DNA from: Nibricoccus sp.
GTDB lineage: Bacteria; Verrucomicrobiota; Verrucomicrobiia; Opitutales; Opitutaceae
Length of the DNA stretch: 64,000 nucleotides
Assembly: GCA_047602425.1 (NCBI GenBank)
Contig: JASGHG010000001.1
Coordinates: 2,176,001 to 2,240,000 of the forward strand
Reading direction: 5' to 3'
The notes beneath the pieces are model-generated. The model did no database searches. It had not been told where the DNA came from and was given only the letters and a program-made list of their open reading frames with translations. Shown here piece by piece: positions 1 through 64,000 of the stretch; within the stretch, counting starts at the first letter, position 1, and each line of letters begins with the position of its first letter. The position numbers were made by a program, and so were the translations under genes.

Positions 1-458
1 CCTTTGCGGCCGCCAATTCCGGCCATCCGCTCGCCGGCCTCGCCAAGCTTCGTATCGCCGACGACTCGTATACAGCCGGCAACTACACGCAAGCCGCAGC
101 CGATTACCAAGCCGCAGCCGACGCCTTGAAGGACAGCCCTTTCGGCAGCCGCGCGCGCCTCGGCATCGCCACTGCGAAACTCCAGGCCGGCCAGAATGCC
201 GAGGCCGAAAACCTCTTCAATCTCATCGCCAAAGATTCCAACCTCCTCAAACCGGCCCGCGCCGAAGCCGCTTACCAGCTCGCCTCCATCGCCGCCGCCG
301 CCGGTCGCAATGACGAAGCCCTGAAGCAGCTCGACTTGCTCAACACCATCGAACCGGATGGCGCCTGGGCACGCCGCGCGCTTATGTTGCGCATGTCGCT
401 TCCCGCTCCCGTCGCCACGCCAAATACGCCAGCGATCAATCTTCCGGCCAAACCCTAA
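1..458 (+). CDS. TPR-repeat protein (YfgM-like), 5' truncated by window edge
   Basis: Frame of ORF 126..458 is open back to base 3 (FAAANSGHPLAGLAKLRIADDSY...); Ala/Leu-rich helical TPR-like pattern (ARLGIATAKLQAG, AAYQLASIA). Confidence 0.6.
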   Translation, partial: FAAANSGHPLAGLAKLRIADDSYTAGNYTQAAADYQAAADALKDSPFGSRARLGIATAKLQAGQNAEAENLFNLIAKDSNLLKPARAEAAYQLASIAAAAGRNDEALKQLDLLNTIEPDGAWARRALMLRMSLPAPVATPNTPAINLPAKP

Positions 459-482
459 CTCCTCGCCATCGGCTAATTGAAA

Positions 483-559
<77 letters not shown>

Positions 560-705
560 AAACAGAACGCGAAAACGATTAGGCTTTCCTCCTCCTGTCA
601 ACGTAATCCCACAACTTGTAAGATTCCTGTTAACAAATTCGCGTAATCTCTTCTTGCAGAGACGCTCATTTCTCCCTAACCGTCAGCTTCTAATCTACTC
701 AATTC

Positions 706-1227
706 ATGGATACTATTTCTCGCGAAAACACCAGCTACCTGCCGATTGCAGGCGTCGCCATCGGCGTGCTAGCTTGCGCCCTTTCCATCGGCGCACTCGT
801 TTCCAACAACAAGCTCAGCAAAAAAGTGCCTGAGGGCTTGGTCGACACCGTCGCGAAGATCGATGTGATGGAAAGCGAGATCCGCAGCGCCAGCAGCACC
901 GCTGACACCGCGAAGAGCCACGTTGCCAATCTCGCCAGCCAAACCAACACCGCTTTCCAAACCGCCGCCGCTCAAATTCAGGAACTGCGCGGCGAAGTCG
1001 ACAAGCTCAAGGAAGCCGCCAAACCCAAAGCCCCGGCTGCCGGTGCCAAGGGCGCCAAAGCTCCGGTTGTTGCCGGCGAAGGCGAATACGTCGTCAAGCC
1101 TGGCGATCTGCCTTCGAAAATCGCCAAGGCCAACGGTTGCACCGTCGCGGAACTTCAAGCCGTCAACCCCAGCGTAAACTGGAGCAAGCTCCACGCCGGC
1201 CAGAAGATCAAGCTGCCCAAGAAATAA
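706..1227 (+). CDS. Membrane-anchored LysM peptidoglycan-binding protein
   Basis: N-terminal TM helix, coiled coil, C-terminal LysM (YVVKPGDLPSKIAKANGCTVAELQAVNP...LHAGQKIKLP). Confidence 0.9.
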   Translation: MDTISRENTSYLPIAGVAIGVLACALSIGALVSNNKLSKKVPEGLVDTVAKIDVMESEIRSASSTADTAKSHVANLASQTNTAFQTAAAQIQELRGEVDKLKEAAKPKAPAAGAKGAKAPVVAGEGEYVVKPGDLPSKIAKANGCTVAELQAVNPSVNWSKLHAGQKIKLPKK

Positions 1228-1250
1228 TTTAGAATAGTATCCATTTTTTG

Positions 1251-1286
1251 AATGCCTCCCGGGCTCTCGAGTCGGGAGGCATTTTT
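1251..1286 (+). terminator. Rho-independent terminator after LysM gene
   Basis: AATGCCTCCCG...CGGGAGGCATT stem followed by a T tract. Confidence 0.7.
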
Positions 1287-1293
1287 CTGCCCG

Positions 1294-1870
1294 ATGAGCC
1301 ACCCTTCAGGAAATCCTCCCGCCCGCTGGGAAAAACAAGGCGAGACGATCCTCACCCACACGCGGATTTTCGATCTCCGAACCGCCCGCTATCTCCATCC
1401 CGTCCGCAAAACCGAACGCGACTTCTACGTCGTGCACTCGACTGACTGGGTTAACGTCATCGCGGTCACTCCCGACCACCATCTGGTTTTAGTGCGTCAG
1501 TTCCGGTTCGGCGTAAACGATTTTTCGATCGAGATCCCTGGCGGCGTCATGGACCCGGGCGAAGACCCCATTACCGCCGGACCTTCGTGAGTTGCGCGAG
1601 GAAACCGGCTATGTTGGCAAAAATGAGCGCATCATCGGTCGCGTGCATTCGAATCCCGCCATTCTCAGCAACGCGTGCCATTTCGTTTTCGTCGAACAAT
1701 GCGTTCACACCGCCGAGTTGGAATGGGACGCCGACGAAGAGATTGAAGTCATGACCGTACCCATCGACGAGGTCTACGCCATGGCTTATAGCGGGAAAAT
1801 CACCCACAGTCTTGTACTCGACGCCTTGCTTTGCTTCTCACCGATCTGGGCGGAGTTAAAGCGCCGCTAA
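1294..1870 (+). pseudogene. NUDIX hydrolase (ADP-ribose pyrophosphatase-like) split by a +1 frameshift at about 1582
   Basis: ORFs 1252..1590 and 1592..1870 join into an intact Nudix box [23 protein letters not shown] if one base is removed from GGACCTTCGT; may be a sequencing error. Confidence 0.8.
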
Positions 1871-1942
1871 ACCGCGTTATTTGACTTCGGGCGATCCTGC
1901 GATTAGGTGCCTAACTACTTTTTCGCGCACGCACCAAGCACC

Positions 1943-3196
1943 ATGTCCGTACCTGCCTTCGCCAACGATCCCGCTGTTCTCGATCATCCTGCGTCCGACC
2001 GGCTGCCCGGTCTGCTCGAACAGGAAATCCGTCGCATCTACGACCGCAGCCCGCTTTATGGCCAACGCTTCCCATTGCACGATGGACCGCTTCATTGGAC
2101 GTGCTACCGCGAGATTCCCGCACTCTCGAAAAAGGAAATCGTCGAACGAGGTCACACCTCGTTTTTCTCCGATTATCGCGAAATCGAACGCGGCTTGCAG
2201 GAGAAACGCTACGAATACGAGTCGACCTCCGGCACCACGCAGGGCCCGATGACCGTCATCATGGAAGATGGCTGGTGGAATGCCCAGACCGCCCGCGCCT
2301 ACCGCGCCCATCCGCTTCTCGCGCCGTACGCCGACCGGCCCTATCGCAAATGTATTTTGGCTCCCGTAGGTTGTTCGTCAAATCTCTGCCCGTATGAGGA
2401 TCACCCTTTCCCTCACCGGTATATCGACGGCACGGTTTACTTGAATCTTAGCAGCGATCCGTTTGCGTTTTCCGACGCTGAATGGGATCGCATCGTCATC
2501 GAGCTCCAAGCTACGCAGCCAGAAGTCATCGAAGGCGAACCCATTTATCTTTCGTTGCTTGCCCGTGCCGTCCTCCGCCGAAAAGTCACCGTGCCAAGCG
2601 TGAAGGTCGTCATTCTCACCTACGGCAAGGCAAGTCTCCAGCATAGCCGCCGCATTGCCGAGGCGTTCGCCGCCAAACAAGTCGATCTCTACGGCTCAAC
2701 CGAAGCGGGCTACATTTTTGTAGGTGAAGCGTTCAAGGACGATTCCCGCGTCATCGACGGCAATGCCTTCGTGGAACTGGAGCCGTATCGAAAACTTGGA
2801 GACATCTACCAAATTTACGTGACGACGCGCGATCGCGAAGCCATGCCGCTCCTGCGCTATCATACCGGCGATATCGTGAAAAAACTTCCGACCGGCTATC
2901 GCCTGCTCGGTCGCGAACGCGATCTTTATTTCAGACCGGATGGTTCGTTGGTCTCTCCTTCGGAAGTCGACGACGCCTTGCCGGCGGAGTTCTCCTGCTG
3001 GCACTACAGCCTCGTGCAGACCGGGGAAAACCGCTGGGACTTCCATTACGTTTCCGAACACACCGCGCCAAAAACCGTCGAGCCCGCCCTCGCACAAATG
3101 CTGGGGCCCGGCGTGCGCGTGAATGCCTTCCGCCGCCGCGTGATCGCGCCCGCTGCCAGCGGAAAGTTCTCGTTGTTGAAACCGCTCGCGTCCTGA
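1943..3196 (+). CDS. Adenylate-forming enzyme, phenylacetate-CoA ligase (PaaK)-like family
   Basis: STSGTT P-loop, YGSTEAG, PLLRYHTGD, GR and C-terminal SGKF motifs; ATG 1943 preferred over GTG 1907. Confidence 0.75.
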   Translation: MSVPAFANDPAVLDHPASDRLPGLLEQEIRRIYDRSPLYGQRFPLHDGPLHWTCYREIPALSKKEIVERGHTSFFSDYREIERGLQEKRYEYESTSGTTQGPMTVIMEDGWWNAQTARAYRAHPLLAPYADRPYRKCILAPVGCSSNLCPYEDHPFPHRYIDGTVYLNLSSDPFAFSDAEWDRIVIELQATQPEVIEGEPIYLSLLARAVLRRKVTVPSVKVVILTYGKASLQHSRRIAEAFAAKQVDLYGSTEAGYIFVGEAFKDDSRVIDGNAFVELEPYRKLGDIYQIYVTTRDREAMPLLRYHTGDIVKKLPTGYRLLGRERDLYFRPDGSLVSPSEVDDALPAEFSCWHYSLVQTGENRWDFHYVSEHTAPKTVEPALAQMLGPGVRVNAFRRRVIAPAASGKFSLLKPLAS

Positions 3197-3244
3197 ACCC
3201 GAGGATTGCCAGCCTGGCCGCAGATTGTTGATCCTACCACCATC

Positions 3245-3850
3245 ATGGCCTGGCGCATCGATGAATATGTGGTCAGAGGCGAAATCGACAACCGCAGGCG
3301 TGGAAGCATCACCGGCCGGATCTGGTTTGCCGACCTCGCCGAACCAATTACCATCGATTTAAAGGGAAATGCCTGGCATGACGTCGCCGGTCGCCGTCTC
3401 GAATTCGTCAACCCCGAACCCAAATCCGGCCTTCCAGCCGGCTTCGCATCCGTGCAACAGGGCTCGACCGGAGATATCACCGCTTCGCGCAAAGTCCGCG
3501 TTCCCGAAATTCCCCTCGATCAAATCGGCGACTATTACGCAGCCAAAAAGCCGTTTCCCTGGCACTGGGGCAATTCGCTTTATTTCGAATGGTTCAGCGA
3601 AAGAAATGGACGCGTCGTCATCGAGTCCGCGTCGTATCAATTGACCATTTCTTCCGAACCGACCTGGCAGATGTCAGCGGACGAGGAACGCGAACAACGC
3701 ATCGCCAACAACTACGCGCTCGAAAATTTCATGGGCCGCGCCAGCGAAGCACTGGAAGCGTCACGCGCGCAGGATAGCAACGGAGATCAACCTAAACCTG
3801 AAGACATCGACAACGAGTTCCGCCCCAAAACTGAGGACGAAATGGAGTAA
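3245..3850 (+). CDS. Hypothetical protein (MAWRIDEYVVRGEIDN...), possibly prematurely stopped
   Basis: Globular-looking ORF with host codon usage; frame stays open 45 more codons after the TAA (to TGA 3988). Confidence 0.6.
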   Translation: MAWRIDEYVVRGEIDNRRRGSITGRIWFADLAEPITIDLKGNAWHDVAGRRLEFVNPEPKSGLPAGFASVQQGSTGDITASRKVRVPEIPLDQIGDYYAAKKPFPWHWGNSLYFEWFSERNGRVVIESASYQLTISSEPTWQMSADEEREQRIANNYALENFMGRASEALEASRAQDSNGDQPKPEDIDNEFRPKTEDEME

Positions 3851-4024
3851 GCGGCAGTTGCTGCGGCTGAACGCTTGAGCCCCGATGGCGACTGGTTGCG
3901 TGAAGTTGAAATAGAAACCGCTATGATCGCCGATCAAACCGATTCGTTCATCGTCCAATTGCGCGGCCGTCTGGAAAACCGGTCTTGAGCCGGATCCCCA
4001 GTTTGGGCTAGATCCGTCCGACGC

Positions 4025-5830
4025 ATGAGCGATCGGAAATCCAACAGCAACGCCCCGTTCAATCAACCTGGCGCACATCGCCGGGCCTTGCTCACGGCGC
4101 TGCGTCGGCGGGACCTCCGAGAGGCGTGGTGGACCGTTCTCGACGCTTGGGAAATGCGCCGGCCTTTGCGATACGCGGTTTATCTTTCCGTGGCTGCACT
4201 CGCAATTGGCGCTATTCTTTGGTTTGCCGCTTATCCCCGGTGGGCCCAACGCAACGCCATCCGCATGGCGCGCCAGTGGATCGAGGCCGGAAAGCCGGAG
4301 TACGCCGCCGAGACCGTGTTGAAGGCGCTTGTCCGGAATTCTAAACAACCTGAACTCTGGAGCCTCGCTGCCGAACTCGCCCGCCTCAATCGCCAGAAGG
4401 ATCTTGAGGTCGAATACGCACATCGCGCCGCACAGGCCGCGCCAGGAAATTCCCAATACATTCTTGAGTGGGCTTCCGCGGCCCTCCGCGCGGAAATGCA
4501 AGACGTCGCAGAGCAGGCTCTGTCTGAATTGTCTCCCGACGCGTTGGCGCGTTCCCCACTCGCACACCGCATGCTCGGCGAAATGCGCCGGCGCGAATCC
4601 GATTTTGCGGCTGCCCGCGAACATTTCGAACTCGCCCTCAAAATCGATGGGCCCGGTCCGGTAAATGAAATCCCGCTTGGACTATGCTTATTGGCCGATC
4701 GCGATCCTGCTGGCCATGCACGAGGCAGCGATCTGCTCAACCATTGGACTGCTGATCCGCAATGGGGCGCGACCGCCCTTCGTATTCTACTCGACGATGC
4801 GCTCCGCCGCGGTGACCGCGAAGCGATGTTGAGGCACGCTCTCGCGCTCAAAGATCATCCCCAGTGCACATTCGGCGACATGCCGGTCTGCCTGCGAGCG
4901 CTCGCCTTTGCCGATGGCAAAAAGTTCGACGAAACTCTCGTCCAATTACAAACGAAGCATCGCGCGAGTTCCGAAGCGGCGGCGCAATTGATCGGCTGGC
5001 TCAATCAAATTGGCAAAAGCGCGGAAGCTCTCGCGTGGCTGTCATCGCTGCCGGAAAAAGATCTGGCGCGTCCTCCGCTCGCACAGGCCAAAGCCGAGTC
5101 GCTGCGCGCGCACGGCGATTGGACGGAGTTGCAGTCTTGGGTCGCCCTCGGCGCTTGGGGACCGGAGTTGGACTTTATCCGCTGGGCCTATGGGCTGCTC
5201 GCGGCGCGCAAGCTCGGAGATGGAAAACGCGCGGAAGAACTTTGGAACACCCTTTATGGCCACGCTCTTTCCAACAGTGTGCATGCGCACTTCGCCGGCT
5301 CGCTGGTTTATTCCTGGGGATTCGTTAAAGAATCTGAAGCCCTCTGGTGGCGCGCCGCCGGACAGAGTGGCGGCGTGGCCTACGAATCTTTGGGTTCATT
5401 GGCTCGCCATTATCAGGTTCAACGCGACGCCGAGGGCCAATACCGGGTGTTCAACCAGCTGCATTCGCTGCGGCCGCAGGACGACGATGTGACCAACAAC
5501 TTCATCTTTTTCGCCACTCTCACCGGCAAGCGCGAACAACAAGCCGAGCGTCTCGCGCGCGACCTTATGCAACGCCACCCGAACCAACCGACCTACACCG
5601 CGACCTATGCTTACGTTCTCGTGGCTAATGGCCGTGCGGCGGAGGCTTTGCGGCTGGTCGAACCGCTCGCCGCAAAACTTCCCCGTTCGTCCGCGATTCA
5701 GTTTGCCCGCGGTCTGGCTCTGGCCGGCGTCGGGGAGAAGGACAAGGCTCGTCCGATCCTGCGAGGCCTGCCACCGGAATCTTTGACCACGCGTGAAGTC
5801 GAACTGATCGAGTCGACGTTAAGCCGCTAG
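4025..5830 (+). CDS. Membrane-anchored TPR-repeat protein
   Basis: One N-terminal TM helix followed by repeated TPR-like helices (AHRMLGE...AAREHFELAL, TYAYVLVANGRAAEALRL). Confidence 0.75.
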   Translation: MSDRKSNSNAPFNQPGAHRRALLTALRRRDLREAWWTVLDAWEMRRPLRYAVYLSVAALAIGAILWFAAYPRWAQRNAIRMARQWIEAGKPEYAAETVLKALVRNSKQPELWSLAAELARLNRQKDLEVEYAHRAAQAAPGNSQYILEWASAALRAEMQDVAEQALSELSPDALARSPLAHRMLGEMRRRESDFAAAREHFELALKIDGPGPVNEIPLGLCLLADRDPAGHARGSDLLNHWTADPQWGATALRILLDDALRRGDREAMLRHALALKDHPQCTFGDMPVCLRALAFADGKKFDETLVQLQTKHRASSEAAAQLIGWLNQIGKSAEALAWLSSLPEKDLARPPLAQAKAESLRAHGDWTELQSWVALGAWGPELDFIRWAYGLLAARKLGDGKRAEELWNTLYGHALSNSVHAHFAGSLVYSWGFVKESEALWWRAAGQSGGVAYESLGSLARHYQVQRDAEGQYRVFNQLHSLRPQDDDVTNNFIFFATLTGKREQQAERLARDLMQRHPNQPTYTATYAYVLVANGRAAEALRLVEPLAAKLPRSSAIQFARGLALAGVGEKDKARPILRGLPPESLTTREVELIESTLSR

Positions 5831-6481
5831 CGGAAATTTTTTCTTCCGCCTCAACCGCAACCAGCCGTAAAGCAACAAAGTTCCAGCCAGCGGCACCCAT
5901 GCTCCCACCTCGGGCACTACGCCGCTGATCGACGAAACCATCAGACCGCTCGAGCCGGCCACGTTGTGAACCGCAATGCTGATCGTGTTGCTGCCGATGA
6001 CAAAATTTGAGTTCAAAGTCAGCGTGGTCGGCGTCGAATTCAAATTGCTGCCATTCACCACGGCGGTTTGTACGCCGTTCACGTAAATTATCGCGGTGTC
6101 GTCGACGTAGAGCGTCAGCGTGATGGACGCGTTGCTGGTCGCACCCGTTCCCGTGCCGGCGATATCGAAGGTGAGAGCGTAACTGTAGTCGACGCTGGTC
6201 CCGGGAGACCCAAATACATTTGCGCTGATCCATTTCGCCGACGAGGAGGTCGCCCAACTGCCGGGGAGAAAAAGTCCCACAACGTAGGCTTCGCCCGAGG
6301 CGTTTGACGATGTCCAATGGTTGTCGACGCCCCAAAACCATTCCGGCGTGCTTTCCTGTCCCGTGCGGTAGAGTCCCGTGATGCTTGTGGCCGTGCCGGC
6401 GCTTGCCTGCGCGGCCAGCCAAAACGGCGTAAGCGCCGCGAAAAGGAACGCGGCGCAACAGCGAGCTCTCATGGGTTGCAT
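5819..6481 (-). CDS. PEP-CTERM-type surface protein (copy 2)
   Basis: Signal peptide, Ser/Thr/Gly/Asn-rich beta domain, C-terminal VPEVGAW + TM helix + RLRRKKK; ATG 6481 (or 6472) chosen as start. Confidence 0.8.
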   Translation of the reverse strand: MQPMRARCCAAFLFAALTPFWLAAQASAGTATSITGLYRTGQESTPEWFWGVDNHWTSSNASGEAYVVGLFLPGSWATSSSAKWISANVFGSPGTSVDYSYALTFDIAGTGTGATSNASITLTLYVDDTAIIYVNGVQTAVVNGSNLNSTPTTLTLNSNFVIGSNTISIAVHNVAGSSGLMVSSISGVVPEVGAWVPLAGTLLLYGWLRLRRKKKFPLAA

Positions 6482-6494
6482 GTTATTCCAGCCG

Positions 6495-7169
6495 CTAAAC
6501 CGCGGCCGGCAGGTTGTTTTTCCTCGGACGAAAGCGTGCCCAAGCCAGTAAACCAAATGCCATCGCCAACGGAATCCACGCACCGACCTCCGGAACCACG
6601 CCGCTGATCGATGAGACCATGACACCGCTCGGTCCGCTGCCGGAGTTGGAGACGGTAATCGTGATCGTGTTCGTGCCGATGACAAAGCCGTTGCTGAGCG
6701 TGACGTTCTGCGTCCGGGACCATTGGCCAGAGCCAGTCGTGCTCACACCGTTGCCGCCGTTCACGGTGATGATGGCGCTGTCGTCCACCGCGAGCGTCAT
6801 GTAAACATTGACCCCGCTGACCGCGCCCGTGCCGGAACCCGCGATATTAAAAGAGAGCGTATATGTGTAGGTGCCAGAGCCGAGTCCCGAACTCCCGTTG
6901 CTGGCATAGCTGATCCATTTCGCGCTCGTGCCGTTGGCCACCCATCCGTTCGAAGTCACGTTATTGTTCGAAACCACGTAGGCAAAATTCCCATCGCTCA
7001 TCTTCCAATGGTCGTCGCGCGTGCCATTGTCGGCGCCATCAAGACCTGTCGTGTATAATCCCGTGATCGAAGTCGCCGTGCCCGCCTGTGCCTGCAGGGC
7101 CATCGCACAAATAAATATCAAGACGCCGGACATAACGCGTGCGATTTTCGTGAACAGGGCAAATTTCAT
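6495..7169 (-). CDS. PEP-CTERM-type surface protein (copy 1)
   Basis: Signal peptide ending AQA, same domain as copy 2, C-terminal VPEVGAW + TM helix + RFRPRK. Confidence 0.85.
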   Translation of the reverse strand: MKFALFTKIARVMSGVLIFICAMALQAQAGTATSITGLYTTGLDGADNGTRDDHWKMSDGNFAYVVSNNNVTSNGWVANGTSAKWISYASNGSSGLGSGTYTYTLSFNIAGSGTGAVSGVNVYMTLAVDDSAIITVNGGNGVSTTGSGQWSRTQNVTLSNGFVIGTNTITITVSNSGSGPSGVMVSSISGVVPEVGAWIPLAMAFGLLAWARFRPRKNNLPAAV

Positions 7170-7593
7170 GGGAGGAACTGGGGCGGATTGTTGAGAAGCC
7201 GATTAAAGTTAATTGCAGTTATTTTACAATAAGAATACGGCCGATTTTTAAGTCATTGTTATCAATGTAATTAGAATGTGGTAAATCTTCTCATTGACCT
7301 CAAAAATCGGGTGTTTAGCCGGAGTTCGGTTATTTAGGGCGAAGTGCCTATTGTCACGCATGTCTTGCGCGGATCGCAGAAAAAATCTTCGTGCAAAAAA
7401 ATCAGCATGCGCCGTCGTGCCACCCACCGACGCTACTCGGTCAGGTAAGCCTGACTAATAAAAGGCCGTTGCCTATGCGCGGCGAAGTTCGCAATTCTTT
7501 ACTTGCCCGCGTCCAACGTTTACGACCCCGTAGTTATTTCGTCCGTTGTCTTAGCCAAGTTCCAACCTCCAAACACCTGTCATCCGTCTCGCG

Positions 7594-8412
7594 ATGAATT
7601 CCATCGTCAATTTATTCCGCTCCTCCATCGGTCGCAAATTCCTGATGGCGATCACCGGCCTGGTCCTCGTCGGTTTTGCCGCCGGCCATCTGGTGGGTAA
7701 CCTCCAGATCTTCGGCCATCCTGATCACATCAATGGCTACGCTCATTTCCTCCAAGGTCTCGGGCCGGCACTTTGGCTGGTGCGCCTGGTGTTGCTTGCC
7801 TGCACCGTCGTCCACATCTGGGCGGCCGTCACGCTGACAATCGAGAGCCGCCTTGCTCGCGGTCCGGAACAATACGGCGTCAAGAAATGGCTTAGCGCCA
7901 CCGTCGCCTCGCGATACATGCGCATGACCGGCGTCGTGGTCGCGGCTTTCATCGTTTATCACATCGCTCATTTCACGGTCGGCGCCGTGCAAAAAGACAC
8001 TTTTAAAACCCAGCTTCCCGAATGGACGCTGACCGAAAACGTCCGCGAACTCGGCGTTCCGCTGGCCGGAAAAGGTGAAGTCGTTCACGACGTTTACAGC
8101 ATGGTTTTCCTCGGTTTCAGCAACCCCTGGGTGTCGCTCTTCTATATCATCGCCGTCGGCCTGCTCACCGTTCACATCCTGCATGGTGCCGACTCGATGT
8201 TCCAGACGTTCGGGCTGCGCAACCACAAGTGGGGCAATTATCTCCGCAGCGTCGTAATGATCTTCTGCCTCGCCTATTTCCTTGGCAACCTCGCGATTCC
8301 CGGAGCCATTCTCGCCGGTCTGAACAAGCCCGCCGAAGGCACCGCTGCCGCCAAGATCATCGCGAGCGGTTCCTGCGGAACCTGCTGCCCTATCACCACC
8401 GCAACCAAATAA
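7594..8412 (+). CDS. sdhC: Succinate dehydrogenase/fumarate reductase cytochrome b subunit
   Basis: SSIGRKFLMAITG, HLVGNL, heme-ligand His residues in TM helices; first gene of sdh operon. Confidence 0.93.
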   Translation: MNSIVNLFRSSIGRKFLMAITGLVLVGFAAGHLVGNLQIFGHPDHINGYAHFLQGLGPALWLVRLVLLACTVVHIWAAVTLTIESRLARGPEQYGVKKWLSATVASRYMRMTGVVVAAFIVYHIAHFTVGAVQKDTFKTQLPEWTLTENVRELGVPLAGKGEVVHDVYSMVFLGFSNPWVSLFYIIAVGLLTVHILHGADSMFQTFGLRNHKWGNYLRSVVMIFCLAYFLGNLAIPGAILAGLNKPAEGTAAAKIIASGSCGTCCPITTATK

Positions 8413-8424
8413 ATTTTTCCCGCC

Positions 8425-10350
<1,926 letters not shown>

Positions 10351-10367
10351 GCCGAACCAACGTCTAT

Positions 10368-10710
10368 CTTATCACGATCTGTGACAAGTTCCGCCAAAGC
10401 CCCGGCCGCGCTCGCCGCGAAAAACTCCTCCATGATTCCCGTGGAGCAGATCGATTCGCGTATCCTGCTCGTTCGCGGCCAAAAGGTACTTTTGGATCGG
10501 GACTTGGCTTTGCTGTACGGCGTCGAAACAAAAGCCGTCAACCAAGCGGTGAAACGTAATCCAGAACGCTTCCCCACCGATTTCATGTTCCAGCTCACCG
10601 AGGCAGAATATGGAGCGCTTTTGAAGTCACAGTTTGTGACCTCAAAAGGCGAATCGAACACTAAATCGCTCGAAGGCAACAACATCCTGAGGTCACAAAT
10701 TGTGACCTCA
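10368..10710. repeat. Three (G/A)TCAC-N5-GTGAC palindromes at 10368-10388, 10618-10648 and 10688-10710
   Basis: CTTATCACGATCTGTGACAAG; CTTTTGAAGTCACAGTTTGTGACCTCAAAAG; TGAGGTCACAAATTGTGACCTCA read directly from the sequence. Confidence 0.9.
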
Positions 10711-11037
10711 AAAGGAAGTTCCCGTTCTGGAGGCCGTCGCTACTCCCCGTTTGTTTTCACCGAACAAGGCGTCGCGATGCTTTCGGGTCTGCTGAACAGC
10801 CCGCGCGCCGTTCAGGTCAACATCGAGATCATGCGCGCATTCGTTCGGATGCGTCAAATGCTCACCGAGCACGCCGACCTCGGCCGCAAACTTAAAGCGC
10901 TCGAAAAGAAATACGACGCCCAGTTCAAGGTCGTCTTCGAAGCCATCAACGAACTCATGGAACCCGTCGACGAGGAAGACGCGGCCAAAGAGATCGGCTT
11001 CCACACGCTCCTCAAACCCACACCTTCCAAAAAATAA
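10432..11037 (+). CDS. ORF6N-domain DNA-binding protein
   Basis: IRGQKV-type start ([43 protein letters not shown]), [32 protein letters not shown]-terminal IGF; alternative GTG start at 10381. Confidence 0.9.
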
Positions 11038-11067
11038 CCACGTCCCATCACTCATTCGATTTTCACC

Positions 11068-11883
11068 ATGGTCGCCGAAACCTCCTCCACCCAAAACGTC
11101 TCCGCCCTCACCCTGCGCGTGTGGCGCCAAGCCGGCCCGGACAAACCTGGCAAGTTCGTCAATTACCAGGCCAAGGATCTAAATCCGAACATGTCGCTCC
11201 TCGAGATGCTCGACGTCGTCAACGACGAGCTGACTCTCAAGGGCGAAGAACCCATCGCATTCGCGCACGATTGCCGCGAAGGCATTTGTGGTACCTGTTC
11301 GCTGGTTATTGATGGCAAGCCCCACGGCCCTCACAAAGGCATCGCCAGCTGCCAGACCTATGTCCGCAGCTTCCGCGACGGCGACGTCATCACGATCGAG
11401 CCATACCGGGCCAAGCCTTTCCCGGTCATCAAAGACCTCATCGTCGATCGTTCGGCCTTCGACAAGATCCAGGCTGCCGGCGGCTATGTCAGCATTCGCA
11501 CCGGCGCCGCCTGCGATGCCAATGCTGTTCCCGTTCCGAAGGAAAACGCCGAACTCGCAATGGACGCCGCCGCGTGCATCGGTTGCGGCGCCTGCGTCGC
11601 GGCCTGCAAAAACGCCTCGGCCATGCTGTTCGTCGCCGCGAAAGTTTCTCAGTACAGCCTGCTCCCGCAAGGCCAGCCCGAACGCGACCGCCGCGTTCTC
11701 GCCATGGTCGGCAAGATGGACGAACTCGGTTTCGGCAGCTGCACCAACCAATACGAATGCAGTGCCGCGTGCCCGAAACTGATCAGCCACGACTTCATCG
11801 CCCGGATGAATCGCGACTATCTCGCCGCCACCTTCCGCAGCAGCTTCAAGCCCGCGTCCGCCAACACCGGCGGTGGCGCCTGA
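11068..11883 (+). CDS. sdhB: Succinate dehydrogenase/fumarate reductase iron-sulfur subunit
   Basis: CREGICGTC (2Fe-2S), [11 protein letters not shown] (4Fe-4S), [12 protein letters not shown] (3Fe-4S). Confidence 0.96.
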
Positions 11884-11908
11884 GCCAACAAGAAGTTTTT
11901 CAAAAACC

Positions 11909-11937
11909 AAAGGCCGCCTTTTTCGGGCGGCCTTTTT
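11909..11937 (+). terminator. Rho-independent terminator, probably bidirectional
   Basis: AAAGGCCGCC-TTTTTCG-GGCGGCCTTTTT between convergent genes. Confidence 0.85.
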
Positions 11938-11978
11938 CGTTCACGGTTTCCTGCCGCAACAGCGGAAATTTGCGCCGT

Positions 11979-12446
11979 TTATTTCGCCGCCGCGCGCAAT
12001 GAAGCGAGGTCGAGCTGGCCGTTCGTCACAGATTTCAGACGCGATTTGTCGTCTGAAACCTCCATGCGCATGATGCTTTCCAGCCGGTAACTCGCGGCGG
12101 AGGCCGACGAGTTGCGGATGCGTTGAAGCGCCGCGGGATTTTCCACCTTCAATACGCCTTCGCGCGAAAGCGAAGTGAGCTGCGGGATGCCGACCGGCGT
12201 GGGATTCGTAAATGCACCGATGTATTCGTCGTTCAAATACAACTTTCCCGCCGTCGAGGCGACCGCGATGGCAAAAACATTCTCGTTGTTGTAACGCAAG
12301 GTCACTTTGAATTCGGCTTCCTGCGCGGTGGGCGCGCAATCGGTGAGATCGATCAGCACGTTGCCGATACGGTTCGCGGAACTGCAGGCGGCCAGGAACA
12401 AGCAGAAAGAAACAAGGGACAATGCCTTAAGCCAGGGGGTTTTCAT
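11979..12446 (-). CDS. LEA type 2 / WHy-domain lipoprotein
   Basis: Lipobox LAAC; FKVTLRYNNENVFAIAV...KLYLN...IG pattern of LEA_2. Confidence 0.7.
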   Translation of the reverse strand: MKTPWLKALSLVSFCLFLAACSSANRIGNVLIDLTDCAPTAQEAEFKVTLRYNNENVFAIAVASTAGKLYLNDEYIGAFTNPTPVGIPQLTSLSREGVLKVENPAALQRIRNSSASAASYRLESIMRMEVSDDKSRLKSVTNGQLDLASLRAAAK

Positions 12447-13284
12447 TTGGTGCCGCAATCAAAGGAGCCGCCCGACGAACCGCAAGACTAGGCACGCGTC
12501 GTTTTGAAGCTTTTCGGAAAGCTTCCCGGACATCGGGCGCCACGCAAATGACTGCCTGCGAGGCTGCGTTTTCGTTTTCGCCTCAGCTGCCGCCAGCTGA
12601 AAGAGAGCGTGACGCCCGACGCCGTATGAAGGCTTGGACCTGAGGTGCCTTGATAGAAATGCTTGGCGATGCCACCCTGCATAGCTCTCGGGAGGGAGAA
12701 AACCATGCGGCTGCGCCTTCCCAAACAGCTTCCTTGGCGCCTTGAAAAGCGGCCAAAAAGCGACGGAAAAACAGAGCGTTAAGAGGGGTGAACATCGGCA
12801 GATCTACAAGCAAATGATTTGCATTTAAAATCCCCGCCGGTCAAGCTTCGAATCTCCCCTCGCTAGGGCTAGCAACGATCATGACGATTGTTTATCGTTG
12901 TATATAAATAGATTAAGCTCTCCATTTTGCGCGGAGCCGACCAACTTTTGCCCGGGTTGGACGACATAAAATTCGTGCGACGGCGAATGAATGCAGAACT
13001 GGCTTCCGTGCTGCTCAGCGCCCGCTCAGCACAATTCGATGCGAAAGGTGAACTCTTTTCGGGGATTCAGCCCATCAATGGCACGGGAGTGCTGGTCGAC
13101 GCGTGAATTGAGCTGGGCAAGAAGCGGGCGAGCATCCAAATGCGGCGAGCCTGTCACCACAAAATTCCCGCCGTCTTTTTCGTAATGATGCTGAAGCCTC
13201 CCGAAATGCAGGATTCAGCGAAATGTTGATCGCAAGTGCCGCGTCGGATCGAAGGAGAGTCCAATGCGCGCAGCTTGGAATAAC

Positions 13285-14145
13285 TCAGTCAAAAACCACG
13301 GTCTTGTGGCCGTAAACAAGCACGCGGTTTTCCAAGTGCCAGCGCACGGCTTGGGCGAGTACGAGCCGTTCGAGGTCACGGCCCTTGCGGACTAAATCCT
13401 CGACATCGTGCCGGTGGGTCACACGGGCAACGTCTTGCTGGATGATCGGTCCGTCGTCTAGCACGGCTGTCGCGTAGTGCGCCGTCGCGCCGATCAGTTT
13501 CACACCGCGCACGTGGGCTTGATGGTAGGGCTTGCCGCCGGCGAAGGCCGGGAGAAAGGAATGATGGATATTGATGACCGGCGCGCCGAACTTCGCGAGG
13601 AAATCGCCCGACAGCACCTGCATGTAACGCGCAAGGATGACGAGCTCGATTTTATCTCTGCGAAGTAGTTCGAGTTGACGGGCCTCGGCCTCGACCTTTG
13701 TGGCCGCAGTGACCGGGATGTGGTGAAACGGAAGCCCGTAGCCCCGCGCCGTTTCCTGCAAATCGAGATGGTTGGAAACGATTGCGACAAGATCGCAGGC
13801 GTATTCACCGGATTTCCAGCGCAGAATCAAGTCGTGGAAGCAGTGGTCGAATTTCGAAACGAAAATCGCCACGCGGGGACGATGGGCTGAGGAAGCCACC
13901 TGAACCGCCATGCCCAACTGGGCAGCAAACGCCTTGAACTCGTCCGGGCCCGCCGCCGTGCTGCCGGGGGCCGGAACCCATTCGACACGTTGGAAAAACA
14001 CGCCCGCTTCCATGTCGCGATGTTGATCGGCGTGCAAAATGTTGCCACCGCGTTCGAAAATCCAACCAGCCACGCGGGCAACCAAGCCGGGTTGGTCCGG
14101 CCCGTGAAGCAAGGCGACAAGCGTTCGCGTATCCGATTGCGGCAT
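13285..14145 (-). CDS. purU: Formyltetrahydrofolate deformylase
   Basis: N-terminal ACT (GPDQPGLVARV), LARYMQVLS, INIHHSFLPAFAG.KPYHQA, GVKLIGATAHY, LDDGPII; start 14145 or 14160. Confidence 0.95.
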   Translation of the reverse strand: MPQSDTRTLVALLHGPDQPGLVARVAGWIFERGGNILHADQHRDMEAGVFFQRVEWVPAPGSTAAGPDEFKAFAAQLGMAVQVASSAHRPRVAIFVSKFDHCFHDLILRWKSGEYACDLVAIVSNHLDLQETARGYGLPFHHIPVTAATKVEAEARQLELLRRDKIELVILARYMQVLSGDFLAKFGAPVINIHHSFLPAFAGGKPYHQAHVRGVKLIGATAHYATAVLDDGPIIQQDVARVTHRHDVEDLVRKGRDLERLVLAQAVRWHLENRVLVYGHKTVVFD

Positions 14146-14256
14146 AAGGTCAAAATCCATGCCTGAGGCCCGAGGCCATCGCAACCTCGAATTCGGACCG
14201 CCCCCAACCGTCTCGTCTGAAAGCCCGCCAATCTAACCAACTAGCCATGCAACGCC

Positions 14257-14283
14257 TTAAGTTTTCCCGGCGCCAACCGATAT
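14257..14283 (+). promoter_or_regulatory. Sigma28 (FliA)-like promoter for MCP
   Basis: TTAAGTTT-N11-ACCGATAT vs consensus TAAAGTTT-N11-GCCGATAA. Confidence 0.7.
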
Positions 14284-14341
14284 AACGTTCACGTCGTCGC
14301 ACGCCTAACCAACGTCGAGGATAACCGTCGCCACTGACCAC

Positions 14342-15976
14342 ATGACCCCCAAGCGTAACATCCTCCGCAAGCTCAACTTGTTTACGATCGCGGTTCTTTT
14401 GGTCACGCTCGCGCTCGGCACCGCGAGTTTCATTCTCTATTTCAAACGTGTTTTTGCGGTTCAGCTCGTCGGCAACCTTAAAGTCGTCAGCGACAGCTTG
14501 GATACCAACCTTAAAACCCGCGAAAAGGATTTCGCCGCGCGCAAACAGGCCTTGAAAGCGGAACAGCTCGATCGGCTGCGCCACGACCTCGCCATTCTCG
14601 CGCAATCGCTCCTTGGTCCACTTTGGAATCTCGAAAACGAAACCGCCGAATCGATCATTAAAGCCTTTCTCGAGAAAAACGAGATCGCTGCGATCCGGGT
14701 CGACGACGAGTCGGGCGGTCTCTTCGCCGCGATGCAGAAAAAAGACGGTAAGATCGTGCTCGTCAAAAAAACCAACGACTTCGCGCCCCCCGGAACCCCG
14801 ATCAATGGCGACATCACCAAAGGCAACAAGCTCGTCGGCACCATCCATCTTTATTACACCGAGGATTCCCTCAAGGCCGCGCTCACGCTGGTCGACAACG
14901 ACCTGAAACAATTCCGCGACGAAAACTCCGCGATGGTGACATCCATCGATCGAAGCATCAAGGCCACCGTCCAGGCGCAGAGTAACCGGATTCTCGTGAT
15001 CCGCGGACTCGAAGTCGGTGCGATGTTCCTCGTCACGCTTGTCGCGCTCGGCTGGTTTATCCGCACGCAAATCAAGCGTCCGCTCAATGACATGATTATG
15101 TCGATGACAGATGGTTCGCATCAGATCGAGTCCGCCGCTTCCCAAGTGGCCACCGAGGCCGGCCATCTCGCCGAGGGCACCGCTTCGCAAGCCGCGTCCA
15201 TCGAGGAAACTTCGTCCACGCTTGAGGAAATTTCTTCCATGGTCTCGACCAACGCGCAAAACGCGCAGTCGGCCGACCAACTCATGAGCACGACGCGCGC
15301 CTCGGTCGAACAAGCCAATACCGCCATGCACCGCTTGTTCGATTCCATCCAAGCCGCCAATCGCTCAAGCCTCGAAACGTCAAAGATCATCAAAACGATC
15401 GACGAAATCGCCTTTCAAACCAACCTACTCGCCCTCAACGCCGCGGTAGAAGCGGCTCGCGCCGGAGAAGCCGGAGCCGGTTTCGCGGTGGTGGCCGATG
15501 AAGTGCGTTCTCTCGCCCGGCGCGCGGCCGAGGCCGCTCGAAATACTTCGCAACTCATCGAGGATACCAACCACAAGATTGCCGATGGTACTGCGCTCGT
15601 GGAGGAAACCCGCAAGAGTTTCGAGAACGTCAATCAAAGCGTAGGTCAGTCCAGCACGCTCATCACGCAAATTGCCAGCGCCTCCAACGAGCAGGCCCGA
15701 GGCGTCGAGCAACTCAATGCCGCGATCAACAACATCGACAAAGTCGTGCAGGAATCCGTGGCGAGTTCCGAGCAATCCGCTGCCGCCGCCCAGGAAATGA
15801 GCGCACAAGCGACCGAAATGAATCATACGCTGGAAGGACTCAGCGTGCTTGTCGGCGTACAAAGGGACGGCCTTTCCGCCAAAAACGGGGTCCAGGGAAC
15901 GGCCCAAAAGACTGGCGACGAACCAATACATTCCACCAAGAAGCCGGCGCGCCGCAACGCCGTTGTTGCGCAGTGA
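14342..15976 (+). CDS. Methyl-accepting chemotaxis protein
   Basis: Two TM helices with periplasmic domain; IAFQTNLLALNAAVEAARAGEAGAGFAVVADEVRSLA signalling hairpin. Confidence 0.95.
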   Translation: MTPKRNILRKLNLFTIAVLLVTLALGTASFILYFKRVFAVQLVGNLKVVSDSLDTNLKTREKDFAARKQALKAEQLDRLRHDLAILAQSLLGPLWNLENETAESIIKAFLEKNEIAAIRVDDESGGLFAAMQKKDGKIVLVKKTNDFAPPGTPINGDITKGNKLVGTIHLYYTEDSLKAALTLVDNDLKQFRDENSAMVTSIDRSIKATVQAQSNRILVIRGLEVGAMFLVTLVALGWFIRTQIKRPLNDMIMSMTDGSHQIESAASQVATEAGHLAEGTASQAASIEETSSTLEEISSMVSTNAQNAQSADQLMSTTRASVEQANTAMHRLFDSIQAANRSSLETSKIIKTIDEIAFQTNLLALNAAVEAARAGEAGAGFAVVADEVRSLARRAAEAARNTSQLIEDTNHKIADGTALVEETRKSFENVNQSVGQSSTLITQIASASNEQARGVEQLNAAINNIDKVVQESVASSEQSAAAAQEMSAQATEMNHTLEGLSVLVGVQRDGLSAKNGVQGTAQKTGDEPIHSTKKPARRNAVVAQ

Positions 15977-16031
15977 TTCTCGGCGCTTCCGCGCCGCGCG
16001 AGCTTTTCGCTCCGAAAAGAGCCGAGCGGGC

Positions 16032-16433
16032 TTAGCCCGCTGCTTCCACCGTTTCAGCCCCAGCTTCGATAGCAGCGTCGACTTGCGTCTCTGTCACCGT
16101 AGTTGCTGCTGCTGGAGGCGGTTTGCCGGCCATCCAGGCGCCAGCGATCTCGTCGGCGGCGGTTAACCAATCGAATTTTTCCCGGGGATAAATCGCATGC
16201 GAGCCCGAGGCAGTGCTTTCAGCCCAGGCGAAAGTTGCGCGCACACAAATTTGACCGTCGGCCAAAGTGAAATTTTGCAGCATGATCGAGCCTGAGCCGT
16301 CGGAAAAGTTCATCCGCGCCATCGCCTTGTGGAAACTGACCGAACGCGCCGGGGGCTTCGCAACCGCCGTCGAACCTTGGTTAACCAAGGCGGTTTCAAT
16401 GAGACTGAGGAGAGTGAGAAGACGGGGCGCCAT
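16032..16433 (-). CDS. Hypothetical protein
   Basis: 133-aa ORF filling the gap between MCP and kinase, preceded by a sigma28-like promoter. Confidence 0.65.
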   Translation of the reverse strand: MAPRLLTLLSLIETALVNQGSTAVAKPPARSVSFHKAMARMNFSDGSGSIMLQNFTLADGQICVRATFAWAESTASGSHAIYPREKFDWLTAADEIAGAWMAGKPPPAAATTVTETQVDAAIEAGAETVEAAG

Positions 16434-16475
16434 GACGGTGCAAAAACGTTTGAGAGCGGACTATTTCAACCCCTT

Positions 16476-16502
16476 TCATCGTCCCCAAGATTGTAAACTT
16501 TA
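16476..16502 (-). promoter_or_regulatory. Sigma28-like promoter (leftward)
   Basis: Minus strand TAAAGTTT-N11-GACGATGA. Confidence 0.7.
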
Positions 16503-16506
16503 GCCT

Positions 16507-16533
16507 TCAAGTTTCTGCGGCACCGGTCGATGA
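16507..16533 (+). promoter_or_regulatory. Sigma28-like promoter (rightward)
   Basis: TCAAGTTT-N11-GTCGATGA. Confidence 0.65.
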
Positions 16534-16615
16534 CCGCTGGCTCCGGTTTTGATTTTGCCCAAAATCAGCCATTAGGCATAGTTCCACGTTTCCCTTCCAG
16601 ACTCAGCAGCTCCCA

Positions 16616-18901
16616 GTGTCCAGCCCCTCCCCGCTTCATTCTTCCGCGTCGGCCGCCGCCAGCCTCGACGCACTCATGTCCCGAGTGGTTTCAGATGCCA
16701 CTCAGGCCATCGTCGTGTGCGATGGTCAGATGTCGGGGCGGCCGATTTTGCATGTGAATCCCGAATTCGAACGCCTGACGGGCTACGCGCGTTCGGAGGC
16801 GTTAAAGAAAACGCTTCGCATGCTCCTACGCCCCTCGGGCGATGCCCACGAATGGGACGGTGTCGATGCCGCGCTGGTCGGCGATCAAGCCTGGCGCAAA
16901 CCCCTTCCGGCCGCCCGCAAGGACGGCACGGTTTTCTGGGCGGACCTGCACGTGTATCCACTCCGTCACGACAACAAGATCACGCACTGGGCCTGTATGC
17001 TGACCGACGTTACCGAACGTCTCGAACTGCACCAAGCCCTGCATGACAGCGAAGCGCGCCTGCGCTTGCTCGCCGAAAACATCCGCGACCTCGTCGTCGT
17101 GCACCATCTGGACGGCAAGTGCAGCTACGTTTCTCCTTCTTGCCAGACGATGCTCGGCTCCGGGCCCGAAATACTTGTCGGCGACATGTGGATTTCCGTT
17201 TTTCATCCAGCCGACCAAGCCCGCGCGCGCCGGACGTTCGAAAATCATTTTACCAGCCGCGAAGAGAGTCATCTGATTCATCGCCTGCGCCGACACGACG
17301 GCAGCTATCTTTGGGCTGAAACCATCAGCAAAACCCGACGCGACTCCGCAGGCCGGCCGGACGGCATCATTTCCGTCACACGCGACATCAGCAAACGCCG
17401 CCACGCTCAGGAAAATCTTGCCGCGATGCACAGCCTCCTCGACATGGTTTATGAAACCGTGCCGATCGGACTCTGCCTGCTCGATGCCGCCGGTAACATC
17501 ATTCAGTGCAATCGCGCGTTTGCGCGCGCGTTCGATCAGCCGCCCGACGCGCTCGCCGGGCAGGCCGCCGACACGATTCTCCCGACCACCGCACTCAGTC
17601 GTGCCACGATCAACCAACATCATCCGTGCGAATGCGAATGTGTCGACAGTCACGGCACCATGTTTCCCGCGGAATTGACGGTGGTGGTTTTCGAACCAAA
17701 TTCCATCGCCAATCGTCTTGTCGCACTCAACAGCCTGCGGGAACGGAAGAAAATCGAGTCGCGTCTGCGTGAAATCAACCAGCTCGAAAGTCTTGGCACG
17801 CTGGCCGGCGGCATCGCCCACGATTTCAACAACATGCTTTCGATTGTGCTCGCCTATGCGAGCTTGCTGCGCGACGCCTCGGGCGATCCGGCACGCATTT
17901 CGCATTACGCCGATACGATTCTCGATGCAGGAAGACGTGGCGCCAGCGTCGTCCGTCAGCTTCAACTTTTTGCCAATACCCACGAAGCCGAACTCGCTCC
18001 GGCCAATATTCACGAACTCATCGACAAGGCTTTAGCGGAACACGGCCCGGCCTCCGTCAGCCCCGTGCAGCTGGTAAAACAGTTCGGCGCCACCAAGGCC
18101 GTCGTCACGATCGATGCCGGTCAATTTGTGCAGGCCATTGGCCGGCTGATCGACAATGCGGTGGAGGCCATGCCCGCGGGAGGCACGCTCACGCTGCGCA
18201 CCACGGAAGTGCAACAAGCCGCCTTCACCCCGGCCGGCATGGGGGAACAGAAAAATTTTCTTCGTATCAGCGTAGAGGATACAGGCGCCGGCATGGATGC
18301 CGACACGCGCTCCCGGATGTTCGAACCGTTTTTCTCGCGCGGAAAAAAAGCCGACTCCGCCGGCGTGGGACTCGCGGTGGTTTACGGTATCATGCGCGCG
18401 CATGGCGGTTCGATCGAGGTCGACAGCGCGCCAGGCCAGGGCACTCGCGTGCACCTGCTTTTCCCTCGCACGGAAGCCCCTGCCGTTGTTGCGTCGCGCC
18501 CGCCTTTCGTTCCGGTCGGGCCGGCTCACGAACGCCGAACCATTCTCCTCGCCGAGGACGAACAAGACATTGGCATGCTTTGGCAGGAAGTGTTCCCCGC
18601 CGCCGGCTGGCGCGTGATTTGGGCGCGCGACGGCAGCGAAGCCCTGAGACTTTTCCGCGTGCACCGCGAGGAAATCGCGCTCGTCTTCACCGACATTATT
18701 ATGCCTCTGGTCGATGGTTGGCAGGTGGCTGAAACCGTCCGTCAGGAAGAGCCCAAGATGCCTCTGCTGATTGCGAGTGGCGCGTTCCGTCGCGGCGATC
18801 GCAGCCGCACGATTGTGGGACCCGTGACGTACCTTTCCAAACCGTACGTTCCCTCCAATGTTCTCAAACTCATCGAGAACTTGGTGAAGACCCAAGTCTG
18901 A
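16616..18901 (+). CDS. Cytoplasmic PAS-domain hybrid histidine kinase (PAS x3, HisKA, HATPase, REC)
   Basis: LAGGIAHDFNN H-box, DTGAGM and GVGLA G-boxes, C-terminal receiver (LAEDE, TDIIMP, KP); start 16616 or 16676. Confidence 0.92.
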   Translation: MSSPSPLHSSASAAASLDALMSRVVSDATQAIVVCDGQMSGRPILHVNPEFERLTGYARSEALKKTLRMLLRPSGDAHEWDGVDAALVGDQAWRKPLPAARKDGTVFWADLHVYPLRHDNKITHWACMLTDVTERLELHQALHDSEARLRLLAENIRDLVVVHHLDGKCSYVSPSCQTMLGSGPEILVGDMWISVFHPADQARARRTFENHFTSREESHLIHRLRRHDGSYLWAETISKTRRDSAGRPDGIISVTRDISKRRHAQENLAAMHSLLDMVYETVPIGLCLLDAAGNIIQCNRAFARAFDQPPDALAGQAADTILPTTALSRATINQHHPCECECVDSHGTMFPAELTVVVFEPNSIANRLVALNSLRERKKIESRLREINQLESLGTLAGGIAHDFNNMLSIVLAYASLLRDASGDPARISHYADTILDAGRRGASVVRQLQLFANTHEAELAPANIHELIDKALAEHGPASVSPVQLVKQFGATKAVVTIDAGQFVQAIGRLIDNAVEAMPAGGTLTLRTTEVQQAAFTPAGMGEQKNFLRISVEDTGAGMDADTRSRMFEPFFSRGKKADSAGVGLAVVYGIMRAHGGSIEVDSAPGQGTRVHLLFPRTEAPAVVASRPPFVPVGPAHERRTILLAEDEQDIGMLWQEVFPAAGWRVIWARDGSEALRLFRVHREEIALVFTDIIMPLVDGWQVAETVRQEEPKMPLLIASGAFRRGDRSRTIVGPVTYLSKPYVPSNVLKLIENLVKTQV

Positions 18902-19088
18902 TCGTTCCGCAGAGTCGCATTTGCGGTCCCTCGTTTGAAATCAAACCGGCCCGGGCGTACTGTCACAGACAAGTAAAATAACCCGGCCCGTTTTTCGCCT
19001 TTCGCTTCTGACAAAAGCCGTTACGTTGTCTTTCTTCCCTCAAGCCCGCCTCCGCGGTCTTCCCCCTTTTCTCGCGTTCGCACTGCCC

Positions 19089-20624
<1,536 letters not shown>

Positions 20625-20820
20625 TTTCGCCACAAGGCGTCGCCGTCCGCTTTAGGTGTATAACATGGTTCGTCAAACGCGACGCGCACGCGCGGGCAAA
20701 AGGTTCCACTGAAGCCAACGCGCCGTGCGGAAATACCCCGGTTGGTCTGGGTAAATTTTCTGCAGGGCGAAGGCGCTTTGGGCTAAACTCAGGGGACGTT
20801 GGGTCCGATTGCGGAACTAC

Positions 20821-21309
20821 ATGCAATTTTTGTGCGTTAAACACCGCTTGGCTTTGTTGTTCGGCCCCCTCGCCGGGTTGTCGATCCTGTTGCTATTCAG
20901 CGGTTGCACCACGGATCCCATCGCCCCGCAGTCAGGCCTGCCGCGCGCCAAGGCGCTTGCGATGGCTCAGCAAACCGCGGATGCCTTTGGCGGCCGGGTG
21001 TTTACGATTGCCCCGACGGGCAGCATGAAGCCCACGCTCGACGAAAACAGTGTCGTGACGGTCGAAGTTGTGCCGTTCGATGATCTGCGCGTCGGCGATA
21101 TCGTCATTTATCGCGACAGTGCTGGCCTTCCCATCGTGCATCGCCTGCACCACAGAAGCGGCAGCCGTTGGATCGTATTGGGTGACAACAACTCCAGCAC
21201 CGACCGAGAAACCGTTACCGCGGTCAATCTCGTGGGCCGCGTGTGTGCCATTTTTTATACTTCGTCCGGCGCGAGTCCCGCTGGCACCACTGCCTTGGCA
21301 AATAGGTAA
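20821..21309 (+). CDS. S26 signal peptidase I-like lipoprotein (SipW/ER-type Ser-His)
   Basis: Lipobox-like LFSGC; TGSMKPTL, GDIVIY, PIVHR, GDNN motifs. Confidence 0.8.
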   Translation: MQFLCVKHRLALLFGPLAGLSILLLFSGCTTDPIAPQSGLPRAKALAMAQQTADAFGGRVFTIAPTGSMKPTLDENSVVTVEVVPFDDLRVGDIVIYRDSAGLPIVHRLHHRSGSRWIVLGDNNSSTDRETVTAVNLVGRVCAIFYTSSGASPAGTTALANR

Positions 21310-21344
21310 TTTTCTACCCCCGGTGTGAGGAATCAAAGAAAACG

Positions 21345-21371
21345 CTAAAGCTCGTCTATTTCGGCCGATAA
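21345..21371 (+). promoter_or_regulatory. Sigma28-like promoter for cheX operon
   Basis: CTAAAG...GCCGATAA with a perfect -10 element. Confidence 0.7.
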
Positions 21372-21408
21372 TACTTCCGGAGCAGAATCTCTTACCCTCC
21401 AGACACTC

Positions 21409-21942
21409 ATGCCAACCATCGATCAAATCAGCGAATCAGTGTTTCGGGAGACCATTAGCCGGGCAGTCCAGGACGTTTTTAAAACCATGCTCGGCCGGAC
21501 CGCAGCACTGGCTGACAGCGCCGACTCCGTGATCTCCGAAAACACCCAATGGGACCATCCCGTCCAAATCACCGGTCAGCAAGTCGTCGGCACCGTCGGT
21601 TTCATCGGTGACATCAGCGGGCTCATTTATCTCTACCTCGACGCCGAATTCGCCAACGACATCGCCTCGCATATGCTGGGCATGAGTCGGGCCGAACTTG
21701 AAGAAGCCGGTGACGAAGTCGTCAACGACGCCGTCGGCGAACTGGCCAACATGACCGTTGGCACGTTCAAAAACCAACTGGCCGACAAGGGCTTCCCTTG
21801 CAAGTTGACCATCCCGTCGATTCTCCGTGGCAGCAATTTTTCCATCGAGCCAATCAGCTCGGCCACCCGACGCATTTACCGTTTCAAAATCGGCGATCAT
21901 CAGCTCGTCGCCGACCTTCTGATGAAAACCGGTGATGCCTGA
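21409..21942 (+). CDS. cheX: Chemotaxis phosphatase CheX family
   Basis: VVGTVGFIGDISG, DAVGELANM (ExxN), LTIPSILRG. Confidence 0.88.
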   Translation: MPTIDQISESVFRETISRAVQDVFKTMLGRTAALADSADSVISENTQWDHPVQITGQQVVGTVGFIGDISGLIYLYLDAEFANDIASHMLGMSRAELEEAGDEVVNDAVGELANMTVGTFKNQLADKGFPCKLTIPSILRGSNFSIEPISSATRRIYRFKIGDHQLVADLLMKTGDA

Positions 21943-21971
21943 TCCCGCCAACATTTCACGCCGCCCACTGT

Positions 21972-23129
21972 ATGCGCTATAAAATTCTCACCGTCGACGA
22001 TTCCAAGACTGTCCGAATCATTGTTAAGAAGGCTTTCAAGACCTTCGATTGCGAAATCCTCGAAGCTGCCAACGGCGTCGAAGGCCTCGCTTCGGCCTCA
22101 AAGGAAAATCCCGACCTCATCCTCCTCGACATCACCATGCCGGTCATGGACGGCGTCGAAATGCTCACGAAGCTTAAGTCCGACCCCGCGCTCAAGGGCA
22201 TTCCCGTCATCATGCTCACCGCTGAAGGCGGCCGTGATAACGTGCTCAAGATTGCGAAGATCGGCGTCCGCGATTACATCGTGAAACCTTTCAAGGAAGA
22301 TGTGCTCGTCGAGAAATGCGGTCGCATCATCGACCTCAAGCCTCTCGCCGAAGGCCCGCAGAAAGCCAAATCCATTTTCGATCCCGCCACGATCCTCATC
22401 GTCGAGGACAAGCCCGCGATCATTCAACAGATCCAGGAAGGCTTGAAGCATACGCCTTGGAAAATCCATGGCGTCAGTACCACGGGTGAAGGCATCGATT
22501 TTTGCTCAAAGAACACGCCCGATCTGATCATCATCAGCCTTTCTTTGGCCGAGGATGCGGCGTTCACTCTTTTCCGCCTGATCCGCCAGAATGTTAAGAC
22601 GAAGTACACGCCCATCTTCGCGCTCGTCGTCAAGACCGAACTGGCCGTTCAACAACAGGCGCAACAAGTCGGTTTCTCGTACATCGTCACCAAGCCGATC
22701 GAAGTTCCGGAGCTCGAGTCGAAGGTCGCGAAAGCGATGAACCTCGATACTTCCCAACGTTATTTCACGCTCGATGGCGATGTCTTCATCATGCGCCTGC
22801 CGGAGAATTGTTCGCAGACCGTCGTCGGCGAAGTCCTCAATTACCTGAAGCCAAAGATCTCCGAAGCAGTCGACAGCGGCATCGTCAAAGCCGTGATCGA
22901 TCTTCACGAGCTCAAGGGTCTCAACATGGCCGTGATCAAACTTCTCATCCAAGCGATGCAGACCTGCAAGGACCTCGCCCTCCAATATACCTTGGTCGGC
23001 AACACGCAGATCGTTTCCGAATGCAAAGGCTTTGAAGACACCCGCAGCTGGCAGTTCCACGATTCCCTCGCGGATGCCAAAGCCAGCTTCGGCCGCACCG
23101 CTTCCCCCGCCCAACCTGCGGTGGCTTGA
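21972..23129 (+). CDS. Response regulator: REC + pseudo-REC + STAS-like domain
   Basis: Canonical REC (VDD, LDITMP, T, KPF); second REC has ISLSL at the phospho-Asp position; C-terminal AVIDL..LKGLN STAS-like segment. Confidence 0.85.
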   Translation: MRYKILTVDDSKTVRIIVKKAFKTFDCEILEAANGVEGLASASKENPDLILLDITMPVMDGVEMLTKLKSDPALKGIPVIMLTAEGGRDNVLKIAKIGVRDYIVKPFKEDVLVEKCGRIIDLKPLAEGPQKAKSIFDPATILIVEDKPAIIQQIQEGLKHTPWKIHGVSTTGEGIDFCSKNTPDLIIISLSLAEDAAFTLFRLIRQNVKTKYTPIFALVVKTELAVQQQAQQVGFSYIVTKPIEVPELESKVAKAMNLDTSQRYFTLDGDVFIMRLPENCSQTVVGEVLNYLKPKISEAVDSGIVKAVIDLHELKGLNMAVIKLLIQAMQTCKDLALQYTLVGNTQIVSECKGFEDTRSWQFHDSLADAKASFGRTASPAQPAVA

Positions 23130-23174
23130 GCTAACAATTCCAGCCGCGATCATCGATCTGCGGCTCCCTGCGAG

Positions 23175-23207
23175 ACCGCGCCTCCTTTACCCGAGGCGCG
23201 GTTTTTT
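23175..23207 (+). terminator. Rho-independent terminator
   Basis: ACCGCGCCTC-loop-GAGGCGCGGT followed by a T tract. Confidence 0.8.
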
Positions 23208-23333
23208 GTTAAAGGCCAGCGGCTTACGCGGTGAAAAGTTCTTTGAAAAACTCCTCCAGTAAAACCCCTATACGGTCGATAAAGAAGCGGGAACCTTCTC
23301 AGACAATCCGCCACTCGGATTGAAGGGATTGAC

Positions 23334-23909
23334 ATGACTTTTTCCAATGACACGCAGCTAACCGATGTAACCCGGCTCACCCGACATCTCGTGTTAGCCA
23401 CCCTGCTGGCCGCGCCCATCCCAAGCTACGCCACGCTTCAGACTTCCAGGCACCTCGCCTCCTCCATCAGGGCCGACCAACACGCCCCGGCCCCAGTCGC
23501 GCGCCAGCGAACGAACCGCACTTATTTGGCTATGGTGGGCCCGGCCGCTCTCACGTTTGCTAACACCGAGCTTCCGCTTCCGCCCGAGCCCGTGATGCCC
23601 GAACCGCCAAAACCCAAACACGAGTCCAGCCAGACCGCTTCGGCCAACTCGACGACCGGCAACGCCGCCGTCACATCCGATACCGCCGCCCTCAAACCAG
23701 CGACTGAGACCCCGGATTCGAGCACTTCGTCCAACAACAACGGTTCAAAGCCCATTTCCATTCTTCCCGACGACACCCGACGCGAGATCCGCGCCGAAGA
23801 CGTTCTGCCCTACTTCCAATTCCCCGGCTCCGCCGATAGCAGCTCTGTCATTATCAATCCGGCGCCAGCCGCCGCACCACCCAGCACAGCGACCTACCGT
23901 CAGCAATGA
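23334..23909 (+). CDS. Hypothetical Pro/Ser/Thr-rich exported protein
   Basis: N-terminal hydrophobic stretch; ATGA overlap with next gene; weak sigma28-like CCAG-N15-GTCGATAA upstream at 23256-23282. Confidence 0.6.
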   Translation: MTFSNDTQLTDVTRLTRHLVLATLLAAPIPSYATLQTSRHLASSIRADQHAPAPVARQRTNRTYLAMVGPAALTFANTELPLPPEPVMPEPPKPKHESSQTASANSTTGNAAVTSDTAALKPATETPDSSTSSNNNGSKPISILPDDTRREIRAEDVLPYFQFPGSADSSSVIINPAPAAAPPSTATYRQQ

Positions 23910-25369
23910 GCACCCGCCTCACTTTTCTGTTCCTCCTCCCCGCCGCCCTCGCGGTGGGCAGTGAACCCGTTCCGCCCAAAGCTCTGCCTGCTTCGGCCGC
24001 AGAACACGCCGCTGCACCGGCGGTTCAACCTCCGGCCCAACCAAGCTCCACAACGCAGGACGTGCATCCTGTGTCCGCGGCGGAACACGCACCTTCCGCG
24101 GCATTATCGGGAGAGGCAGCTTCGGCTCATACCGAAAAAGAGGCGGTCAAGGACAAAGCCCAAACCACCCCCCAACCCCAATTTACGATTCACCCCCCCA
24201 GTTCGAAAGCTTCTGCCACGCCCGAGGAGGTCGCCAGTCTTCTTCGCATCGGCATGACCAAGCTTGAGCAGGGCGATTACGTTTCCTCTGAACTCGCCTT
24301 CCGACAGGTCCTCACCGAAAAGGCCACCAAGCAACAGGATCACTCCGCCCTCATGGGCCTCGCCCGGACCTATCGCAAGAAATCCGAGTTCACCAAGGCT
24401 GCTGCGATTTACGAAACCGTCATTCAAAAATATCCCGAAGACGCGCTTCTCCCGACCGTTTATCTCGAACTCGGCCGCACCCTTCGCGCACTCGGCGCCT
24501 ACAAAATCGCCATCGCCCGTTTCTACAGCGTGATCAATACCACGCTCAAACTTCCTGATGAAAACGCCGACACGTATCGCCAACTCGCCCGCACCGCGCA
24601 ATTCGAAATCGCGGAAACCCATTTCCAAGCCGGCGAATTCGACGAAGCGAGCCGCTACTTCGCCCGGCTGAAACTTCTCGATCTCGCGCCCGAAGACCGA
24701 GCCCGCGCTCATTTCAAATCCATCTATTCTCTCGTGCGTGCCGGCGACGACGAAAAAGCCGTTCCTGGCTTTCGCGCTTACTTGGATCAAAATCCCAACG
24801 ACGAAAACGTGCCCGAGGCTCGTTATCTTTTATCCGTCTCCCTGCGCAAGCTGGGCCGTTACAACGAATCGCTTTCCGCCGCCCTCGAGCTTCTCCGGGC
24901 CGAGAAAAAATACGTCGAAAGCGATCCCAAGCGTTGGGCCTACTGGCAGCGCAAAACCGGCAACCAGCTCGCCAACCAATTCTACGATCAAGGCGACTTC
25001 GGCAGCGCCCTCATCATCTACCAAAATCTCTCAAACCTTTCGCCAGAACCAAGCTGGCGCCTCCCCGTTCTCTACCAGATCGGTCTTTGCAATGAGCGCC
25101 TCCATCTCATGGACCGTGCCCGCGAATGCTATGACACGATCATCGAGGCCACGAGGAATGCCTCCAAAGAATCGCCCCGCCGCCAGGAACTCATTGACCT
25201 CTTTGACATGGCGGAAAGCCGACTCTTGCATTTATTCTGGATGCAAAATACTGAACGCAAGCTGACCGTCATCTTCCCCAACGAACGCGAACGCATCGCC
25301 AATCTCACCGCCCCCCATGAGCCAAAACCAGACGGAAGCGCTGAAAAAACACCTGCAACTGTGCGATGA
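23906..25369 (+). CDS. Exported TPR-repeat protein
   Basis: Signal peptide, low-complexity linker, multiple TPRs (YETVIQKYPEDALLP, AQFEIAETHF, VPEARYLL, VLYQIGLC). Confidence 0.85.
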   Translation: MSTRLTFLFLLPAALAVGSEPVPPKALPASAAEHAAAPAVQPPAQPSSTTQDVHPVSAAEHAPSAALSGEAASAHTEKEAVKDKAQTTPQPQFTIHPPSSKASATPEEVASLLRIGMTKLEQGDYVSSELAFRQVLTEKATKQQDHSALMGLARTYRKKSEFTKAAAIYETVIQKYPEDALLPTVYLELGRTLRALGAYKIAIARFYSVINTTLKLPDENADTYRQLARTAQFEIAETHFQAGEFDEASRYFARLKLLDLAPEDRARAHFKSIYSLVRAGDDEKAVPGFRAYLDQNPNDENVPEARYLLSVSLRKLGRYNESLSAALELLRAEKKYVESDPKRWAYWQRKTGNQLANQFYDQGDFGSALIIYQNLSNLSPEPSWRLPVLYQIGLCNERLHLMDRARECYDTIIEATRNASKESPRRQELIDLFDMAESRLLHLFWMQNTERKLTVIFPNERERIANLTAPHEPKPDGSAEKTPATVR

Positions 25370-25781
25370 AGTTCACCAGCTCGCCCTGGAGGAAAATCGT
25401 TTCCTGAAACAACACCAGCGTACGCCCGACGCACACCTTCTCGAACGCAAGCGCTCCCTCCTTGCCCGCCTCGACGAAAGCCTCGCCGCAGTCAAAGCCA
25501 CCGCTCTGGAAAATTCCAATTCCCAAAGTTCAAATCCCACCGGAGGCGCCTCTGAAATTTCAAAACTGAAATCTCAGATTTCCTCTCCTCGCCCGGACCC
25601 CGAACGCAAGGAAACCATCGAGAAAGCCCGCGCCAAGATCCTGCAAATTCTCCATCTCGACCGCGAAAACGAGCAGCTTCTCCTTCGTTTCAGCCTCAGC
25701 GCCCGCCCGGCGGCGCCCGTTGCCCCGCCCGCTCCTCCACCCATTTCCCAGATCCAAAAAATCTACGACCGCCACCCTTGA
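25317..25781 (+). CDS. FlgN-like helical protein (putative flagellar export chaperone)
   Basis: LALEENRFLK...LLERKRSLLARL...LDRENEQLL helical pattern; motility context; contains a heptamer-repeat insert. Confidence 0.55.
   Translation: MSQNQTEALKKHLQLCDEVHQLALEENRFLKQHQRTPDAHLLERKRSLLARLDESLAAVKATALENSNSQSSNPTGGASEISKLKSQISSPRPDPERKETIEKARAKILQILHLDRENEQLLLRFSLSARPAAPVAPPAPPPISQIQKIYDRHP
25511..25583 (+). repeat. Degenerate heptanucleotide tandem repeats inside CDS
   Basis: AAATTCC AATTCCC AAAGTTC AAATCCC (25511-25538), then TCTGAAA TTTCAAA ACTGAAA TCTCAGA (25551-25578). Confidence 0.65.
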
Positions 25782-25918
25782 TGGCCGCATGGACCAAACC
25801 GGCGCTCACGAGAATTTTTTATATTTTTCTGCCATGCTTCGACCTTGCTCCGGCCGGCCTATGCGTTAGCTAATCAGAGCCCTGCCGACTCCCGACTGTT
25901 CCCCTACAGCACCGCCCA

Positions 25919-28729
25919 ATGGCCCCGCGCATTCTCGTCTGCGAAGATACGGAAATTGATTTCAAACTGCTCGAAAAAGAGCTGGAACGCTCGCAGTTCG
26001 CCTGCGAGCTCAGGCGCGTCGACAAACAAGCGGCCTTCACCACGGCTTTGCAGGATTTCAAGCCCGACCTGATCATCTCCGATTACTACCTCATCGATTT
26101 CAACGCCCTCGACGCGCTCGAAATCCTCAAGCGACACTCGCCCGACACGCCTTTCATCGTCCTCACCAACGCACTCAACGAAGAAACTGCCGTCGAGTGC
26201 ATGAAACGCGGCGCGGTAGACTACGTTCTCAAAAACCGGCTCCCCCGCCTCGTCGCCATTCTCAACACCACGCTGGAACATCGGCGGCTCCTCCGCGAAC
26301 ACGCGCAAATCCACCGCGAGCATGAACAACTCTTCCGGCTAACCCCCGACTTGTTCTGTCTCGCGAGCCTCGACGGCACTCTGCAGGTCGTTAATCCCGC
26401 CTGGATCCTCCGTCTTGGTTTTGCCGAGAAGGATCTGATCAACCGCCCCCTTTTCACGCTCGTCCACCCCGACGATCGCCACGCCCTTGACACTTGGTGG
26501 AGCAATCTCGTTTCCCGCAACCAGACCGCAACGCCTTTCGCGGTTCAGCAACCCATCAACGATTTCGAATGCCGCTTGGTCCATCGCGAACGCGGCTTCC
26601 GCCACATTCTCTGGAGCGCGCGGCCGTTCCCGTCCGAAAACAAAATTTACGCCTACGGCCACGACATCACCGAGCGCAAACAAGCCGAGGCCGCCCTCCG
26701 CGAAAGCGAATCTCGTTTCCGCCGCATGGCCGATTCCGCGCCAGTCCTCATCTGGCTCACCGACACTTCCAAGGCGTATATTTATTTCAACCAGCCCTGG
26801 CTCGACTTCACCGGCCGGCGTTTGTCGGACGAGACTGGTTTCGGTTGGACCGACGGCATTCATCCCGAAGATCGCGAACGCTGCCTCCAGGGCTACGACG
26901 AAAGCTTCGCAACCCGCAGTCCCTTCCGCATCGAATATCGGCTGCGCCGTCACGACGGACACTTCCGCTGGGTTGTAAGCCATGGCATCCCGCGCTACGA
27001 CGAACATGGCTCGTTTGCCGGTTTCATTGGTTCGTGTTTCGACGTTACCGATCAGCACGAAGTCGAGGCCCATCTCGCCTATCGCGCGATCAAACAGGCC
27101 GCGCTCGCCGGCTTTGGCCGCTACGCACTCGCCCCTCACACCTTCGGCGAACTCACCCAGGAAGCCTCCCGCCTCGTCGTCGACACTCTGCGTATCGAAC
27201 ATGCCCAGGTTCTCGCCGTCGAATCCGATACCCTCAAGCTCACTTTGGCCTCCAGCACCGGTCCTGCCTTTGCGGACAGTACCAAACCACTTGGCACCGC
27301 CACGATCACCGCCATCTCGCGCGACCAGCCCATCCACTTCGCCGACGATCTGCAAAATTTCCCCGCAGCCAGCCTCTACGCCGCCGCGGGTGTCGAATCC
27401 GGTGTCGCCGTCCCCATTGGAAGCGGCAAACGCGCCTATGGTTTTCTCACCGCGATCGCCAAGGAGGATCGCATCTTCGGCCGCGAGGCTGTCGATTTCA
27501 TGCAGGGCCTCGCCAATGTGCTCAGCACGGTCCATCAGCGCGATCGCGCCGAGGCCGCTTTGGAGGAAAGTGAACAGAAACTCCTTCAATCCCAAAAAAT
27601 GGAAGCCGTCGGTCTGCTCGCCGGCGGCGTTGCCCACGACTTCAACAATCTCCTCACCGCCATCCGCTGTTATGCCGACATTCTTCATGATGACCTCGGC
27701 ATCATTTCGCCGGAACACCAGCCCAAGATCGGCGAAATCCTCAAAGCCACGGCGCGGGCCTCCGCACTCGTTCGTCAGCTTCTCGCCTTCAGCCGCAAGC
27801 AGGTTCTGCAGCCGGAGTTCCTCGACCTCAATACCGCTATCACTGAACTCAAGGATCTCATCCGCTCGCTGTTGAGCGAAAACATCGGTCTCGAAATCAC
27901 CCTCTCCCCCCAGCCCGCCACCGTCGAGGTCGACCGCAACCAAATCGAACAGGTCATCATCAACCTCGCCATCAACGCCCGCGATGCCATGCCACAGGGC
28001 GGGCGGCTCAACATCGTGCTCGATACCACAACTATCGAGGAGAACCAAATTCCCGACGTCGCCCCCGGCCACTACATATCGCTCTCGGTGGCCGATACCG
28101 GCATAGGCATGAGCGAAGAAACCCAGGCGCGCCTTTTCCAACCTTTCTTCACCACCAAACCCAAGGGCCGTGGCACCGGTCTCGGGCTCGCCACCTGCGC
28201 CGTCATTATCAAACACTATCAGGGCACCATCCAGTTCAAGAGCCAGATTGGCGCGGGCACGACCTTTAGCGTCCTCCTTCCGAAGGCCGACCCGCCTACG
28301 CTCAACTTCAATTTCGACTTCGATGAGGAGCCTGGCGCCGGAACCGAAACCATTCTGCTCGTCGAGGACGACGAGGCCATCCGCACCGTCACCGCCGCAA
28401 TCCTCCGCGCCCTCGGCTACCAGATTTATCCAATGGCTAGCAGCGTCGAAGCCTACAACCAGTTTTCAGGGCCAAACTGCCCGCCTTACGACCTGCTTCT
28501 GAGCGACATCGTCATGCCCGACATGGGCGGCCGCGATCTCGCCGACAAACTCCGCGCCGCCAAGCCCGGCCTCAAGGTCCTTTTCATGTCCGGCTACGTC
28601 GACGACCCCGTCATCCTCCACGCAGTCCAGGAAGCCGCCATGCCTTTCCTCGAAAAACCTTTCACCCGCGAAGTCCTCGCGAAAAAAGTCCGCGACACCC
28701 TCGATCTCCCTTCGCCCGCCCCGCAGTAA
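25919..28729 (+). CDS. Hybrid histidine kinase (REC-PAS-PAS-GAF-HisKA-HATPase-REC)
   Basis: N-terminal REC, DITERKQAE PAC, GAF, LAGGVAHDFNN, NLAINARDAM, GTGLGL, C-terminal REC. Confidence 0.94.
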   Translation: MAPRILVCEDTEIDFKLLEKELERSQFACELRRVDKQAAFTTALQDFKPDLIISDYYLIDFNALDALEILKRHSPDTPFIVLTNALNEETAVECMKRGAVDYVLKNRLPRLVAILNTTLEHRRLLREHAQIHREHEQLFRLTPDLFCLASLDGTLQVVNPAWILRLGFAEKDLINRPLFTLVHPDDRHALDTWWSNLVSRNQTATPFAVQQPINDFECRLVHRERGFRHILWSARPFPSENKIYAYGHDITERKQAEAALRESESRFRRMADSAPVLIWLTDTSKAYIYFNQPWLDFTGRRLSDETGFGWTDGIHPEDRERCLQGYDESFATRSPFRIEYRLRRHDGHFRWVVSHGIPRYDEHGSFAGFIGSCFDVTDQHEVEAHLAYRAIKQAALAGFGRYALAPHTFGELTQEASRLVVDTLRIEHAQVLAVESDTLKLTLASSTGPAFADSTKPLGTATITAISRDQPIHFADDLQNFPAASLYAAAGVESGVAVPIGSGKRAYGFLTAIAKEDRIFGREAVDFMQGLANVLSTVHQRDRAEAALEESEQKLLQSQKMEAVGLLAGGVAHDFNNLLTAIRCYADILHDDLGIISPEHQPKIGEILKATARASALVRQLLAFSRKQVLQPEFLDLNTAITELKDLIRSLLSENIGLEITLSPQPATVEVDRNQIEQVIINLAINARDAMPQGGRLNIVLDTTTIEENQIPDVAPGHYISLSVADTGIGMSEETQARLFQPFFTTKPKGRGTGLGLATCAVIIKHYQGTIQFKSQIGAGTTFSVLLPKADPPTLNFNFDFDEEPGAGTETILLVEDDEAIRTVTAAILRALGYQIYPMASSVEAYNQFSGPNCPPYDLLLSDIVMPDMGGRDLADKLRAAKPGLKVLFMSGYVDDPVILHAVQEAAMPFLEKPFTREVLAKKVRDTLDLPSPAPQ

Positions 28730-28741
28730 CCCACCCAAACG

Positions 28742-28764
28742 TTTGTCATCTAATAGATGACAAA
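28742..28764. repeat. Perfect intergenic palindrome (family copy 1)
   Basis: TTTGTCATCTA-A-TAGATGACAAA, 12 nt after the kinase stop codon. Confidence 0.9.
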
Positions 28765-28866
28765 TGCACTGGTCCAAGAAATCCCCAATCGTGTGTTGCG
28801 CAGCCCGTAGTTCAGTGGGTTGCCCTTTAAAGGTAATAAAACCGCTCTCTTGATCTAAAAGTTGCG

Positions 28867-29787
28867 TTACGACCGCCGGCGCGCCGGTTTCGCAACCGGC
28901 ACCAGGGCCTTGATCTCCTCGCGCAAAATTTCGAGGTAGCGTTCGACGAGCAGCGAAGTCGATTTTTTCAACCAGACTGCGTACATCCGCATGGGCGGGC
29001 AGTCCGTCTCTAGCACTTTAATACCGCCAAAATCCCGCGGTACCACCAGTTCGGGTAACAACGCCACTCCTTCCCCCGCCGCCACCAAGGCCAGCACGCC
29101 CGGCGCGCTCGTGGTGGTGCGTCCGAAGATCGGCGTGAAGCCCGCCGGCCTGCACATTTGAATGAGGTACTCGCGGAAATCGGAATCGGGACGGTGTTGC
29201 ACTTGGATCCATTGCTCCCGCGCCAGATCGCGTAAGCGCACAGTTCCGCCGTTCGCGAGAGGATGCGAAGCCGGCAGCACCGCCATCAATGGCCCGCTGT
29301 AGACCGAAAGCAGTTCCAAATCTTCCCTCGCGCCGATTGTGATCTCAGGCACGAAACCGAGGTGAATTTTCCCCGCGCGCAATGCCTCCATCTGGTCGAG
29401 AATCATCATGTCCACGTAGCCAACCGTGACCTTCGGATTGAGCTGTCGAAACTTCCGCACCGTTTCGGGAATCAGGTGCATCGGAATGCGCCAATCGCTC
29501 GCGATGTTGAAATCGCCAGCTTTCCCGCGGGCCACTTCCTGCGCGGCGCTGACCGCGATGGCCGTTTGTGCGAGGAGTTTTTGCGCCGATGCAAAAAAGT
29601 TTCGCCCTGCATCCGTCAATCGCACGCTCGTGGTCGAGCGAATAAACAGCGGGAAACCCAACTCAACTTCCAAAGACCGGATCTGCCGACTCAGCGCCGG
29701 CTGCGCCACACGCAGGCGCTCCGCCGCACGACTGAAGTTGAGCGTTTCGGCCACGGCACAAAAATAGCGTAGATGTCGAAGTTCCAA
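28867..29787 (-). CDS. LysR-family transcriptional regulator
   Basis: (M)ELRHLRYFCAVAETLNFSRAAERLRVAQPALSRQIRSLE HTH; TTG start at 29787. Confidence 0.94.
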   Translation of the reverse strand: MELRHLRYFCAVAETLNFSRAAERLRVAQPALSRQIRSLEVELGFPLFIRSTTSVRLTDAGRNFFASAQKLLAQTAIAVSAAQEVARGKAGDFNIASDWRIPMHLIPETVRKFRQLNPKVTVGYVDMMILDQMEALRAGKIHLGFVPEITIGAREDLELLSVYSGPLMAVLPASHPLANGGTVRLRDLAREQWIQVQHRPDSDFREYLIQMCRPAGFTPIFGRTTTSAPGVLALVAAGEGVALLPELVVPRDFGGIKVLETDCPPMRMYAVWLKKSTSLLVERYLEILREEIKALVPVAKPARRRS

Positions 29788-29991
29788 GGCATGCCACGGA
29801 TACAGGCGAGAGCCCGGACGTTCAATCAAGAATCCTTTACAGCCCGCGTTGCATCGCAACCGCTGGCGATAAACCCGGCCCACGTTCGCAGCCGCAGGCT
29901 GGCAAAAACAAAATGCGGAGCGAACGGAAAACTCCTGCAGGCGGCACCCCTACCGCCTCCATTGACCGTTCGCTCCGCAAATTGACAAAAT

Positions 29992-32900
29992 TTAGTGCTT
30001 GGCGGCTGGTTTTGGCGCGGCCGTCGCGATCCGCGGGCGTGCCTTGGCGATAAAGGAGTAGAACACCGGCACGACAAAGAGCGTGAAGAGCGTGCCAATC
30101 GACATGCCCGTCGCGATCACCAATCCCATGCTGAAACGAGCCTCGGCGCCGGCACCTTTGGCCGCCACGAGGGGCAAGACGCCAAGCACCATCGCCGCCG
30201 TGGTCATTAAGATCGGACGAAGACGCACGCCCGCCGCATGGTCGATCGCCTCACGCACCGAGCAGCCCGTTTCTTCTTGGAGCTTGTTGGCAAACTCCAC
30301 CATCAGGATGCCGTGTTTCGTAATCAATCCCACCAGCGTTATCAGACCGACCTGCGTATAAATATTCAACGTGGCAAAACCAAGGAATAGGAACAACATT
30401 GCGCCCGCGATCGAAAGCGGCACCGCCATCATGATGATGAACGGGTCGCGCCAGCTCTCATATTGCGCCGCAAGCACGAGGAAAATCACCAGGAGCGCCA
30501 GACCAAAAGTCGCCAGCAATGCGCTGCCTTCCTGCACGTATTGACGAAGCTCGCCCTTGTAATCGGCGGTAAAACCTTCTGGAAAAACCTGCTTCGATTC
30601 CGCCGTCAGCCAGTCGAGCGCCTCGCCGATCGATACGCCCGGACGCGGCACGAGACCCAACGTCGCCGAATTGAGCTGCTGGAAACGACCGAGGTTGCGC
30701 GGCTGCGTCGTGTTTGCGATCGTCGCGATACTCGAAAGCGGGACCAGCGCGCCCTTGCCGGTGGAAACATAGTAGTTGCCCAGCTGCTCCGTCGTGAGTC
30801 GCGACAATCGCGAAACCTGCGGGGTGACCTTGTACGCTCGGCCTTCGATGGCGAACCGATTGACATAGCCGCCGCCCAACATCGAACCAAGATCCGCACC
30901 TAACTGCGACATATCGATGCCCAGCAGCGCCGCCTTGTCCTTGTCGACGTGGATGTCGGCCTGAGGCTGGTCGAATTTGAGCGAGTTATCCGCGTAAACA
31001 AATTTCCCACTGGCCAGCGCACGTTGCAAAAGCTCGTTTGCCACTTCGACCACCCGGGCGTGATCCTGCGTCGAACTGACCACGAATTGCACAGGCAACC
31101 CGCCGCCCGCGCCCGGCAGCGACGGCGGCAGAGCCGCCGCCACCTTCAGCCCGGAAATGCCATTGGCCAGACCGGAGAAATGCGCCGCAATCGTCGCTGC
31201 GCTGCGTGTGCGTTCGCTCCAAGGTTTGAGCACCTGGCCTATCATGCCGCCGGATGGATTGGGCAGCCCGGCCTGCGGGTCGAAGCCGAGGATCATGAAT
31301 GCGACCTTTGTTTCCGGGATCGACTGGTTGATCATCGGTTGCAGTTGCGCCGTATAACGCTGTGTCTGGTCAAGCGTGGCGTTTGGGGAACCACTCAAAA
31401 TGCCCAGAACGAACCCGCGGTCTTCCTGCGGCGCGAGCTCCTTCTTCGTCATCATGTAAAAGGGCACGATGCTCGCGAAAATCAGCACCGCCACGATCAC
31501 GACCGCAGCACGCGTTTCCAGGACCTTGTCGAGGAATTTTTCGTATCCGTGCCTCATCTTGTCGAAGCCCTTTTCAAGCATGTGCTCGAAGCCGCGCGGA
31601 TTCGGATTATGCCGCAATAGTTTCGCGCTCAGCATCGGCGACAGTGTCAGTGCCACAAAACCCGACACCACAACCGAACCAGCCAGCGTGAACGCAAATT
31701 CTCGGAAAAGCGCACCGGTCACACCCGACTGCAGGCCAATCGGCGCGTAGACTGCGGCCAACGTGATTGTCATCGCGATAACCGGACCCACGAGTTCGTG
31801 GGCGCCCTTCAGCGCGGCGTCGAGCGGCGTCAGCCCTTCCTCAATATGCCGGTGAATGTTTTCCACGACAACAATGGCATCGTCCACCACTAAACCAATC
31901 GCCAGAACCATAGCCAGCAGCGTCAAAAGATTTATGGAAAAACCGAAAGCCAGCATCAAAATGCCCCCGCCCACGAGCGACAGCGGAATGGCGATGATCG
32001 GAATCACAACCGACCGAAAGGAACCAAGAAACAAGTAAATCACGACGACTACGATCAACATCGCCTCGACCAGCGTGTGCATGACTTCAGAGATGGAGTC
32101 ATTGATGAAAGCCGTGGCGTCGTAGAGCACGTTACCCTCCAGCCCTGCGGGAAATTGACTCACTAAATCAGGCCACATCGCACGCACACGTTTGATGACG
32201 TCGATCGCGTTGGCTGTCGGCAGTACGCTGATGCTCATGCCCGTGGCATTGAGCCCGTTGAAGGTGAGCGCCGAGCCATAGTCTTCCGCGCCGAGCACCA
32301 CTTCCGCGATGTCCCCCAGCCGAACCACGCGACCTTCCTTTTCAAGAATGACCATGTTGCGGAATTCTTCGGCGGAATGGAGATCCGTTTTTGCCGTGAG
32401 GTTCACGGAAATCATCGAGCCTTTCGTCTGGCCTACGGCGGACAAATAATTTTGCGAGGCAAGCTTCGCGCGCACCGCCGCCGCGCTCAAGCCAAGCGCC
32501 GCCATGCGGTCGTCTTTCAGCCAGATGCGCATGGCAAAGGTGCGTCCGCCGAGAATATCGACCTTCTGCACGCCCTCGACAGTCGAGAGCTTTGGCTGAA
32601 CCACGCGAACGAGGTAATCGGTGATCTGATTCGAAGCCAACGTCTGGCTGGCAAAACTCAGGTACATCGACGCGGTCGTTTCGCCCACAGAAACGTCAAA
32701 AACCGGATCTTCCGCCGCGGAGGGCAATTCGCTGCGCACACGATTCACCTTCGACGTGATTTGGGTCAGCGCGTCGTTTGGATCATAGTTGAGACGAAGC
32801 TTGGCAGTAATGATTGAAACGTTGGAGGCGCTGACGGATTCGACGTAATCGAGACCGTCGGCCGAAGCGATTTCGCGCTCCAGCGGTGTCGTGATATAGC

Positions 32901-33081
32901 CGCGCACCAAATCCGCGCTCGCTCCCGGATAGGCCGTGGTCACTTTCACCACCGCGTTGTTGGTTTGCGGATACTGACGGATGACCATCGATTTGAAGGC
33001 CAGCCAACCACCCAACAGAAGGAAAAGGTTGACCACCGTCGCGAGGATGGGACGGCGGATGAAAAGGTCGGTGAAACGCAT
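29992..33081 (-). CDS. RND efflux permease (HAE1, MexW/MexI-like)
   Basis: MRFTDLFIRRP, GLVVDDAIVVVENI, GLITKHGIL, RLRPILMTT; 1029 aa. Confidence 0.95.
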   Translation of the reverse strand: MRFTDLFIRRPILATVVNLFLLLGGWLAFKSMVIRQYPQTNNAVVKVTTAYPGASADLVRGYITTPLEREIASADGLDYVESVSASNVSIITAKLRLNYDPNDALTQITSKVNRVRSELPSAAEDPVFDVSVGETTASMYLSFASQTLASNQITDYLVRVVQPKLSTVEGVQKVDILGGRTFAMRIWLKDDRMAALGLSAAAVRAKLASQNYLSAVGQTKGSMISVNLTAKTDLHSAEEFRNMVILEKEGRVVRLGDIAEVVLGAEDYGSALTFNGLNATGMSISVLPTANAIDVIKRVRAMWPDLVSQFPAGLEGNVLYDATAFINDSISEVMHTLVEAMLIVVVVIYLFLGSFRSVVIPIIAIPLSLVGGGILMLAFGFSINLLTLLAMVLAIGLVVDDAIVVVENIHRHIEEGLTPLDAALKGAHELVGPVIAMTITLAAVYAPIGLQSGVTGALFREFAFTLAGSVVVSGFVALTLSPMLSAKLLRHNPNPRGFEHMLEKGFDKMRHGYEKFLDKVLETRAAVVIVAVLIFASIVPFYMMTKKELAPQEDRGFVLGILSGSPNATLDQTQRYTAQLQPMINQSIPETKVAFMILGFDPQAGLPNPSGGMIGQVLKPWSERTRSAATIAAHFSGLANGISGLKVAAALPPSLPGAGGGLPVQFVVSSTQDHARVVEVANELLQRALASGKFVYADNSLKFDQPQADIHVDKDKAALLGIDMSQLGADLGSMLGGGYVNRFAIEGRAYKVTPQVSRLSRLTTEQLGNYYVSTGKGALVPLSSIATIANTTQPRNLGRFQQLNSATLGLVPRPGVSIGEALDWLTAESKQVFPEGFTADYKGELRQYVQEGSALLATFGLALLVIFLVLAAQYESWRDPFIIMMAVPLSIAGAMLFLFLGFATLNIYTQVGLITLVGLITKHGILMVEFANKLQEETGCSVREAIDHAAGVRLRPILMTTAAMVLGVLPLVAAKGAGAEARFSMGLVIATGMSIGTLFTLFVVPVFYSFIAKARPRIATAAPKPAAKH

Positions 33082-33092
33082 GGTGCCTCCGC

Positions 33093-34199
33093 TCAGCTTT
33101 CGTGGGGTTTGGGTGCGGGATTGGCCTCGGGGGCGACCGAATTATCCACTTTTACCGCCGCGCCGTTGCGCAGTTTAATCTGGCCAGCCGTGACAACTTG
33201 TTCGCCGGTCTTCAGGCCCTCAAGAACAAGAATTAAATCACCCCGGGAAGCGCCGGTTTTGATAAAACGCTGCTTCACGACGTTGTTTTCGATCACGTAG
33301 ACAGTTTCGCCATAGGGATTGTGCACCACCGCTGTCGCGGGCAGCACCATCGCATGTTCCGTTGGCGGCAACATCACTTCGACCTTCACATACATGCCAG
33401 GACGTAACGCTTCGTCCTTGTTTTCCAAGGTCGCACGGACATCGACGCTCCGTGTGGCGTCGGCGACCCGCGGGCTGATCGCCGTGATCTTCGCCGCAAA
33501 AACGCGGTCCGGGTAGGCGTCCACGCTTAATTGCACTGCTTGGTCGACAGCCAGTCGGCTTACTTCCTGTTGCGGCAACGAGAAATCCACATGGATCGGG
33601 TTGATGCACTCCAGCACAACCAACGCGTCGCCCTTGGAGAGGAACTGGCCCGGGTAAACTTTCACAATACCAAGCCGCCCGGCAAAAGGCGCCACGATAT
33701 GTTTCTTTGCAATGGTTACCCTCAACTGGGCCACCGCCGCCTTCGTCTGTGTCGAAACCGCCTCGGCCGCGTCGAGATCGGAAGGTGTATTAGTGCCGTT
33801 CGTCCGCAACTCGCGCGCACGCGTGAGATTCCTTTCCGCCAATGTCGCCTGCGCCTCAAGACCGCGCAATTGCGCCTCTTCGCTCGCCGTGTCCAACACG
33901 ACAATGGCATCACCCTGCGCGACCACCGCTCCGGACTGCGCTACCACTTCGCGCACCAATCCATCCAACTCGGTCTTGATCGTGATGCCTTGAAAACTCG
34001 TCAACGACGCCACTGCGGTAAGGGTGTTAGGCCACGTTTGCTCAACCACGGCAGCCGCACTAACCGTGGCAGGCGGCTGAGCGCGGCCAGACATCGCGGC
34101 CATCATCTTGCGGATGGTATAAAACTTGTAGCCAAAGATCGCGCTGAAGGCGGCCAGCGCAATCAAGGTGGTGAGGGCAATGCGTTTTTTCATGATCAA
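33093..34199 (-). CDS. RND periplasmic adaptor (MFP)
   Basis: N-terminal anchor, IVAPFAGRLG, LRPGMYV, GLKTGEQVV motifs. Confidence 0.93.
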   Translation of the reverse strand: MIMKKRIALTTLIALAAFSAIFGYKFYTIRKMMAAMSGRAQPPATVSAAAVVEQTWPNTLTAVASLTSFQGITIKTELDGLVREVVAQSGAVVAQGDAIVVLDTASEEAQLRGLEAQATLAERNLTRARELRTNGTNTPSDLDAAEAVSTQTKAAVAQLRVTIAKKHIVAPFAGRLGIVKVYPGQFLSKGDALVVLECINPIHVDFSLPQQEVSRLAVDQAVQLSVDAYPDRVFAAKITAISPRVADATRSVDVRATLENKDEALRPGMYVKVEVMLPPTEHAMVLPATAVVHNPYGETVYVIENNVVKQRFIKTGASRGDLILVLEGLKTGEQVVTAGQIKLRNGAAVKVDNSVAPEANPAPKPHES

Positions 34200-34249
34200 A
34201 TTTTTCGTCGTTGGCTAAGTCTACTCGTTCGGGCAGGAGAGGCCGTGGG

Positions 34250-34822
34250 TTAATTCGCAGGCAGTGCCTCCGCTCGCTGGCGCAATTTCAGGCAGACTTC
34301 GGCAAAAACCTTGTGCTGCGCGGGCTTCAAACTTTCAGCCAAAACACTCGCCGCTTTGAGGAAGTGCCGGATCGCATTCGCCGCAATTTCCCGGCCATCG
34401 TCGGTCAAAAAGACCCGCACAACGCGACGGTCCGTGGCGAGGCGTTCGCGTCTCACCCAGCCATGTTTTTCCATCTGGTCCAATGTATCTGTCATGGCGG
34501 TACGCGTGATTTCCACGTGATATGCCAGATTCGCCGGACAGGACGGCACGGGATCGAGCGTGTAAAGTGTAACGAGGCTCAGAAATCGCGCCTCCGACAT
34601 TCCCAGCGGTTTCATGATGCGTTGCAAACCGTGTCTCACCGCCCGGCCGGCCGAAAGCAGCAGCAAGGTGGCCGCGCACGAAGACGGTTCACCAACGCCG
34701 CTCTGCCGGGCGATACACAACAAGCGTTGGAGCGGCATCGATGCCGCATCGTCGGAAAAAAGTCCGGCATCGTACACCGTTGGCGCGGACAATCTGGCCT
34801 TGGTTTTGTCGCGGGAGCCCAT
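34250..34822 (-). CDS. MarR-family transcriptional regulator
   Basis: LDQMEKHGWVRR...DRRVVRVFLTDDG wing motif; upstream of efflux genes. Confidence 0.88.
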   Translation of the reverse strand: MGSRDKTKARLSAPTVYDAGLFSDDAASMPLQRLLCIARQSGVGEPSSCAATLLLLSAGRAVRHGLQRIMKPLGMSEARFLSLVTLYTLDPVPSCPANLAYHVEITRTAMTDTLDQMEKHGWVRRERLATDRRVVRVFLTDDGREIAANAIRHFLKAASVLAESLKPAQHKVFAEVCLKLRQRAEALPAN

Positions 34823-34828
34823 GGCAAA

Positions 34829-34933
34829 TCATTCGTGACGGGATCCTTTGTCCCTTGGGGTTGTATCGACAGCGATGAGCAAGATCATCGCCAAAATTAT
34901 CAGGATCACGACAATCATGCTAATTTCCTCCAT
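34829..34933 (-). CDS. Small single-pass membrane protein, 34 aa (MEEISMIVVILIILAMILLIAVDTTPRDKGSRHE)
   Basis: Below the ORF-track cutoff; purine-rich GGAGAGGGG upstream; 17-residue hydrophobic run; stop 6 nt before marR ATG. Confidence 0.6.
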   Translation of the reverse strand: MEEISMIVVILIILAMILLIAVDTTPRDKGSRHE

Positions 34934-35187
34934 CGGGCCAACCCCTCTCCATGCATCTCGCTTTTGCCTACACTCCTCGGCGGAGAAACGAAAACATCGA
35001 TTTCAAAAGTGGCAGGCATGGGCGCAGTTTAGCCGCATCGTCGAGGGACGTGAAATGCCAAGAGTGTCGTGCACTTATACCAAAAAGGCATAGCCGCGTC
35101 GCAGCCGTAACCTGCCTAAATAAAGACTCGTCACAAATTTTGCGTTCGGGCAGACAACCGTTTCTCACCGCACAGCAGTCTCTACCA

Positions 35188-36600
35188 ATGAATTCCCTCA
35201 AAATCGTTCGCGCCAGCGCCCTCTGCCTGGCTTCCTTGTTTCTTTCCCTGCAAGTCTCTGCAGTCGGGCCCTATCGCAACCGCGATAACCCCAATCCCAA
35301 CGACGAAGGCGAGGGCACTTACCCCATTCCCTACCAGCTGCCCACCGCCGCGGAAATCACCGAACAGTTGCAACGTGTCCATGGTTATCTGGTGCGCCAC
35401 ACACCTCCAATCGTGGTCGATTCAAGCAATGGGCAGCCGATCAAGGATTTTACCAACCCAGTCGCCACCGCCACGCTCGAGCGCACCGACTCCGGTTTCT
35501 ACCTGCTCGCCTATGAGATGGGCGTCGTCTACACCGGCATGCTCAAAGCCACCGCCGTGACGGGCGATCCGCGGTTCAACGAATACACGCGCGCCCGTTT
35601 CCAATTCATCGCGGACAAGACTCCTTATTTCCGCGCCCAACAGGAAAAATTCAATCTGGGCCGCCGCAACGCCTTCCGCGGTGTCCTCGAACCCCTCGCG
35701 CTCGACGACTGCGGCGCCATGCTCGCCGCCATCGTCAGGGGCCAAATCGCCAAGGTCGGCCCTTTACAACCGGCTCTTATCGACACGTGGAGCAACTATA
35801 TTGCACGCGGGCAATTTCGCCTCTCGGATGGCACCCTCGCCCGCCAGCGTCCACAGGCCGAGTCGATCTGGGCCGACGATTTCTACATGTGCGTTCCCGC
35901 CCTCGCCGAGATGGGCCGGCTCACTGGCGATACAAAATGGTTCGACGATGCCGTTAAAAACGTCCTCCAGATGTCGGCGCGCCTTTTCAACAAGGAACGC
36001 GGCATCTATACCCATGGCTGGAACGCGCACAACCCCGACGCTCCGCAATTTTATTGGGGAAGGGCCAATGGTTGGGCCGTGCTCGCCATCGCCGATTTGC
36101 TCGATGTTTTGCCGAAACAACATCCCGGCTACGAACCCGTGCTCGCACAGTACCGGGCGTTGATTCGTGGCGTTTGCCAGTACCAATCCGGCGCAGGAAT
36201 GTGGCACCAACTTCTTGATCGAAATGATTCCTACCTGGAAACGTCGGCCACTGCGATGTTCGTGTACGGTATAGCGCACGGCATCAATCAGGGTTGGATC
36301 AGTCCCACGACCTATGGTTCGATCGCGCAGGCGGGTTGGGCCGCTCTGACGACCAAAATCACCAAGGAAGGCGCTGTCGATGGCACCTGTGTCGGCACCA
36401 CTTTTGCGAGCGATGCTGCGTACTACTACGCCCGCCCGGCTAACACCGAAGCCCTTCATGGTTATGGTCCGGTTCTGCTCGCCGGAGCGGAAATGATCCA
36501 GCTCCTTAAGAACCCCGCCTTCGAAATCCAGGTCAAACTCCGGACCTATCACTACGTCCCAAAAGCCGGCGGCAAAACCGACTATCGCGAGCACCAATAA
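35188..36600 (+). CDS. Unsaturated (rhamno)galacturonyl hydrolase, GH105/GH88 family, exported
   Basis: Signal peptide; IWADDFYM, HGW, WGRANGW, WHQLLD, YLETSATAMF motifs of YteR/YesR-type enzymes. Confidence 0.9.
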   Translation: MNSLKIVRASALCLASLFLSLQVSAVGPYRNRDNPNPNDEGEGTYPIPYQLPTAAEITEQLQRVHGYLVRHTPPIVVDSSNGQPIKDFTNPVATATLERTDSGFYLLAYEMGVVYTGMLKATAVTGDPRFNEYTRARFQFIADKTPYFRAQQEKFNLGRRNAFRGVLEPLALDDCGAMLAAIVRGQIAKVGPLQPALIDTWSNYIARGQFRLSDGTLARQRPQAESIWADDFYMCVPALAEMGRLTGDTKWFDDAVKNVLQMSARLFNKERGIYTHGWNAHNPDAPQFYWGRANGWAVLAIADLLDVLPKQHPGYEPVLAQYRALIRGVCQYQSGAGMWHQLLDRNDSYLETSATAMFVYGIAHGINQGWISPTTYGSIAQAGWAALTTKITKEGAVDGTCVGTTFASDAAYYYARPANTEALHGYGPVLLAGAEMIQLLKNPAFEIQVKLRTYHYVPKAGGKTDYREHQ

Positions 36601-36627
36601 GTAAACTACAGATCACCCAACTTTCTC

Positions 36628-36653
36628 AGGCCGCGCCAACTCGCGGCCTTTTT
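36628..36653 (+). terminator. Rho-independent terminator
   Basis: AGGCCGCG-CCAACT-CGCGGCCT followed by TTTT. Confidence 0.8.
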
Positions 36654-36821
36654 CATGCACTGGTGGCGAAGTTTACCAGATAGGGGACGTCTTGCTATTC
36701 GATGGTTCGGTTCCCTCGGGCTCGGCCGAAGTTTGTTATCGAAGTCTCAAAGAGCGTCAGAAATGAGCAAATGGCGCCTTCACGCACGGCTGTCGTCGAG
36801 ACTGTTTCGGCTCCGTCCTAG

Positions 36822-37811
36822 TCACTTTTCTGTGGCTGGAGCCGTCTTTGTCTTTTCCGAGGAATCGACGGCATCGTCCATGGTGACGGTTCGAGTTTCA
36901 CCGAGCTCTACCTTGCCCTTGCGTGAAACCCTTTTGTCGATAATTGATGGCTCGGACATCCAACGTCCGAAGTACTTCGACCCACTGGCGGCAAGGGCGG
37001 TCGAGGTCTCAGCTAACGACACCCCTTGAGCCGGCGTACTTATTTTTGTCCGCCAGAGCAGCCTGGCTTCGTCACGGTCGTAGGCGACCTTGTCGTAAGC
37101 CGAGATCACGACGAAATAGCAATCGTTTATCACCTGCTCCATCAGCACGCGGTTCTTGTCGTTGCGGATGGAGAAAAGATATACCGGATTCAGCAGGTTG
37201 ATGTCGGCGCCTCGGGCCGAGTAGTCGGCTTCCTGCTGGGCCTCCATCACCTCTTTCAGTTCCTCGGCAAATTTTTTTCCGCCGACGAGCACGGCGCGCG
37301 AAATCGTATTGCTCACTCCGTAACTGCCGAGCCGGTTGTGTTCGCCCCAAACCAATAGAAGAACCTGGGTCGCGGGATGCTCATCGGTGCCCTCCAAATA
37401 GCTGGCTAGCGCGAGCGATTTTTTCACCTCCTGCACCAAGCTTTCCTGCGAAAGCGTGTTTTCCTGCGACTCACCTTCACCTTCCATGTGATAGCCCGTG
37501 ATCTTGAGCAGGTAGTAAGTTGGATTGGACGGCGTGGGAGGCACCAGCCGCTTGCCCTCCTCGGTGGCCTCGGTGATGACCGAAATACCGAGAGCCGGCT
37601 TCGCTTGGAATGCCTTCGGCAGGAGGCTGAAGACGAAGGCCTTCTTCATCGGCTCGGCCTTCATGGGCGGTTGTTCTATGGCCAGTCCTTCGGCGTTCAG
37701 GATGCTTTGGCCCAAGACCAGTGTTAGGCTAACGGCCATCGTTCTGAAAAGAAGGGCGAGCATTTTGGACTTTGGCCGGCTAGCGCAGAAAGGCACTTCG
37801 GAGAAGCTCAC
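36822..37811 (-). CDS. Hypothetical exported protein, paralogue B
   Basis: 329 aa; shares VFSLLPKAFQ, VITEATEEGK, CYFVVISAYD, LLWRTK, GRWM.EP, VELGETRT with neighbour; GTGA overlap. Confidence 0.8.
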   Translation of the reverse strand: MSFSEVPFCASRPKSKMLALLFRTMAVSLTLVLGQSILNAEGLAIEQPPMKAEPMKKAFVFSLLPKAFQAKPALGISVITEATEEGKRLVPPTPSNPTYYLLKITGYHMEGEGESQENTLSQESLVQEVKKSLALASYLEGTDEHPATQVLLLVWGEHNRLGSYGVSNTISRAVLVGGKKFAEELKEVMEAQQEADYSARGADINLLNPVYLFSIRNDKNRVLMEQVINDCYFVVISAYDKVAYDRDEARLLWRTKISTPAQGVSLAETSTALAASGSKYFGRWMSEPSIIDKRVSRKGKVELGETRTVTMDDAVDSSEKTKTAPATEK

Positions 37812-38770
37812 TTTTTCCCGGTCGTCGGCACGTTTTTCTTTTCCGGTTCGCCGACAGGTTCATCCATGCTGATGGTTCGGGTTTCGCCAAGCTCCACCCT
37901 GCCGTTGCGCGAGATCCTTTTATCGACAATCGCTGGTTCGGTCATCCAGCGGCCAAAAAACGGCCCACCGCCCGCCACGAGCGCCGAAGAGCTTTCGGCG
38001 AGGGAAATACCGGCGGCAGCCGTGGTCATCTTTGTACGCCAGAGCAGTTTTTTCTCACCATGGGCAAAGGAAGCGAGGTCGTAGGCAGAGACTACAACAT
38101 AGTAGCAGTCGTCCACGATTTGGTGCATGAGAGCACGGTTTCTGTCCGAGCGGATCATGAGCCGGTAAACCGGGTTCAGCATTATGTCGCCGCTAGCCGA
38201 GTTGGATTGTTCTTCGATCGCAGCGGCCAATTCCTCGGCGAATTGCTTGCCACCGACAAGAGCGGCTCGTGAAAGGAGGTTCCGGTAGCCTATGTCTTCC
38301 TGTCCACCCATCTCGGAGGCCGGATCGTCCTCGGCCAGCTTGTTGTGCGTACCCCAAACAAAGAAAAGCACCAAAGATGGCGGGTGATCTTTGTCCGCTT
38401 CGAGGTAACCGCCCTCCACGAGGGATTTTTTCAGCTGTTTTTCCAGATGTTCGACCGAGAGCGTTTTGTCCTGATCCTTGCCATGGCCTTCGTGATGATA
38501 GCCAGATGCCACCGCCTGGTAATATGCCGGCTTGCCGGTTGTTGGTGGTTTCAGTTTTTTGCCCTCCTCCGTCGCCTCCGTGATCACTGTGATACTTAGC
38601 TCAGGATTGCTTTGAAAGGCCTTGGGAAGGAGAGAAAACACCGCCGTTTTTTTCAATGGTGGCGGCTTCAGCGGAGCTTGTCCGTCCTCCACCCCGGCCC
38701 CCGAGGTCAGAATAATGCTACCGATGAAAATGAAGCCGGACGTGAGTATTTTGATGGATATTAATTTCAT
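37808..38770 (-). CDS. Hypothetical exported protein, paralogue A
   Basis: ATG 38770 with N-terminal hydrophobic segment; collinear similarity to paralogue B. Confidence 0.8.
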   Translation of the reverse strand: MKLISIKILTSGFIFIGSIILTSGAGVEDGQAPLKPPPLKKTAVFSLLPKAFQSNPELSITVITEATEEGKKLKPPTTGKPAYYQAVASGYHHEGHGKDQDKTLSVEHLEKQLKKSLVEGGYLEADKDHPPSLVLFFVWGTHNKLAEDDPASEMGGQEDIGYRNLLSRAALVGGKQFAEELAAAIEEQSNSASGDIMLNPVYRLMIRSDRNRALMHQIVDDCYYVVVSAYDLASFAHGEKKLLWRTKMTTAAAGISLAESSSALVAGGGPFFGRWMTEPAIVDKRISRNGRVELGETRTISMDEPVGEPEKKNVPTTGKK

Positions 38771-38823
38771 GGGCAGCGAAAATTTTGCATGAACCAATCG
38801 AAATCGGCCAGAGAGCGGTCGGG

Positions 38824-39444
38824 TTATTTCAAGTATTTCACCACCGCCTCAGTGCGGGAGCGGACGTGGAGTTTTTCGTAGATGTGCTTGAGATGGCTGT
38901 TCACCGTTTCGAGGCCGATGGAAAGCTTGTCCGCGATTTCCTTGGACAGGCAGCCAACGATGAGCAATTGCATGATTTCCTCCTCGCGACGGGTTAGCTT
39001 TTCGCTGGCCGGGGCCGAGGGTCGCCGGAAGGAAGCGATCACCTTGCGCGCCACCTCCCCGGTCATGGGCACGCCACCTTCGCGTACCTCCTGGATGGCC
39101 TTCACGAGGTTCTGTGCGGCGGTGCGCTTGAGCAGGTAACCGCTGGCGCCCGCTTCGAGCGCACGGTAAATCTGCTCGGTATCCTCGTGCACCGTGAACA
39201 TGATGATCTGAGTGTCGGGAAGCATGCGTTTGAGCTTCGTGGTCGTTTCGATGCCATTCCCATCGGGCAGCTGGATGTCCATGATGATGACATCGGGCGC
39301 AAGCTGCGGAATTTTTTGCAGGGCGGTCCGGACATTGCGGCAGACGCAAACGCAGGAAAGCGCGGGTTGTTGCTCGGCGATGATCTGCTCAAGTTCTTCG
39401 CAGATGCCGGCGTTGTCTTCGACGAGGGCGACAGTGGTGGGCAT
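38824..39444 (-). CDS. NarL/LuxR-family response regulator
   Basis: VALVED, MDIQLPDGNG, GYLLK, LTRREEEIMQLL..G...KEIADKLSI...HIYEKLHV; ATG 39444. Confidence 0.94.
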   Translation of the reverse strand: MPTTVALVEDNAGICEELEQIIAEQQPALSCVCVCRNVRTALQKIPQLAPDVIIMDIQLPDGNGIETTTKLKRMLPDTQIIMFTVHEDTEQIYRALEAGASGYLLKRTAAQNLVKAIQEVREGGVPMTGEVARKVIASFRRPSAPASEKLTRREEEIMQLLIVGCLSKEIADKLSIGLETVNSHLKHIYEKLHVRSRTEAVVKYLK

Positions 39445-39451
39445 GAAAAGG

Positions 39452-42400
39452 TTAGCTGGTTTTTTCGAAAGGCGGGAGGGTGGATAAACGAATGGGCACC
39501 GTAAGCGTAATCTGCGTGCCCGCACCAGGCCGGCTCTCGATCGCAATGCGAGCGCCAATTTCCTCGGCCCGGGACCGCATGTTGTGGAGCCCATTGCGTT
39601 CGGAATGTTCCTTGAGGGACGGTTCGAAACCGGCGCCATTGTCCTGTATCCGAATTTCAACGACATGGTCCGCAGTCGCGAAGGCCAGGGAGAAGAGACT
39701 GGCGCGGGAATGTTTCAGTGTGTTGTTCATCGCTTCCTTGCAGATCGCCAGAACCTCGTGCTGCGCGTCGACCGCAAGCGGCAACGGCGGTATGCTTTCG
39801 GCTCCCTCGACGCGACATTCGATGCCTGTGCCTTCGAAGAAAAGCCGGGCATGGCGGCCGGCAAAGGCGGCGAGCCGATCCCAAGAATTATTTTGCGGGC
39901 TCACGGTCCAGACAATGCTTTCCAAATCGGTGGCGAGCCCTTGGGTGCGATGCACCAGCGAGCCGAGGGTTTTCTCAATCTCTTCCATGTTGCGGTGCCG
40001 GCGCAGGCGGTCGGCGAGTAATCCAATCTGCGTCAGACTGCCGCCCAGTTCGTCGTGGAGATTGCGGGCTATTCGGGCGCGTTCGCGTTCCAAAGCGTGC
40101 TCCTCTTCGAGCCGGCGCAGACGAACTTTGTATTTGCGCACCGACCAGATGCGGGCGGCGGACGCGACAATCGCCACGGACGCCGCAATAATGACCAACA
40201 GGAACCAGCGGCTCTGCCACCAGGCACTTTCAACGTGAATGAGCATGCTGACTTCCTGCTGAGCCCACGCGCCATTCTGATCGAGGGCTTGTACAACCAG
40301 ACGATAATCGCCGGCTGGCAGATAGGCATAGCGGGCGGTTCGGTCTTCACCCGCCTCGTTCCAGTCGCGATCGAACCCTTCCAATTGATACCGCAACAAC
40401 ACGTGCTTCGGATGGGAAAAATTCAGCACTGCAAACCGGAAACGAATTTTTTGCACGCCCGGCGCGATTTCCAGACGCGGCTCCGTCGCATGATGCGGTC
40501 GCTGATCAAGCGCCACTTCCTCGATGTACATGCGTGGTGGTTTCTGCGGAGCAGCCAATGCCGTGGGATTCACCCCAACCACCCCCTTGTAGAGCGTGAA
40601 CCAGAGCCGTCCGTCCGCGCCTTTCCAAGAGCGTGGTTGCCCCACGCCCGGCGCCGCCGCGTCCAGCAATCCGTCGTCTTCGCCATAGGTCGCAGCGGTA
40701 ACTCGATTTAGTTTACCATCGGCTACCGCCAAAAGGTCTTCAATTTTCACTCGAAACAAGGCGCGCCGTCCCGCCATCCACAAACAACCCGCATCGTCCT
40801 CGAGGATTTGGTCGACAAATTCGTCGGGCAAACCCTGCGCCTTCGTGAATCGCACCAGGCGTTCGCCCTGCTTGAGCACCAAACCGCCCGCTGCCGCAAT
40901 CCAGAGTGTGTCGCTGTGGTCAAAGAGCAGCGAATGGATCGGGCCGGCGCGCCACTCCTCGGGACTGATCCGCTCGACCAGATTGCCATCGACAAACTCC
41001 AGCACACGAGCCCTGAGACGTGCGTCAATCGATTCGGTCGCCGCAATCAGAATCCGCCCTTGCTGGCTCTCCGCCAACGCTTCGAAACGATAAGGCAAAT
41101 TGCCCACGCTCTGGTAGACATTGTCCTGAAAAAAGCCCAAGCCGAGGTTGGAAGCCACCCACATTCGTCCGTCGCGGCTGCCGTAGAGAAAATGAATCCC
41201 GCGTACAGAGGGCTGCACCGGTTCAAGCCGTTCCGGTACTTGCGACGTTAGTCGGTAGAGATTGGTGTTGGAGCCCATCCAAACTACTCCCTTGGTGTCG
41301 ACCGCGACGCGCGAGGCGAAAAGCCATCCGCCGGCTGTAGCACCGAACTGTTGTACTGCGCCATCTTTGTAACGTACCAGCCCGCCGGCGCGATTCGCAC
41401 ACCAGATCGCGCCCGAAGCATCTTCGCACACCGAAGAGCTGAGATCCGAGGGCAGCCCGGCGCTGGTGTTAAGGATGTCGTAGTGCATCGGACGCAGCCG
41501 ACACAATCCGTCGCCCGCGGTGCCGGCCCAAATATTGCCGTCCTCATCCTCCATTACCGACAAAATCAAGCTTGTCCCGAGAGCGACCTTGCGCAGCGCC
41601 CCATCAGCGTAGACGTGCAAACCGTCGCGGCGCGTGCCAATCCACAATCGCCCATTCGAGTCTTCGAATAAACATTGAATGCCCGCCCGCCTTCCCGGCC
41701 AAGACGAACCTTCTATCATCGCCAGTGTCCGGTCCTGCTCGACTTTGATCAAACGCTCGGCACTCGAAACCCACACGCCTCCGGAACGAGCCGATGCGAT
41801 CAACAATGCCGTGCCCAGGGAGCCGGTCGACGGCTTCCACGGCACAAGCCGGCCATCTTGATAGTATCCAAAATATTCACCCGTCGCCACCCAGGTGCGC
41901 CCGCGTCCATCGGTCGCAAATGACGCCCGATTCACTCGCCGGCCTACGCCGGCGCTCTGCCCAAAACGCTCGATTTTGCCCTTTTCCCAGCGGATGAATG
42001 ATGTCGGTTCCGCGCCAATCCAAATCACGCCACTGGGTTCGACATAAAGATCGAGCAGTGTGAGTCCGGCCAAATCCGCCGTCAGAGGGTGCAACGATGG
42101 TTGTCCCTCCTTCCATTCGACCACGCCGCCACTCGCCGGCAACGTCAGGATCGTGCCCTCGGGTGTCAAAGAAAGTCCGCGGATATTATAACCAAAATCC
42201 GGCGAATTTTCCGCGTCCCGAAATTCCTTGAAGGCCACGCTGTCAAACCGCGCCAATCCCCCCGCTGTCCCCAGCCACATATAGCCACGTCTATCCTGAA
42301 CCATCTGATTGATGAAATTATCCGGTAAACCCTGCTCAACCTGCCAGCTGCGGACGTTGTAGGTCACTTCACGAGCCGTGGCTGACGGTGAGAGCAAGCT

Positions 42401-42454
42401 CAGCAAATTCAGTACAAAGACTGCGCGGATAAAGTGGGGTACTCGCCGATACAT
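39452..42454 (-). CDS. Sensor histidine kinase with beta-propeller repeats, Y_Y_Y domain and HisKA_3
   Basis: GLPDN..QDRRGYMWLGTAGGL propeller repeats, YQLEGFD.DW...Y.YLPAGDY, TM helix, ERARIARNLHDELG, DNGAGF, GLHNMR. Confidence 0.93.
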   Translation of the reverse strand: MYRRVPHFIRAVFVLNLLSLLSPSATAREVTYNVRSWQVEQGLPDNFINQMVQDRRGYMWLGTAGGLARFDSVAFKEFRDAENSPDFGYNIRGLSLTPEGTILTLPASGGVVEWKEGQPSLHPLTADLAGLTLLDLYVEPSGVIWIGAEPTSFIRWEKGKIERFGQSAGVGRRVNRASFATDGRGRTWVATGEYFGYYQDGRLVPWKPSTGSLGTALLIASARSGGVWVSSAERLIKVEQDRTLAMIEGSSWPGRRAGIQCLFEDSNGRLWIGTRRDGLHVYADGALRKVALGTSLILSVMEDEDGNIWAGTAGDGLCRLRPMHYDILNTSAGLPSDLSSSVCEDASGAIWCANRAGGLVRYKDGAVQQFGATAGGWLFASRVAVDTKGVVWMGSNTNLYRLTSQVPERLEPVQPSVRGIHFLYGSRDGRMWVASNLGLGFFQDNVYQSVGNLPYRFEALAESQQGRILIAATESIDARLRARVLEFVDGNLVERISPEEWRAGPIHSLLFDHSDTLWIAAAGGLVLKQGERLVRFTKAQGLPDEFVDQILEDDAGCLWMAGRRALFRVKIEDLLAVADGKLNRVTAATYGEDDGLLDAAAPGVGQPRSWKGADGRLWFTLYKGVVGVNPTALAAPQKPPRMYIEEVALDQRPHHATEPRLEIAPGVQKIRFRFAVLNFSHPKHVLLRYQLEGFDRDWNEAGEDRTARYAYLPAGDYRLVVQALDQNGAWAQQEVSMLIHVESAWWQSRWFLLVIIAASVAIVASAARIWSVRKYKVRLRRLEEEHALERERARIARNLHDELGGSLTQIGLLADRLRRHRNMEEIEKTLGSLVHRTQGLATDLESIVWTVSPQNNSWDRLAAFAGRHARLFFEGTGIECRVEGAESIPPLPLAVDAQHEVLAICKEAMNNTLKHSRASLFSLAFATADHVVEIRIQDNGAGFEPSLKEHSERNGLHNMRSRAEEIGARIAIESRPGAGTQITLTVPIRLSTLPPFEKTS

Positions 42455-42759
42455 ACGGGCTATGATGCTTGCTACGTTGTGAACGCAACCATCACAACTC
42501 CCAAAAATTCACTAGAACTCGGGATGCTTGGGCGACCCGCTTTGGTCTACAATTCCGCTCTTCGAACCCAGCCCTCCCAGCCCCTAACTTTCACTGCCCG
42601 GCAACCCCAATTCAGGCCGGCAGCCGCATCCCGCGACCGCCAGCCTACCTCGAATACCCCGAGGTCGTCATCCCCCTTCCAACACCTCCATCCAACGCTT
42701 CCACTCCAGCACCCGCCAAACGGGAGCCAAAGTGGTTGTTGCCATCATTGAACTTCCAC

Positions 42760-45700
42760 ATGCAACCACACAAAAGAACCCAAACCTACCTCCGTCGTTT
42801 GGCCCTCTGCGCCTCGCTGATGACGGCATCAATCGCCCTGGCGCAGACCCCTCCAGCCGAGGAACCCAAAGCCGATTCCGCCAAACCCGCCACGGCAGAA
42901 AAACCAACCGCGGCTCCTAAGGAGAAAAAAGTCCCAACGAAAGCCGAGGCAGAAGCTGCCGCCAAGGCCGCCGAAGAAACCGCCGCATTTGACGAAAACG
43001 AGACCTTAGTACTTTCACCTTTTGAAGTCACCACGGACAAAGATAGAGGCTATCACGCTGGTTCCACCATGTCCGGCACTCGAATGGGCGCCGACCTCGA
43101 CGACATAGCGAATCCGATTTCCGTCGTCACCAAGCAGCAGCTCCTCGACTTCGCCGCTCGCGACATCAACGATATCTTCGCTTCTGAACTCGGTGTGGAA
43201 GGAACTCGCACCTTCACCGCCAACTTTAACGACGGCAAACAAGACGTAGACTCCGTAGCACTTAACCCCGAAACAGCCAATCGTGTTCGCGGCCTCGGCA
43301 ACGCCAACATCTCGGTCGGCAACTTCGGAAAAACCAACACCATTCCAATCGACGTCTATAACATCGATGCCGTGGAAATTTCTCGTGGTCCCAACTCCTC
43401 CATTTTCGGCATGGGCGAGGCGTCCGGCACCGTCAATTTGGTGCCGTCAGCTGCCAATTTATCGCGCGATCACAACAAATTCTCTTTCAGTTACAGTAGT
43501 ACGGACACGGCTCGAGCCACGATGGATGTTAACCGCGTGCTCTGGAAAAATACTTTGGCCATCCGCATCAACGCGTTGGCTAACAACCAGAGATATCTGC
43601 GCAAGCCATCCTATGATGATACCCGCCGTATCAATATCAGCAGCACCTATCATCCTTTTAAATACACAACCCTCCGCGCATCCTTCGAACGCTACAAAGA
43701 AAATTATAGTCGCCCCAATTCCGTCACTCCACGCGAGTATATGACTCTTTGGAATCAAATGGGCCGGTCTTCATGGAATCCCGCCACAAACCAGTGGAGC
43801 TATAGCGCTTACACTAACAATGACACGGGCATTTCTTACCCGGGCGGGACCGGCTTCATGAACGGCTCTAATAACGCCGGTAATGACGTAAGCCGTTATA
43901 TGTATCCTCCGACAGGCACAGCTTCTACTGTCAACGCACCATTCGGTCCAGCTTCTTTACCTAATGGCGGTGTCGTTGGTAGCAATCAACAACTCTGGAT
44001 GGGCAGCATTGGAACGAATCGTGTCCGCCCCCTTATGATGATCGACAATGGTCAAGTCATTTGGGCAGGCACCGAATATTACACAACGGTATCCGGCACT
44101 ACCACCGTCTATCACGACTCACTCCAGTTCAGGGTGCCGGATAACTACCTTGTGCCCGCTGAATACCAGACAAGTACGTATGGCAACTTGTCTTATGTTC
44201 CGATTAAGGCCTCCAAAGACAAATCGTTCTATGACTATGAAACACTCAACCTAGCCGGTCTTAATTATGGCAGAAAAAAAGGCGACACTTGGCGCGTAGA
44301 ATTCGAACAATTTCTCGTTAATACACCCATGAACGTATTCGCGTTCCAACTGGGTCTGTTCAAAGAACGCATCGAAGATTACCGCCGTGCCTTCGTGGGA
44401 AATGGCGGCGACGGTGTACCGCTCTATATACAGCCTGATGTAAATACTCATCTGCCGGATGGAACTCCTAATCCAAAATATGGAGCTCCTTTTATTTCTG
44501 CTCTCGCTCCGCAGACTTACGTAAATCCCATCGATACACGAACCCATCGCGCGAATGTGGTTTATCAGCTCGACCTCACCAAAGAGAAGAGTTGGCTAAA
44601 GCACCTCGGCAGAACCAAGGTCCTTGGATATGCGGAAGAGTTCTATAAGACTGAAGCCCCGAGCAACCTTCGCTATCAGGATCAGATTTCCAGTGTTTAT
44701 CCGTACTTCTTGGCCAGCAACATTCGCAACAGTAACGATGCCAAGTTCGTTACTCGTTACTATTTGGGCGACTCCGTCGGCGGCAACGTGGACTATGGTT
44801 CGAAGGCACCTCCTATTGAAAACTTCATTACTTTCCGCCGTTTTGGTTCAGTAGCGGGCGAAACCCCCGGCTGGTACACTCTCGAAAACGTACCGGTTAC
44901 ACCGCAGTATTTCGCAATTTCTACCGTTCATACGGAAACCACCACACGAGGCATGATATTACAGAACTACCTCGTTAAAGATCGCGTGATCACCACATGG
45001 GGTCGCCGTCGCGATACTCTTCGTACACGCGGCACGCGTGACCAGGATCTCACGTCGACCAGCTTGATTGATCCTATTTCCGCTCGCGATCCGATAACTG
45101 GCCTCACCACCTCTTTCGATTGGCTCGATAACTACGATGATTGGAATATCACGAATCGCCAGACCATGGCCCGGCAAGCTATTGGCTATACCGACAACAA
45201 AGGTATTGTCGTCAAACCTACCAAGTGGCTCAGCCTGCGCTACAACCAGTCCACCAGCTTCAAGCCCGACGATTTCGGTATCGATTTCCAGGGTAATCCG
45301 CTTGAAAATAACGGCGGCGAAAGCAAGGACTACGGCTTCTCGATTAATTTGTTTAAGAGTAAAGTTTACCTCACCGTCACTCGTTATGAAACTTTCTCGC
45401 GCAATTCACGCCAAGGGTCGATCAATGCTGTCGCGCAACGCATCACCCTTTTGGACTACGATATAAATCCATCTCAAGATGGTAGCAAACAAGACCTCGA
45501 AGATTGGCTGTTGGGACAGGTTCTCCGCTCTCAAGGCTTGATGGATACCACGACTCCGGATCCAGGATTTGCCAGCGCTACCCCCGCGCAAGTGGAAGCA
45601 GCATTGCTGGACACTCACCGCCGCATGGGCCTGACTGAAGAGCGTATTCTACTCAATCGTACTTATACCCGCGCCATGACTGCAGATCGCAAGTCCAATG

Positions 45701-46387
45701 GCTACGAAGTCTCGCTCGATATCAACCCAAACCAGTATCTATCGATCAAACTCAACGGTTCGCAATCGGAAACTATCTTTACCAATTTTGGTAAAACCTG
45801 GCAGGATTACAAAAAAGAGCGCATGCCCATCTGGACCACGATTCGCAGCCCCTATGACGGCAGCCTCTGGTGGACCACCGTGCAAACCGGTTCAACGCCA
45901 GCCCAAGTATGGGTTTCAAACAATGAAGCGCCGATGAAAGTGAATCTAGCCCTTGAGGGAAAACCGGTGCCTCAGTTTGCCAAGTACAAAGCCAATGCCT
46001 TGGCTCGTTATCGCCTTGCCGGAATCTTCAGAAATACCCCTATCGTAAAAGACATGACTGTCGGTGGTAAGGTAAGCTGGATAGACAAGCAAGCTCTCGG
46101 CTTCTACGCGGCACCCGCTGATAACGTAAATGGTGATATTCGCGTACGTGAATACGATGCTAGCCGTCCGATCTGGACTCGCGCTAAGTTCTACGTCGAT
46201 GCGTTCGCGACGTATGACTTCCGTATGTTCAAAAACCGTATCAAGGGTAACGTCCAACTTAACGCCAAAAGTGTCGGCGAAAACGGTCGTTTGCAGACGT
46301 TTCGGCGTCAATCCGGACGGTTCAAAGTTCAACTACCGCATCATCGATCCGACCGAGTACATCCTCAGCGTGAACTTCGAGCTATAG
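42760..46387 (+). CDS. TonB-dependent receptor with +1 frameshift near C-terminus (46300-46302)
   Basis: Signal peptide, LSPFEV, plug motifs (RVRGL, VEISRGPNSSIFG), barrel; removing one T restores GVNPDGSKFNYRIIDPTEYILSVNFEL*. Confidence 0.9.
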
Positions 46388-46429
46388 ACGCCCAATGAGT
46401 TTTGTTTAGTAGGGATCCGTTCAGTAAGC

Positions 46430-46462
46430 AAAAGCCCCGGTCTTAAATGACCGGGGCTTTTT
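46430..46462 (+). terminator. Rho-independent terminator
   Basis: AAAAGCCCCGGTC-TTAAAT-GACCGGGGCTTTTT. Confidence 0.9.
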
Positions 46463-46541
46463 GTCGAATGTATCAAACGCCATTGCCTCCATGAGATCAT
46501 ATCACATGCAATGTCGTCCCAGTGGCTGTTACCCCATGAAT

Positions 46542-46574
46542 AAAAAGGCCGCAGCTTTGTATAAGCTGCGGCTT
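46542..46574 (-). terminator. Rho-independent terminator for the 46590..46985 gene
   Basis: GCCGCAGCTT-TGTAT-AAGCTGCGGC stem with A tract on the left (T tract on minus strand). Confidence 0.75.
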
Positions 46575-46589
46575 ACAAACTATGATACT

Positions 46590-46985
46590 TCACCAGATAT
46601 ATGACATATCATAAACCCAATCGGGATGGCTCGAATCGTACGCCACTACCGAATAATTTCCTGCAGGAACATCATCGATTATCCAACTGCCCCAACTTCC
46701 TGCAAGCGAAGCCGCGCCGCTTGTCCCGTAAAAATAATCACTCCAAATCCAATCAGGACTCTGATGGCTGTAGTCAAAAGAGGTAACTGTGTTAATGTTT
46801 GCGATAGTTTGTCCTGTATCATTATTAACCAAGGTGAAGGAATAGTCTCCACCGTAATACATCTCTATCGTTAGGTTTAATGTGCCAGCTTGTGCGCCTA
46901 AATTATAGGTTTTGCTGCCAGCATGGAGTACGGACGCAAGCGAGGCAGAGGCGAACAATATGAGAGCGTAAAACAATTTTTTCAT
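46590..46985 (-). CDS. Small secreted aromatic-rich protein of unknown function
   Basis: Classic signal peptide MKKLFYALILFASASLASVLHA; Tyr/Trp/Ser/Asp-rich beta pattern (VPAGNYSVV); AT-rich; own terminator. Confidence 0.75.
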   Translation of the reverse strand: MKKLFYALILFASASLASVLHAGSKTYNLGAQAGTLNLTIEMYYGGDYSFTLVNNDTGQTIANINTVTSFDYSHQSPDWIWSDYFYGTSGAASLAGSWGSWIIDDVPAGNYSVVAYDSSHPDWVYDMSYIW

Positions 46986-47256
46986 TTGGTATATTTATTC
47001 GTATTTTTTGGGTCATGGCAGCGGTGCGTAAAAGTCAGATTACTCTCCCGCAAAATCTGCCGTTTATAGCCTCTTAGATCTTTTGAGGCACGATCTTATG
47101 ATAGCAATTCTTCGACCTTCCCACATCCCCAATAGTGGTGACTGACGCGAATTTATGGACCGTCTAGTCTGGTCGGGCCTACTTCTCCAACCATGAGCTA
47201 TGCGATGCAACGCCTGAAGGGTTGCGCGGCGCGCTGAAGGTGTTTTCCTCAAGAGT

Positions 47257-48111
47257 GTGCGCAACCAGGGTTTTTCAATTTCCCGCAGTCTGATTTTTCT
47301 CGTGCTGGCGGGTTATTTTCTGTGGGTCGTGTATCCCATGCTCTGGGTCGTGTACTCGTCGTTCAAACCCGACGATGCGATCTTTCGCGATGTCTTCGCC
47401 CTGCCTTCGCTGGATACGCTTCAATGGAACAATTACCGGCAGGCGTGGCGTGAGGCGCATTTCGGCGATTACTTTCTTAATAGCGTGGTGGTCACCATTG
47501 TATCCGTGTCGCTGATACTCCTGCTCGGATCGATGGCCGCGTATGCGTTGAGCCGTTTTTATCACCCGCTGGGCAATCTGCTTTATGGACTTTTTCTCGC
47601 GGGACTGATGATCCCGGTTCAGCTGAGCATCGTGCCGCTGTTCTTTGAACTAAAGGCGGCGGGGCTGCTTAACTCAAAGCTGGGATTGATTCTTGTCTAC
47701 ACGGCCAATGGATTGCCGTTCGCGATTTTCATCCTTGCGGGCTTTTTCCGCGCGCTGCCGCGTTCGTTGTACGAGGTCGCGGTGGTGGATGGTTGCGGCG
47801 AAGCCACGGCATTCTGGCGGGTGATGCTGCCACTCGCGCGGCCGGGGTTGATCACGGTAGCTATTTTCCAGTTCATCGGAATTTGGAAGGAATATTTCTT
47901 CGCGTTCATGTTTACGTCGGGCGCCCCCGGCGACGATGTGCGCACGCTTCCGCTCGGACTGGGCAATTTGTCGGTCGCGGCGCAATATCACACTAATTAT
48001 GGTATGCTTTTCGCCGGCATCGTGATGGTGACGCTACCGATTCTCCTAGTGTATTTGCTGTTACAAAAACAGTTGGTGAAAGGTATCACCGCCGGGGCGT
48101 TGAAGGGATAA
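47257..48111 (+). CDS. Carbohydrate ABC transporter permease (MalG-like)
   Basis: EAA-like loop (LYEVAVVDG), FWRVMLPLARPGL, C-terminal GITAGALKG. Confidence 0.93.
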   Translation: MRNQGFSISRSLIFLVLAGYFLWVVYPMLWVVYSSFKPDDAIFRDVFALPSLDTLQWNNYRQAWREAHFGDYFLNSVVVTIVSVSLILLLGSMAAYALSRFYHPLGNLLYGLFLAGLMIPVQLSIVPLFFELKAAGLLNSKLGLILVYTANGLPFAIFILAGFFRALPRSLYEVAVVDGCGEATAFWRVMLPLARPGLITVAIFQFIGIWKEYFFAFMFTSGAPGDDVRTLPLGLGNLSVAAQYHTNYGMLFAGIVMVTLPILLVYLLLQKQLVKGITAGALKG

Positions 48112-48226
48112 TGCCTCGCAACGTCCACTTCACCGAGGTACGGGTTCGGGCTCTCCCCACAAGAGCGGGGCAAGGCTGAGCTTAAGGCAGGAGGGATTCG
48201 AGAAGGTTATGCGTTTTTCTATTTCG

Positions 48227-48503
48227 TTTGTCCTTAGTAAATGGTTTGTCGTCTATTAGATGACAAACGATTGGTGCTGTTGTGCATTGGCGAACAACCC
48301 TAGGCGGTTGAGGGCTGACACGTGCACCCACCTGTGAGCCGCACATTGGGAAAAGGAAAATCTTTCAAACCCACGTGGGCGCAGGGTGGACCCATCAGAG
48401 CGCTATTTGGTCGGCCGGAGACGTGATTAGCCGTAGCTAGGCGTTTTCCAAATTCTTTTGTCCTTAGCAATCGGTTTGTAGTCCATTAGATGACAAACGA
48501 TTG
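48227..48503. repeat. Two 47-bp direct repeats 230 bp apart, each containing a family palindrome (copies 2 and 3)
   Basis: 48227-48273 and 48457-48503 match at 42/47 positions; cores GTTTGTCGTCTATTAGATGACAAAC and GTTTGTAGTCCATTAGATGACAAAC. Confidence 0.88.
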
Positions 48504-48561
48504 TGCTTGGTCGTATGGTGCCAGGACAGTCTTTGGCGATTGAGGAAGGGATGGTGTTTTG

Positions 48562-51500
48562 TCACTTAATGGATGACAGCCCGCCGTAGGTGTCGGCGCG
48601 GGAGGCTTCATCTTGGGAGGCAGGGCAGCGAGCGAGTGCGATCGCCAGGTCTTGAGGGCGGGTGGGCTTGGGAATGTAGTCGTTCATGCCGGCGTCGAGG
48701 CAGGTTTCTCGGTCGCCAATCATGGCGTTGGCCGTCATGGCGATGATCCATTGCGTGGCAAAACGGGGATTCTGACGAATACGGCGAGTGGTTTCGTAGC
48801 CGTCGAGTTCGGGCATCTGACAATCCATGAGGATAACGTCGTAAGTGGACTTTTCGATGGCTTCGAGGACTTCCAGGCCGTTGCCAACCACTTCGATTTT
48901 ATGACCGTATTTCTTGAGCTGCATGGTCGTGACGCGCTGATTCACGATATTGTCCTCGGCAATGAGAATACGGAGAATTTTAGCGGTTGCTTTTGGTTCA
49001 CTCGTTGGCTCGGGTTCGGATGGCGTAGGAGGAGTCGCAGTGGGCGAAGCCGACTTGGCCGGGCGCGAGCCGTTGATAACGCTGAGAGTGCGCAGCAGGC
49101 CTGACAGAAGTTCCCCCTGGCGGATGGGTTTGCCGAGATAGTCGACGATGCCGGAGGTTTTGCGTTCCTCCTTACTCAATTGAGGTGTGCCCGTGGTGAG
49201 GAGAAGCGTGTGTCGGCCAGATGGTCCGGGGAGTTGATGGATTTCCCGGGCAAGGGCGATCCCGTCGCAATCCTGCAGTTGCTGGCTAACAAGAAGAATT
49301 TGAATAGGGCTTCCGGTTGGTTCGGCAAAGCCGAGTTTTCCGAGAGCCGCCTGCCGGGTTGAAGCGAGATGGACCTTCATCTGCCAGACGGTGAGATAAT
49401 GCTGAAGGATGCGACAGGTGATGGCCTGCTGATCGACAATGAGAACAGGAATGTCTTTGAGACGAGCGATGGAAGAGCTGAGAGGTTCCTCGGCCCGGCC
49501 CTGTTGTTTGGCAAAGAGCGCTGTGAACCAGAAGGCCGAGCCTTCGCCGGGAGTACTGTCGACGCCAATCGCGCCGTCCATGAGTTCGACGATCTGCTTG
49601 CTGATGGCGAGGCCAAGGCCCGTGCCACCGTATTTCCGCGTGGTGGTTTCGTCGGCCTGACTGAACGGTTTGAAGAGGCGCGCGCGGGCTTCTTCGCTGA
49701 GGCCAATGCCGGTATCGGCGATCTTGAAACGAAGCCGCACGCCGAGTTCGGTTTCCTCCTCAAGGGAAACGGAAAGGTAAACGTCGCCTTTATCCGTGAA
49801 TTTGACGGCGTTGGAGAGGAGGTTGAGGATGACCTGCCGGAGACGGCCGGGATCGCCGCGCAGGGCGCAAGGCAGATCGTACGGGACGAGCGCGCCGAGC
49901 TCGAGGCCCTTTTCGTGAGCGCGGGGCGCGACCAGTTCCAGGGTGCCGTCGATCATCTCGCGCAGATCGAAGTCCGCCGTATCGAATTGGAGTTTGCCGG
50001 CTTCGATCTTCGAGAAATCGAGGATATCGTTGAGGATGGTGAGAAGCGATTCGGCGCTGTGTTTGACGGTGCCGGCGAGGTCGCGCTGCTCGGGCGTGAG
50101 TTTTGTATCAAGTAAAAGGTTGCTCATGCCGATCACGCCGTTCATGGGCGTGCGGATTTCGTGCGACATGTTGGCGAGAAACGCGCTTTTCGCCCGCGTG
50201 GTCGCCTCGGCCATGTCCCGGGCTTCGCGGAGGGTGTTTTCGATTTGTTTGCGTTCGTTAATATCGCGCACGACACCCAACATGCCGATGGGCACGCCGG
50301 CTTTCAGAATGAGCTGGATGTTTGTTTCGGCCCAAGTAACGCCGCCTGTGCGGGTGCTAAAACGACTTTGAAACGTGACGGTGCCTCCGTTGCCGTCCTT
50401 CAGCGAAAGGTGGGGCAGCGAATGCTGAATATCCTCCGGATGGAGCAGTTCGCGGAAATTCATCCGAAGGGCTTGCTCGCGGGAATAACCGGTCATCTTC
50501 TCGCCCGCGGTGTTAAAAGATGTGAACCGGCCAGAGAGATCGACGGTGAAAATGAAGTCGCTGGCGGATTCAAAGATTTCGCGATACTGGGCTTCGAGGT
50601 GCGCCTCTTTTTCAAGCTGGAGGCGGATTTGCACGGTTTGTTTTTTGACGCGCCGCTTGAGCGCAACGACCCAGATGACGACCAAGAGTGCCCCGCCAAA
50701 AACGACACCCGAGACGGTGAACACGCGGCTGATGTTCCACCACGGCGGCTGACTTATAACCGCGATGTCGGCCGGGGTGCGCAGGTGAAGCGAAAAGGAA
50801 TGTGGCAGGCCAAACTCGTCTTTTTCCAGTTCGTAGATGCCGGTCAGGTTGAGCAAGCTTCCGAGTTCCCAGTCGTCCTCAGGGCGACTTTTTGGCGATT
50901 GCCGGAGGTTTGCCTCGAAAATTGCGTCCTTTGTCTGAAGGACAAAATGGATTTTGTCATTCTGGATGTTTTTTTCGATGAGAATGCCGGAAATTTTGAC
51001 GAGTCGGTCGTCAAGCTCCTCAAGCAGGTTGCGCGCGGACTGCATGACGACCGGGACGGGCGGGCGGCCTGTGCCGATCTTGCGATAAATGGATTCCCGG
51101 AGCACGACCTCGCCATGTTGCCGGCCCGGCAGGCCGACAACTTCGATGAGATCGCCCGGGAACACGGGGGTCTGGGAACGGCTTTGGACGTGCAGGATTT
51201 CGTCGCCGTTTTGGATCAGGATCTGGCGTCCCGGGTATTGCAACAAAACCACGCCGGTGAAGCGGAGCCGGCGGTTGAAACCTTCGCGTGCACTGAAACG
51301 GTGCAGACTCGAAATGCTTCGCGTAGGCACATTAAATGGTTCGGCAGGCAACGGCTCCTCGATTTGTATATAGTAAGCCCAGGGCACCTGCAGTTGAATG
51401 CCGTTGAGCTCGTGATGCGTGTTGGTCTGGCCGGTGCAGACGCCTTGGACGCGCACAACGGCCCCCGTGAGCTTTTCAAGGTCTTGGGCATAGGGCACGC

Positions 51501-52941
51501 GGGCGGTAAATTCGCCGCCCGCAGCCGTCAACGTGAGCAGGTGCCAGAATCCGTCGTGCCTGACTTCCAGGACGTAGCCCATCATCTCGACCCATTGATT
51601 TTCCTCCACACCGGTCAGCGCCTGCTCGATGGTGATGGGGCGTGGTTCGGGCAGGGTGAGGCTGCCGGCCGAATCGACGCGGCTGGCACGCACGGCGTTG
51701 ACATAGCTGTCCTGGGTCGTAACGCCCGTCACAATCAGGTCGTTGGCCACACCGGGGGCCAGGGAGTCCATGTTTTCGCGGTAAACGCGAACACCGCCGC
51801 TGGAATCTTTGAGGATAAAATAGGGCGCGGCAGGCGACGACCAGAGCACGACACCACGAATTTGCACAGGGTAACCTTGCGCGGCCTGTTCCGGGGTGAG
51901 CTCGAGGATCTGTTCGGTGACGCGGAGCGTATTGGCTTCCGGGGATTTGGCGGCACTCGCGGATGAGGCGCGATAGAGCCCGCGTCGAAGGGTCCACTCG
52001 GTGCCATTGATCCAAGTATAGCCAATGGCCTCGATTTCATCGCCGACTTTTAGCGGTCGGGCCTGGGTCGTCTTCATGACGAGCTGACCGGTATTGTCGC
52101 GGATGACAACTTCGCGCCCCGGAGTAAAGCGGCGCACGTGGCCCCGGACACAAATGAGCTGGTCGTTGCGCGTCTGCGGGAGCCGTTCGATCGGCGTCGT
52201 GGGAAGGTTGAAACGGGCATCGTCCTTCAACGTTCCGACAATTTCGACCTTCGACGGGTCGCCGACCCACAAATCCACGGAATTCATCAGTCCGGTCGGA
52301 TCGCTTTTAAACAAGTATAAGCCGGTAACGCGCACCAGGGAGTCCGGCGTGTAAGGCACGTAGCCCGCCGCATCATGCCAGATGTTGCACGTCACGAGAT
52401 GGCCGTTGGAAATCAATTCCAATCGCCAATGGTGCTGGGTGACATCCATCGCATGGTTGATGTAACCTTCAAGTGTGACCAGACGGCTGTTGAGCTGGCC
52501 GTCGTTGGTAATTTCAGCGATTTTAACCGGCTCGATTTTTGCCTCAGGCAAAAGGTTGAACTTCAACGAATCGGCCGAAAGGCCCTTGGCGGGAATCACG
52601 GTGCCTTCGACCAGATAACGCTGGCCGCTTTTTATCGGCAGCGGTTTGTCCGGCGCGGAAGGTACGAAACCGTGGCTTCCACCGCATTCGCCCCAAAGCA
52701 GGTTCCACTCCGTGTCGTAATAATAAACCAACAGCTCCATTCTGACCGGATAGGTAGCCAGCTTCTCCTCATCGGTCATTTCCCAGAACTGGCTGACTTT
52801 GCTGATGACGAGCGATTTGGATTTGTTATCCGGTTCGACCGCGTGGGCAACCGTGCACGCCGTGACGAACCAGGCTAGAAAAATCCAGCATGGCCAAAGG
52901 CAGTATCCTAGCCGGTTGGCAAAAACATTACGGAAATCCAT
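48562..52941 (-). CDS. Large membrane hybrid histidine kinase (repeated extracytoplasmic modules, PAS, HisKA, HATPase, two REC)
   Basis: [46 protein letters not shown] 52941 fits a signal/TM segment and an upstream promoter-like motif. Confidence 0.92.
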
Positions 52942-52989
52942 CGTAAGAGTGCTGTTGCGCAAACAGAGCCCAACAGCCTCCTGCTTTTC

Positions 52990-53017
52990 ATATCGTCGCC
53001 AACGACCCGGAACTTGA
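52990..53017 (-). promoter_or_regulatory. Sigma28-like promoter (spacer one base long)
   Basis: Minus strand TCAAGTTC-N12-GACGATAT. Confidence 0.45.
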
Positions 53018-53210
53018 GTAGGGAAACCCCCTGAAATTTGGACGTTAAATCTCGCTAAGTGACTCAAATTCAGCGGTCAGAAATCCATTTGCCAGCCCGC
53101 GAGCGATTTCCTTCGGCCTCTCCGCCCGGGTCTTTCGTCAGGCTCGCCTGCCTGAGGTGAAATTCTCGTCCCTAGATTTCATGGGCTCATCGCGCCAAAA
53201 TGAAAAAAAC

Positions 53211-53226
53211 CGGCATGCGCCATGCA
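53211..53226 (+). promoter_or_regulatory. Sigma54 -24/-12 promoter candidate
   Basis: CGGCATGCGCCATGCA: GG-N10-GC spacing exact, ending 29 nt before ATG 53256. Confidence 0.55.
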
Positions 53227-53255
53227 TAGGAACGAGGCGCATTCGCAATTCCATT

Positions 53256-53426
53256 ATGATCTACGCCCGACGGAAATCTCCCTCCTACCCCGTCGCCCCT
53301 TCCGAGGTCCACGCCTTGGCAAGATTGGCCTGCTCGCTCCGTGACCGCGCCATAATTTCGCAAATGTCGGTGTCGCCAGCCCAAATCATGGGCAAGGGCG
53401 GCGCACGGCAAAACGCAACGCTCTGA
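53256..53426 (+). CDS. Small hypothetical protein (56 aa)
   Basis: MIYARRKSPSYPVAPSEVHALARLACSLRDRA...; directly downstream of the sigma54-like site. Confidence 0.4.
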   Translation: MIYARRKSPSYPVAPSEVHALARLACSLRDRAIISQMSVSPAQIMGKGGARQNATL

Positions 53427-53526
53427 AAAGCCGGCCCTGCCGACTGTAGGCGAATTAACGCACTCGGTGACAGGGTCCTCCGCAAGAATGCATCCGCTTC
53501 TTTCAAAATTTTCCCGCCAGAGTTCT

Positions 53527-53751
53527 ATGAACACACCTGCCGTATTTTTGGGCATTCAGCCCGGCTACAAAAATCTTCCTCCGGTAGAGCTTTACAACCT
53601 CCTCGCTCCCGTCGGCCACCACCCGGCCGGCTCTACAGTTTCACGCAAGACTCTCGAACAGCACGGCTATTCGCCTCCTCCTTTTTCAAAACCGCAACCC
53701 AGTAAACCACGTATGCCGCGGAATTTTCCGCAATACGGTGTAGTTATTTAA
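53527..53751 (+). CDS. Small hypothetical protein (74 aa)
   Basis: MNTPAVFLGIQPGYKNLPPVELYNLLAPVGHHPAGSTVSRKTLEQHGY: compact globular-looking core. Confidence 0.6.
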   Translation: MNTPAVFLGIQPGYKNLPPVELYNLLAPVGHHPAGSTVSRKTLEQHGYSPPPFSKPQPSKPRMPRNFPQYGVVI

Positions 53752-55087
53752 CCACTACGGCCGCCGGTTTTTCGGTCGAACCCGGATCGCTGGCGGCCGT
53801 GGCATTCACGCGTTCCAGCAAACGGGTTAGGTAAAGCTGTTCCGGGCCAACCGCGGCCAGCTGGAGTGCGCGGCGATAACTTTCGGCCGCTTCGTGGTGA
53901 TGACCAAGCTGCCAATGGAGTTCTCCCACAACCGCATGATAAAGGTAATGGGCCTCCAACCGATCCCGGCGGGCGATGGCCGCCACCGCGTCCAAGCCAG
54001 CTTGCGGTCCGTGCACATGAGACACCGCCACCGCCCGATTCAGCGAGACCACAGGTGAAGGCTTGAGCCGGTCGAGCGCGTCGTAGTGCTGCAGGATGCG
54101 CGTCCAATCCGTCGATGCAAAATCCGCCGACGTGCAATGAACCGCCGCGATGCCTGCCTGCAGGTGATATTCGCTCAAATCGTTTCCTTGCGCCGCCTCG
54201 GTGAGATAACCCAAGCCGCGCATGATCAAACGCTGGTCCCATTTCGAGCGATCCTGATCGTGCAAGCGCAACAGGTCGCCTTGCTCGTCCGTTCGCGCCG
54301 GGAAACGCGCCGCGGTGAGCAACAGAAGCGCAAGCAGAGCGTGGGCGCGCGGCGTGCGGCCCACCGGATGGCTGACCAGCAGTTCCGCCAGTCGGATCGC
54401 TTCCGTGCAAAGTTCCTCCTTCAACAGGCGGTCGCCCGAGGACGCTTTGTAACCTTCGTTGAACAATAGGTAGATGGTCGCCAGCACGCCGTCGAGACGC
54501 GGGACGAGATTTTCGTTCTCCGGAATCTCGAAAGCCATGCCCGCCTCCTGGATCTTTTGTTTTGTTCGGGTGAGCTGTTTTTCGATCGCAGCCACGCTGC
54601 TCAAAAACGCCTGCGCGATTTCGCCCGTGCTGAATCCGCACAATATTTTCAACGCCAGCACCACCTGTGCATCCGGTGGGATTGCCGGATGACTGCACAC
54701 AAACATCAGCCGCAGTGCGTCGTCGCGAATCTCGTGCGCCACCCCCCACGCCACCGCCGGAGTCGCCCGCATCTGGTCGAGGTGTGTGACGATGGCGGAT
54801 TCCTTGGAGGTGGACATTCGTTGGTGTCGCAACGCATCGCGCCCCAGATTCATCGCCACCTGCGTGATCCACGCCGATGGATTCGCCGGAACGCCGCCCA
54901 TCGACCACAAGCGCAGCGCCCGCAACATCGCCTCCTGAGCCACATCCTCGGCCAAGGCCAGGTTGTGCACGCCCAGCAACCGGACCAACGCGCCATGCAG
55001 GCGACCCGTCTCGTGACGAAAAAAATGCTCCACCAGCGCGGCCGGCTGGCGGCTGTTAGGCGTTGGTACTGGTTCGTCCACGGACAC
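53744..55087 (-). CDS. ECF sigma factor with C-terminal TPR extension (ECF42-type)
   Basis: LAEDVAQEA, region 4 (GFSTGEIAQAF), YLLFNEGY, QDRSKWD, YHLQAGIAA, SPVVSLNRAVA; follows a DGPF gene; GTG start 55087 or 55081. Confidence 0.9.
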   Translation of the reverse strand: MSVDEPVPTPNSRQPAALVEHFFRHETGRLHGALVRLLGVHNLALAEDVAQEAMLRALRLWSMGGVPANPSAWITQVAMNLGRDALRHQRMSTSKESAIVTHLDQMRATPAVAWGVAHEIRDDALRLMFVCSHPAIPPDAQVVLALKILCGFSTGEIAQAFLSSVAAIEKQLTRTKQKIQEAGMAFEIPENENLVPRLDGVLATIYLLFNEGYKASSGDRLLKEELCTEAIRLAELLVSHPVGRTPRAHALLALLLLTAARFPARTDEQGDLLRLHDQDRSKWDQRLIMRGLGYLTEAAQGNDLSEYHLQAGIAAVHCTSADFASTDWTRILQHYDALDRLKPSPVVSLNRAVAVSHVHGPQAGLDAVAAIARRDRLEAHYLYHAVVGELHWQLGHHHEAAESYRRALQLAAVGPEQLYLTRLLERVNATAASDPGSTEKPAAVVVK

Positions 55088-55092
55088 TTTGC

Positions 55093-55524
55093 TCAATAGG
55101 TCGCGGTTGCAGGCATGCCCAGCGCGGCCGGCTTGGTGTTGACGCCGAGATGACAATCCGGAGTCAACTCGCGGACCTCGATCAGCATGCCGTGCGCGAG
55201 CGCGGGATGTCGTTGGGCGATTTCCGTGGCTTCATCGAAGCTGCTGACGAGCAGTTTCACGTAACCGCCAATCGCCTCCTTCGCCTCGGGAAAAGGTCCG
55301 TCGGTGATCCGCGCGCCGCCCGCGCCCGAAACGACCCGCGTGCGCATCTCGAGCGGCTGGCCTTCGAAGGCTTTGCCCTGCGCCAGAAGGCCGTCGAACC
55401 AGGCGTTCCAGCGCGTGATCAATTGCTGGCGTTGTTCAGGCGAAAGGTTGCTGAAAACTTCCGGGCCGGTGTTTCGGAAGAGCAACATATACGGAGCAGA
55501 AGAGGACGTTGGTGCGGTTTGCAT
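55093..55524 (-). CDS. YciI-family DGPF protein
   Basis: ITDGPFPEAKEAIGGY and IEVRE motifs. Confidence 0.92.
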   Translation of the reverse strand: MQTAPTSSSAPYMLLFRNTGPEVFSNLSPEQRQQLITRWNAWFDGLLAQGKAFEGQPLEMRTRVVSGAGGARITDGPFPEAKEAIGGYVKLLVSSFDEATEIAQRHPALAHGMLIEVRELTPDCHLGVNTKPAALGMPATATY

Positions 55525-55570
55525 TGTGGGAAGGGTTGAATGGCGTGCCGTGGGAGCAGTTCAAAAAGAC

Positions 55571-55598
55571 GACGAATGACCATACTCAAAAACGGACA
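55571..55598 (-). promoter_or_regulatory. ECF42-like promoter (leftward)
   Basis: Minus strand TGTCCG-N17-TCGTC. Confidence 0.65.
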
Positions 55599-55654
55599 AA
55601 ACGTGGCGTTTTGCCCAAGTTTTTCCCTACGCGCGCAGGAATTTTGTTTTGCCC

Positions 55655-55681
55655 TGTCCGAATTGGGGACGCCCGTTCGTT
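55655..55681 (+). promoter_or_regulatory. ECF42-like promoter (rightward)
   Basis: TGTCCG-N16-TCGTT. Confidence 0.65.
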
Positions 55682-55721
55682 GGGTGATTGAGATCGAAAT
55701 CACGTCCGACAACCAACCGCC

Positions 55722-56204
55722 ATGGAAACTGCCAGCCATCGCCCTCCTCCTCTCTCCGAACGCGTGCTCACCCTCAGCCGCATCATCGACGCCCCGCGTA
55801 CCCGCGTTTTCAAAAACTGGACCACCCGGCTTCCCGACTGGTGGGGCCCCCATGGTATGACGACTCCCCAGTGCGAAATGGACCTGCGGCCCGGCGGTAT
55901 TTTTCGCACCGTGATGCGCGCGCCCGACGGTACCGAATACCCCACCCAAGGCGTCTTCCTCGAAGTCGTCGAACCCGAACGCATTGTCTTCACCGACGCT
56001 TACCACCTGGGTTGGGAGCCCGCGGCCGATATTTTTTTCACCGCCGTGACAACGTTCGAAACGTTGCCGGGCAACAAAACCAGGCTCACCGCCCGCGCCC
56101 TGCACTGGACGGTGGCGAATCGCGAAAAACACGAACAAATGGGTTTCCACCAAGGCTGGGGCGAAAGCTTCGACCGTCTCGCCGCCCTCTCACTCCAACA
56201 TTAA
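55722..56204 (+). CDS. SRPBCC/AHSA1-like ligand-binding protein
   Basis: LSRIIDAPRTRVF..W, WWGP, DLRPGG, EVVEPERIVFT, GFHQGWG. Confidence 0.9.
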   Translation: METASHRPPPLSERVLTLSRIIDAPRTRVFKNWTTRLPDWWGPHGMTTPQCEMDLRPGGIFRTVMRAPDGTEYPTQGVFLEVVEPERIVFTDAYHLGWEPAADIFFTAVTTFETLPGNKTRLTARALHWTVANREKHEQMGFHQGWGESFDRLAALSLQH

Positions 56205-56217
56205 TCCCAACAAGATC

Positions 56218-56667
56218 ATGAATGCATTGCTCGATACCGAAACGACTGATAGCGACAAATCGAAATCCTTCGCCCGCTTTTTCCCGGCCATCGCCCGGAT
56301 GTTGATGGGCCTGCCTTTGCTCGTTTTTGGGCTTAATGGATTTCTCAACTTCATCCCGCCCCCATCGACACCGCTGCCCGAGGGCGCGATGGCCTTCGCG
56401 GGCGCTCTCGTCAACACCGGCTACATGATGCAGCTGATCGGCCTCACCCACCTCATCGTTGGAATTCTTCTGGTAACAAATCGGTTCGTGCCCCTCGCGC
56501 TCGCACTTTTTGCCCCATTCATGGTCAACAGCGTCGCGTTTCACCTCTTCCTTGAACGATCGGGCTTGGTCATGGCCGGCGTGTTTCTCCTCTTGGAACT
56601 CTATCTCGCCTGGGCCTACCGCCACGCGTTTCGACCCATGCTTTCGGCAAGAATGACGCCTTCCTAA
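56218..56667 (+). CDS. DoxX-like membrane protein
   Basis: Four TM helices; FGLNGFLNFIP, NRFVPLAL, VN...FHLFL. Confidence 0.75.
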   Translation: MNALLDTETTDSDKSKSFARFFPAIARMLMGLPLLVFGLNGFLNFIPPPSTPLPEGAMAFAGALVNTGYMMQLIGLTHLIVGILLVTNRFVPLALALFAPFMVNSVAFHLFLERSGLVMAGVFLLLELYLAWAYRHAFRPMLSARMTPS

Positions 56668-56699
56668 ACCAACGACCAGAATCTTTAACCTTTGTCATC

Positions 56700-57233
56700 A
56701 TGAGCTCCAAAATCCTGATCGTTGTCGCTGTCGTCGTAATCGTGTTTTTGATCGTCGTTGCCCTGCAGCCTTCCCGGTTTCGCGTGGAACGTTCGCTCAC
56801 GATCAATGCTTCGCCCGCAACGATTTTCCCTCACATCAACGATCTGCAAAAAGCCGCCGTCTGGTCCCCCTGGTTGAAAATGGACCCCGCCGTCAAAATC
56901 GCCTATTCGGGGCCGGCCAGCGGCGTGGGCGCCTCATCTTCCTGGGTCGGCAACAATAAAATCGGCGAAGGACGCCAAACCATTATCGAGAGCCAGCCCG
57001 GCGAGCTGGTTCGCATCAAGCTCGAATTTTTCAAGCCCATGGCCGGCGTTTCCACCGCCGATTTCTCGCTGAAGCCCGCTGACGGTCAAACGACCGTGAC
57101 GTGGAGCATCTATGGCGAAAATAACTTCATATCGAAGGCGTTTTGTCTATTCATGCGGCAGGACAAAATGATCGGCACGCCGTTCGAAATGGGCCTCGCC
57201 AATCTCAAGACACTCGTAGAATCCTCCAAGTAA
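56700..57233 (+). CDS. SRPBCC (polyketide cyclase-like) protein
   Basis: FRVERS.TINA, WSPW.KMDP, GVGA..SW.GN..IGEG, IG..FE.GL.NLK. Confidence 0.88.
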   Translation: MSSKILIVVAVVVIVFLIVVALQPSRFRVERSLTINASPATIFPHINDLQKAAVWSPWLKMDPAVKIAYSGPASGVGASSSWVGNNKIGEGRQTIIESQPGELVRIKLEFFKPMAGVSTADFSLKPADGQTTVTWSIYGENNFISKAFCLFMRQDKMIGTPFEMGLANLKTLVESSK

Positions 57234-57277
57234 AAGCCGACCCATCCGCCAACGCTAATATCAACCAGGAATATCTT

Positions 57278-57640
57278 ATGCCCAAGTATGTCGATGGCTA
57301 CGTGCTGCCCGTTCCAAAGAAAAATCTCACCGCCTACCGCCGCATGGCAAAGGTGGCCGCCAAAGTCTGGCGCGACCACGGCGCGCTCGACTACAAGGAA
57401 TGCGTCGGCGATGACCTGGCCGTGAGTTGGGGCACGCCTTTTCCGCGCCGGATGAAACTAAAATCGGGCGAAACGGTGGTATTTTCCTTCATCGTCTTCA
57501 AATCCCGCGCTCATCGCGATAAGGTCAACGCCAAGGTCATGGAGGACCCTCGTCTTCAGGCGTTCATGAACAAAAAAACCATGCCCTTCGATATGAAGCG
57601 CATGGCCTACGGCGGATTTGAAGTGATCGTCGACGATTAA
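57278..57640 (+). CDS. DUF1428 (YbaA-like) protein
   Basis: YVDGYVLPVP, DHGAL.Y.EC.GDD, ETVVFS, HRDKVNAKVMEDPR, MPFD.KRM.YGGF. Confidence 0.9.
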   Translation: MPKYVDGYVLPVPKKNLTAYRRMAKVAAKVWRDHGALDYKECVGDDLAVSWGTPFPRRMKLKSGETVVFSFIVFKSRAHRDKVNAKVMEDPRLQAFMNKKTMPFDMKRMAYGGFEVIVDD

Positions 57641-57659
57641 AATCCGCCGAACGAAACGC

Positions 57660-59063
57660 TTACTTGGACCAAAACTGCAGCCGCAACCAGCGACGATGAC
57701 GCTGGCGGATTTGTTCCGAATAGATCGCGTAGGCCGGATCCATGCTCGCCAGGTTGCGCTCCTCCGTCTTCGCGCGCACCCAGTAGACAAAGGCCAGGCC
57801 GCCCAGCATGAACATGTTTCGCACTCCGTAACTCGTGATCGTCATGCTTCCGACGCTAAACAACACCGTGCCCCGGCTGTCTACGAATGGAATCGATGCC
57901 AGGAAAAAGGCGCAGATCTTAGTCACGTAGGCCGGATGCTTCAGGAAGTAGTATGGCCCGCCCGTCACGATGCCACGGTGGGTGAGATTCGAAAAACGCA
58001 GGCCAAAGGCGATCGTGGCCCAAACAAACATCGTCTCGAAAAAAAGTATGCCGAAACCGCACGCATACAGCATCGGCAGGCTGAACCCCGGGAGTTTGGA
58101 CTCCCAATTGCCGTCCGACCAATATCCCAGATACAAATTTCCGATCATGGTCCAAAATGGCTGATAACAGACGAGCGCCGCCGTCCACCCCAGCGCCGTC
58201 GGTTCCGCCGAGCGCACGTGCGATTGGATCCAGCGCAAAGTCAGGATGTATCCGCAGGCCACAAACGCGAGGTCGATGCTAAAGAGAAAATTATGGAGAT
58301 AGTGATTGATTTGGATGAAAGCCTGCGCCGCTTCCATGCCGCTGCGGTTCGTGAAGATCTCCCACGCCTGCGTATTGTGGGCGCGCCAGTGCAGCCCGGG
58401 GAGGTTGTTGCAGAGGAAAGTGAACATCAGCGGCAGGAAAAATCCTTTCACGGCCCACGTGCGCAGATGGTTGTTAACCTTGGCCCAGTTCACTTGTTTA
58501 AAGTCTAACAAGATGGCCCGCCCAAAATGCCAGTAGCCATCGCGTGGATCGGTCATCCGCGCATCGATGAGAAAAAAGTACACCACACATACACCGAGCA
58601 CATAGGGTCCGGCTTTGCGGCAGAGCAGGAAGAAGTTGCTGTAGAATCCCGCATCGGGTTTGAAGCTCGGATTGTACTCGGGGAAAATCCAATAGAGCAG
58701 CGTCACCAATGCCACCGTGACGAGCAATCCGAGCAATTTCACCAGTGTGCGCTCGATCGAATACTCATGCTGCTTGGTGATGCCGTCGATTGGCCCCGCC
58801 GGTGACCTGAATCGCAGTAACAGTGCGTCGCACGCGATCATCGGCAGCGCCGTGAACCCCATCAGGATCAGCCCCTCCCAGTATCGGGAAAGTTCATACA
58901 ATGGTCCGGATTTGTTTAACCACACGACACCGATAATAAATCCAACGACTCCCACCCAGCCCGTGATGGCCGAGGGAATGAAGTCCGGTTTCGTATCGGG
59001 AGGATAAGGAAGTTGAACGGGTGGCTTGGCCGCACCGGTGGCTTGGGGCAGTTTCGAAGACAT
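57660..59063 (-). CDS. Multi-pass membrane protein with ICMT/PEMT-like methyltransferase C-terminus
   Basis: FSNLTHRGIVTGGPY.FLKHPAY and RAKTEERNL...Y..Y motifs. Confidence 0.8.
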   Translation of the reverse strand: MSSKLPQATGAAKPPVQLPYPPDTKPDFIPSAITGWVGVVGFIIGVVWLNKSGPLYELSRYWEGLILMGFTALPMIACDALLLRFRSPAGPIDGITKQHEYSIERTLVKLLGLLVTVALVTLLYWIFPEYNPSFKPDAGFYSNFFLLCRKAGPYVLGVCVVYFFLIDARMTDPRDGYWHFGRAILLDFKQVNWAKVNNHLRTWAVKGFFLPLMFTFLCNNLPGLHWRAHNTQAWEIFTNRSGMEAAQAFIQINHYLHNFLFSIDLAFVACGYILTLRWIQSHVRSAEPTALGWTAALVCYQPFWTMIGNLYLGYWSDGNWESKLPGFSLPMLYACGFGILFFETMFVWATIAFGLRFSNLTHRGIVTGGPYYFLKHPAYVTKICAFFLASIPFVDSRGTVLFSVGSMTITSYGVRNMFMLGGLAFVYWVRAKTEERNLASMDPAYAIYSEQIRQRHRRWLRLQFWSK

Positions 59064-59141
59064 GTGGTCGGCGCTCAGTTGAACCGCTGCCAGCCCCCGC
59101 CGCAAGTTCGCGCTGCGCCGTCTGCGTGTTTCAATTGTAAA

Positions 59142-59168
59142 AAAGTGTCACGTAATACGTGACACTTT
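59142..59168. repeat. Perfect intergenic palindrome (family copy 4, variant arms)
   Basis: AAAGTGTCACGTA-A-TACGTGACACTTT. Confidence 0.9.
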
Positions 59169-59241
59169 GGCTGTTTCTCTATCGTAAGTGGTTGGTTAAG
59201 GTTGCGAGGCGGGTTTGGGCCTCGATTTTCATGCGGCAGGC

Positions 59242-61746
59242 CTAATCTCGCACAGAGTCACGCTGGCGCAGCACACGCAGCACCACCGCCGAACCGATCA
59301 ATACCAAGACGAACATCACCACGGCCACTGCGGTCGCGCGGCCCACCTCGAATTCACGGAACATGGTCGACACCATGAGCGTGCTCAACACCTGCGACTG
59401 GCTGATCGGATCCTGCGACGTGAGCAGCCAGATCATTTCGAAGGTGTTCAAGCCTGCCACGACGATGAAAACCGCCGAAATTGCCAGGACGTCCCAGATG
59501 AGCGGCAGCGTGATCGTGAAAAACTGCCGCCATGCGGGCGCGCCGTCGATTTCCGCCGCCTCGTAAAGCTCGGGATCGATGCCCTGCATTGCCGCGAGAT
59601 ATAACACTAGGTTGAAACCGCAGGCCATCCAGATGTAGATGGGAATTAGCGCACGATAAAGGTTGTCCTGCGAAAGCCAGGGATACGCTGCGAACGACCG
59701 CAACCAGTCGCTACCAACCCAGTCGCCGATCTTGACAATTGATGCGTTAACCAGTCCCCCATGCGGGTCGTAAGCGTTCATCCAAAGCAGCGTGGCCGCG
59801 ATGCCGCCAAGAAGATTAGGGAAAAGGAAGACCGCACGGAAAAAATTCGCGCCAAAAACACCGCGATGGATCAGCGCCGCCAGAAAGAGCGAAAGCGGCA
59901 CCACGATCGAGGTCGGCACGAGCATGATGTAGAGATTATTCCGAAGCGCGTACCAAAACGTTTCGCTTTCCAGGAAGAGCCACTTGAAATTGAAAAGCCC
60001 CACCGCCGTGCGAGTCGCGCTAATGCCGTCCCAGCGGGTAAAGGCCCAAACCAACGCCTGTACGCCAGGCAAGATCACCAGAAGGCCGAACAGGATCAAC
60101 GCCGGTCCTACAAAACCCGCCGCCATCGGTAAACGCAAACGGCCGAGGTGGCCTTCGGCTCTGGCCGCCACCCCGCCCTCCCTCCGGCGCACCCGGGTGC
60201 GGCGCGCGGTTTCCCAGCCAAGCCACCCGATGGCGGCAGCCAGCACGAGGAGCAGCAAAGCCGGTTTCCACCGATGTTTGACTTTCACGCTGGTGGGATC
60301 GGCTGCGCGGACCCGTTCGGATTGCGCGGCGGTTTCCAAGCGTTCGCCATATTCGCGTGCGGAGATGCGACCGGTCATGAGTTGCTGCCGCAAATCGCTC
60401 ATGGATTGCTCCCAAAGGGCCAGGAACGCCGCCGATTTGGGACGTCCGCCGTCGAATGCGGCCGGTGCTTTGGCGATTAGTCCGGCAATGTCGCGCAAGG
60501 CATCGGAGAAATCCGAGATTTGTGCTCCGTAAACCGCCGACGTTGCGTCCTGCATGTGGGCAAAGGCCCGCGCGCGTTCCTTCGACGTCAGGAAGCGGAA
60601 AAAGTCCACCGTGGCCTTTTCGCGCGCTGGGTCGTTTTTTCGGAAAACAAAATAATACTGCGCCTGATACTGCAGCGTATCCGGATGCGTGATACCGTCC
60701 TTGAAAACCGGAAAGTTCATCGCGCCAATCGTGAAGCCGGCGGGGATTTTTCCTCGCACTTCGCTGCCCAACCACGAGCCAGCGACAGTCATGGCGGATT
60801 TACCGTCGAGAAAAGCCTGCTCGGCCGCGGTGTGCGTCATGCCTTCCCAACCCTTCAGCATATAGTTCATCGAGGCGCGTTGCTGAACCTCGGCCGCACG
60901 GATAAAACGCGGATCCGTTCGCGCGCCGGGCGCCAGGGCGTTGTAGGCGTTGTAACCTTCTGGGCCCACGAGGTTGAAGTAGGCCGAGCGCAAAAACGAA
61001 TCGCCATAGCGCATGTACACGCCGGGCAGCGTGAGCGGCGCGATGCCTTGGGCGCGGATTTTTTCGCAGAGTTGGAAAAATTCGTCCCAGGTGCGCGGCG
61101 CTTCCCAGCCGTGCTCGGCGAACATCTCTTTATTGTAAAAGATCGCCCAGACGGCATAGGCAAAGGGCACGCCGTAGACTTTGCCTTCGTGCGTCCAGCG
61201 GTTGAGCACACCCGGCAAAAAGCGATCGCGCCAGCGGCCGGTGCCTTCCCAATCGGGGCCGTCGAGAAACGGCGTGAGGTCGACGATCTGTTGCGCGTCG
61301 ATCATCTTGTCGTAGATCAGATCCGCGTCGGTTGCGTTGGGCAGATCGCCAGCCATGACGCGAATGCGGACTTTTTCGTGCACGCGGGCATTGCCCGTCA
61401 GATTGACGCGCACGTCAGGCCGGAGTTTTTCGAAAAGTCGCGCTGTCTCCTCGAAAAACGCCGCTCCGTAGGCCTGCGCCTGAATCGGAATATCGATTTC
61501 AATCGGTTCGGGTGCGGCGGCGGCCGTCGGTCCTTCCGCCGAAACCCGAATGACCGCGGCCAGCGAACAAAAAACCACCACGCCAGCCAAAAGGTGGCGA
61601 AGATGTCGGGGAAAATTTGAAGCGGAAGAGGTCAGAGAGGTAACCAGGGAGGGAAATAGTTTTGGAGGAGTTTGGGGAATTTTTCGACGATGATTTGCGA
61701 AGGGTTCGTTTACACAAACGTCACGCGAAGCTCTCACGGTTGTCAC
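59242..61746 (-). CDS. Fused sugar-binding protein + ABC permease (MalF-like); true start probably somewhat downstream of 61746
   Basis: N-terminal SBP (YGVPF, IFYNKEMF..HGW..P.TWDEF), C-terminal permease with ELYEAAEIDGA EAA loop, in one uninterrupted frame. Confidence 0.9.
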   Translation of the reverse strand: MTTVRASRDVCVNEPFANHRRKIPQTPPKLFPSLVTSLTSSASNFPRHLRHLLAGVVVFCSLAAVIRVSAEGPTAAAAPEPIEIDIPIQAQAYGAAFFEETARLFEKLRPDVRVNLTGNARVHEKVRIRVMAGDLPNATDADLIYDKMIDAQQIVDLTPFLDGPDWEGTGRWRDRFLPGVLNRWTHEGKVYGVPFAYAVWAIFYNKEMFAEHGWEAPRTWDEFFQLCEKIRAQGIAPLTLPGVYMRYGDSFLRSAYFNLVGPEGYNAYNALAPGARTDPRFIRAAEVQQRASMNYMLKGWEGMTHTAAEQAFLDGKSAMTVAGSWLGSEVRGKIPAGFTIGAMNFPVFKDGITHPDTLQYQAQYYFVFRKNDPAREKATVDFFRFLTSKERARAFAHMQDATSAVYGAQISDFSDALRDIAGLIAKAPAAFDGGRPKSAAFLALWEQSMSDLRQQLMTGRISAREYGERLETAAQSERVRAADPTSVKVKHRWKPALLLLVLAAAIGWLGWETARRTRVRRREGGVAARAEGHLGRLRLPMAAGFVGPALILFGLLVILPGVQALVWAFTRWDGISATRTAVGLFNFKWLFLESETFWYALRNNLYIMLVPTSIVVPLSLFLAALIHRGVFGANFFRAVFLFPNLLGGIAATLLWMNAYDPHGGLVNASIVKIGDWVGSDWLRSFAAYPWLSQDNLYRALIPIYIWMACGFNLVLYLAAMQGIDPELYEAAEIDGAPAWRQFFTITLPLIWDVLAISAVFIVVAGLNTFEMIWLLTSQDPISQSQVLSTLMVSTMFREFEVGRATAVAVVMFVLVLIGSAVVLRVLRQRDSVRD
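61707..61746 (+). promoter_or_regulatory. Pho-box-like direct repeats
   Basis: CGTTTAC, ACGTCAC, AGCTCTC, TTGTCAC at exact 11-bp period upstream of an alkaline phosphatase operon. Confidence 0.5.
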
Positions 61747-61770
61747 ATCACGCGGTTAAATAATGGGCCG

Positions 61771-62283
61771 ATGTTTTCCAACTTGGTCAAGAGTGCGAGC
61801 CGTTTGCTTAGGATACAGGCCACCGGTCGGCGCGAATTTCTTTCGCTGGCGCTGATTTTGAGCATTGGCGCAGCCAACCGCGGGCTCGCGGAGCCGTCCG
61901 TGCTGACCTTTGCGCAAATGGTCGCCTGCCCGGTGAAGGAGGTCGGTATTCGCGAAAAGGATCCTTCGGCCAACGTGCTGCCAGAGGCAATCCGGTCGGC
62001 CGTGGGAAGAGAGGTGAGGGTCACCGGTTATATGTTGCCGTTGGTTATGGAAAACGGACGGGCCCGCCAGCTGTTGCTTATGCGCAATACCATGGCGTGT
62101 TGTTACGGCCAACCTCCGGCCGCGAACGAATATCTCGTGATCAAAACGCCGCCGCCGGGATTGCCTGTCACCCAGGATGTGCCGGTTGCGTTGCAGGGCG
62201 TGTTTCGCATCGAGCCCGTGTTCCTCGGCGGAGCGCCAGTCGAATATTTCCATCTCGATAATGCGATCCTCGCCACTCGTTGA
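61771..62283 (+). CDS. DUF3299-like exported protein
   Basis: GREVRVTGYMLPL, LLL...MACCYGQPPAANEY, PVALQGVF. Confidence 0.75.
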   Translation: MFSNLVKSASRLLRIQATGRREFLSLALILSIGAANRGLAEPSVLTFAQMVACPVKEVGIREKDPSANVLPEAIRSAVGREVRVTGYMLPLVMENGRARQLLLMRNTMACCYGQPPAANEYLVIKTPPPGLPVTQDVPVALQGVFRIEPVFLGGAPVEYFHLDNAILATR

Positions 62284-62292
62284 ACTTGTCCC

Positions 62293-62877
62293 ATGAAATC
62301 ATCCTGTTTTCACCTCGCCGTCTGCATCGGCCTGCTCGCGTCTGCTCTCCTTCCGAGTCAAACCAACGCAAAGAGCCTAGGCTGGAACGCCGACACGCTT
62401 TCCCAAGAGCTCGCCGCCATCAAAAACCTGCCAGCCCCGCCAGACGATGTGACACATTTGAGGTTTTCGGATTTTTTCATCTCTCCCAGCGGACCTCGCG
62501 GGCTAGAATACACAGCGGCGATCAAACGCCTCGATGGCCAACGCGTGCGTATTCTGGGCTTCATGGTTCGGCAAACGCGCCCGGCGCCGGGCACCGTGCT
62601 GCTCGCATCCTATGCCTCCTTTACCCACGAGGGCGAATATGGCCTCTGCGACGATCTGCCGCCCGCCACGCTTTTCGTGCGGGTTCCGAAATACGCCGAT
62701 CTCGCCGTGCCGTTCACGCCTGGTCCGCTCCTGCTGACAGGCAAACTTGAACTCGGTCCGCGCCAGGAGACCGACGGACGAATCTCCCATGTACGGCTCG
62801 TGCTCGACCCCGAAAACATTCTCCCGTCCGTCGCTGCCGCCAACGAACCACACAAAACCGTCACGCACGCCGATTGA
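62293..62877 (+). CDS. Exported protein related to DUF3299 fold
   Basis: Signal peptide; LDGQRVRILGFMV parallels the neighbour; HEGEYGLCDDLPP potential metal ligands. Confidence 0.65.
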   Translation: MKSSCFHLAVCIGLLASALLPSQTNAKSLGWNADTLSQELAAIKNLPAPPDDVTHLRFSDFFISPSGPRGLEYTAAIKRLDGQRVRILGFMVRQTRPAPGTVLLASYASFTHEGEYGLCDDLPPATLFVRVPKYADLAVPFTPGPLLLTGKLELGPRQETDGRISHVRLVLDPENILPSVAAANEPHKTVTHAD

Positions 62878-62904
62878 TCCGAACCACCGCTTTTCTCACC
62901 GCTC

Positions 62905-64000
62905 ATGAAAATCAAATCCAAACACCTCCTCGCGGGGCTCGCATTGGCCTTTAGCGCCACCGCCAGTGCCCTCGCTGCTCCCTCCGTCTCGCGTCTCACG
63001 CCGCCCAGTCTTTTGTTTTCCACGGGCGAAGCCGGCGCGCCTTACATTGCACGTTTCCTGCCCGGACAGCGTTTCGATTTGCAGGCCACGGTTCGTCCCG
63101 ATCCCAGCCAAACCATCGTCAGCGCCTCCTTCTTCATCGACGACAGGCCCGTCGCTGGTGCGGTCACTCTGATTCCCTGCAACGTCAATGTCCCAGCCAA
63201 CACCGTCGCTCCAACTTTGCGCGCGATCAGCCTCCAGCGTCCGGGCGTGCATACGCTAACCATCAAAGTTAGGCAAAGCGATGGCTTAGTCGCGACCGCG
63301 AAAGGCGAATTCGAAATCGTCGGCATCGAGCACAACGGACGCCGTGCAAAGAACATCATCGTCATGATCGGCGATGGCATGGGCATCGCCCATCGCTCGG
63401 CTGCACGGATTATGTACAAGGGCATTTTTCAGGGCAAAGCCCTCGAGCCGCTCGAAATGGACGCGATGGACTCCACTGCCCTCGTGAAAACCGCCTCGCT
63501 CAACTCGATCATCACCGATTCTGCACCCGGCGCCTTTTGTTATTCCGGCGGCAACAAAGCCTACAACAATCAGGAAGGCGTTTTCCCCGACGACACCACG
63601 GACAAGTTCGACAATCCCCGCGTCGAACTGATTGGTGAATACTTCGCTCGCACCGCCGGCAAAGCGCTCGGCATCGTGACCACGGCCGACGTCTTTGACG
63701 CCACGCCCGCAGCCTTCGGCGCGCACACGCAGGATCGCGGTGCGGGCACGGGCATTTGCGACGGTTACCTTGACGAACAAGTCGCCAAAGCCAATCTTCG
63801 CGTTCTCCTGGGTGGCGGTCGTAAATGGTTCCTCCCCAATACCACGCCCGGCAGCGCCCGCAGTGCGTCCAACGACGCGGTCCTCTCCGCCGAACTCGCC
63901 AATGCCTGGGGCATTCCCACTGGTGCCACCGATCCTAGTCGCAACTTGCTCGCCGATTTTCAAGCCGCCGGTTTCGCCTACGCGCCTGACAAGACCGGTC
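62905..64000 (+). CDS. Alkaline phosphatase (PhoA superfamily) with N-terminal extra domain, 3' truncated by window edge
   Basis: Absent from ORF track (no stop in window); translated by hand: signal peptide, KNIIVMIGDGMG, ITDSAPG (catalytic Ser), GIVTTADVFDATPAAFGAH, VLLGGGR. Confidence 0.92.
   Translation, partial: MKIKSKHLLAGLALAFSATASALAAPSVSRLTPPSLLFSTGEAGAPYIARFLPGQRFDLQATVRPDPSQTIVSASFFIDDRPVAGAVTLIPCNVNVPANTVAPTLRAISLQRPGVHTLTIKVRQSDGLVATAKGEFEIVGIEHNGRRAKNIIVMIGDGMGIAHRSAARIMYKGIFQGKALEPLEMDAMDSTALVKTASLNSIITDSAPGAFCYSGGNKAYNNQEGVFPDDTTDKFDNPRVELIGEYFARTAGKALGIVTTADVFDATPAAFGAHTQDRGAGTGICDGYLDEQVAKANLRVLLGGGRKWFLPNTTPGSARSASNDAVLSAELANAWGIPTGATDPSRNLLADFQAAGFAYAPDKTG

Follow-up and report, generated by a model that had tools for sequence, protein, structure and literature searches.

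A palindrome carried inside ORF6N genes co-varies with the predicted recognition helix of the protein they encode

In Nibricoccus sp., an ORF6N gene between sdhA and sdhB carries the same palindromic motif once at its upstream edge and twice inside its coding sequence. This arrangement raises the question of whether the DNA symmetry or the encoded peptide is maintained, and what the symmetry would serve. The three inverted repeats were reported by a first-pass annotation of the window, that is, the whole stretch of 64,000 nucleotides analysed here, and all were found as placed (Table 1). Their centres, at 10378, 10633 and 10699, are spaced by 255 and 66 bp and share one codon register; the internal pair is in frame and codes for LKSQFVTS and LRSQIVTS, as that annotation had stated. 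It had also read LITICDK over the upstream copy, a peptide that is readable there but in another frame: the frame of the gene itself gives LSRSVTS, in the register of the internal SQFVTS and SQIVTS.

Table 1. Features of the sdhA-sdhB interval, with the evidence for each
Feature	Position	Strand	Basis
sdhA, flavoprotein subunit, left flank of insertion	8425..10350	+	PF00890 E 1e-53, PF02910 E 4e-37
Upstream dyad, decayed, 7 of 10 pairs, in frame with gene	10368..10388	.	Inverted-repeat scan, allele comparison
ORF6N gene (218 aa) with a putative winged-helix-type N-domain, a variable linker and a long C-terminal helix	10381..11037	+	PF10543, tblastn, PADLOC PDC-S05 E 2e-55, structure model
Predicted recognition-helix codons (residues 50-59)	10528..10557	+	Helix 50-59 in model; mutual-information scan
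Internal dyad 1, cognate; arms of 14 bp with a single mismatch; encodes LKSQFVTSK	10618..10648	.	Inverted-repeat scan, helix code
Internal dyad 2, cognate and free of mismatches; encodes LRSQIVTS	10688..10710	.	Inverted-repeat scan, helix code
sdhB, iron-sulfur subunit, right flank of insertion	11068..11883	+	PF13085 E 1.5e-23

The insert between the two sdh genes measures 717 bp and contains the ORF6N gene alone, which is single-copy in the 5.16-Mb genome by tblastn. Its product matches the PF10543 profile at E 6e-33 (113 bits against a curated cut-off of 27.8), and its named nearest relatives belong to Verrucomicrobia and Opitutaceae. The GTG at 10381 is the likely start codon on sequence grounds, because the frame is open from the sdhA stop onward and ATG 10432 is replaced by CTG or ACG in same-genus alleles, whereas the GTG in the right arm of the upstream dyad is retained. 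An RNA-library contig of a relative runs from the end of sdhA through the gene to the start of sdhB, a weak hint of co-transcription of the three. The structure model (pLDDT 66 overall) has residues 50-59 helical and the palindrome-coded linker unstructured (pLDDT below 50). The best fold matches of the N-domain are to Dachshund/Ski, pSK1 Par and Mbp1 (Z 4-6), and weak matches also include Xis, RdfS, BldC and RacA, all of them below Z 7; as matches of a model to winged-helix DNA binders they are weak, though coherent. A Foldseek search with the model returned nothing at E 0.001, and a sequence search for a solved-structure relative found none. The homodimer prediction scored 0.02 and is not used as evidence. 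Elsewhere in the window (5819-7169, minus strand) lie two secreted-type ORFs, paralogous and in tandem, each with a VPEVGAW motif and a basic tail at its end, which we take to be PEP-CTERM-like.

The two internal dyads are far more symmetric than their peptides require, synonymous recoding reaching the symmetry of dyad 1 in 0.09% of draws and that of dyad 2 in 0 of 100,000. The single mismatch of dyad 1 is A10625 opposite C10641, and G at 10625 restores the symmetry in two related contigs. The upstream dyad contains the likely start codon in its right arm, which is a perfect 6-bp cognate half-site; its outer arms belong to a sister-allele type, and it is down two more pairs than its counterpart in the G004 allele. 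We take it for an old duplicate that came to serve as the start; as a site it would be weak at most. Elsewhere, four loci (L286, L028, L016 and L149) have two or three dyads of differing types arrayed ahead of the gene. The first-pass annotation proposed scanning the genome for the motif, with a divided outcome. Taken by itself, the short 5+5 core is no commoner in the window than expected by chance (3 matches at up to one mismatch, chance mean 1.44; a count of 3 is attained in 13 of 100 shuffles). The 6+6 site with spacer 3, by contrast, is exclusive to the ORF6N gene, with exactly two occurrences in the 5.16-Mb genome, both within it. A genome-wide regulon scan with the 6+6 site gave 2 perfect and 3 one-mismatch matches, not above other spacers, and revealed no array of sites. 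Perfect palindromes with AT-rich centres, presumably REP-like, are dispersed over about 30 places in the genome (in the window near 28752 and 59152) and form three families, all unrelated to the ORF6N site; one of the families accounts for the spacer-7 peak of 23 in the genome scan.

Whether the symmetry extends beyond this gene was addressed in 220 loci from the same phylum and from viral contigs. The seed profile matched 204 ORFs; 35 failed the first parsing pass, of which 29 were recovered and 6 omitted. The final set has 168 distinct genes, with 117 representatives below 80% identity. The best linker dyad has 8-10 of 10 pairs in 117/117 representatives, at one codon position. The mean is 9.51 of 10 pairs, against 6.42 for synonymous recoding of the same peptide; every one of the 117 genes exceeds its null mean, and 113 do so with p at most 0.05. 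Single internal dyads are carried by 99 of the 117 genes and two by 16, while 2 have none passing the filter. Both sides of the pairs change together: at distance 4, the 134 sites have A-T 67 times, G-C 40 times and C-G 21 times (the innermost A-T pair, being set by site selection, is excluded as evidence). These paired changes alter the coded peptide, which may read SQxVT, SQxAT, FQxGT, CQxGT or VxNCD, and 10 of the 134 sites lie in the +1 reading frame. Judged from the sequences, the symmetry is maintained at the DNA level. The first-pass annotation had proposed that the DNA symmetry rather than the peptide is selected and that the palindrome is read in alternative frames across the family, and it had suggested looking for compensatory changes; the recoding null and the +1-frame sites bear out the two proposals, and the paired changes are present.

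The symmetry is linked to the protein through the predicted recognition helix, in which co-variation with bases of the site falls on Lys51, Ala52 and Gln55. Among the 99 single-site genes, base 3 of the half-site can be predicted from the residue at the position of Gln55: Gln goes with T in 50/52, Glu with C in 26/26 and Arg or Lys with G in 20/21. This position ranks first among 88 by excess mutual information (1.26 bits), position 52 being second with 0.92. Genes with Lys at position 51 (helix +2) have C as base 6 of both arms in 55/56 cases, those with other residues in 5/43. The usual major-groove pairings are Glu-C, Arg/Lys-G and Gln-A. The code is obeyed in 8/9 of the +1-frame dyads, whose coded peptide differs. 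Within classes of identical outer arms and frame, 107/112 genes are concordant, against a permutation mean of 46.9 and a maximum of 63 in 20,000 permutations. Each of the 16 two-site genes contains a cognate site, and in 11 both are cognate. Held-out genes obey the code in 32/40 cases, the others being 5 with Gln, Leu52 (+3) and A, 2 with Leu and A, and 1 without a site; the Leu-A rule was added after 2 genes had been seen. The exceptions to the code comprise five Gln-Leu(+3) genes with A, one Gln gene with C and one gene without an internal site. A genomic search that starts from the site places 76/120 matches inside ORF6N genes, which span 21 phylum-level groups; Gln is present in 65 of these genes and Glu in 1, and 10 were improperly parsed. 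The corresponding viral search finds Gln in 13/13 ORF6N genes with the exact site and Glu in 3/3 with the C-variant. The outer arms are symmetric as well, and co-vary with the neighbouring linker codons, not with the helix. Because of this symmetry and residue-to-base code, and because both internal copies fit Lys51 and Gln55 of the window's protein, the dyad is probably the double-stranded DNA site of the ORF6N protein itself. The helix-to-base code lends strong, if indirect, support to the part of the first-pass proposal that made the dyad a site for its own protein.

The same site is also found outside the gene. The exact 9+9 site occurs at 44 viral loci, 37 of them distinct: 13 inside ORF6N genes (all with Gln), 2 near one and 22 alone. 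None of these 22 stand-alone records contains PF10543, 20 of them being less than 90% complete. They fall into 11 similarity groups, 19 of the sites are intergenic, and all have one of the eight commonest spacers of the family; as controls, the same arms with spacers 4-8 gave 1 match and permuted arms gave 0. The C-variant occurs at 14 viral loci, 3 inside Glu genes, 1 near one and 10 alone. When the core was left open, 45/100 distinct viral matches listed were symmetric and gene-free within 500 bp, and 36 of the 45 were three family types; with a control core, 17/106 were symmetric among the matches listed, 1 with a family spacer. The TGGCA/TGGGA (G) types were absent from the stand-alone viral sites among the matches listed. 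Many of the viral stand-alone sites have A/T tracts and lie between convergent genes, like intrinsic terminators, with mixed types pairing by G.U wobble. Six viral records (four whole or nearly so, two in part) hold one site copy each and no array of types, and an ORF6N profile search of the six gave no match at E 10. The named phages searched for the site gave short, chance-level matches only. At six viral loci (L443, L447, L457, L460, L538 and L348), terminator-like sites with similar flanks have different or mixed core types. Among cellular matches 17/80 stand alone. Housekeeping genes make up most of their neighbours, RhuM, HicAB, ParE and NADAR being present at four loci, and no clear pattern emerges.

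Since the exact site stands alone in 22/37 viral contexts, in records with no ORF6N match, these copies suggest a self mark like that of the BstA-aba system, copied by phages as decoys. The site would be written into its own gene in the loose linker past the helix-turn-helix, a place that tolerates any peptide. In a dimer, each half-site would be contacted by one recognition helix, whose Gln55 would read base 3 and whose Lys51 would read base 6. The helix codons and the site are about 90 bp apart and would therefore travel and switch together, which may account for the many specificity alleles at one sdhA-sdhB junction. The second internal copy would stem from duplication in frame, and the upstream copy from an earlier duplication, later taken over as the start. 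The site would act as a "self" mark or tether, with the ORF6N protein held or disarmed on DNA that bears it, and phages without the gene would carry single copies as decoys. This purpose is suggested by the match to the PDC-S05 profile, the BstA-aba precedent and the gene-free viral copies. The terminator-like make-up of the viral sites, the wobble pairing of mixed types, the absent G types, the single copy per record and the stand-alone sites in cells weigh against decoys. The poorly resolved tree, the exceptions to the code and the non-cognate upstream copies count against the reading as well. The whole reading, of a binding site that is also an aba-like self mark or tether for a candidate anti-phage factor, with phage decoys, is held tentatively, at slightly less than an even chance.

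The same binding could instead serve negative autoregulation, the protein acting as a transcription roadblock on its own gene and at the start-codon copy and the viral copies being relics reused as terminators, which we consider possible but rather unlikely. All the helix-code evidence fits it, PHROGs calls the family anti-repressor, and the viral sites are terminator-like. The extra copies concentrate at the 5′ end of the gene, about 200-225 bp ahead of the linker; in about a dozen alleles the upstream dyad lies in frame 219 bp before it, and the GTG start fixes the right arm of the dyad. One junction allele without an internal dyad (L281, G335) has a cognate upstream dyad of 9 of 10 pairs. 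Against autoregulation, the 30 bp from the sdhA stop to the start codon seem to leave no space for a promoter of its own, and a search of the plus strand for sigma-70-type promoters from 10000 to 12100 (other promoter types being outside the search) gave no match. A roadblock in the ORF6N gene would stop sdhB too. The upstream copies are often non-cognate, base 3 in 20 alleles being fully cognate in 7, half cognate in 6 and non-cognate in 7, and the exact core and spacer kept in 11 unrelated viral groups would stay unexplained. The short interval, the lack of a genome regulon and the fact that just seven of 20 upstream copies are fully cognate also speak against a classical promoter operator, for which the earlier operator proposal finds no support.

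The first-pass annotation had also considered an insertion or recombination site of a minimal mobile element. The dyad would then be used by an Xis/RDF-like protein or a host recombinase that duplicates and swaps the linker cassette and spreads the gene. The loci fetched at sdhA-sdhB comprise 27 with an intact ORF6N gene, 22 that are short and empty, and 3 broken or cut. The 27 alleles, differing in helix and site, share one junction, and same-genus alleles are about 85% alike outside the cassette (G001 and G003, for instance, have Arg and a single G-type site). The two copies in 16/117 genes and the weak fold matches to Xis, RdfS and BldC point the same way. So do P0007 and P0009, which are near-identical and differ by exactly 22 residues between the repeats, as one-copy and two-copy alleles, a difference that may equally be an assembly collapse. 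However, the dyad is found in 0/22 of the empty junctions, and the insert holds no recombinase gene beside the ORF6N gene. Both arms match the helix, whereas a crossover at the centre would yield hybrid sites, and direct repeats suffice for copy-number change without a dedicated system. None of the sequencing runs contains the strain of the window (best share 0.17), and the contigs of relatives from four runs, a weak test, show no joint between the two internal copies. Recombination as the role of the dyad is thus improbable.

Symmetry might also arise without any protein binding, from an mRNA or single-strand hairpin or from template-switch repair of quasi-palindromes, the link to the helix then reflecting shared descent or a protein-internal fit. 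The two internal copies do fold strongly into a stem, whichever strand is taken (z -6.0 and -6.7), but the folding of the upstream copy does not exceed that of shuffled sequence (z 0.2). The helix leaves the outer-arm symmetry unexplained, and the tree test is non-significant: on a tree built without helix and linker, the two traits change 37 and 32 times, yet the tree is poorly resolved and the 5 independent supported pairs (p 0.06) are too few contrasts for significance. On the mRNA strand, mismatches of the A.C kind exceed those of the G.T kind (32 against 19, p 0.09), which is the opposite of an mRNA-stem preference. Moreover, the code is obeyed in both reading frames, and it persists among sites with fixed outer arms, where paired point changes are needed, so a hairpin or repair origin has little probability. 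A constraint on the peptide alone, with near-symmetric DNA that happens to code SQxVT, is ruled out by the synonymous-recoding null, since the peptide by itself yields 6.4 of 10 pairs where 9.5 are observed, the paired changes alter it, its linker is predicted to be unstructured and the site also occurs outside coding DNA.

For the preferred reading, of a binding site that doubles as a self mark, the closest precedent is BstA, an abortive-infection protein with an aba element (Owen et al. 2021, PMC8585504). In the parts of that paper available, BstA and aba share with the ORF6N gene a KilA-N-like N-terminal DNA-binding domain (putative for ORF6N), a short DNA element that lies in the protein's own locus, over the start, and acts as DNA, and cognate pairs of protein and element (for ORF6N, by covariation); a phage given aba escapes BstA (PMC8585504). 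By analogy the ORF6N dyad may work like BstA-aba, although by its make-up it is not an aba element: aba is 63 bp with terminal direct repeats, whereas the ORF6N element is a dyad of 21-31 bp. In the same sections direct binding by BstA is left open and no residue-to-base code is given, and BstA is prophage-borne, in contrast to the chromosomal ORF6N gene in sdhCAB (PMC8585504). The words "palindrom" and "ORF6N" are absent from the paper (PMC8585504). PADLOC, Pfam, PHROGs and NCBIfam gave no BstA-named match for the ORF6N protein, though these collections may hold no BstA model.

Three PADLOC models of PDC-S05 do match the ORF6N protein (E 2e-55 to 5e-37). One PDC-S05 member lowered the plating of T7 and T5 about 1000-fold; according to the available part of the report, the tested member bears a Virulence_RhuM domain, not ORF6N, and no DNA site is mentioned (10.1101/2024.09.26.614923). 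By this analogy the ORF6N protein is a candidate anti-phage factor. In RhuM genes (PF13310, L301-L330), a coding dyad lies at a fixed place past the helix motif in 17/20 parsed hits, a count made without a null and with 11 of 30 loci unparsed, and the cores vary. As far as sequence can tell, the dyad architecture may be common to PDC-S05.

By PF10543 the protein is also a member of the Bro network of domains (ORF6N, KilA-N, Bro-N, Rha and AntA), and its PHROGs matches are to anti-repressor families. Bro-network domains have been described as domain-swapping (PMC10111431) and as anti-repressor (PMC6591296), and the available portions of these descriptions contain no DNA site or coding palindrome. 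The window's protein has no KilAC/ANT partner domain by Pfam. The openly accessible literature searched on ORF6N and related families likewise yielded no description of a coding palindrome. Other likenesses are more distant. The N-domain matches pSK1 Par weakly (Z 5.0, rmsd 2.1 over 53) and RacA at Z 4.5, neither of them diagnostic; pSK1 Par, RacA, BldC and Xis-type winged-helix proteins have a long C-terminal helix in common with the ORF6N protein, but differ in that the ORF6N genome has no array of sites. The iterons of the lambda origin lie in gene O, so that there too the site is inside the coding sequence of its binder, in the linker region, although these iterons are direct repeats belonging to a replication origin. 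The ORF6N gene has no such initiator or origin context, and to our knowledge the lambda O iterons show no family-wide switching code.

Each gene of this thousands-strong family thus appears to be labelled with its own DNA target, which would amount to a natural table of residue-base pairings for a winged-helix fold and make specificity predictable from sequence. For BstA-like proteins, the question of how self is told from invading DNA would become directly testable, with phage escape predicted for each host allele. Should the viral copies prove to be decoys, they would be a DNA-only form of anti-defence, invisible to protein searches. A wider proposal, which we regard as doubtful, is that ORF6N proteins, and probably RhuM proteins too, are very widespread one-gene anti-phage systems whose antidote is the DNA site within the gene, with helix and site changing in step under a simple residue-to-base code and with phage decoys disguised as terminators. 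If true, it would open to view a readable and predictable arms race between phage and host at the level of single base pairs.
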